Below, in pieces: positions 1 to 43,089 of a stretch of DNA of 43,089 bases. Each line of letters opens with the position of its first letter. The stretch's first letter is position 1. Location of the stretch: contig JAADVB010000166.1 in assembly GCA_023334545.1 (NCBI GenBank), positions 1 through 43,089 of the forward strand. The letters run 5' to 3'. Below the pieces are notes generated by a model that worked only from the letters and a program-made list of their open reading frames with translations, searched no databases and was not told the origin of the DNA. Origin of the DNA: Salisapilia sapeloensis CBS 127946. Taxonomy: Eukaryota > Protista > Oomycota. Made by a program: the position numbers and the translations under genes.

Positions 1-1233
1 CACGCACAGGGTCGGTCAAGAATGCCTCGAAAACGTCGTTCATCCTGCTCTTCCTCCGATCCGATTGTTCATGTCCGGATCTAGTGACCAGGGTCAAAAT
101 ACCAAAAAACAAGTAGAAATACTAGAGTATCATGCAAATCGTAGATCAAAGCATGCCAGGATACCATTCAGGAGGTAAGTAGATAATGCATCATTAACAC
201 ATTGAAACTTGACCAACCTTGACATCTATCTATCCTGGATATGTAGTTGAGAAGAGTCCAGGTATGAAACATGAATTGTATTTTCTTCCGTTTAATCCTT
301 TTGGCAGCAGGACGGATGGATTCTAGCAGCATTTAACTTCCGCTTTTGACTTTCACGACCTAGTTTAGCAGGAGCTATGCGATAAACCTGTCTATCCTCC
401 ATGTCACTAAGCGCTTTAGAAAATTATATATGGTACTTTCCATAAGAAAATTACTCGGTGCTGCTCAAGTTCTTCCAGTGGTAACCTAGGCCTCCAGTTC
501 CATTGTCAGACTTTGCTTGGATGTATAGTTCCCTTCACTAACAACGGCGATTGCATCCACCAAATCGATCTTCATGGTGAGTACAGGCTTCTTTTGAGAC
601 TTTTGTATGGTTGTGCCAGCAGCATGGTTGACGGACAAGTAACCTTCCGATCTTCAATATGGATGTATTCCAACTATTGATCTTGTACTACGTGTAATAA
701 TGACTCGGAGCGACGACTTTGCAATTGCCATGTAATACTATTGCTTTCGTGAGCTTTTACACAGGCACTAGATAGATAGGAGGTGCGCTTTGTCCTTAAG
801 CTACTCGTGTGCATACAGGTTCCATCGTCGGACCTTTAGCTACATAACTTCGTGTGTGTTCCAGTAACCTTGAATGGCCCAGATTAGACGATTAAAAAGA
901 AATGTATTGCTTTTGCTTTACTCCCGAGAAAGATTGTTGATTTCATCGCGGAGCGCTTGTAGCGCCTCTCCGATTCCTCGATTTTGTCCGCAGTATGCGC
1001 GCTGTTCGTTGCCCCACGAAATGCGTCGGTGCTTTTGTTTATGACTCAGAAGAGGTGACACCATTTTGCCAGCAACCGCCGCTTAGGCTCTTGACGTCGC
1101 AATTCTTCCTGGCACATTTAGTTGACTCGAATACTCGTTTAATAATTTGGAGCTCCAAATCGCCCGCGTCAGTCGAAGACGCATCTTCGCGCCCGCCGAA
1201 CATTTTAGAGGAAATCGAAGTTTCCATAGACAT
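1..1233 (-). CDS. Probable multi-exon hypothetical protein, running off the left window edge; exon structure not resolved
   Basis: ATG-initiated ORF 1233-1039 (MSMETSISS...CARKNC...GGCWQ). Further short coding-like minus-strand segments (GEALQALRDEINNLSR; EGYLSVNH...PVLTMKIDLVDAIAVV; SRMNDVFEAFLTDPVR) are separated by candidate GT-AG introns. No family recognised. Confidence 0.3.
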
Positions 1234-1512
1234 TAGAATTTAAACACAATAAAATAATATTATCATTGCCTTGTCTTGAGCTTGTTTGTTCATAGAGCAA
1301 ATTCCGAAATGCAAAGGCTTTTAACTCGATGTTTGGTTGTTAGACTTTTACTTTCTGATCTCTAATTGCTTTAGAGAACATTGTCAGGTATCAATCACGC
1401 AACGATACCTTTAACTAGTGACTCGCTAGAAACTAACGGGTACGGATCAATAGCTGAAAAAAGATAAGCATAAACTCTACGAAGTGTCGGTCATACTGGA
1501 GCAATGGAAGGG

Positions 1513-1545
1513 ACCTAGTATCTAGTTTTAAACTAGATACTAGGT
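1513..1545. repeat. Perfect 16-bp inverted repeat with 1-nt spacer (33-bp palindrome)
   Basis: ACCTAGTATCTAGTTT (1513-1528), then T, then AAACTAGATACTAGGT (1530-1545). The arms are exact reverse complements. Confidence 0.95.
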
Positions 1546-2018
1546 AAAGAAGTCTTCCCGCGGATTGCATAGAACTGGATATGGTTGAAGTGGAGAGCGG
1601 CGAGTTTTAACGCATTGTCCTCTCGAACAGAATGCTGCTGGACCACATGTATAAGACGTATGAAAAGGGTTACAAGAAGTGGACAAGAAATGGGTCGAAA
1701 ATGATGCAGAGATCAAAGTAGAGCAGACACAACATGATTAGCATGTTTAGACAAATAGATGCCAAGCTTCTGCTCTACTCTTTCGAAGCATTCATGTTGG
1801 TCTTACTTGAGAAATAGCTGAAGAGATTGTGAATTTTCTTGCATCCAGCCTTGCATATTGGTAGCTGGAATGTCGATCATGTCATATCGTAACTCTTCTT
1901 TGCTCCAGACTGTGCCGATGTCTTCTGCAAACACTACTCGATACTTTCTAACCCATTGCCTCGATCGCTTGCTAGTACTTGGCCTACGGGAAGACAGAGT
2001 TTTATGTAGAAATTAATA

Positions 2019-2036
2019 CAATAAATACATTTATTG
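2019..2036. terminator. Candidate bidirectional polyadenylation signal
   Basis: CAATAAAT-AC-ATTTATTG gives AATAAA on + (2020-2025) and on - (2030-2035), in an AT-rich patch about 55 nt past the stop of the minus-strand vezatin-like gene. Confidence 0.45.
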
Positions 2037-2088
2037 CATGATATCTTTTCGATTTAGACTAGTGTGGAGACGGAGAAACGATTATTGA

Positions 2089-4126
2089 TTAAGCTTCAAA
2101 CATATCTCCTTCACTGCAACTTGTACGCATGCGGTCTGTATGCGATCGAAGAATAGTAGCAAGATCCATACCAGGAAACGCTTGCACTGGTTCACTCGTA
2201 TCCGCAGACTTCTCTTCTCTTGGTAGTATGTCATCATCCATGGACTTTACAACTTCTTTCCGACTTGTTTGGACTTGACGCATCTGCAATACATCCTACC
2301 GCATTCAGTTAGGACGATTTCCACACATATAGTGGTTGTAAATATTTATACCTGCAGCTCATCCATAAAGCGAGGCCCTGCAGTTCGTTCGTTCGTAGCA
2401 TCAACTAGTTGCTTTAAATCGAAACCGTCATCTCCAACACCCGTCGCAGTGAAAACGTACGTTGCGTCATCCTCTTCACCTTCAGGTTGAGCAACCTCTT
2501 CGTTTCTTCCATTTACCGTAGTTTTCTCTTCGACAGCATTTTCACTCGGCTTCATAACTCCCAGGTTACTGGTGCTATCACCCGTCGATAAACCTCGGAT
2601 TGTTCTGTCCAATTTCATCCAACTTGACTGCAGCTCTTGCACACTCTTTTCAACAAGTCCACGCTTCGCTTCCACCTTCGGCTTGCTCTTAGATGTCTGG
2701 TTAATGGCGAATAACAAAGAGGATAATGTATCGTTTGCCGTTTGTAAATCTGTCAACGCGTCGTCGAGTTCATTGTCATTGCTTTCACGTGTTTGTGTAG
2801 CTTGATGTGGTTCAGATCGCTTGCTCCGACTACAACGATCAAGGTATCGACCCAAAGGCCTGTCTACTTTTGCCAGAAGATCACAAACGCGATCGCTTTT
2901 CCATTTTGCCTTATGAAAGTTGGAAAAGAATGATGTCCATGTCGCCGTCTCCAAGTGAATGGACAGAATGCGTTTTACGTCCGACTGAAGCACTTCCACA
3001 ATATACTCCATTGTGTAGTTATGACGTTTACAAAGGGAAGATAGGAGCAAGGAAGGTAACATGCTTCGATCGTTGCTTTGCTTAATACGTACCTCCGACT
3101 CCTTATTATTGGTCAAGGCGTAAAGTGCATTGGACGTGTTTTCATTCACTTGATGGAGATATTTGCGAAGTGGGAGACATTCTAAATGAGTCGAAGATGT
3201 TTCCAAACGTAGGATTGGAGGTAAGTGTAACCCAACTTTATATCCTCTCGATGCAATCTCTGCGCTTTTAATCATTCGAATAGATTCGTTGAAATGCTCC
3301 TATATGCTGCTGAGAGACCCAGTTTATATGAAAGTTTATGCTTGTTCTTAAATACCTCAAAGGAGCGCTGTGAAGCTTCGACGGTGTGGATGGAAGTGAC
3401 GAGATGACGTGCAAGATAAATCGAATACTGCCGAGCTGCTTGCCAGACCTAAGTAGAATGCGTTACAGCAGAAAGGAAGGATTGAATGGATCAACGCACT
3501 AGTTCAACCAACGCGAGCAACAGAGTGGGCGTTAACACCAGTATCAAGATAACTGTGGATGCAGAAGGTGATGCAATCGTTTCACTCGTACTTGCTGCTG
3601 CTAGGACAACTACTAGTAAAGCCATCGTCCAGGTCATGCTTGCTGCGGGATAGAATAGCGTCCACACAATGGACTTAGATTGGACAAAGTCGTCTGGGTT
3701 TGCCCATAATAATGACTCGTCATCTCGGAGGACTGGACTACGAACAGATACGTTTCTAGTAACCGAGATTAGAATAAAGTAGCATGAGTCTTACCTCCAT
3801 GCATCTGACAATAAGTATTCTAGCGTCTGGACTACATCCTCATTAAGTGACTGAATGAGTCGTATGCGGAACCTTTGCCACTTGACTGTCCACTTATCGA
3901 TAGCGTCCGATGCGCTTTCGATTGCCGTGGGCTGTAGCGGATGCGATACACAAGATGAGCGCACACAAGTCGCATTTTCGTCCAATTCTATGAGTTTAGC
4001 TAGTATTTAAAGCACACAGACGATGCCATCGCAACACATACCCTGGAGATACTGCCCTAACTGTGAATCGCTCGATACAATCGGCTGCAGCATGTCGAAG
4101 CGGTCGTTAGTGTCCGATTGGTACAT
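2089..4126 (-). CDS. VEZT: Vezatin-like membrane protein (multi-exon)
   Basis: Spliced model starts MYQSDTNDRFDMLQPIVSSDSQLGQYLQ (ATG 4126, GTATGT donor), resembling the vezatin N-terminal 'SPLYQYLQ' motif. Two hydrophobic segments follow (MTWTMALLVVVLAAAS, TVILILVLTPTLLLALVEL), then FNESIRMIKSAEIASRGYKVGLHLPPILRLE, matching the vezatin motif LIQEVELVSRGY...LPPISRLE. Main exon is ORF 2346-3275; last exon ends at 2089. Confidence 0.75.
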
Positions 4127-4435
4127 TTCGGGTACGGCCCATTCACCAATCAAGCTCCATCATTCGCTCATTCAGTGCAACGTTTTTATTCAACAAATCA
4201 TAAGCTATACTCTTGAATTGTTTCATTCTTAAATCAGTGGCAGTATTGTCGTACATTCATGCAACCATCCGAACATCGATCGACTCGATTGACCAGTATC
4301 GAGCCTCTACTACCGCCCTCTAGGTGCATTTCCACTAGCAACTTGACTCCATTCATCTCGCTAACCGATCTGTATCACCTACACACTTCCTATGTCCAAA
4401 ATGAAAACTCCAGACTCCTACATAACGTTAAAAGA

Positions 4436-5566
4436 ATGGCGACGGAGCCTGGGCGACCAGTTTCAATCGATGCGGAGCAAGACGAGTGGGAAAGAGCTGA
4501 TGTACAACTACCAGCCAGTAGCAATGGTAATGTCGACCAAGCTGCGCGTATACTGAACCGCTTGGAGCTGAACACGACACCCATGCGACCTCCTCCAGCA
4601 CAAGACGGCGGATTCTACGACCCCGAAAGCTTCCATCGCGGCCCAGCATCGTCGTCCATGGACTCTGTGCTGCTTACAAGTCTCGAAAACCCTCGTGACC
4701 GGATGACTGTACTTAAATTCGAGGACCAGATCGTCCGATTCATCCAAAACCAAAGGTACTTCCTCTATTGAATCTCCTCTCTTCCTCTTCCTGACGCTTG
4801 CTAGCACGATGCAACTTTTGTTTCCTCCACTATCATCCTACCACCGTCTTCTCGTCCATCGACTAGCGGAGCGATGTCATCTGGACCATCACACTGCGGA
4901 TGCCAATCCCTATGCAGTACACTTATCCATTACCTCCACCTCGCTTGGTCTTACATGTCTTCGTAGAGTTATGACACGACGAGTCGGAACGTCACGCTGT
5001 ACAGGACACCAGACACGTCCATTCCGTCAACCTTACTCATCCACTTGTCGACACCATCGACGCCATCCTCTACACCGTCGTCAGCTCCGAAAATCATGAT
5101 GCGAAAGCGACCGACGGGGAAACAAAAGAAAGAAAAAGTGAACCAGAAGAAAGATGATTCCAAGACCAATCGGACGATACAGGATCGAGAGAAAGCGTAT
5201 GCTGAAGCACGCGCTCGGATCTTTGGAGACGATGTGCCAGACGCATCGAAGCAGGCGGAAGGACATTCGGAAGAGTGGAAACAAAGTCGAGCGCTGTATC
5301 GGAATCGGGAGGAAGAGATGAACGACCCGGACTTTACGCGTCGAGACGATCTCTATCGTCGACAACCGATGCTACCACCTCAGGTCCAGTACCCACCTCG
5401 ATACCCCGACTCGGACACGTACGCTACAAATGCGATACCTCCTCCAGACTGGATACATCGGGACTTGACACCCCAGGCACGATCTCGGATGGATGATCGG
5501 GAGCGACAAACGACTAGTCCGAATGTCGGGACATATGATGATGCATTTCCTCCTCTAGGCAAGTAA
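4436..5566 (+). CDS. R3H- and SUZ-domain RNA-binding protein (R3HDM/Encore-like), 3 exons
   Basis: ATG 4436; first intron 4756-4804. LENPRDRMTVLKFEDQI...FPPLSSYHRLLVHRLAERCHLDH is the R3H domain (R-x3-H). KIMMRKRP...RTIQDREKAYAEARARIFG is the SUZ domain. C-terminus YDDAFPPLGK. Confidence 0.85.
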
Positions 5567-5677
5567 AACAAGAACATGGATTTTGATCCGAAAGAACAAT
5601 AAATAGGGTTCCTTTCGTCAGCTTTTAATTTCCTATACATGACGTCAGTCATCCACTCTTGAAAGAGAAAGAGTAGT

Positions 5678-6885
5678 TCAAGTACTCTTTCGCTTCAATC
5701 CTTTCCGTCGTCGATCTTCCATCTCCTGACGTTGACACATATCCAAGTACTGTCCTTCGACCGTATCAGCATCCGTTATCCTTCCCTCCCTATCGACAGC
5801 ATGTAAGACGAAGATAAGGTCAAGAGAATACGCAACTACCTTTGGAGACGAGACTGCAAGGTTCGTTTGTGCGCGTTCGTACTCTCCACTTGACGTCTGT
5901 AAGATTCCTGTATCTCTTGTATCTCGAACAACAGTTCGTCTAGTGGAAAGTGGTGTATCGTGTATCGCCCCGACGTCTCTTCTTTCGTCGGGCCCGACTC
6001 TTTCCAATGCGTGGAGATGCATTTATCATGCAACAGCGTACGCATCTCGTCCTCGTCTATCGAAAGCGTCTCTTTCGTCGGCTTGAGAGGTGCAGAAGAG
6101 TTATCCTTTGTCTTTATAAGACTAGAGGACGATAGATTCGTGTCTATTTTATATTTGAATCGGTGGATTGACAAGTGGACAAGAGGCAAGGTACCTTCCA
6201 ATTGAAGACGAGGGTCGTTGGAGCATACTGGATAAAAGTACGAATAAACGTACAGATAATTCCACAAGCCTCTCGTAGTAGGCGGTGTTTCTAGTACGAT
6301 ACGAATAAAATGCATCCAAGAGGAGAGTAACAAGAGACTGCAGTACCGACAGACAAGTCGTTTGACACCATTTGTGCGACTTCTTCATCTTTTAACGGGT
6401 TCTCCCGTAGTTTCATTGCTCTCGATGTTGCAGATTCACCTGTCTCATTGCTCGTTTCCAACGATACGTTCTTATTGACAATAGTCGGGTCGTGCATCAA
6501 TTCCTTTTCAATGCTCGAAGTTGATACGGTCTCTAACGTGGCTTTAGGGAAGACGGTGGAAGCATTGCCATCGAGGTAGTCGCTCACGGCAACCAGTCGA
6601 CTTTCCAAGTCGGCCAATTGCGCTTCCACCTCTTGCTCGCCTTGCTAATAATGCACTTCGATGGTGAAAATGGAAATAAAGTGGTACGCAAATGGACCTT
6701 TGTACCTGCAATTCGTCGATTAAATGGGTGACGGAAGTTTTCTGATTGGGATCGAGTCCGCCAGGGGTCTCACACACACGGCTCACTTCATTAAAGTACT
6801 GGCATTGGACCCATGGAAGCCGCAATCGACGCTCCATCATTTCCCGCTTGTCTTGCATGGTTTTATCCTGCGATGTACGTAGCAT
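5678..6885 (-). CDS. Multi-exon protein, tentatively ADA3/NGG1-like (SAGA HAT module)
   Basis: ORFs 6544-6885, 6291-6629, 5836-6333 and 5678-6022 join in frame through 50-60 nt GT-AG introns. Coiled N-terminus (IDELQQGEQEVEAQLADLESRL), aromatic motif LWNYLYVYSYF, and C-terminal PLDELLFEIQEIQESYRRQVESTNAHKRTL...basic tail recall the Ada3 'DDEIL.EL..Q..L......N' region. The gene is well supported; the family call is weak. Confidence 0.45.
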
Positions 6886-7048
6886 CGTAACAGCTACACT
6901 TCAGTTAAATCATTTCTATCCCAATTGCTATCGTTCCCGCCACCTTATTCAAATTTGATTCGCTTTCCGCAAATTCACGGCTTCTTATTGGCGAATAGAC
7001 CTTGGCCACGAACTACCGTTCAGAATCACTTTCGACAGACAGAAGAGA

Positions 7049-8410
7049 ATGCCAAGAGGGAAAGCTGATCGAACGCTCACGGTCGGCAAGAAGCTCGAGA
7101 TACTCGATGAAGCTGAACGGACGGGACAGTTGGCTGTAACTGCCAATAAATACAACGTGAAACCAGGCCAATTGCGAGATTGGAAGCGAAACGAGCAAAA
7201 ATTACGCGCAACCGACCCATCTCGACTCGTCTGTGCGAGCAACGTCCAGCGTGGTCACTTGGTATTTAATGAATCATACGCACAATATTGGGTCGGGTAC
7301 AACAAATTTTGCTCGAAAAACCTTGAAACGGAATCACTTGAACATCAGCTCCAGTTACTATGGAAAGACTGTTGTCGCGATGGCATTCGTACGATAAACG
7401 CTTTGTTCCTCCAAAGGCCAATTGTACTCATCATGTAATCTAGAATGGGGTAATTATCCCACCGAAATCGATCCTACAGCCAAGCATGAGCTTGAGTTTC
7501 CAGACCACAGTACGTACAAGTACCGTATCGGATAACTCGTAAGAAATAATAATTATATGACTACTAGCGTCCATGATCGTCCCGGACGACGTCACGGAAG
7601 AATTAAAAAAGGATCTTACGAACATGCGGGAGGAGCTCGCCCAATTCTTTGACCAACAACCGTTCCCGACAAAGTACTTGTACTATGTCACTCGTCTCGA
7701 CTATGTGAAACCCAATCCAGACGAAGATGAAGAAGAGGAGGAAGGAGAGCGAGAGGTGTCAATTAACGACATCCTCTCCTTCTACGTCGCTGTCTGCTTC
7801 AATGGTTCTGTCATGGCGCCCATGGCCATTTTCCCACCGGTCGAGCCGGAGCATTGGGAGCGAAAGAAAACCATCAAGCTCCGTCATGCCCATTCGATGC
7901 ATCGGGAGAAATTCAATGACCCCAACGAAGCGCTCCAGTTTTTCTCGACGGTACGAACCTTTGGTATAGTAGAATCTAGTCGTGTCGTAACCCTTGTACT
8001 TGTAGACATGGAAAAAATATTACGATGAAGAAGCTCGATACAGTGATAAATTCGCTTTCCTACTGGACAAGAGCGTGCCTGAATTCTCTTCAGATGAATT
8101 TGTACATGGTGTAAGTCAGTTGGACGGGTATGACAAGTACTGGAAAACATTCACGACGTTGCAACAACCATTGAAAATGGCCCATTTCGAAGATATCATG
8201 AACGACTTTGTCACGGGCGAATGGAACACCGTGTTAGGTATGAAAAAGTCGGCGCAGCCGAATGATTATCGCAAGTGCGTTGCCTTTTGGTTCTTTACTG
8301 TATGGGAAATGTTTGCCGGTGAAAACGCTCGGATCGCGCTTAGGAATTGCAACATGTATCTCGAGCCGAAAGATCAATGGCGAAACACTGTCATGGGCCA
8401 AGATCTGTAG
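7049..8410 (+). CDS. pogo/Tigger (CENP-B-like) transposase-derived protein, intact 4-exon ORF of about 397 aa, degenerate DDE triad, probably domesticated
   Basis: Exons 7049-7388, 7444-7509, 7568-7950 and 8006-8410 splice in frame. Introns are 55, 58 and 55 nt, all GTACG...TAG. N-terminal HTH: RTLTVGKKLEILDEAERTGQLAVTANKYNVKPGQLRDWKRNEQKL. DDE_1-type landmarks: ILSFYVAVCFNGSVMAPMAIFP, FAFLLDKS, TTLQQPLKM, RKCVAFWFFTVWEMFAGENARIALRNCNM. Confidence 0.8.
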
Positions 8411-8443
8411 CACAGATCAAAGCATAAACAAGTTAAAAAGTGA

Positions 8444-11400
8444 TCATTCTGCTTCCTCCTCTTCCTCTTCTTCTTCTTCTACGTCTTCTTCACTCTCCTC
8501 TTCGCTTTCGTCACCTTCATCACCCGAGTCGAGAGGAGGAAAGTAGGCACTAGCCATCGTAGTGAGTAGCTGAGAAGCTCGTTGACTATCAGCGTCACGG
8601 GTGCGGAGCTTATTCGCAGCAACAAAGTCGAAATCACCAAGAGATAGTTTGCCAAACAATTCATCGACCTTTGTATCGAGCTTGGATAGCTCATCGGCAT
8701 TTGATCCGGCAGAGTCGATGGCAACGACTAACTTTTGACCTAGATACAGCTTACTTATGTCGTTAATGCCGTTCCATTCCATCAATTGCTTTGTACTTGT
8801 GCGATAGCGCATGGATAATGATTTCAGTGTTTCTCCTGGACCGAGGAGATGATACTTCTTTTTGTCTGATCCTAACGATGTTTGTATCTGCCAATACCAA
8901 AGACGAAGACACCCGTCAGACATCGCTGTAAAAATCCGTTGGTGATCGAGTTGTACATCGATGACGCTAGGGACATTGGAGTCTCCGATAGAAAGCGTTT
9001 GAAGTAGTTGACCGGTGGCAAAGTCCGTGACGCAAAGACTGCCATTGACACCTCCGCTGACGATGCAAGTTGCATCGAATTGGAGACACGTGATGGCACA
9101 TGTGTGACTTGGACACGCTCGAAGAAATTTGTGATGCATCTCAAGGTTCCAGATACACAGAACACCAGCACTATCTCCACTAACAATTTCACTACCAGCT
9201 TGTCGAATGCAAGTAATTGCGTCTCTGTGTGCCATTTCCAATCGATCATCTGCCTTATTCCTGTATTGAAGGCTGTGAATTGCTTTCCCACTACGTCGAC
9301 GATTCTTACCAACGGCGTCGGCAATACTCCATACCTTGACGCAGTGATCTGCACCTCCAGTGGTAATGGAATTCATGATGCTGTTCACAATGATAGATAG
9401 CACCGAACCTTCATGTGCCGAGATAAGTCTTGACAATAACCTGCAGCTGATCGCATCATAAATAAATACATCCTGATCTGAGCATCCGCATGCAAACCAG
9501 TTATCATCTGCAGCAATGCATACGACCGTAGCGTCAAAGTCATCAAGTAACTTTACCAGTTTGAGAAATGAGCCACCAATCACTCCATCCATAATGTCCC
9601 ATACACCTACTTTTGGCTCGACAGATCCAGAGTAAATTCGGTTACCGTAGCAACAAAGACTTGTAATCTCTTTTGCATGACCTACACGCGGCCCGAGCGG
9701 CTGTGGGCGATGGTCTCCAAGTCCTTGGGAAAGGCACGCACCGGTAAGTAGATCATAGAGGTATACAGTTGACCCAGCGGACATTGCACAGATAGAACTT
9801 CCATGACTGGCCATACCGACGACATTTCGCAAAGCTTGATTTATGTAATTGAATTGGAAGCAACGCAACGATTCTTTTGCTCGCATCCGCTTCATTAACG
9901 TACCAGTCTCTACCTTTAATTCCATTTCATATTCCTCGATGCTGTCCTGATGGTTTCTGATGCGCACTCGAGCATTCACAATGTCCCTTTCAATCATCTC
10001 ACCACCGACTTTGACACTTCCCATCAGCTTTCCAAGTTTCTTCTTGAAATCCTGCACTTCGTATCGAACAGTAGACCCATTTATAATGGTCGAATCAACT
10101 TGCGCCGAGTCCGATGCTAGCGCTCGTTTTAAATCTGCTTCACCTTGTTTTAAGACCAATTCCTTTTCCTTTCGAAGTTTACTCAGGCTTTCAATACGCA
10201 TCTGTTCCTCCCGAATGTGAAATTGGAGTTTAATTCGTTCTTGTCGAAGTTTCGGGACGGCCGGACCAACCCGTTCGAGTCGAATTTCCAATGCCGGCAC
10301 TGCTCCTGCCCCGACCAGTTGCTTTTGCAAGCGTGCCAAATGTTCATTCGCGTCGGCCAACTTTAGCTGAATAGCATGCTCAAGGTTGTCTGCAAAGACT
10401 TTACTCCTAGCTTCCATATCGGCCTCCTCCAAGGCATTGTAAACATCCGCCATTCCTCGATGGGTTGCTACTTGGCCTGGAACGCTGTCGCAGGCTTCAA
10501 ATTGCGCCATTGCTTTTTCATATTTCTCGAGTGATTTCTTGTACGAGTTTTGAGCGAAGTAGACACGCCCTTGGTGATACAATGCCCAGCCAATATCTTC
10601 CTCATCAGCTTCTTGGGATGCGTTCTCAGCTCGATTAAACATGATAAACGCCTGATCGAGTTGCTTCTGACTGTAAAATGCTTTGCCAGCGTTTAACAGT
10701 ACTTGGACGTATACTTTCGTGTCCATCTCAGCCAGGCAAGTATCATCCGATAAAAGGTATCGATATTTCATGAGTGCGTTCGTCACATCTCCTACTTCGA
10801 ATCGTGCATCTGCTTCTCGAATGAGACGTTGGAAAGGTTGCTCATAGATACTAGAACCCGTCGTTTGTTTCCTCGTTCCGTCGCTTGTGTAGACCAGTGC
10901 TTGCATATTTGACGCTGTCGTTTGTATTTCCTGTAAGACATCATGCACTTGGTAGATCATGTCTGTGCGTTCATGTACTATCTGAGCCAACTTATGTGTA
11001 CCAATTCCACCTCCCTTTGGATCTAGCTGTTTGCTAAATGCCTTCCAGCGCTGGAAACCTGTGTGAAGATATCGATTCACGTAACGTTTCAAGGCTGGTG
11101 TGACTTTTGCACGAATGTATTTCCTCCGATCACGATGCTCTACCCAAGCTTGGAAGGCTCGAAAGACGGATGCAAGTCGTATACGTTGTATGAACGATGC
11201 GATGCCCAAAGTGTCAATAGGAGGTGGATGCGGGTCCTTTTCAAACTTGGCTAGTGCCTCTTCACGTTCTTGCAACTGAACAAGAAGCTTCTCTTGACGC
11301 TTCTTGTCCCCGATAAGAAGGTTTTGCACCGTCACAATCTCTGCTTTTGCATCCACAATATACAGTCTTTCAATCTCAATCTCATCAATTAAGGCGTCAA

Positions 11401-13111
11401 TCAACTGTCGTCTTTCAAATCGTTGTCTTCCATGCTCAAATACGTCTGAGTCAACCTGTGGTCCTCGGAATGTCTGCACGCGTTCGAGCTCTGCCTGTTT
11501 CTCCATACTACGAGACTCAGCACTTCGAATCAAAGCGACAAGGTCAAGCAGCCGATCTTGACACCATTGGACATTGTAACTGGCATCTTGAAGAAGCGCT
11601 TTGAGCTTGGTAATGCGATACTCGAACTTTTGCCTCCGCTCTACCAATTGTTCATTCAATGAAAGCTCATCAAATTGTTTCTTTGTAACTTTCGCAATAG
11701 TATGAATTTGACTTTCCAATCTCTTTTCTGACTGCTCTCGATGTAAAATGGCAGTGACTTTTGCTTCCCATTTCGGATGAACGCGAAGAATCAAATTTGA
11801 TAAAAGAATGATAAAGTGTGGTCGGTCATAACGTTGCATGAATCCAGTGAGAAGATTTGAATCCATGGTGTTTGCTTGTGAATTAACTGCGGCGTCTAAT
11901 TCATCCAACAAGTGACTTTCGTGACGAGGTACAAGCGTCGAGATAGAAGCGATTGAGGAGCTATAGTCGCCAAAGATCTCTGCAGCATTCACAGCTCGGA
12001 CACGAAAGTTCTTGTACTCGGTCCCAGGTTTCAGTTCGCTTAGCTCGAATGACAAGGTGGCTGAACCTGTACGAGTGTGCCGTGTATCGTACATCATTTC
12101 CGGGGCATCTAGCGTACCTTTACCAGAATGAGCTTGAAGAAACGTAATCTCATAGTCCTTTATTTCACTTCCTCCATCATCAAAAGGCGTTTTCCAATGC
12201 AGCGTGATAGAAGTAGCGGTAACTTGGCCTCGCTTAATAAAAAGCGGACGAGTTGGTGGTGCTGCTGGAAGCGTTTGGATACTTTCAATAACGTTACTGA
12301 GAGTGCTCGCACCGTCTGACGCGACTGTCCGAAGCGCAATATGATAGTACGTACACCCTGCTTGCAGTCCAGTCAGCTTGAATCGGTTTCTGGCGACTGG
12401 CTGTTTAAGGCACCAGCGGGCGGTAGACTCGACGGTTAGGCCATCGTCATCAGGCGTAAAAGAGAACTGGAGCTCGTAGTCAATGATCGTTTGGGTCTTT
12501 GTAAAGATAGGCACTTCCCACTTGAACATAATCGAGTTGTGCGTGGTCCCTTTTGATGGGACGTGCAAGTTGCGTGGAGGCTGTGGAAGGAAATTGCGTT
12601 TCGCATGTGTCTCTCCAGCTCGATCCTTCCCACGTTCATCATAGATAGAAGAGTTGTCTTGTTCAAGTTTAGGATATATAGATGGCAAAGTAGATGCATT
12701 GGGTCCATTCATTTGTATCTGCTGTATACGTGCTCTTTCTAATCTCGCAAGCTTGTTCACAGTCCAATTGCGACTGGCAGCGGGCTCTTGTAGAGAAGTG
12801 GACAACGCCATCAGTCGATGCTCCAGGTTGTGAACAGCATATTGGCGTTCCTGAACCGTCCTCGTCGTCGCCGCGAGGTCCGACTGTAGTACACGTAGCT
12901 TGTCTTCGACGCCGAATTGGCGCTCACAAAGGTGCTGCGAGATTTTGCATTCGAGCTCCGAATCGACAAGTCTTAGTTTCACTCGCCCAACTTGCTGCTT
13001 GGCTTGTAGTAGTTGGGGTAAGGAGCCATAGGAATGTAGCTGTTTGGAATGAGCTTTCCTTCGATTTTCCACTCGGCGGCGGAGTTCCTGGGCACTTGAT
13101 GTCGAGTGCAT
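8444..13111 (-). CDS. 1555-aa intronless multidomain protein: coiled coil, 2x FN3, coiled coil, TPR, WD40 propeller, LysM, acidic tail
   Basis: FN3: PQPPRNL...SIMFKWEVP...LTGLQAGCTY and PPTRP...SITLHWKTPFDDGGSEIKDY...LKPGTEY. TPR: LLNAGKAFYSQKQLDQAFIMFNRA and ALYHQGRVYFAQNSYKKSLEKYEKA. WD40: GHAKEITSL...VGVWD, AHEGSVLSI...TGGADHCVKVWS, AHRDAITCI...LCIWN. LysM: HLLGPGETLKSLSMRYRTSTKQLMEWNGINDISKLYLGQKLVV. An upstream exon cannot be excluded. Confidence 0.85.
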   Translation of the reverse strand: MHSTSSAQELRRRVENRRKAHSKQLHSYGSLPQLLQAKQQVGRVKLRLVDSELECKISQHLCERQFGVEDKLRVLQSDLAATTRTVQERQYAVHNLEHRLMALSTSLQEPAASRNWTVNKLARLERARIQQIQMNGPNASTLPSIYPKLEQDNSSIYDERGKDRAGETHAKRNFLPQPPRNLHVPSKGTTHNSIMFKWEVPIFTKTQTIIDYELQFSFTPDDDGLTVESTARWCLKQPVARNRFKLTGLQAGCTYYHIALRTVASDGASTLSNVIESIQTLPAAPPTRPLFIKRGQVTATSITLHWKTPFDDGGSEIKDYEITFLQAHSGKGTLDAPEMMYDTRHTRTGSATLSFELSELKPGTEYKNFRVRAVNAAEIFGDYSSSIASISTLVPRHESHLLDELDAAVNSQANTMDSNLLTGFMQRYDRPHFIILLSNLILRVHPKWEAKVTAILHREQSEKRLESQIHTIAKVTKKQFDELSLNEQLVERRQKFEYRITKLKALLQDASYNVQWCQDRLLDLVALIRSAESRSMEKQAELERVQTFRGPQVDSDVFEHGRQRFERRQLIDALIDEIEIERLYIVDAKAEIVTVQNLLIGDKKRQEKLLVQLQEREEALAKFEKDPHPPPIDTLGIASFIQRIRLASVFRAFQAWVEHRDRRKYIRAKVTPALKRYVNRYLHTGFQRWKAFSKQLDPKGGGIGTHKLAQIVHERTDMIYQVHDVLQEIQTTASNMQALVYTSDGTRKQTTGSSIYEQPFQRLIREADARFEVGDVTNALMKYRYLLSDDTCLAEMDTKVYVQVLLNAGKAFYSQKQLDQAFIMFNRAENASQEADEEDIGWALYHQGRVYFAQNSYKKSLEKYEKAMAQFEACDSVPGQVATHRGMADVYNALEEADMEARSKVFADNLEHAIQLKLADANEHLARLQKQLVGAGAVPALEIRLERVGPAVPKLRQERIKLQFHIREEQMRIESLSKLRKEKELVLKQGEADLKRALASDSAQVDSTIINGSTVRYEVQDFKKKLGKLMGSVKVGGEMIERDIVNARVRIRNHQDSIEEYEMELKVETGTLMKRMRAKESLRCFQFNYINQALRNVVGMASHGSSICAMSAGSTVYLYDLLTGACLSQGLGDHRPQPLGPRVGHAKEITSLCCYGNRIYSGSVEPKVGVWDIMDGVIGGSFLKLVKLLDDFDATVVCIAADDNWFACGCSDQDVFIYDAISCRLLSRLISAHEGSVLSIIVNSIMNSITTGGADHCVKVWSIADAVGKNRRRSGKAIHSLQYRNKADDRLEMAHRDAITCIRQAGSEIVSGDSAGVLCIWNLEMHHKFLRACPSHTCAITCLQFDATCIVSGGVNGSLCVTDFATGQLLQTLSIGDSNVPSVIDVQLDHQRIFTAMSDGCLRLWYWQIQTSLGSDKKKYHLLGPGETLKSLSMRYRTSTKQLMEWNGINDISKLYLGQKLVVAIDSAGSNADELSKLDTKVDELFGKLSLGDFDFVAANKLRTRDADSQRASQLLTTMASAYFPPLDSGDEGDESEEESEEDVEEEEEEEEEAE

Positions 13112-13427
13112 CTATGCTCGGTATGAAACTGACAGCGATCATGAAGGGTTCTCCATCCAACTTCAAGTGATGCTTCCCCACTTTGATAGTCTAGATGCAA
13201 AAGAAATGCAACCGCCATGCACGAAGGAACGATCTATAAAAACTGTGTGTACCATGTAATTTAAAATTCAGGAGCCCACGCGCCGTTTCTCCCGACCTCC
13301 ATCGTCATACAAAGACCAGATATCCTTCTTTATTTTATCCACTTGAACCTGGTGCTTCCCGGTGCAGAGGCCTGACATTCTGCAATTTGCTATCTCCAGC
13401 GCACGTCGAAAAGAATCCTAGACCACC

Positions 13428-14531
13428 ATGCTCACCATGACCTCCACCATGGTCGTACCGGCCACTGCGTTTAAAACATACGTTGTCTTCGCCAAACAGA
13501 AAACGGCGGAAATGAAGTACGAGTCGTTCGCCTCCGTCGCTGCCCGTAAAGACGGACGCTGGCGCTCCGTCAACTTGGCAGACCTCCTCTCGCCTTCGAC
13601 GTCGACTGCCCCGATCAAGCGCCAAGGCAAACTCAGCCAGAAACAACGTCGTCGACAAAAGAAGCAGCAGAACGCAACGGACACCAGTGCCAACGACAGT
13701 CTCGAACCGAGTGCGCTGGAACTTTGCATGGAGTTCCTGACCGTCGCGGAGCTCCAAAGTGCTACCATGGTGTGCACAGCTTTTCGCGATGTCATTTCGC
13801 ACTCCCACCGACTACTGCTCGGCAATTATAGTCACGAGTGGCGTATGGAGCGCCCATTGCCTTCGCCTTACATGGCCTTGAGCTACCGTCAGCAGCTGAA
13901 GCTATGCCTCTCGCGCAAGACGGACACAGAGTATCAACTGTCCACACGCAGTCTGGTGAAGCGAAACGACAATGGTACTGCTCTCGTACGCAACAATTCG
14001 ATGCTGCGTAGTTTCGATCGCGGATGTATCGACTCTGTGCGTGGGGTCACTCCTTTGAAGACGCTGGCCTGCTCCGCAGTGCTCGGCCACAACGTCGTCT
14101 ACTTTGAAGCGGAGATAACTGGAGGTGGAAGCGTTGGCGTCGTTTCTGTTTCGGACGCCGCGTCGAGATCCGCCTACGGCTTCGGTTCCGACAAGCACGT
14201 CGGATGGGATGGTATCTCGTACGGATATCATGGAAATGACGGTGACTTTGTCTACAATGACGGAGCTATCACGTTTGGGGGAAAGTGGGAGCCTCTCGGT
14301 AAACCCTGGGGCTCCAACGGACGTAACGTCATCGGATGTGGCGTGGACTATGAGCGTCATCGTGTCTTCTTCACGTTGAACGGAGAGCTCATGGGTTCAC
14401 CTGCACTGCTTGTCCAGAAGCAAGAGTACGCAGCTGCCGTATCGCTCCATGACTTTGACGACTGCGTCGCGATCAACTATGGTACGGCACCGTATCAATT
14501 CGACATCGAGGGTTTCTGTGCAAGCCTTTGA
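13428..14531 (+). CDS. SPRY (RanBPM-type) domain protein with a preceding F-box-like motif
   Basis: 367-aa ORF. F-box-like ELCMEFLTVAELQSATMVCTAFRDV. SPRY motifs VYFEAEI, SYGYHGNDG, VIGCGVD...VFFTLNG, AAVSLH...INYGTAPYQFDI. Confidence 0.85.
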   Translation: MLTMTSTMVVPATAFKTYVVFAKQKTAEMKYESFASVAARKDGRWRSVNLADLLSPSTSTAPIKRQGKLSQKQRRRQKKQQNATDTSANDSLEPSALELCMEFLTVAELQSATMVCTAFRDVISHSHRLLLGNYSHEWRMERPLPSPYMALSYRQQLKLCLSRKTDTEYQLSTRSLVKRNDNGTALVRNNSMLRSFDRGCIDSVRGVTPLKTLACSAVLGHNVVYFEAEITGGGSVGVVSVSDAASRSAYGFGSDKHVGWDGISYGYHGNDGDFVYNDGAITFGGKWEPLGKPWGSNGRNVIGCGVDYERHRVFFTLNGELMGSPALLVQKQEYAAAVSLHDFDDCVAINYGTAPYQFDIEGFCASL

Positions 14532-14678
14532 TTCGGCCGATGGATGACTTTAATATCATTTGAATGCATCCAACGGACGGATGAAAGGCTTGCACAAGCT
14601 GGACATGACGCGAAACAAAACACGGACGAAAAAACGAAAAAAATGAAATGCATATCTATTCTTTTTATCACCTTGCGT

Positions 14679-17600
14679 TTATACGTCCAGCGTCGTCTCG
14701 GCGCTGCGAATGCTTTCGAGTGCATCGTTCGATGCCACTTCTACTTTATCTTTGACATCAAACTCTTCCATCATATCCTTGCCGTCATCTATCCGCACGT
14801 AAGCGTCGGCTGAAGTGTCTTTCGTCGTATTCGACAACTTCCTCGCGTTCAAGTTAATTTGCTTCGATGCTCTCTTGATTGCATTCTGGATCATACGCAC
14901 CCACTCCGTCTTTGCACTCGCGCTGTCAGCATATACGATAAAAGACTTGACTGGATTTAGAATTTGGAAACCATGCTTATGGAAAGTCGAGTCGGCCACG
15001 TCGCAAATGCGGCATAACTTTAGTCGAAGTGAGTTGTGAGGATTCCAATTACCAGAGAGACTCTTGTCTGCATACAAGAGCTGATCGTTGAAAAGGAAGA
15101 AGCGGTAGGATTGGTATCGAGAGCGACATTTCTTTAATAAATCGCCTTCGTGAATGAACTGGTACGTGTCTTTCAAGTAGACGTGACTGCGATTAATACG
15201 CTTCCGCACAGCTTCGAGCTTTTCAGATTTCTGCTGCAGTCTCACGGTTTCTTTCATATCTTGCACCAGCAAATGCATCTCTTCGACAACACGCCAAAGC
15301 GCATCGCTTTCGGTGGAGATGTCCAGTTTAGTCATCCAAGTGTCAAAATCCGACTTACTCGTCCTTTCCGCTTCTGTAGTGCCGTCTGCAATGAGCATGC
15401 CATCAAGCACCTTTCGGACTTTGTAAAGTAGCGTGACGAAAGCTTGGCGTTCAATTCTCATGCCCAAGAACAGGCAGGCAGAGATACAATGGCGAAGCAA
15501 GTCGAGGCAGCGATTGGTCATCGACAAGTCCCATTGAGCGGCGAAGAGAATCGACGTAGATAATGTCAGCAGGTAGAACCATACTCGCTCAAACAATAGC
15601 TTTACCAAGTCTGCACTAATGCATGCATTCACACCGACAAACTCAAAGCTGTAGTCGGACCCAGAGAGATCCATCATGAGCTCCTCTGTTTGAGCAACTG
15701 CTTTCACGAGACTAGCCTGAAACTTCTTATCTTCCAATTCGGATATTGAAGCATTTGGCTCCACCAGCTTCATCGCACATCGGCTAGCGGTGGTAATCTG
15801 CAATGGTGTCTTCGCGATATCTTCGTACACTTGCTCTAAAAATTGCTTTGGCAAGTCTGAACCATTATCAATGCCGCGATTGTTCTTAATAAATTCGTCT
15901 TTTGTCATCTTGTTCTTCTTCACCTGTGGATTGTGGAGGTCAGTGTTAAGCATAATAACCGAATACGCCATGATCATCGGTGTATCGGATGATGAGAAGG
16001 ATCCTGGACAATCTTCCCAGTAGCACTGAGCAAACGCTTCCACCATTCGCTCAATCTTCTGCGCTTCACCAGGTAAATGGAAACCACCATTCGTGAGGAA
16101 ATGACGAAGTGATTCGACAAGTCCCATGCCTTTAAACGAAATTGCACGCACGTAAGATAGACGAACTTGTACTTTAAAGTCAGCGTCATCTTCACCCAAG
16201 TAATTGCCAATTTCTACTTCATCAAAATAATCATGATAAAGTCGTAAGAACGATGCTATGTCTCGTGGTGCTTCTGGTAGAAATTTGACCGCTACCAAAT
16301 ACTCGATTGACTTTTTTAAACTCTTCGTACTTGCGATATCAACCGCTCGCGTAAGAAGCTGTTGGTTCTGCTTCTGTAGCTCGTTTCGTTTGGTGACTGA
16401 CAGCGACTCAAATGGTCGCTGAAAGCTTGTTTGGACAGAATCTGTCGAATCACTGGGTTGTGGAGTTTCGAGACACTCAGCAGTACCTGTGTCTACTGCT
16501 TGATCGGAATTAAGCGTATTTTCGGCCTCATTGTCATCATCCTGACCCCAGCCACCACGCTCCATCGAGAACTGTCTCGTCCGAGCATCACTGTTCATCA
16601 GATGAGCATGCCCACTGACATCCATAATGCTTCGCGAGATAGCAAGAACTGCTTCCATAGATGCAAAGTAGCATTCGGTTGAATCCATGTCATTGCCATC
16701 TACAGGCATGGGCTGGTTCGAAATACCTTCTGTGATAGTGCACAGCGTCGCACACAAGTGCTCAAAGATCTTCCACTGCTGCACTTGATCCATGTCAAAG
16801 TTCAAAAAGAGCTCGACGATATTGTGCGGCAATTGAAAAAGCTTCTCCACCTCATGCATGATCTCCAATTGATTACCAACAGTACTCGGAGCAGAGCTCC
16901 GAAGGGTTCGCAATATAATATGTTCAAACACAAGTGCCAGCTCCAGTTTAACATGCTTTCGATAATTATTCCAAAGCGTTAGTGCCAGTTGAAGCATCCG
17001 TTTGAAGGTCTCGGGTGAAGTACGTAGTGCTGCATTGACTACTGTCGTGCAGATGAATCGCCTCAACATCTTTTGAAATAGATCCAAATCACAAATGTCT
17101 TTCGTTATAAGATGCAAAAATGTGTTGAGACTATCAAGCGCGTAGGTCGTGCACGCAGTTTGACGTTCAACGATAGCATTGTCATCCGTCACAATTTTCT
17201 TCGGCATGCTCTTGCAAAGCGCAAGAATGACCAAATAAATTTTTCTTTCCGTCAGCGTACAGGACGACTCGTTTAGTATCGCGGTTACGTCCTCGAGAAA
17301 GCTACTTGAGTGGATCGATTTCGCATTTTTAAAACATTTCCAAAGCTGGTCCATCGTTTCGCCAGTGTCTTTAGAGGGCAAATGCTCTTCAGCTGCTGGG
17401 ACGGCTGCCTCGATCAAAGATTTTAAGCGATGGGGTGAGTTCAACTTACTATGCTCCTCTAGCAATTTACTTGCCAGATCGGTGCTCGCCAAGTAGGCAA
17501 TCTCGGTATCGTACTGAGCTACAAATGCGACTGTCGGTAGCACTAGTTGGAGAACAGAACATGACAGGAAGCTGTCTGTTGTCGACAATGCCTAAGAGTA

Positions 17601-19181
17601 CACCAGCTTTAGTCCATTTGCACAAGCACAAAGAATATCATAAGAACCTTTCGAATAAAGACCGCGACACCAATGTATCGTGGCTTCACTGCTTGGTGGC
17701 AGGCAGTCGCAACAGACTTGGTCATGAGCGTAATGGTTGGAAATATGGGGCGTGAAGTGAAATCACTAAAAGTTTCGTCTTCCAGGCATGCTGTAAGCTC
17801 ACAGATTGCTGCATCAGCTACAGTTCCATGACGAAAGTAGCATGCGAGCAAAAGTGGATACAGGTAGCGCTCGATGCTTTCTTTTAATGAGTCAGATGAA
17901 TTAACTACTGTGGTGTAACTTTTAGTTCGCTACAGGACTACTTAGTAATAGAACGTACTCGGCCCATCGTCCACTTCAGTCTCGATAGATAGCGTGTTAT
18001 TCACTTCACTAAATTGATGATGCTCGGGAGCAGCATCACGGCGTTCTGGCGAACTGTCCGACATTGAACTTGCTTCGTCACGTTTCAACGCTGCTTGGAG
18101 CCATCGCTGGTGCAAGGCTTCCAAAGCATCAACCTGCAAGTCATTCATACAATATGTAAGTGATCTAATGGAATGCAGTACTTAACAAATTTTACCTGTG
18201 GCTTGTAGCACAAGACCATTTCCAAGTTGGCAGTGTTCCCCGCGAGATCAGCGAGGTGACCATTGGGTGACCGGTCAACCTTTACATAACTATGCACAGA
18301 GTTTTCCAACGAGATTATTCATACTAGCACTGATGTGTGCTATTATACTGCTATACCCATATGGAAGCGTCTCTCCTTTCTTTGGAAAGATGATGACGAT
18401 ATCCGAGATAGTCACAAATGGTTTACGACTATAACACAAGTAGATCTTCTCCCCTTGCTTTCGCTTCCGTAAGAGCAGCATTGAATACACAGAAACTGAT
18501 CCCAATCGAGTAAAGATGACGTACCACATTCATGTTCACTGGAACGCCATTCTTGTGAAGTGTTTCATACCCAAGCGGAACAAATTCATCTCTTTCAGGA
18601 AAGACCAATATGATGCTGCTAATAGGATCCTTTCCTACATCTGCCTTGCTCTGACAAAGGTACATTGATGTTACAATACCACTCTTTCCGACGTCTGTGC
18701 GGTCCCCAGACGGCGATTTTTCAATCTACTTTCAATCCTTATCACACAAGATCATCACATGCAGATGCAATATATACCTTCGTATAGGTTTCCGCCATAG
18801 CTTCGCTCGATCCAACAACCGTCAGCTCCGTGATTGGAGCTTGCCTACTTTCAGCCTTCTTCCATTGAGGTGTTCCATTGCTATGATAAGCAATTAACGG
18901 AGGATGGTTTAATAGTAGCTACGAGATGAACTATACCTCGTATGGTCTCGACGGAAAGATCTGCTAAACCTCGTGATATCCATAAACCTCCCTCGCTCCG
19001 GCGATCTGCTTCCATCAGCTGCATCTTGTTCATTACTAGAGTTTAGCGACACTCGACGCGGACTTTGGGCGCCCAATGTTGCGCAACATATCTCTCGTAG
19101 CTGTGCAAAGTCACTCGGTTGACTATCCGCCGCTTCAAGCACTCGCTTTACCGCTCCTTCCAGTGTCATCTCCATCTCCAT
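14679..19181 (-). CDS. Large ARF guanine-nucleotide exchange factor with MABP-DCB-HUS-Sec7-PH architecture (multi-exon)
   Basis: ATG 19181. MABP beta-prism repeats: APITELTVV...YTKIEKSPSG...MYLC, DPISSIILVFPERDEFVPLGYE, KIYLCY...TISDIVIIFPKKGETLPYGY. DCB-like RYLYPLLLAC. HUS box ELFLNFDMD. Sec7 with Glu finger FHLPGEAQKIER and AYSVIMLNTDLHN. C-terminal PH: HEGDLLKKCRSR...FFLFNDQLLY...KTEWVRMIQNAI. Final exon 17591-14679. Confidence 0.85.
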
Positions 19182-19330
19182 CCGCTCTGAAGTCCACACT
19201 ACAAGATTGCAACGCACGTCCGTTTCATCGCGCCTAATTTTGTATTTCTGGTAACGAGAAACTAGCTGCAAAAAGTGCTTTATGATTTCGAACGCATTGA
19301 TCCTAACGATAGTCTGGTCAAAAAGGTCGA

Positions 19331-20580
19331 CTAGAAAAAGACCTTCTTTATCTTGCCAGTCTTCTTCTTTGGTAAGCTTTTCACCTGTCGAACTTGCACG
19401 AGCGTTTCTACCTCCTTCTCCTGTTTATTCTTTGGTGCTTCCGTATTCTTGCATCCGACACACCGACATTGACTTGTGCACCCGAGTCCATTCTGGAAAC
19501 ACTCACAATAATTCTTTAGACACCTCGAGTTCTTGCACTTACATCCCCGTCTTTCAATCGCTTCCACTTTCTATATCCACGACGTTAGTCTCAATCTATA
19601 AACAAGAGAAAGATGAAAACTACCTTGGGTAAGAGCTGGATGATGTCGCTATCATTTGGTTGCGTAGGAGCATAAGCAAACTTGGATGGATCATGCGTTA
19701 GATAGTGCTGAATCGCTGCAATTCTTTCCGGTTTCTTCTTTGCTTGATTTAAACAATCTTGACACTTGCAGCTGTCACCACAAAAGCCTTGGTTGCTGAA
19801 ACAAGCACAGTACATTTTCAAGCACCGGCCTTTGCAGTTACACGTCACGGACGACTTGGAACTCACGGCATGTATCTGTGCTGCTCGTTTCCAACAATAT
19901 GGATCCCATGCCGATGCGTCTGGATTGATAGATTTCTTCCCAGCAAGCTTTAGACCGGTACTGGCACTGTTAATCGCGTTGGGTAATGGAACTTTATCTT
20001 CTGTCTCGTCATCCTTTTCACGTGATTCTTGCTCTCGATGTTGCTGCTGCTTTGCCATGACGGTCTGCAGGTCGACAGGAACGGGTGAATTGCCACGATA
20101 CTTAAGCTCAGAGAGAGCTAGAAGCATATCCAGCCATGCCCAATTCATGTCTTTCTCGTCTGTCGTGGCATACGGGTCTATCTCGCTGTATTTTCGCTTT
20201 TCGCCGACTCTAGATGGAGGGGTCTGTAGCTTCATTGGATGCTTGTTGCTCGATTGATGACTCTGCGATGCAGAATTTTGACTACTGCTACTGCTTTCTA
20301 GTGGTACCCGGTTGGAATGTCTGTCGGAGCGTGGTGGTTTAGAAGGCATCGACTTGGAATGTGGAGAAGTGTCTGATGGGCGGTACGCAGTGGGAGATTT
20401 GAAAATGGCGTTTTTAGCTATCTTCTTCGCACTAGCTGATGCACTGCAAGTACTGGCTTCAGGAGTATTTGTGTTGTGATGAAGCTGTCGCAATGGATTC
20501 CTCCTTTCAGGCGTAGCTGCTGTCATCTTGCTGTCATAGGGAATGACACTGCTCGACTCGATGTTGGACGTATAGTTCAT
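19331..20580 (-). CDS. Tesmin/TSO1/LIN54-like CXC (CRC) domain protein
   Basis: Two CXC domains, CNCKGRCLKMYCACFSNQGFCGDSCKCQDCLN and GCKCKNSRCLKNYCECFQNGLGCTSQCRCVGCKN. They are joined by a 53-nt GTAGTT...ACTAAC...TAG intron with a hinge similar to RNPxAF (THDPSKF). The exact 3' end is ambiguous because a further small intron is possible. Confidence 0.9.
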
Positions 20581-20958
20581 GTTATCTAAAGTCTACAACG
20601 CAACTGCTTGGGAAAGAAGAAAATGTGGAGGTTAGATGTTGCGAGCAAGAAGCAATGGAAGATGGGAAGTAGTTCTGGTAGAGCTCTCCTTCGGTCTTTC
20701 CCGCTTATGCGCTTTTTCAAATATTTTTGGCGGGATGCGCGTATCAAGTTTCGGAGGTTAAAAACTGAGGTATCCGGATGGACGTCATTGAAGTTGTAGT
20801 CATAATGGCTACATTTGTGACAACATCCCTTGGATCATACTTTGGAAACTAGCTACTTCCTCCTCGTATGACCATACCTACTTGATTCTAAAAAGGATAT
20901 TTGGAAGGAAGTGGTACCTACGTTCGCACCATGCAGTCTGTCGATCGCTATTGACACT

Positions 20959-20972
20959 TCATTCCTTTTCGA
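20959..20972 (+). promoter_or_regulatory. Oomycete-type initiator-like motif upstream of the trypsin gene
   Basis: TCATTCC-TTTTCG starts 23 nt before the ATG at 20982 and fits the YCAYTYY initiator described for oomycete core promoters. Confidence 0.45.
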
Positions 20973-20981
20973 GCGTCCAAG

Positions 20982-22475
20982 ATGGCATTCACTCAAACGA
21001 TGTACGCGTTAGTCTTCGTGATGGCATTGGTTATATCGATCGGCAATGCACAAGAAGACCCGTTTGATGAAAAGGCATCAAAACAGATATACGTCGGTGG
21101 AAAAGTGCATTCAGACTTTCACATTGATGCTGAATCCGTTGATGGTACAAATGCGGCCTCCACATCGGAGAATCGTATTCTGGAAGGAAAGTTAGCCAAA
21201 CTGGAGGACTTCCCGTTCATAGTTGGATTCCGTGCTTCACCTACTGGTCCAAGTGGGTGTGTTGGGTCACTTTTGTCGCCCAACATTGTGCTTACCGCTG
21301 CTCATTGCGTGATTGAAGGTGTTTACAGTCAAAACCAACTCATATACATCAATGCGGGAAGTACGCATGGTAGATCTGCGGAAGGGGAGTCCGTAGAGAT
21401 TGAGTCTACTGCTGTTCACCATGCTTTCGACAATCCTCGTCATTTGTGTGACATCGCTCTTGTCAAGCTCATACATGATGTTCGCACTGTTACTACCTTC
21501 GCTGAGATCGATGATAGAGAATATCTACTAGAAGCTACACAAACAGGCTGGGCAGCTGGTTGGGGCCTCGAAGCAGAGGGTTCAATCGTTGGCTCGGACG
21601 AACTTCTAGCTACTAAATTGACCGTCACAGGGCTCGAGCTATGCAGTACATATTATAATCGCCCTATATATACGAAAAATTTCTGCGCTGGTGTCGGCGG
21701 ACCCGATACCTGTCAAGGTGATTCTGGTGGACCTTTCGTGATAAATGGGAAACTGAACGGTATCACCGTTGCTGGAATGAAATGTGGCGACGGTCCTGCC
21801 ATGTACACTGACGTAACTCAATTTCGGTTCTGGATCGAAATAACGAAATCAGCTTTGGAGTACGGAATCTCGAATGCAAGCTTTCCAAATGCAACGATTT
21901 TAAACGTACGAGATGTGCTTTACTGGCTTCCTCTAGAAGATCATAACACAAACCCGTTTGCTGGCGATGATGACTTGGACGACAGCTCCGACGATGATTT
22001 CGATACAAAGCCCGTAACTATTCAGCCAGGAAGCACAAGTACAACAATGCCACCAAATACACCGGGTTACGACGAAGAAACTCCTATCCCTCCGTTCATG
22101 TCAATCGATGATACAAACTCCCCATCCGATCCACCAAGTGAGACAGCATCTCCAGCATCAACTAGTGATACGCCGGACAGTCATGTGCCTACAACGTCTC
22201 CACCGGCTAGTTCTGAATCAAGCCAAACTGATCCTCCGATGACATGGCAGCCTTCGGCGCCAACAGAAACTTCTCCTTCTCCTTTACCATTCAATCACCC
22301 AAGTAAAACGCCGTATCCAGGAGCAAGCGATGATACGTTAGAGGGACAAAGCCCTATCCAACCTCCACCGATGAGCTTTAAACCAAGCAAAACCGGTCCT
22401 CCGACACCATCAAGCACTCCATTTAATAAGGGAGATACTTTCTCGGCACCGACGACGGGCTGGTCTCTGCCTTGA
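20982..22475 (+). CDS. Secreted trypsin-family (S1A) serine protease with acidic linker and Pro/Ser/Thr-rich tail
   Basis: Signal peptide MAFTQTMYALVFVMALVISIGNA; activation site NR|ILEG; intact triad LTAAHC, DIALVKL and GDSGGP; Asp at the S1 pocket (PDTCQGD); mucin-like C-terminal region of about 150 aa. Confidence 0.92.
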   Translation: MAFTQTMYALVFVMALVISIGNAQEDPFDEKASKQIYVGGKVHSDFHIDAESVDGTNAASTSENRILEGKLAKLEDFPFIVGFRASPTGPSGCVGSLLSPNIVLTAAHCVIEGVYSQNQLIYINAGSTHGRSAEGESVEIESTAVHHAFDNPRHLCDIALVKLIHDVRTVTTFAEIDDREYLLEATQTGWAAGWGLEAEGSIVGSDELLATKLTVTGLELCSTYYNRPIYTKNFCAGVGGPDTCQGDSGGPFVINGKLNGITVAGMKCGDGPAMYTDVTQFRFWIEITKSALEYGISNASFPNATILNVRDVLYWLPLEDHNTNPFAGDDDLDDSSDDDFDTKPVTIQPGSTSTTMPPNTPGYDEETPIPPFMSIDDTNSPSDPPSETASPASTSDTPDSHVPTTSPPASSESSQTDPPMTWQPSAPTETSPSPLPFNHPSKTPYPGASDDTLEGQSPIQPPPMSFKPSKTGPPTPSSTPFNKGDTFSAPTTGWSLP

Positions 22476-22961
22476 AAGCTGTAAACGGTGTCCGAGTATC
22501 AAGATAATTTGAATGAAAACAGACCAACATTGAGTACTCAATAAAAATCTTTTGCATCAAATGTGATTTAAGATACATTGTCACATGATTACACATATAG
22601 GTGCGATCTCGACCAGAGAGCGCTTCGATCTCGCAGCGATACACACGTTGCTACATTCTGAACATTGAGCATTCAAGGTAGTCGATTGTATTATGTCGAT
22701 TACTTCAGAAGCACAGCTGTGGCTCTCAATTTCGGTACATCTACTAGACGTGGTCCAAGTGACCAAACTTATAGCTTACATGATAGAGACAGCCTTCAGT
22801 CTTCTATCGGGTGCAGGAAATCATGTTAATACTACTGTTTACTTGGCGTGCACGAGGCCGAAGGGAACCTGGTGCAAGCAAAGGGAAACCTTGCTTGTGT
22901 TTCGACTGGATGGCAAACTTTCATTCCCGATCTTGCCGCTGATATCATAGCTCTAAGTAAG

Positions 22962-23369
22962 ATGAAGACTCCAGCCCGATTTCTCTTTGCTCTGACAACT
23001 ATTGTTGTAATATTTTCAAAAACGGAGGCGGCTGCCTCTGGATACCCAACGCCAAAGCCAGCACCCATGGACGAATCTACCGATTTTCCTGAAAACCCGT
23101 GTGATGTGGAAACTTGCCCGTCCACGGCTTACCCAACATCATCATCAACCATAGAATCAGCCATTCAGCCGACATTAGCATCGAGCGATCATCGCCATGC
23201 AGGCAAAGGTCCTGTCAAGAAATGCTCCAAAGCCAAGAAAGACGATGTACCACATCCGACGCCTCAAGCTACTTTCGATACCAAATCATTTAAGAGACCT
23301 CTTCGCAAGACTATTGCACACGAATCGGCAACTGAGCTACCTCCAACGCGTTCTTCACCAGCCTCTTAA
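22962..23369 (+). CDS. Small secreted Pro/Thr/Ser-rich protein (135 aa)
   Basis: ATG 22962 inside ORF 22848-23369. Signal peptide MKTPARFLFALTTIVVIFSKTEA, then a low-complexity mature region with 3 Cys. No family recognised. Confidence 0.65.
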   Translation: MKTPARFLFALTTIVVIFSKTEAAASGYPTPKPAPMDESTDFPENPCDVETCPSTAYPTSSSTIESAIQPTLASSDHRHAGKGPVKKCSKAKKDDVPHPTPQATFDTKSFKRPLRKTIAHESATELPPTRSSPAS

Positions 23370-23613
23370 GCTGCATACGACTCATCTTATTTAGCATAGC
23401 ACAAATATACATTTGATTCGCTCCTACCTATACTTCAGCTATACACCTGATACCGTGCAGAGTCAGTACGGAGCTCGAAAAGCGGTCATCTAGGTCGCCC
23501 ATCGCAGTCGCCTAATTTTTTCACCATTGAGAAATTTGGGACGTTCTTCGCCTAAGAAGCGAGGAGAGCAGGTCCTTTGCATAGAATCTGCGTTTGCGTA
23601 GAAAGACGTAGCC

Positions 23614-26600
23614 ATGGACATTGGCACGGAAGTATGGGTCAAAAGCGAGGAGCTCGTGTGGGCTGCTGGCGTCATCATCGATTGCCAAGCAGCGAACGCC
23701 ACGGGGGATGTGCAAGTCCAGCTTGACTCGGGCGAAATCGTCACGCGTACACCTCTTGCTCTCTTATCCTCTTACGATGCAATTCACTCACTGGCTTGCA
23801 TGCATCAGGTATTTACACTGCTGAAGAAGATGAGGAAGCTGCGAATGAAGTCCATCTACGCAATTCGACGCACGACTTTATCGATGCTGCATCTCTCACA
23901 GGCCTAGAGTACTTGCATGAACCAGCTCTTTTACAGGCATTGCAAGACCGGTTTCAAAAGGACCGCATCTACACTTCCATTGGCGATATCTTACTCTCCG
24001 TGAATCCAATGAAGCCGCTGAATCTTTATAATGACGCTGAAGTGGAAAAGTATAAAGCGCAGATTCAGCTCAGTAAAGACCTTGCAGATCGACGGACGAA
24101 TGACTCGACGTCCCTCCCACCTCATGTCTTCACCATTGGTGCAAGAGCTTTTGGTGGATTAATGCGAGATGGCGGGAGAAATCAGTCGATTCTAGTGAGT
24201 GGAGAAAGTGGATCTGGTAAGACAGAATCGACAAAGTTCCTCATGCAGTTCCTTACGTCCGTCGCCCACCAATCGACAACGGCTGGCCCGACTGCGATCG
24301 GCATCGGTCAGCGCATCTTACAGACGAATCCAATCCTCGAATCTTTCGGGAACGCTCAAACCGTTCGGAATGATAATAGTAGTCGCTTCGGGAAGTTTAT
24401 TCGTATTCAATTTAATCGCAATTGCCAGATCGTCGGTGCCGAACTAGTGTCGTACTTGCTTGAAAAAGTGCGTCTACTGCATCAAGGTCCAAAGGAGCGC
24501 AACTTTCACATCTTCTATGAGCTCCTGGAAGGCGCAAGTATGGAACAGTTAGAAGAGATGGGTTTGGAGCAAGGGCATCGCTATGCGTTGTTAAACACGT
24601 ACGGTAGTCAGCAACAGGATAAGAAGGTACAGGCGTTGAATCGAGAGTATGCTGCACGTTTCCAGCAGACACTGCAAGCATTCAAAGACACTGGTGTCGA
24701 AAAGGAGCAAGTAGATGCCATTCTAGAAGTCTTAGCTGCTTTACTACATCTAGGAAACGTTGATTTTGACATTGATCCGCAAGGAGATGTAGATAATCGA
24801 GTAGAGGATGCCGCGATGGTGACAGAAGAGAGTACATTCCACCTTCAGATGTGTGCAGACTTGCTCGGCGTCGATTTGGAAGCGCTGGAGAAAGTCTTGC
24901 TGACTCGTGTCATCACCGCCGGTAAGGACGTCGTCGGCATGCGACTGAGTATAACGCAGGCCACCGACGTACGCAGGTCACTTGCGAAAGCAGTGTACGG
25001 TCGTCTATTCTCATGGCTCGTGCGCCGTTTGAGTGACGGCACAAACTACTTTGAGTCTGACAGTGCATCCGAAGATGAAGACGACATTCATACGATTGGT
25101 ATCCTCGACATCTTTGGTTTCGAAACAGTGGACAAGAATGGATTTGAACAGCTCTGTATCAACTATGCGAATGAACGCTTGCAGGCGCAATTTAACGAGT
25201 TTGTCTTTATTAAGGAGCAGGAAGTTTATACGTCGGAAGGGATCGACTGGCGATCGATCGCGTATCCGAGTAACGAGGCTTGTATCTCGTTCTTTGACGA
25301 CAAAACCAATGGGTTGTTCTCGTTACTGGATCAAGAGTGTTTAATGCCGAAAGGTAGTAACCAAGCGCTCTTCACGAAACTCCAGCGGTACTATGGTGAC
25401 GACGATGCGTCCAGCAAGTATGCTGTACCGACATTCATGCCTACTTTTGGCCGCCAACAACCGGCAAAATCCGAGAAGACACAAAAGAGCAGCAAGAACG
25501 TGTTCTCAGCTTCGAGGATGGATCGAGCTAAGAACCAGTTTGTCGTCCACCACTTTGCAGGACGCGTCACGTATCGTGTGGACCAGTTTCTCGAAAAGAA
25601 TCAGGACGCTTTTCCCACAGAAGCAGGCGACTTATTGCGTGTGTCTTCTAAAGACCTCGTCAGTGCCATCTCAAGTGTCCATTTGGACTTTGATCAGCCG
25701 GAGACGCAAGGTCGACGACGTCGAAACTCTGTTCTTCGGTCACCAAGCGTGTCCATGGAATTCAAAGTGCAGCTGGACCAGCTCATCGCGGAGATTGGAC
25801 GGACGGAAGCGCACTATGTACGATGCCTGAAGCCGAATGAAGAGAAATCAGCAGCAAAATTCGATCGTATCCGGATGGTAGAGCAACTACGTTCCGTCGG
25901 AGTGCTGGAAGCCTTGCGGATTGCCAGAGCCGGATATTCTGTCCGTCTGAATCATGCAAACTTCCTCGATCTCTTTTCTTGTTTCCAAATGATTCTAGGA
26001 GAACGCACCGAAGGTATGACGGATAAAGAGATGTGTCAAAAGCTCGTGGATCTACTTGTGGAAGAGGTGCAGCAAAGTCTCGAGACGGAAGGTCACGAAG
26101 GTCACAATAGGTCAGACCAGATCCACGTGACCGACGTCCAAGTCGGTCGGACGATGGTCTTTTGCCGAACATCTGCGTTTAATCACTTCTCCCAGCTACG
26201 TCTCGAGCTGCGTGACCGATCGGCTTCGACGATGCAACGTCGCGTGCGTGTGTATCTCCAGCAGAAGCGATATCAACGGCAGATTCAGTGTGTTGTGGAA
26301 ATTCAGAGGATAGTCAGGGGGTACTTGAGTAAGAAAGCTCTTTGTAAATTAAGACAAGAGCGACGGGAAGAAGCTGCAGGGCAGATCCGATGGGCATGGA
26401 AACGTCGAATGGTTGCTATGCGTGTACAAGATCGAGTTGTAGCCAAGCAACGGTTGAAGACAGCATTCCGAGCGTTTTGTCGTGGATACAAAGAACTACA
26501 GTCGGAACGACTGGAAGAAGAACGACTGGAACGAGAGAGAAAGGAGGAGGAAGCTCGTCTGAAAAAAGAGGAAGAGGAACGTCTGGAACGAGAGAGGAAG

Positions 26601-28007
26601 GAGGAGGAAACTCATCTTCAATGGGAAAAAGAGGAGCAGGAGAGAAGAGAGATGGAGGAAGCTCGTGTCCGGGAAGAAGAGGAAAAGAGGAACGAAGAGG
26701 AACGAGTTCAAGAAGAGGAGCGTGTCCGAGAGGAAGTGGCTTGTATGGAAAAGGAGAACGTTGTACATGACGAAAACGAGGCTGCTGTAGTCGAAGAGGA
26801 GACTACCGATAGTGTGGATAGTGCAAATACGAGTGGACAGAGTCTGCGTGTTGATACAGTCAACTGTGCCTCAAGTAAGCAGGACGATGGACTCCAGACA
26901 CCTGAGTCATTGACTGTCAGACCAGACCACACGACTGTATCTCCCGTGGATAAAGATCAACAGCATGCAGAGGAAGGAGACGTGGACTCCGAGACTGGCA
27001 GCAACCAGTCTCGTCGTCGTAAGCATGGCAAGAGGAAGAAAAAGACGAAGAAAGCGTCTGCTCTAGAAGAACAGAACAGACGCATGGAAGCAGAGATCTT
27101 AAGACTCCAGTCCATGCTGAAGCAAAACAACGACGTGCAGTCAGACGGTAATGGAGATGCGCCAAAACTACAACACCGACGCAGTCAGAGTATCGATGGT
27201 CCGATGATTTCTCTCGATGAAACGTCAGAGGATATGATGCCAGATCTACGACGCTCAAGGACTGCCAACGCACCGCACTCGGACAAGAGCACTCGACGGT
27301 TGCGACGACAGATTGAGGAACTAGAGCTCAAGTGTCGTGCGTTGGAGCAAAAGATTACCAGCTCCGGACAACAGTCCGTACCTTCGAGCAACGGATCAAG
27401 CAACGCATCTGGTGGTAACACTGAAGCTGCTCTCCTGCGCAACATCCAGCATCAAATGGATATGCTGCGCCAGTCACTAGCAGCGAAAGAAGCCGGGGAC
27501 GTGCGATCAGTCGGTAGCGGTAGTCGTCGTGGCCGAACAGGGTCCTCGGCATCGTCCACTGGCATCTACGGAATGGTTCCTCCGTCTCCTGCGAGCGCGT
27601 CCATGTCTGGTTATGGCAATCACATGTACGGGTACCCCGAGTCGATCGGATCTTTTGGTAGCGGTTACTCGTTTGCTAGTCAAGGCATGCCTCGTGTCGT
27701 GAAGTGGGCGAGGAGTACGCACTGCTTTGAGTGTGAAGAGCCATTCAACTTGTTCGTGCGTCGACACCACTGTCGTCTGTGTGGCAATAGCTTTTGCCAT
27801 GAACATTCGAATCGGCGGGTGACGGTCTATGGCATCGGATCGGACGATGAACCTGTGCGCGTGTGTGACCCGTGCTTTGCGGAACACCAAAGTAGATATA
27901 TGAGCGAGTACTCTCATGTGCGTGAGAGCAAGTCTCCCACGGCGTCTACTTATTCGCAGTTGGAACGGATCGTGTCGATGGATTTCTCGGACGACATGGA
28001 TAGATAA
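23614..28007 (+). CDS. Myosin with N-terminal SH3-like segment, IQ motifs, charged helical neck and C-terminal FYVE domain (oomycete type)
   Basis: Exon 1 is 23614-23746 (VWVK...WAAG), intron 23747-23808. P-loop GESGSGKT, switch I NDNSSRFGK, switch II DIFGFE, HYVRCLKPN. IQ-like MQRRVRVY and IQRIVRGY. FYVE: WARSTHCFECEEPFNLFVRRHHCRLCGNSFC...RVCDPCF. Confidence 0.95.
26520..26617 (+). repeat. Imperfect 57-bp (19-aa) tandem duplication in the myosin neck
   Basis: GAACGACTGGAACGAGAGAGAAAGGAGGAGGAAGCTCGTCT at 26520 and GAACGTCTGGAACGAGAGAGGAAGGAGGAGGAAACTCATCT at 26577, encoding ERLERERKEEE. Confidence 0.85.
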
Positions 28008-28088
28008 GGATGTGGATAGGAAGAGTGTTCAAGGGAACTTTCAAGATCAAGTAGGGAAGAATAAATTCGAATCAAAATGAATGAATCG

Positions 28089-28769
28089 TTACAAGGTAGA
28101 CGCGAGGTCGTTGAGGAAGGCAGTTGCTCTGTCAGCAGTCTCCGACTCTTGTTTGGAGTCATCTTCGTGACTATCACTTACAGACGGGACAGGCTTGTCG
28201 CTGCTTGATGGGGTTTCGGCAGGCGGATTAGCTTCCAGAGAAGCTCGATGCTCATCGCTATCAACTTGTACGGTTCTGGTCCGACCAAACTCGTCGATGA
28301 TGTCGACTGTGTCCACTAGATTTGTATCTCGCTTCCGAGCAAAATCGACGAGGTAGTTGCTATTGGCACTAGCGCTTCCCTGCATCATTCGGTCGTACAA
28401 TCTGCTCTTTCGCTCGAGTGCTTCCTTGGATTTTCGATGCCAATCGGCATCTGTCGTCGGTTGTTCGGCCCGAGCAGCTTCGTCCTTGTGCATACGCTTT
28501 TCGACATTTTTATTACGCTTCGTTCGCTTGCCTCCATCGATCGGATCCTTTGCTTTGCGCTTCCGAGCGACTTTCTTCGCATATTTTCCACGACGACCGC
28601 TGGTCGGCTTACTCGATGCGAAATCGTCTTCGAGTGTGCCTTCTTCTCGCAGCTTTTCCTGCCGACTGAAGACTGCTGCACTAAGACCTACGAGAGACTT
28701 ACCACCGACCTTGACATTCTTTCCTTTGGACGGCACGAGCGCGCTTTCGGTGAGGAAGCCGAGCGACAT
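28089..28769 (-). CDS. CCDC174: CCDC174-like (DUF4078-type) protein
   Basis: MSLGFLTESALVP...SLVGLSAAVFSRQEK, NKNVEKRMHKD, SKEALERKSRLYDRMMQG, YLVDF, VDIIDEFGRTRTV. This is the motif order of the CCDC174 family. Confidence 0.75.
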   Translation of the reverse strand: MSLGFLTESALVPSKGKNVKVGGKSLVGLSAAVFSRQEKLREEGTLEDDFASSKPTSGRRGKYAKKVARKRKAKDPIDGGKRTKRNKNVEKRMHKDEAARAEQPTTDADWHRKSKEALERKSRLYDRMMQGSASANSNYLVDFARKRDTNLVDTVDIIDEFGRTRTVQVDSDEHRASLEANPPAETPSSSDKPVPSVSDSHEDDSKQESETADRATAFLNDLASTL

Positions 28770-29410
28770 TTGCAAGTCTGCGATATATATTATTGTGGAT
28801 GGACAAGAACATTTGTGGATCCTACAGAGCAGTTTCGATCGCCAGTCTTGATGGAGCTCCGTATCGATAGCTGCCTGTCGTGTCTCGTCGACAGCATAAA
28901 AATAGAAGTAGAAGATAGCTAGCAGAACATCATGCGTAGATTAGCGACCGACGCACAGCACGTCTGCATGACCTACCGCCTAGGATCGCACCATGTGCGA
29001 CATAACGTAATGTCTGCCGCACTATGCGATGATTTCGATACAAATTGTCTCTATGTACAAATCCTTTGCAAAGATTCGGGAGAGGCGCTACTACCAACTG
29101 CGATCCTGCCCGACGCTTCAAACCACAATCGCTTGCAGTATTAGTTTCGTCGTATCGGGTCGAGGACCTCGTAGCCCGAGCGCGTACATTTATCGAAGCC
29201 GTACTTGCGTCCAGTATACTCTGGCTATTTTACACCACCTGTTCCCCTGTCGTCGAGCCGGTAACATCACAACGCGGAAGCAGTCGAGAACGCGAGCTGA
29301 CCTGACACAAGCGAGTCCAGCGCGTCGACTCTTCCTACCCTCCTTGCTCCGCCCATCCGAAAGACAATACTGGGCGTCAAGAAATAGTTTACAAATACAA
29401 TATCCAAAGT

Positions 29411-31843
29411 ATGCCAGAATACGACCGGCAGCAATTCACCCTGCTTTCGGCCGCCGACGCCGAGGCCTTGAGAAATCGAGAAGGCCGACAAGCATCCGTA
29501 TCCTCTGCTCGGGTCCCGTCCTACGCCATGCGCCCTTCACAAACGGTCTTTGGCCGCGAGAGCAACGGAGATGACGCGTCCGAAGTCGCATCCTCCGTCC
29601 TCGATGGCAGCATCAATAGCAGCATTGCACCCACGGCGCGAACTAGACTTTCGGTTTCCCCCGATGGAACTGCGCCCACGGAAGACCGCTTTGAAACCGA
29701 TTGGGAAGGATACGTCTGGAAGCAAGGACATGTCGTTCGCTCTTGGCGGTATCGTTACGCCATCCTCTCTGGGACATTCTTTAGTTACTACGTGTCCAAG
29801 GAGGTTGCCATGGTTGACACGGAAAAGTACCGTGGCAGAGTCACTGTGACGGGAGCTCGACGCGACGAGCAGCGTCCGAGCGGCGTTCTACTCACAACAA
29901 CGATCGACAAAGTCTTTTCGGTTCAGGCGCGTACGCCGATCGAAGCCGAGATCTGGGTCCGCATGGTCCAAATGGCTGTGCAAGCATCTGGCGGACGGAA
30001 AGCTCCCGAAAGCATGGGCGCAACCGGCGCAACGAACGTCTTGAGCGGCAGTGATAACGCCACGAGAGACTCGGACCAGAGTCTGCCGTCGCAGATGAAC
30101 GCCATGGCATTATGCAGTACTGGCAGCTTAGTCTCGACGCCCGTGCGATCGTCTGGCGACTGGAAGACACGCAACCTGAATACTGTCAAGAACTTTTATA
30201 GCATCTGGGCGTCCCAATTCCTCGAACGCAGAGGTCCGGACGAGATCGCTGCGAACTTTATGACGCTCTTCCCATTGTGCTCGCCTGACATGGTCCTCAC
30301 GGTGCGATATCCGTGCGAGTTCCTTCCGTCGTCAGTCTTCCACGGCCGAGAAGGTATGGTCGATGTCGTCCTAAGTCTGTTGCGTTTCGTTCGCTTCCGT
30401 AAATTCCAAGTCTCTCGCTACCTCAGCACGAAGCACCCGAACGTCTTACAGGTACTTGCCACCGGAAAGCTTTGGAACAATGCGTTGCAAGAAGAATTTG
30501 TGTTTAATACGCGCGACGAATTGACGCTAAGTCCCGGCGGACGAGTGCTCAGTATGCAGATGCAGATCGACGTAGACTTTGCCGCATTCCAGTTGAGTGA
30601 AAGCGAGAAGAAGGCGATTAAAAACGACCGTGCGTTCCAAGCATCGACGTCCAAGCGTGTGCTAAGTTTATCCATCCAACACTTCCACGTGACAAGAGTG
30701 CTCGGCAAAGGCACGTTTGGAACAGTCGTATTGGCCGAGAGACGTAACACGGCCGAAGTGTTTGCACTCAAGATCTTGGAGAAAGGATCCATGTCCAACT
30801 ACGACAAACTCCGGACGAAGACTGAGATGAAGATCCTGCGTGACCTCCATCATCCGTTTATTGCTCCCTTAAAATTCGCTTTCCAAAGCCCATCTAGAGT
30901 CTTCCTAGGCATGGAGTACTACCCTGGCGGTAGTCTCTACACTCACATGAACAAGTTTTCGAACGACAAGGAGCATCGAGTGAAGATCGCTCTCGACATT
31001 GAACGCGTACGCTTCTACACTGCGCAGATCGTACTCGCTCTCTGCCACTTACACGCATGCGACATCGTCTATCGTGACTTGAAACCAGATAACATCATGA
31101 TCGACTACGAAGGCAACATTGCTCTCGTCGACTTTGGTCTCTCCAAGACCAGTGTCGGGCAGATGACAGGCGCACGTACGATGGCTGGGTCTCCTGCATA
31201 CACTGCACCCGAGCTGTTGAAACCCAAGAGGTCTCGAGACTATGGCAAAGCCGTCGATTGGTGGTGCCTCGGCATCCTCATCTACGAGATGCTCCTGGCA
31301 AAACGTCCATTTCATCATTTGAATGTGTCGGTATTGTACAAATTGATTGAAAAGGATCCGGTCAAGTTCCCGAGCAAATGCGGCATCCCGTCCGAGGCAC
31401 GGCATTTGATCCTCGGGTTGTTGGAGAAAGACCCCAACAAGCGTCTTGGCGCAAAACACGCGAGCGACTTGCTTACCCATCCGTTCTTCAAGGACGTCAA
31501 GTGGGATCAAGTGCTCAAGAAGAAGTTGACACCGCCATGGACACCTCAGATCCTTTCGATTGAAGAGGAACGCTTGAAGGCACCTGAAGTCAATTATGAC
31601 AAGTACCTTGCGTCGAACACGTACTCTGCTGGTAGTTTCTTCACAATGCTGTTTCCATGGAAGAACCCGTACAATGCTCGTGGTCGGAGGAAAATGGAAC
31701 GTGATGCGGACGGATTTGACAAGTTTAGTTACGTGAGTGACACGACGAATTCATTTTTGGTGGATGAAGATGAGATGCTTGATTCTGCTTTCACTGGAAG
31801 AAGATCCATTCAAATGCAGACGCTGACGGGGGAAGCGACATAG
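29411..31843 (+). CDS. AGC-family Ser/Thr kinase (Akt/SGK-like) with N-terminal PH domain and a central SnoaL/NTF2-like domain
   Basis: PH: EGYVWKQGHVVRSWRYRY...EAEIWVRMV. Kinase: LGKGTFGTV, FALK, YRDLKPDN, DFG, GSPAYTAPE, DWWCLG. AGC hydrophobic motif FDKFSY. The middle domain NLNTVKNFY...PDMVL...FHGREGMVD...VLATGK...TLSPGGRV resembles a SnoaL-like fold. Confidence 0.9.
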   Translation: MPEYDRQQFTLLSAADAEALRNREGRQASVSSARVPSYAMRPSQTVFGRESNGDDASEVASSVLDGSINSSIAPTARTRLSVSPDGTAPTEDRFETDWEGYVWKQGHVVRSWRYRYAILSGTFFSYYVSKEVAMVDTEKYRGRVTVTGARRDEQRPSGVLLTTTIDKVFSVQARTPIEAEIWVRMVQMAVQASGGRKAPESMGATGATNVLSGSDNATRDSDQSLPSQMNAMALCSTGSLVSTPVRSSGDWKTRNLNTVKNFYSIWASQFLERRGPDEIAANFMTLFPLCSPDMVLTVRYPCEFLPSSVFHGREGMVDVVLSLLRFVRFRKFQVSRYLSTKHPNVLQVLATGKLWNNALQEEFVFNTRDELTLSPGGRVLSMQMQIDVDFAAFQLSESEKKAIKNDRAFQASTSKRVLSLSIQHFHVTRVLGKGTFGTVVLAERRNTAEVFALKILEKGSMSNYDKLRTKTEMKILRDLHHPFIAPLKFAFQSPSRVFLGMEYYPGGSLYTHMNKFSNDKEHRVKIALDIERVRFYTAQIVLALCHLHACDIVYRDLKPDNIMIDYEGNIALVDFGLSKTSVGQMTGARTMAGSPAYTAPELLKPKRSRDYGKAVDWWCLGILIYEMLLAKRPFHHLNVSVLYKLIEKDPVKFPSKCGIPSEARHLILGLLEKDPNKRLGAKHASDLLTHPFFKDVKWDQVLKKKLTPPWTPQILSIEEERLKAPEVNYDKYLASNTYSAGSFFTMLFPWKNPYNARGRRKMERDADGFDKFSYVSDTTNSFLVDEDEMLDSAFTGRRSIQMQTLTGEAT

Positions 31844-31932
31844 TGATTTACACTGCGATTGCACATTTTACTTTGCATGTCTTTCAATTCAATTTCTTTT
31901 GATAAAATGCAACATGCTTTGACTTTTACATC

Positions 31933-34300
31933 TTACGAGTTCATGTCCGAAAGACAAGCAACCGCAGCGTTTCGACCACATGCGCCCATCACACCTCCGC
32001 CTGGGTGCGTTGACGCCGACGCCAAGTAGAGGTTCGAGATCGGAGACCGGTAGGACGAGTACCCGGGCATTGGTCGCATCCAGAAGAGCTGGGCAGGTGC
32101 AAGTTAGTCGCAGGTGTCGACGGAAGAGAAGATGAAGCTACCTGGTCGAGACCCAGAGCACCATGAAAGATGTTTCCTTTTGGTAGAGAAAAGATACGCT
32201 CTAGATCCGGCGGCTGAGGGCACACAGCATCAGTAGAGAGGATGTGACACGATTGAGGTGCTACTCTACCGTGAGCATGTCGATGCCGATGATGGATTCC
32301 TTGAAGCCTGGCGCGTACTCTTCGATGACCGAGAAAACAGTGTCTGCAAATGCTGCGCGGTAATTGTCATCGGACCAGCTTCCATTCTAGGTCCAAAGGT
32401 AGTGAGCACTGGATGAATAGTATGGTAAATCAGCATACTTTCGGCGCGTACGGAGTATACTGGACGAACAAGAGCGCAATGTGTTTGCCTATCGAGACGA
32501 TGGTTATCTTCAGATGGCATGGAACAGTCACAAAGAGAATTGACCTGGTGGGGCGATAGAGCTATCAAGAGACGTCGGGATATTCATCTCGATCACTGGA
32601 CGATGAGAAGGGTGTCCTTGTTGGGCATCTCCAAACGCAACTTCAATCTGGCCCATGGTATCCTCAAAGTGCGTTGTTCCACGATGATGTGGCATCGGCT
32701 TTCCACTCGGATCATTTGGCAGACACGTAAAGTTCGGCAGTCGATCCAACGCCACATTGATCTACTTGTATCTGTACAATATTGCGAATGGCGTTTATCA
32801 AGGTTTCTAAACATACTTTTGTGGAAGTCGATTCTTCATCCCAACCTCTTGAGAAGTGATCGACAACATCTTGTGGTAACTTATCTTTTCCCACGAGATC
32901 CAGTAGCGTCGTGGATGTGCTAGCTCCTGACAGCACCACTTGGCTATAGATCGTCTCTCCACTTTCAAGTGTCACGCCAACAGCAGTGTCTTCGTCGACT
33001 AGAATACTCCCGACCTTGGCTTCCGTACAAATCTTTACATCGAAAGACCTGGCAGCACTCGCCAGTGCATTCGACACAGCACCCATACCACCTTCCACAT
33101 GTCCCCACGTACCTTTGATACCGTCTACTTCTCCCATCACATGATGAAACAAAATGTACCCAGACCCTGGTGTAGACGGCGACACCTTTATCATTAAATT
33201 AGACTTCAGCAAGGTAAAGAGTAATTACGAGTGTGCTTTAGTATACTTTTGCTCCGATAATAGCATCCGTTGCTAGTGTAGCCTTCAGAATATCCGACTC
33301 AAACCACTTGTCCAGGATTTTTGACGCTGGCGCAGTCATAAAGTCAAGAAATGTCGTGATATCTGGACCCAGCTTGGATACTCGAAAGCCAAAGGACCCG
33401 ACAGAACGTAGTGCTTCCATTCGATCACTATGCATGCATGAAGACAAGTTGAATGGTATCTTAAAGACAGCTCTAGTACCGGTAGGATGAAGAGGTATTC
33501 AGAATCGTACGAAGGTCAGGAGGAGGCTAATAGCGAACAATGAGCAATCGTCAATAAAATGAAGACGGACATACTTGGTCAAGCAACGGCGTGAAGAAGT
33601 CGACCATTTTCTATACGAAACGATCATGAGGCTCTACATATGTCAATCCAAATGGACAGTAGACTACTTCCAGCGTCTCAGTGTATCTTGGAAACGCTTC
33701 TGCATCCGCTTGAGAGAATTGTGCTAGCAGCATACGTCAATTCAATAGTATCCAACACAAGTCAACATGATTCTACCAATGCTCTCTTGAGTCGTCTTTA
33801 TATCTCCATGTAGCAACAGACTCTTTCCTTCCAACGTAGGCGTGAAGGAGGATGGATCTCGAGGAAACACTACTCGACATGCCTTTTAAGACTATTATAT
33901 GTAATTTATAATAGCTAGGATGTAAAAGACCTCTTAAGCCGTGCTGGCGTAGATCCAAGTCCTCGATAATTTGTGGTCGAAAGAGAGAGAACACGTACGA
34001 GGCACGAGAGAAGTGGTAATTTGGGAAAATCTCCTCTGTAACTGCAGCTCCCCCAACAATATGTCGGCGTTCCAGCACACATACTTTCTTCCCAGCCTAT
34101 CTTTCCAAGTTTATCGAATAGAAGGATCAAGAAATATTCTCCCAAGACCTTGGCCAAGTAGGCAGCAGCGACCAATCCATTATGACCTCCACCAACGACT
34201 ATAGCATCCCTGCATCAAAATGATACTTTAGTCTATATCGCTTACTACTATACGGCATACGGACGCACCAAAAGTGCTTGGAGACACTCGAGAAGCTCAT
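31933..34300 (-). CDS. PYROXD2: PYROXD2 / phytoene-dehydrogenase-like FAD oxidoreductase, about 10 introns
   Basis: Spliced motifs: [76 protein letters not shown]...[51 protein letters not shown] 34300, stop 31933. Confidence 0.9.
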
Positions 34301-34875
34301 CTTCGTATCGAAAAGTCTGATAATGGCGATCTTGAAAGGTCTTCGTCATTGAAGTTGGTCGACAAGGAAATGGAGAGCTTTGAGGTGCAATTGATTCGGC
34401 GGCAGTGGGAAGGAGGACAAAATCGACTTCAAGCGTTGCGTTCTCCACTTCTATTACAGCTATCTAGTGACCAGATAAGACTTGTCACGAGCTTTCCTCG
34501 TGATCAATTGTGCCTACTTGAGCTACATGCGGACGAGATTGCTCAAGTACGAGTAAAGGGGAGACTCATGCAGTTCCGCACTACGAGCGATTCCATTTAT
34601 ATGTACCGGCATAGATAAGTCGTTCGTGACAATTAGCTTAACTGTTCCTATTCGAATAGTATTCGACTTGCAAGTACCTGCACTACGATGGCACTTGCCG
34701 AATCCATTCTACAGCTTTGGGGTACGTCCAACTACGCCAATCGCATACATATATCCCACTGATAATCAACCACCTGACAAGACATTGATCCTTTGATCGA
34801 ACAGTCGCTATCATCAACAGCAAGCGTCATGCAAACGTAGTTAATTCTCTATTCTTCGCACGGCCTAGATACAAT

Positions 34876-36429
34876 CTAGGAGCTCTGCATGCAATGCACC
34901 ACTAGTCTCGACTTCACCATTTCCAGTATCTCCCCCATGACCCTACACTCCTCCTTGTCCTTACGAACTTGGGCTACACGCAGCATGACAGGCAAGTGCA
35001 TGATCGCGTCCTCTTCTTCCGCTGCCACTGTGTCCCCAAAGTTCACTTGGTGGTAGACATCCGCAGCCGTCCGATACTTTTCGTACACACCTCTGCTCTC
35101 TTCATCATCAAAGCCGTAGGTTGCCACCGTTCGGTGCTGCAATTCGCCACTACCACCACCAACGCCAGCGTCCAACGCGCCATTCTCCACGCACATCTTT
35201 TCATGCGCAGTCCGAATCCGCTCTTCCTCGACACCAAAGGCTAGTGCCAGCATGAGAAAAACAGAATACTTGCGCTTAAGATGATCGAGGAAGAAATGCA
35301 GGACGTCAGTGTCCAAAGGCTTTGCATAGCTGCTTCCACCCGTCTCTTCCCGATGGCTATTCGCAGCGAAGAGTTCGTGGACTCGACTAACCTTTTCATA
35401 GACTAGTAACGCCATGTCTGGACTCGTGACTTTCTCCACCAGTCGCTCCATCGCTACAAGTCGACGTAGCTCGGACTCGATTTTCTTCCGATCGTCAGTT
35501 AAAACTCGATTGCACCACACTTCACTCTGATGCAGCGTGACTTTCGAGTCTTGGCCTGGAGACACGTACGAGAGTTCATCCTGATTATCTCTTTCCTGCT
35601 TCCTGCGTTTCGATAAAAGGATGGAACGTATCGCTTTCGACCACAATTCGAATGAACTTTGACTAGCAGATGCGAAATCTAGTAGACACTGACTACTCGA
35701 ACTGGAAGAGGAGGTTACACTATCTTGGAAACTACTTGACTGGGGTTTGGATGGAGATACTTGTAATTCTTGATCTAGCCACTAGGAAAGGTGTTAATGA
35801 TTGCTTCGTATATCTTCAAAATCGATGTCTACATGGTCTAAATCGTCTGCTTCGAGGAGTCGGCGACGAAATAACCGGGTGGAGTTGTTACCATACACTT
35901 CGACGGACATGTCGCTCATCGTCGTCGACGCTCGTAACTCGATGACCTTGGCAGACGTTACCAAGCGATTCTGTTACTAGAAACTAGCGTACGTACTCTA
36001 TCAGGTTGCAGACCTTGTTCCCATCTCTCTCGACTGGTAAATAGCAGAAGATGGTCTTGTTGAAGAGATGTAAAGTACGGAACCCAGTCGGTGAAGATGA
36101 GCATCGTTCGGGAACGAACAAGCAGCGTATCGTTCAGCGTGTCCTACTTTTATCGTAGTATGCATAGACTACTCAATACAGCGTAGTAGGCTGCGTACCT
36201 TGTAGACAAAGGCCGATTTGGCTCGACGAAGTGAGTTCGGTGACCACGGTGTCGACTGCTGACTCTCGTCGTGCACTATCGAAGCAGCACTACCATCATG
36301 CAGTAGCTCCAATTGCAGACCTCTGTCGCTTTGATTAGATTCAGGACTCAAGACTGCCTCATTAGTCAAATAGTCATCCTTGTGCAAGTAGTTCAGCTCC
36401 AACGCTTCTGCCTCCATGTCTATAATCAT
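34876..36429 (-). CDS. Hypothetical protein with a PH-like domain and an unrecognised helical C-terminal domain (multi-exon)
   Basis: Exons splice in frame at GTACG/GTAG donors: ...KSAFVYK|DTLLVRSR...WVPYFTSLQQDHLLLFTSRERWEQGLQPDR|VIEL...LLDFASASQSSFELWSKAIRSIL (PH-type C-terminal helix), continuing into ORF 34876-35646. Start and the last small exon are uncertain. Confidence 0.55.
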
Positions 36430-36630
36430 GCACTCGTACCGTGAAACGGATGCTCATATAAAGAGCTTTTAAGGTGCCCTATCGCCCTCTTTTTGGCATT
36501 CTATACCCACGTTGGGTAGTATAAAACTTGTCTACTAGACATCCGGACACTATCTAAGCAACCTCAAGTTGGCATCTTGCTCTCCTTCCGGCGTCGACCT
36601 TGTTACGTATATTTCTTCTTCTATAAAAGC

Positions 36631-38524
36631 ATGGAGTGGAGAGGTCGGCAGCAATCTTCTCCTACAGGTGGAGCCATGCAGCGTATTCCGTCCTTCCCTC
36701 CTAGCTTTCGCCTCGGTCCGTTCCAACGACCTCGATCGGTCTCTCAAGAGCTCGCGAATCTCCTTATCCACCCTTCAAATCGCGAAACGAAGAATAACGA
36801 AGCGAGTGTACTCTCTTATTAGCCCATATACTGTCATGGTGAGTTGGTACTAGCGAATGCATTGTAGAATTTCCAAGAGGACTTTAGTCTGTACCAGATC
36901 ATCACACCGACACCACAAGTCACTCGGAAAACAAAGATCGTATGTGCCATCGGACCCTCTTCCTGGTCGAAAGAAATGCTCGGTAGGACGTCTATAGACT
37001 TTAAACTTGCATGCCATCCTCATTATAGTCATAGGTGAGTTACTGGATGCTGGCATGAACGTCGCTCGACTCAATTTCTCCCACGGTGATCACGACCTGC
37101 ATCAACGTAGTCTACGCAACCTCCGTCGAGCCATCATGGAACGACCTGGATGCCACTGTGCCGTCCTACTAGATACAAAAGGTCCTGAAATCCGAACGGG
37201 TATCTTGAAAGACCACGAGCCGATCCAACTTCGTGTACTCTCCTCTTTCCATCCCATACCTCCTTCTCCTCATATATTCTTGTAGGCTGGACAGACACTA
37301 GTGATCGATACAGATTACTCCATCGAAGGAGACAGCTCTCATATCGCTTGCTCCTACCCTCAGCTACCAACCTCCGTCTCTCCAGGGATGAAAATCCTGT
37401 GTGACGACGGCAGTCTCACCATGACAGTCCTCCAGTGTGACGAAACATCCATCACCGTATCTGTCCTCAACTCCCACATCTTAGAAGAGAAGAAAAACAT
37501 GAATTTACCTGGTGCATCCATCCAAATCCCCGGGATCACCTCGAAAGACGAAAACGATTTGCTCCATTTCGCCATCCCACAGGCCGTAGACATTGTCTCT
37601 GGGTCCTTTGTCCGTTCCGCTGCCAACGTCCAAGCGATTAAAGACTGTCTAGGCGCTAAAGGCAGACACATTCGTGTGCATGCAAAGATCGAGAGTGTAG
37701 AAGCTTTGAGGAACATTGACGGGATTCTAAAAGTCGCCGACGGAGTGCACGTGAGTCGAGGTGACCTCGGCATGGAGCTGAACCCGGAACAAGTCTTCTT
37801 GGCGCAGAAAATGATCATCCGAAAGGCGAATCTCGCCGGCATCCCCGTCGTAACATCCACGCAGATGCTGCAGTCCATGACGCAGAGCCCTTCACCAAGC
37901 AACGCAGAGTGTACGGACGTCGCGAACGCCGTGTTGGACGGCACAGACGCTGTCATGCTCTCGGCAGAGACGGCCAAGGGCAAGTACCCGACGGAAGCGG
38001 TGCAGACGATGCATCGTATCTGCGTCGAAGCCGAGCGGACAGTCGACTACAGCGAGCTCTATCGTGCCACGACGATGGCAGTGGACAAGCCGCTGAGCAT
38101 GGGCGAGTCGGTGGCCGCCGCTGCCGCAGAAATCGCCCTGGACGTCCGCGCGCCGCTCATCATCTCGTTCACCGAGACAGGACAGAGCACTCGGTTGCTG
38201 GCCAAGTACAGACCAGAGGCACACATCCTAGCTGTCACGGCCTCAAGCTCGACGGCGAGGCAGCTCACAGGCGTATCTCGTAGTGTCAATGCATTGCTAG
38301 TAGAGTCTATGGTTGGAGTTGAAAGCTTGACGATTAAAGCCCTGGCTTTTGGGAAAGAAAGAGGATGGGCTTGCAATGGGGATGCCGTCGTCTTGACACA
38401 TGGACTGCAGGACGCCGTGTCTGGGCGTACGAATGTCGTCAAAGTGATTGAAGTCGTGGCCCAAGGCTTTGCCAGTCCAACGTTCCGATTTCATGGACTT
38501 CGTGTTCCATCCATCTACTCATGA
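36631..38524 (+). CDS. PK: Pyruvate kinase (4 exons; alternative start possible)
   Basis: [70 protein letters not shown]. Model exons: 36631-36807, 36868-36982, 37035-37234, 37286-38524. Confidence 0.95.
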
Positions 38525-38636
38525 TAATAGTTGTAGATAAGTGCCAAGTACATACTCGTATCCTTGAAGTGGTCCGTAGATCTTCAACTTGTGATTGTCC
38601 AGTTGTGCATTCCGACGTGATTTGGACAGAATAGAG

Positions 38637-39755
38637 ATGCATCTTTGGCTGCGTACGACCATACCTCTAGCCGTACTCTTTGGTATCTACTTTGAGAAGT
38701 GGAGGAGGAGAAAAGTATGTGATTGTGAAGACGGAGAGTGCTGTAAATCGTTCCAGAGAGAAGACCGGTATAAACTCCCTCACGCTCATATCACGCACTG
38801 GTCTCCACGTCCGTCGTGCGATCCTAAATGGGATCGACTAGCTCCGACGCAGGCTGGGGAAGGGAGACTTATCCTTATTCGACACGGACAAAGCGTCTGG
38901 AACCGGAAACCGAATCAACCGAACGCATTGTGGAGATATGCCGGGTCGATCGACATTCCACTGAGCGACCAAGGTATCCAAGAAGCTTTTGACGCCGGTA
39001 AAAGATTGTCGAAAATACCGGTAGACGTCGTCTTTTGCTCCCAAATGGATCGAGCTAGAGCGACGGTGAGTCTAGCGCTAAGTGTCCATGAAAGTGGGAA
39101 GACCCCTGTCGTGGAACATAACTCGCCGCTCGACTTTCCATCCTTTGAAGGTGTCAACGATCAAGATCCATACCAATTCGTACGTCTATACGCCACCTAC
39201 GTCTCAATTATGGCTAAGGAATGCAAGGTAGATTGTGCCCATGTACGTGACACCGACACTCAACGAGCGCAATTTTGGCGACTTACAGGTACTCGACTCC
39301 TACTGCATGCAGCTCAAATACGAAATTAATCATCGTAGGGCGTTCCGAGTACACATCACACCGATTTTCTGTCTTCAGAAGAGCTTCGACGTGTCCGCAA
39401 CGATTTTAATATGAAATTCCCAGGCCAACGCGGTGAGTCCTGTGCCGACGTCCACCAGCGTGTGATCTCGTTCTTTGAATCGTTCATCCTACCTCACTTA
39501 AATGCAGGACGAAGTGTCCTCTTGTCGACCCATGGCTTTGTTATGCGGACGCTCATCAAGTATCTAGACGACATGAGTGAAGAAGAGTTCAATGCCCAGA
39601 TGCAGTTAGAAAAGTCTGCTCCGGACCAGTGCAAACTGCTCGCAGCCACAGGTGTGCCGATGATCTTCCACTTCCGAGACGGTAAAGCATACAAGAAAGC
39701 GCCGACTCGGAAAGAACGAGCGGATAGTCTCAGTCGATCGAGTGCGCCATACTAA
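38637..39755 (+). CDS. Cofactor-dependent phosphoglycerate mutase-like histidine phosphatase with N-terminal hydrophobic extension (3 exons)
   Basis: LILIRHGQS phospho-His motif, DIPLSDQG, CSQMDRA, LNERNFGDLQG, GESCADVHQR, LSTHG, TGVPMIF. Exons 38637-39179, 39232-39288, 39339-39755. Confidence 0.85.
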
Positions 39756-39788
39756 ATGAAAAAGATTGGATTCCCTTTATCACGACGT

Positions 39789-40938
39789 CTACTCGCCTAC
39801 AGCCTCCTTCAGCCTCTTCACAAGCTCTGCTTTCAGTCCCTTTGTAGATAAATCTCGCTTCTTTAGCTCTTCTCGCAAAACGACGACCGTCAGCTTCTCA
39901 ATTGGCTTATCAAAAGTAGATTTATCCATCTCTACATCCTCCGTCTCTTCCGCCGAAGGCTGTGCAGGACTCGTCCCCTCTTTCAAATCATCCTTCACCA
40001 CTGTCTCCACAGGAGCTGGCGTTTCCTCCATCACTACTTCCTTCATCTCCAATTCTGTCTCTTCTACTGGTTTCTCCATATCCACCTCCTTTGTCTCTTC
40101 CACTACCGTTGTAGTCTCCTTCACTTCTACCTTGCCTTGCGACTCTACCGGAGCTGCAACCTCTTCCTTCACTACTTCCTTCACCTTCGTCTGCACTGCT
40201 GGAGGCGCTACTGACACCTGCTGCACACCTTCCGTCACTTCAATCCCATGGTACTCTTCTCCATGTAGCTCCTTGATAAACTTTTGTCCAGCAGGAGAGA
40301 GGAAGAACATGTCTGCTGCTTCCCGATCTTTCGGTCGAATACGATGAAAGTCGAGGACACGCAGCTGTGGCAAAGTGTGGATGACATACTCGCGATAGTA
40401 CTTGCGTTTCGTAATTGGATTCCCGACGCATGAGAGCGTGTCGAGCTTGTGGAAAGTGACCAGATTATCAATTTGCACCAAGTCGGCCAGTCGGTTATTT
40501 GTTAAAATGAGGTACTCGAGGTTTTCAATCGCATGCGCAGTGGATGCTTCGATACGACTGATGTAATTGTTATGCAACAAGAGCATGCGTAGACGACGTA
40601 GACGAGGAAAATTTTCAAGCTTTTTCACTTCATTGTCCGACAAGTCGATGCAGTCAAAACCGTCCTAAATAACGACCAGGGAGGGGTTTATCGAGGTTGC
40701 TGAGCAGGATGGACATAGTGGCGTACCTTGGTGACGCCCAAGTTTTCAATCGCTGGAGCTTTATAACCTACCAAATCCGAATAGTATGAATCAAGAGGTC
40801 ATACGAGCGACATAGTTGAGTATAAACATGAAATGAACAAGGATATGAATAAAACGCACCTCGTAGATTTAACTCCCGCTCACGCAAGGGGTTCACGGAT
40901 ATCTCTGCGCCCAATAGCACCTCCGCTGTGAGCCGCAT
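39789..40938 (-). CDS. SNRPA1: U2 snRNP A' protein with a C-terminal SAP domain (3 exons)
   Basis: MRLTAEVLL...NPLRERELNLRGYKAPAIENLGVTKDGFDCIDLSDNEVKKLENFP; LRRs; LRRcap YREYVIHTLPQLRVLDF. SAP domain KLTVVVLREELKKRDLSTKGLKAELVKRL. Confidence 0.93.
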
Positions 40939-41109
40939 CGTTCCTTAGTATTTTATTGTGCTTCGAGTGGTTTGGACATTTAGCGTCTCACAATGTACGA
41001 CTATACGTTTCATACAAAGATCAAGTATGTCAAGTAATGTACTCTTTCCAAGACGAAGAAAAGAATTTGACAAAGAAGATATATTAGTTATACATCGTAG
41101 AAGACAGCT

Positions 41110-42195
41110 CTATGATAGTACGTCGCGAGCATCGACTTCGCGTGCACTAGTAGGTTGTACGCCTGACTCGATGTTATCGTACGAGTCATCCGTTTCTCTT
41201 GCTCGAGGCGTCTTTGGTCTCGCATCTTCCGACTTTATAGCCTCCTTTTTCAATCGGATCACTTCCGGCGTGTGGACAAAGATAAAGACACCGACGCAGA
41301 AGAGAGCGATCGCATGGGCACCCACGAGATTCGTGTACAGACACACGTCGTGATTACGATCGGATGGGAATGCATAGGCCCAGAAGACATAGATAAGGAA
41401 GATGGGTAGGAGGGCGCGTGAAATGCCCCAAATCACATACGTCGTATAGATTGCTCGACGATAGTACTTGGTGTCTTGTCTCCCGATTGCCTCGAGGAAC
41501 CCTCGGACATTGAGAGGGAGAGTTGCGAGCTCCACTAGGAGAAATAAGAGGAGACCGAACTGAGATGCGCCGCAACATGAGACAAAGTTGTTGATGAGGT
41601 ACGGCACGCTACCATAGATAATCAATACCGAACGGTGGGAAGAGCTAGAAATAGAGCTTACAGAGCCACAATGTGGTGTGTGATGAAGACGGTTTGCATA
41701 TCTACCGGCCATGCTATGATTACGATCAGATCGCAGGCAAAGTATCCAATGGCTAGCGTATAATCGTTTAGAAGAGACCAGCGATGATATATGATAAGTA
41801 TCGGATACCGATGGAGAATATGACATTCGCAGGGGTGATGGAGCTCATTGGCAAAAAGTCTTCTCCCCACGTGATAGCAGAGAGCGCGATGCCGACACCA
41901 ATGACCACGGTCAATGCATGCACCGTAGAGTTTATTCTACAAAGCGAATCTCAGCACGGTGCAGAGGATTATAGGATGGGAGTCAGACGTACCTAGAGCA
42001 CCAGTCTGCTTTCTCTGCTGAAGTGAACGCTTTGAACTCTGGGATACGAGCGCTAGATAGGTGCCAGGAGCAAGCAAAGAGCGCCCAAAAACCAATAAAA
42101 GCGGAAGCAGCAACCGTGAGGTTTTCTTCCCATCTGACGTGCTCTTCGTCTGGAAGGATGTAGTCTTCTGGGTCCACTGCCATCGTCGAGTTCAT
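41110..42195 (-). CDS. TLC (TRAM-LAG1-CLN8) domain membrane protein, TMEM56-like (multi-exon)
   Basis: KADWCSR|INSTVHA, IGYFACDL, a paired-His segment (ITHHIV), ELATLPLNVR, several hydrophobic segments. ATG 42195. Confidence 0.8.
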
Positions 42196-42885
42196 CTTAG
42201 ATGAATCACTACTTCTGGGCACAAATGAAAGAGAAGTTACGACGGCATGTTGAGCCGCAATCAGCATGATGTGTCTTCGTGCGAAATGTCACGCGGCGAC
42301 ATTTATTTCAAACGAACCAATGATGGAGCATATCTAACGCAACAAATGCAGCGATTGGAGCACTGTGTGGGTAAAATGATGGTGAATTACAGATAAATCA
42401 ACTTATCAGGTCGGTTCGTGCAAAATCATTTCTCTTAAGACCATTTCATGTGGATTCATGTATGTAATATATCTCCTGTATTCATTATCCGATCGTAATC
42501 GATCCTGCACATCCACAACGGACTTCGCAACCTCGTACCATGACCTCGATCCTTATCTATGTTCTAATTATCTTCACTGTGCTTCAGTTACCGCTTACTT
42601 GACTTGTCTTCTGCCCAAAATAACGCATTGGATCCATTCCATCTTATTTCACTGGATTTCCAACGGCATATCAGGAAATGCATAGGTACACAAAAAGCGG
42701 ATCCAGGAGTCAACAGAAACCACAGTGGTGTCTCAACGCACTAGAGATAGCGCTCTGTGGCAGAGAAAAAAAAGTTCTCGTTCCGATGGCTGAACTCTCC
42801 ACCAAGTTTCTCACGCTTCCGCGAACACACCACATAAACCTCCAACTTCAAAAATCCGCCGGATCCAAACGACCTTTCACACCAC

Positions 42886-42898
42886 TCATTTTGTTTGC
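42886..42898 (+). promoter_or_regulatory. Oomycete-type initiator/FPR-like motif
   Basis: TCATTTT-GTTTGC starts 64 nt upstream of the ATG at 42950. CCAAT boxes at 42317 (+) and 42354 (-) lie in the same divergent intergenic region. Confidence 0.45.
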
Positions 42899-42949
42899 GC
42901 AAGTGCGTCACCACCAACACGTACCAGATCTCACTACAGACTTATTAAG

Positions 42950-43089
42950 ATGCTACGGTCAGCACGTTCAATTGCTCGCGCCGTGCCACGGACATCGTTG
43001 TCCCGGTTCTCTCGGGCAGCCTGCTCGTTCCTTCCGAACGCGAATGTCGCGCGCAGTTTCTCCGCCGGCACGCAGGCCATTGAAATGGC
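42950..43089 (+). CDS. 5' end of a probable mitochondrion-targeted protein (truncated by the window end)
   Basis: MLRSARSIARAVPRTSLSRFSRAACSFLPNANVARSFSAGTQAIEM: Arg/Ser/Ala-rich, no acidic residue until position 45, RSFS cleavage-type motif. Confidence 0.7.
   Translation, partial: MLRSARSIARAVPRTSLSRFSRAACSFLPNANVARSFSAGTQAIEM

Follow-up and report, generated by a model that had tools for sequence, protein, structure and literature searches.

Domesticated pogo transposases are known from mammals, as CENP-B, TIGD1-7, JRK and POGK, and from fission yeast, as Abp1, Cbh1 and Cbh2 (PMC4231638, PMC7386202, PMC7325037). In the oomycete P. infestans, helix-turn-helix (HTH) transcription-factor candidates have been sorted into 'CENPB', 'Pipsqueak' and 'Brinker' groups, and one 'Brinker' candidate, PITG_02716 (Table S1 of PMC11267843), is an orthologue of the gene analyzed here. 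Its N-terminal 106 aa were put on protein-binding microarrays; the published binding motifs include those of two BrkDBD proteins, PITG_17861 and PITG_19429, and of CENP-B_N proteins (GTTAAC-type), with none among them for PITG_02716, and motifs bound by related CENPB-type proteins of the same species showed no centromere enrichment (PMC11267843). The word 'transposase' occurs 0 times in the main text of that study and is likewise missing from the searched supplements.

The gene occupies positions 7049-8410 of the forward strand of a 43,089-nt stretch from Salisapilia sapeloensis CBS 127946 (contig JAADVB010000166.1, GCA_023334545.1), hereafter the window. We consider it likely that it descends from a pogo-type (IS630/Tc1/mariner-group, DDE_1) transposase that became established in oomycetes as a regular nuclear gene. 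This gene resembles the domesticated genes listed above in being a single-copy host gene in which a CENP-B_N/psq HTH precedes an RNase H-like core of predicted transposase origin, and shares with them the loss of terminal inverted repeats (TIRs), a degenerate catalytic triad, purifying selection and a conserved neighborhood. Unlike them, it features neither an HTH_Tnp_Tc5 second HTH nor a match to a CENP-B-type dimerization domain, and its family is seen in oomycetes only. The preliminary description, which knew of no such gene in oomycetes, holds in that the P. infestans study does not describe the transposase ancestry, but PITG_02716, the orthologue, had already been listed in it as a Brinker candidate (PMC11267843).

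A spliced, single-copy gene with conserved neighbors

As read off the sequence, the coding region of 1194 nt (397 codons and the stop) is split into four exons:

7049-7388, + strand: exon 1, with the ATG at 7049; 113 codons and one further base, 65-71% identity with oomycete orthologues
7389-7443, + strand: intron 1, 55 nt, GT..AG; spliced out in X2, X3 and X5 contigs, retained in DNA run X1
7444-7509, + strand: exon 2, 66 nt; corresponds to residues about 117-135 of annotated orthologues
7510-7567, + strand: intron 2, 58 nt, GT..AG; skipped in spliced contigs
7568-7950, + strand: exon 3, first half of the predicted RNase H-like domain (beta1-beta3 and helix alpha1, the order being that of an orthologue model)
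7951-8005, + strand: intron 3, 55 nt, GT..AG; joint 7949/8005 in the contig, the cut being ambiguous by 1
8006-8410, + strand: exon 4, second half of the predicted RNase H-like domain and the helices of the C-terminus, closing with the stop codon 8408-8410; 54-67% identity with orthologues
7016-8443, + strand: transcribed span, from X2 contig pieces 7016-7388, 7444-7509, 7568-7949 and 8005-8443

All three introns are absent from contigs of three sequencing runs of an independent study (X2, X3 and X5), in which 55, 58 and 55 nt are skipped between GT and AG borders, in agreement with the initial reading of a roughly 397-aa frame over three canonical introns, while contigs of the DNA run X1 show no intron skips. 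The RNA label of the runs is the tool's guess; the intron-less contigs, with none in the DNA run, argue for RNA as their source. The gene is expressed as a spliced mRNA. Searches of the 22.4-Mb assembly at the level of DNA, exon protein and family profile all returned a single copy. An inverted-match search around the gene found no flanking TIRs, again as first described: the inverted matches nearby are GA-rich tracts coding for acidic residues and pairs of 12-22 nt, none of which closely brackets the gene.

Upstream lies a divergent open reading frame whose ATG at 6885 (minus strand) is 163 bp from position 7049, and downstream a convergent 1555-aa frame whose stop at 8444 is 33 bp from that of the gene at 8410, both distances being those originally given. 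A search with exon 4 returned pieces of 57-66% identity, through which six orthologous oomycete loci (L003-L008) were fetched, and in all six the order is a divergent Ada3-type gene, the pogo-like gene and a convergent fn3/WD40/LysM giant. The downstream frame of the window carries the same domains as that giant; the upstream frame matches the L007 neighbor at E 1e-7 in its N-terminal part, through which alone it is tied to the Ada3-bearing neighbors of the other loci.

The named oomycete species with an orthologue number more than 20. Full-length orthologues, of 396-480 aa, come from Pythium, Globisporangium, Lagenidium, Phytophthora, Nothophytophthora, Peronospora, Bremia, Plasmopara, Hyaloperonospora and Albugo, and databases label the proteins just 'HTH psq-type domain-containing' or 'hypothetical'. 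None of the named matches is from Saprolegniales, an early-diverging oomycete or a stramenopile outside the oomycetes, which is weak as evidence of absence. A fungal origin of the genome, considered in view of the short introns, was set aside on the strength of the oomycete orthology and the gene order shared with those loci. As far as sequence matches reach, the family appears confined to oomycetes, and of the stramenopile domestication first proposed the oomycete range stands but not the extension to stramenopiles at large.

For orthologue pairs with computable (unsaturated) dS, NG86 dN/dS values run from 0.00 to 0.46 (0.06-0.33 in exon 1, 0.10-0.46 in exon 3 and 0.00-0.17 in exon 4), and the orthologues are under purifying selection. 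The branch leading to the window copy is about tenfold longer than those of the other orthologues, and the copy's dS is saturated against every one of them, so that the ratios speak for these orthologues and not for the window's own lineage. The reading as a host gene rather than a mobile element is supported because the gene is single-copy, lacks TIRs, is spliced, keeps its neighbors, has orthologues across oomycetes and is under purifying selection among them.

The probable DNA-binding head and the invariant linker

The window protein was searched exon by exon, with full-length work carried out on annotated orthologues (P0008, P0023 and others). Two N-terminal features stand out:

7070-7210, + strand: CENP-B_N/psq/Brinker-type HTH, residues 8-54, by Pfam, AF2 and Foldseek
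7223-7315, + strand: invariant linker, residues 59-89, at the place of the second HTH in a pogo transposase

Exon 1 matches Pfam CENP-B_N at 23.9 bits (cut-off 21.2), bearing out the HTH first described as well kept, and Pfam BrkDBD (PF09607) at 23.1 bits (gathering cut-off 23.4); the corresponding scores of P0008 are 27.2 and 24.4 bits, CENP-B_N thus outscoring BrkDBD in both proteins. An AF2 model of exon 1 places helices at residues 12-25, 28-34 and 39-47 with pLDDT of about 85. Its best Foldseek rows are the CENP-B_N domain of fly distal antenna, the Brinker DNA-binding domain, which superposes with an rmsd of 1.1 over 49 residues, and CENP-B(1-129). The head is of the same HTH type as in the P. 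infestans 'CENPB', 'Pipsqueak' and 'Brinker' candidates.

The N-terminal 90 residues are near-invariant from Albugo to Phytophthora. Within them the linker, modelled at low confidence, ranks among the most conserved parts of the protein, with almost all columns invariant in 26 sequences, at odds with the earlier view of an 'eroded' second HTH; no Pfam match to HTH_Tnp_Tc5 (PF03221) was found there or elsewhere in the window exons or full-length P0008.

The predicted transposase core and its catalytic positions

By sequence, the C-terminal two thirds escape recognition. Pfam DDE_1 (PF03184) gives no match at E<=10 in the window exons or full-length P0008, and the preliminary description had itself counted such a lack of any DDE_1-family profile hit against its reading. 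A six-frame DDE_1 search of the genome returned seven other matches (five of them intact frames) and not this gene. Against those five DDE_1 proteins, hhalign with exon and full-length alignments, local and global, produced no significant match (E 0.05-0.6); the top local matches do sit at collinear, expected places. Among 1.84 billion representatives, an exon 4 profile retrieved no DDE_1 protein, only orthologues and a single false match, the Ig-repeat protein P0010; PDB sequences, searched with profiles built from the exon 3, exon 4 and full-length alignments, yielded nothing credible; an ESM-Atlas feature search with exon 4 returned unnamed bacterial clusters only, all under the recognition threshold; and Pfam on exon 4 and full-length P0008 found no credible family besides the N-terminal HTH types, including no CENP-B-type dimerization domain.

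Structure prediction points to a transposase. An AF2 model built from 20 sequences, of orthologue P0023 rather than the window protein and of medium confidence (mean pLDDT 61.6, pTM 0.60), arranges the core as beta1-beta2-beta3-alpha-beta4-alpha-beta5-alpha. Foldseek ranks Mos1 (E 1.5e-4), Sleeping Beauty and Metnase highest for this model, and VIA-align gives Z scores of 12.3 for the Mos1 catalytic domain (182/201 residues), 11.8 for Metnase and 9.8 for Sleeping Beauty, with retroviral integrases at about 8. Predicted fold and element order thus resemble those of Mos1, Sleeping Beauty and SETMAR/Metnase (PDB 3HOT, 4MDB, 5CR4, 3K9J; Z 9.8-12.3 over 182-200 residues), at about 10% identity, while the first and third catalytic residues of the oomycete core are non-acidic and a long acidic insertion separates its beta1 from beta2. 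The solved-structure matches include no pogo transposase core, and the three mariner-group proteins are therefore simply the nearest solved relatives. The ten nearest ESM-Atlas family sets, two of them mainly of Oomycota, all carry PF03184 in 98-100% of their members, with TM-scores of 0.45-0.50; unlike these pogo/Tigger/POGK clusters, the oomycete core is invisible to Pfam DDE_1. We read the C-terminal two thirds as a predicted Tc1/mariner/pogo-type transposase fold, and because no DDE_1 sequence match exists, the pogo origin rests on this medium-confidence model together with the CENP-B_N head. The pogo/CENP-B-like origin first proposed is accordingly supported by the HTH profile match, the predicted fold and the DDE_1 Atlas neighbors, but not by a DDE_1 profile match.

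Positions of note in the core are:

7690-7692, + strand: Thr codon at the putative first catalytic Asp position, motif VTR versus V-D-E of pogo
7714-7755, + strand: acidic loop between beta1 and beta2, of varying length among orthologues, model pLDDT <50
8066-8068, + strand: Asp of LLD at the putative second catalytic position, retained, where beta4 ends (model strand 286-291)
8174-8176, + strand: Lys of QPLK at the putative third catalytic Asp position, 35 residues past the retained Asp

The first position was placed by beta1 in the model, by offsets to Mos1 and by comparison by eye with the pogo-like frames of the genome; for the triad as a whole we infer the residue-level placement rather than deriving it from superposition, and no significant sequence alignment stands behind it. 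The dead triad proposed earlier (YYVTR, LLDKS and QPLK) accordingly fares in part: its motifs are found where stated and fit both the predicted secondary-structure order and the Mos1 offsets, but no significant alignment secures them. Thr at the first position is invariant across all orthologues. The LLD Asp is invariant in a seven-sequence exon 4 alignment and present in 19/20 full-length orthologues, with Asn in the remaining one. The third position is K in the window, D in L003, L004 and P0009, Q in L006, L007 and one full-length orthologue, R in L005, L008 and 17/20 full-length orthologues, and H in two. The 35 residues from the retained Asp to the third position would correspond to the spacing class of mariner cores such as Mos1 (D249-D284). 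The canonical D,D,D triad is thus not kept, the second Asp alone remaining, and the core has most likely lost the ability to cut DNA. An invariant Asp three residues past the Thr could form a non-canonical site.

The same genome also encodes five pogo-like frames (L009-L013) of 551-636 aa, each combining an HTH, HTH_Tnp_Tc5 and DDE_1. Like the gene described here (some 400 aa, three introns), they join an N-terminal HTH to a transposase core with an incomplete triad, each lacking at least one catalytic Asp, and carry R, A, K, S or C at the third position; L009 has QPMR at the place of NPLR in most orthologues of the oomycete gene. Four short motifs follow the same order in both. Unlike the oomycete gene, these frames keep their DDE_1 (45-104 bits) and HTH_Tnp_Tc5 matches, and between them and the oomycete gene family there is no significant sequence similarity.

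Origin and role of the product

A host HTH factor with a C-terminus unrelated to transposases, its RNase H resemblance being a modelling artefact or the legacy of another RNase H-fold ancestor, would fit the absence of significant DDE_1 similarity by Pfam, hhalign or whole-library profile, as well as the mean pLDDT of 61.6 and Atlas TM-scores of at most 0.50. We nevertheless regard it as unlikely: the Mos1, Metnase and Sleeping Beauty matches extend over 182-200 residues and lie 2-4 Z above the integrase tier, the ten nearest Atlas sets are DDE_1 throughout, the N-terminal domain is of the CENP-B_N type typical of pogo, and the four short motifs keep the order of the genome's own pogo-like proteins. 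Descent from a Tc1 or mariner element instead of pogo draws on the identity of the best solved-structure matches, all of that kind; it appears quite improbable, since every top predicted-structure family set is DDE_1, with DDE_3 as a minor co-annotation only, and the head matches CENP-B_N/BrkDBD rather than HTH families of Tc3 or mariner type. Least credible of all is a recently immobilized or still mobile pogo element, gene-like in appearance only: pogo elements do occur in oomycetes (PMC7325037), and several pogo-like frames in this genome, but the gene's one copy with three spliceosomal introns and no TIRs, its unchanged surroundings in distantly related oomycetes and a dN/dS far under 1 refute this account.

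On the side of function, the core could act as a nuclease or recombinase through a non-canonical acidic set, made up of the Asp three residues past the Thr, the LLD Asp and a conserved Glu of the next helix. Two Asp and several Glu of the core are indeed invariant or nearly so across orthologues. Yet the first canonical position is an invariant Thr, the third varies among K, R, H, Q and D despite purifying selection, one orthologue carries Asn at the second, and the genome offers this single-copy gene no TIR substrates, leaving little room for an active enzyme. Somewhat less doubtful, though still rather unlikely, is an old oomycete domestication whose product, instead of being a common transcription factor, would be essential for genome maintenance: it might organize centromeres or heterochromatin, keep transposons in check or process DNA non-canonically by means of the acidic residues that remain. 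The part in centromere or transposon control first surmised finds no support in these results.

In the domestication scenario that we favor, a pogo-type transposase of the IS630/Tc1/mariner group would have been turned into an oomycete host gene whose CENP-B_N/psq/Brinker-type HTH would most likely still bind DNA, with the remodelled, invariant linker standing in for the second transposase HTH. The C-terminal RNase H-like core, without a canonical Asp triad (Thr first, Asp second, a variable third), would probably have a structural task, mediating self-association, the binding of partners or contact with DNA without catalysis. We infer that the product is a DNA-binding regulator or chromatin factor. 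Among transposase-derived proteins, SETMAR is a fusion that retains TIR-binding specificity.

Transposases usually work as multimers, and those of the pogo type employ two HTH domains. This makes the entire protein the suggested material for binding assays, in place of the 106-aa head, and a dead transposase core may help explain the missing published motif for the isolated PITG_02716 head. The gene described here would be an oomycete, sequence-cryptic addition to the known domesticated pogo transposases and a probable DNA-binding regulator, extending their list to a group with major pathogens of crops and animals by a member whose predicted transposase core escapes every profile tried. As such, the family may offer a clean single-copy case of how far a transposase core can drift under selection.

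Gene structure, expression and genomic setting

Read from the sequence, the gene comprises 1194 nt of exon (397 codons plus stop), interrupted by introns of 55, 58 and 55 nt, all GT..AG.

Exons as read from the sequence
7049-7388, +, exon 1
7444-7509, +, exon 2
7568-7950, +, exon 3
8006-8410, +, exon 4

Three runs of another study on the same organism supplied contigs that were placed on positions 6400-9000. In each run one contig omits exactly 7389-7443, 7510-7567 and 7951-8005 (the last cut ambiguous by one base), one of these contigs extending from 7016 to 8443. The RNA nature of these runs is a presumed label, for which the intron-less contigs argue; a DNA run, probably the source of the assembly, shows no intron skips over the same interval. 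The gene is thus expressed as a spliced transcript matching the predicted model, bearing out the four exons, three canonical introns and 397 residues of the preliminary description. Re-reading returned the same spacings of 163 bp to the ATG of the divergent upstream ORF and 33 bp to the stop of a convergent 1555-aa ORF, and no inverted repeats were found bracketing the gene, the sole long inverted matches being GA-rich acidic-coding tracts, as expected from the reported absence of TIRs.

One spliced contig, from run X3, runs on past the last exon (8411-8680), over the 33-bp spacer and into the 3' end of the convergent 1555-aa ORF's gene, which suggests that the two 3' ends overlap, a contig over two genes not being proof of a single transcript. 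The divergent upstream gene, on the minus strand, has a 61-nt intron at 6645-6705 (CT..AC on plus, GT..AG on minus), borne out by the same spliced contigs.

DNA search, exon-3 protein search and a profile of 20 full-length orthologues agree on one copy in the 22.4-Mb, 1365-contig assembly, itself small for an oomycete. An exon-4 word search returned seven pieces at 57-66% identity, and the contigs of these matches, L003-L008, derive from four sequencing runs and two metagenomes. As far as they reach, they share one local order: an Ada3-type gene upstream and divergent, then a gene in three pieces with a weak CENP-B_N match, then a convergent fn3/WD40/LysM giant. The window's downstream ORF likewise carries fn3, TPR, WD40 and LysM domains, and its upstream gene gives a match (E 1e-7) to the N-terminal portion of L007's Ada3-bearing neighbour, Pfam domain search detecting no Ada3 domain in the window itself.

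The probable DNA-binding head and the oomycete family

The window protein was analysed exon by exon, and full-length analyses were carried out on natural annotated orthologues. In the window exons and in P0008, a 411-aa Pythium insidiosum protein named 'HTH psq-type domain-containing protein', Pfam matches are limited to the N-terminal HTH, which is well kept as first described (window: CENP-B_N 23.9 bits against a cut-off of 21.2, BrkDBD 23.1 bits; P0008: 27.2 and 24.4 bits). Exon 1 is modelled as a three-helix HTH (pLDDT ~85). Foldseek ranks highest the CENP-B_N domain of fly distal antenna, the DNA-binding domain of Brinker (rmsd 1.1 over 49 residues) and CENP-B(1-129), with E-values that are weak, as expected of such a short domain. 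The second HTH had been called mostly eroded, a view that does not hold: residues 59-89, its place in a pogo transposase, lie within a 90-residue N-terminal stretch almost invariant from Albugo to Phytophthora, and are remodelled instead.

The family is narrow, since a whole-library exon-4 profile search over 1.84 billion representatives recovered only three real clusters. With P0008, one of its matches, as query, full-length orthologues of 396-480 aa were found in Pythium, Globisporangium, Lagenidium, Phytophthora (many species), Nothophytophthora, Peronospora, Bremia, Plasmopara, Hyaloperonospora and Albugo, the annotated exon boundaries coinciding with the window model; none of the named matches belongs to Saprolegniales or non-oomycete stramenopiles, which is weak evidence of absence. 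Exon-wise NG86 estimates for every orthologue pair with computable dS gave dN/dS of 0.06-0.33 (exon 1), 0.10-0.46 (exon 3) and 0.00-0.17 (exon 4), in line with a domesticated gene; these values apply to other orthologue pairs only, dS against the window being saturated (dN 0.24-0.40), so that the window lineage's own constraint lies outside them. The window copy is 57-70% identical to all orthologues, and in exon-wise trees of 7049-8410 with P0008-P0043 and L003-L008 its terminal branch (0.66-0.73 changes per site) is about 10 times the median of the other oomycete orthologues, Albugo included (~0.05); therefore its lineage, that of an oomycete or something very closely related, is deeply diverged or else the gene has evolved rapidly in it.

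P0009, from a Logan contig of SRR17242363 (L016:1-1117), is a divergent homologue that lacks the exon 3/4 intron. Its coding is split over two overlapping frames, and an acidic insert interrupts the linker that is otherwise invariant; a paralogue, a pseudogene and a distant-lineage transcript are all conceivable.

Ancestry of the core and fate of the catalytic triad

DDE_1, the pogo transposase core profile, has no match in the window exons, in P0008, or at this gene in a genome-wide search, and profile-profile comparison against the five DDE_1 proteins of this genome gave nothing significant, its best local matches nevertheless being collinear and at expected places (an 'NADGS'-type strand and a C-terminal 'W..aW' helix). 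Support comes instead from predicted structure, at medium confidence and for the full-length orthologue P0023 rather than the window protein. Its AF2 model (20 sequences; mean pLDDT 61.6, pTM 0.60, core elements 70-92) runs helix, beta1, beta2, beta3, helix, beta4, helix, beta5, helices, the predicted order being that of an RNase H-like transposase. Foldseek against the PDB placed Mos1 mariner first (E 1.5e-4), then Sleeping Beauty and Metnase; VIA-align against 48,161 representative chains gave the Mos1 catalytic domain Z 12.3 (182/201 residues, rmsd 3.8), Metnase 11.8 and Sleeping Beauty 9.8, with retroviral integrases next at ~8. In the ESM Atlas, PF03184 DDE_1 is present in 98-100% of members in 10/10 nearest family sets (TM 0.45-0.50 over 229-251 residues), among them Tigger-derived and POGK clusters and two whose members are mainly from oomycetes. 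These fold matches, together with the CENP-B_N head, point to a probable pogo-type rather than Tc1 or mariner ancestor. The proposed pogo domestication is supported by the single copy, splicing, shared neighbours and predicted fold; the DDE_1 match, whose absence the preliminary description would have counted against it, is indeed lacking.

An acidic loop between beta1 and beta2 (window 7714-7755), with counterparts in L003, L004, L006, L007 and the homologous proteins P0016 and P0017, ranges from ~14 residues in the window to tens of Ala/Thr/Glu-rich residues in some Pythium-like orthologues, and marks a place where the fold tolerates insertions.

The triad was placed from P0023 strand positions, Mos1 D156/D249/D284 offsets in aligned ranges, and by-eye comparison with the genome's own pogo-like ORFs.

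Inferred placement of the triad
7690-7692, +, first Asp position, invariant Thr of VTR
8066-8068, +, second Asp position, Asp of LLD at the end of beta4
8174-8176, +, third Asp position, Lys of QPLK, 35 residues after the second

At the second position a single orthologue has Asn; the others all have Asp. The third is R in 17/20 full-length orthologues, H in 2/20 and Q in 1/20; among the loci, L005 and L008 have R, L006 and L007 have Q, and L003 and L004 have D, as does the divergent fragment P0009 (NPID). Because it varies despite purifying selection on the gene, the third position is not a catalytic one, and the canonical triad is thus not conserved. On this placement the triad has lost its first and third Asp and kept its second, as first described. 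A non-canonical active site, a matter for atomic coordinates, is conceivable, an invariant Asp lying three residues past the invariant Thr.

Known systems and proposed function

The protein is of the same kind as CENP-B, TIGD/JRK/POGK and Abp1/Cbh (PMC4231638, PMC7386202, PMC7325037), but differs in a core cryptic at the sequence level, the lack of a second HTH, a short protein with an intron-bearing gene, and a range in the oomycetes. Oomycetes are known to carry pogo elements (PMC7325037); our literature search did not find this family described as transposase-derived. Five intact pogo-like ORFs (551-636 aa) lie elsewhere in the same genome.

Pogo-like ORFs elsewhere in the assembly (G000)
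L009:649-2484, +, contig C540
L010:1090-2745, -, contig C564
L011:688-2598, +, contig C664
L012:1000-2835, -, contig C335
L013:976-2859, -, contig C113

They combine HTH, HTH_Tnp_Tc5 and clear DDE_1 domains (45-104 bits), share only 22-29% mutual identity, and each lack at least one catalytic Asp (third position R, A, K, S or C); they appear to be additional domesticated pogo genes and match the 'CENPB' transcription-factor group of Phytophthora infestans (PMC11267843).

In P. infestans, related CENPB-type proteins bind GTTAAC-type palindromes, motifs that show no enrichment at centromeres (PMC11267843), and a centromere or transposon-control role is unsupported in this analysis. The orthologue there is PITG_02716, whose first 106 residues are listed as a 'Brinker' construct for protein-binding microarrays (Table S1, PMC11267843). 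The published 8-mer and matrix lists hold only two BrkDBD motifs, PITG_17861 and PITG_19429 (PMC11267843), so no motif is reported for PITG_02716, an absence from those supplements rather than a stated negative. We propose that the HTH head would bind DNA, that the invariant linker and dead transposase core may add DNA or protein contacts, the core possibly self-associating as transposase cores usually do, and that the protein is most likely a nuclear DNA-binding regulator or chromatin factor.
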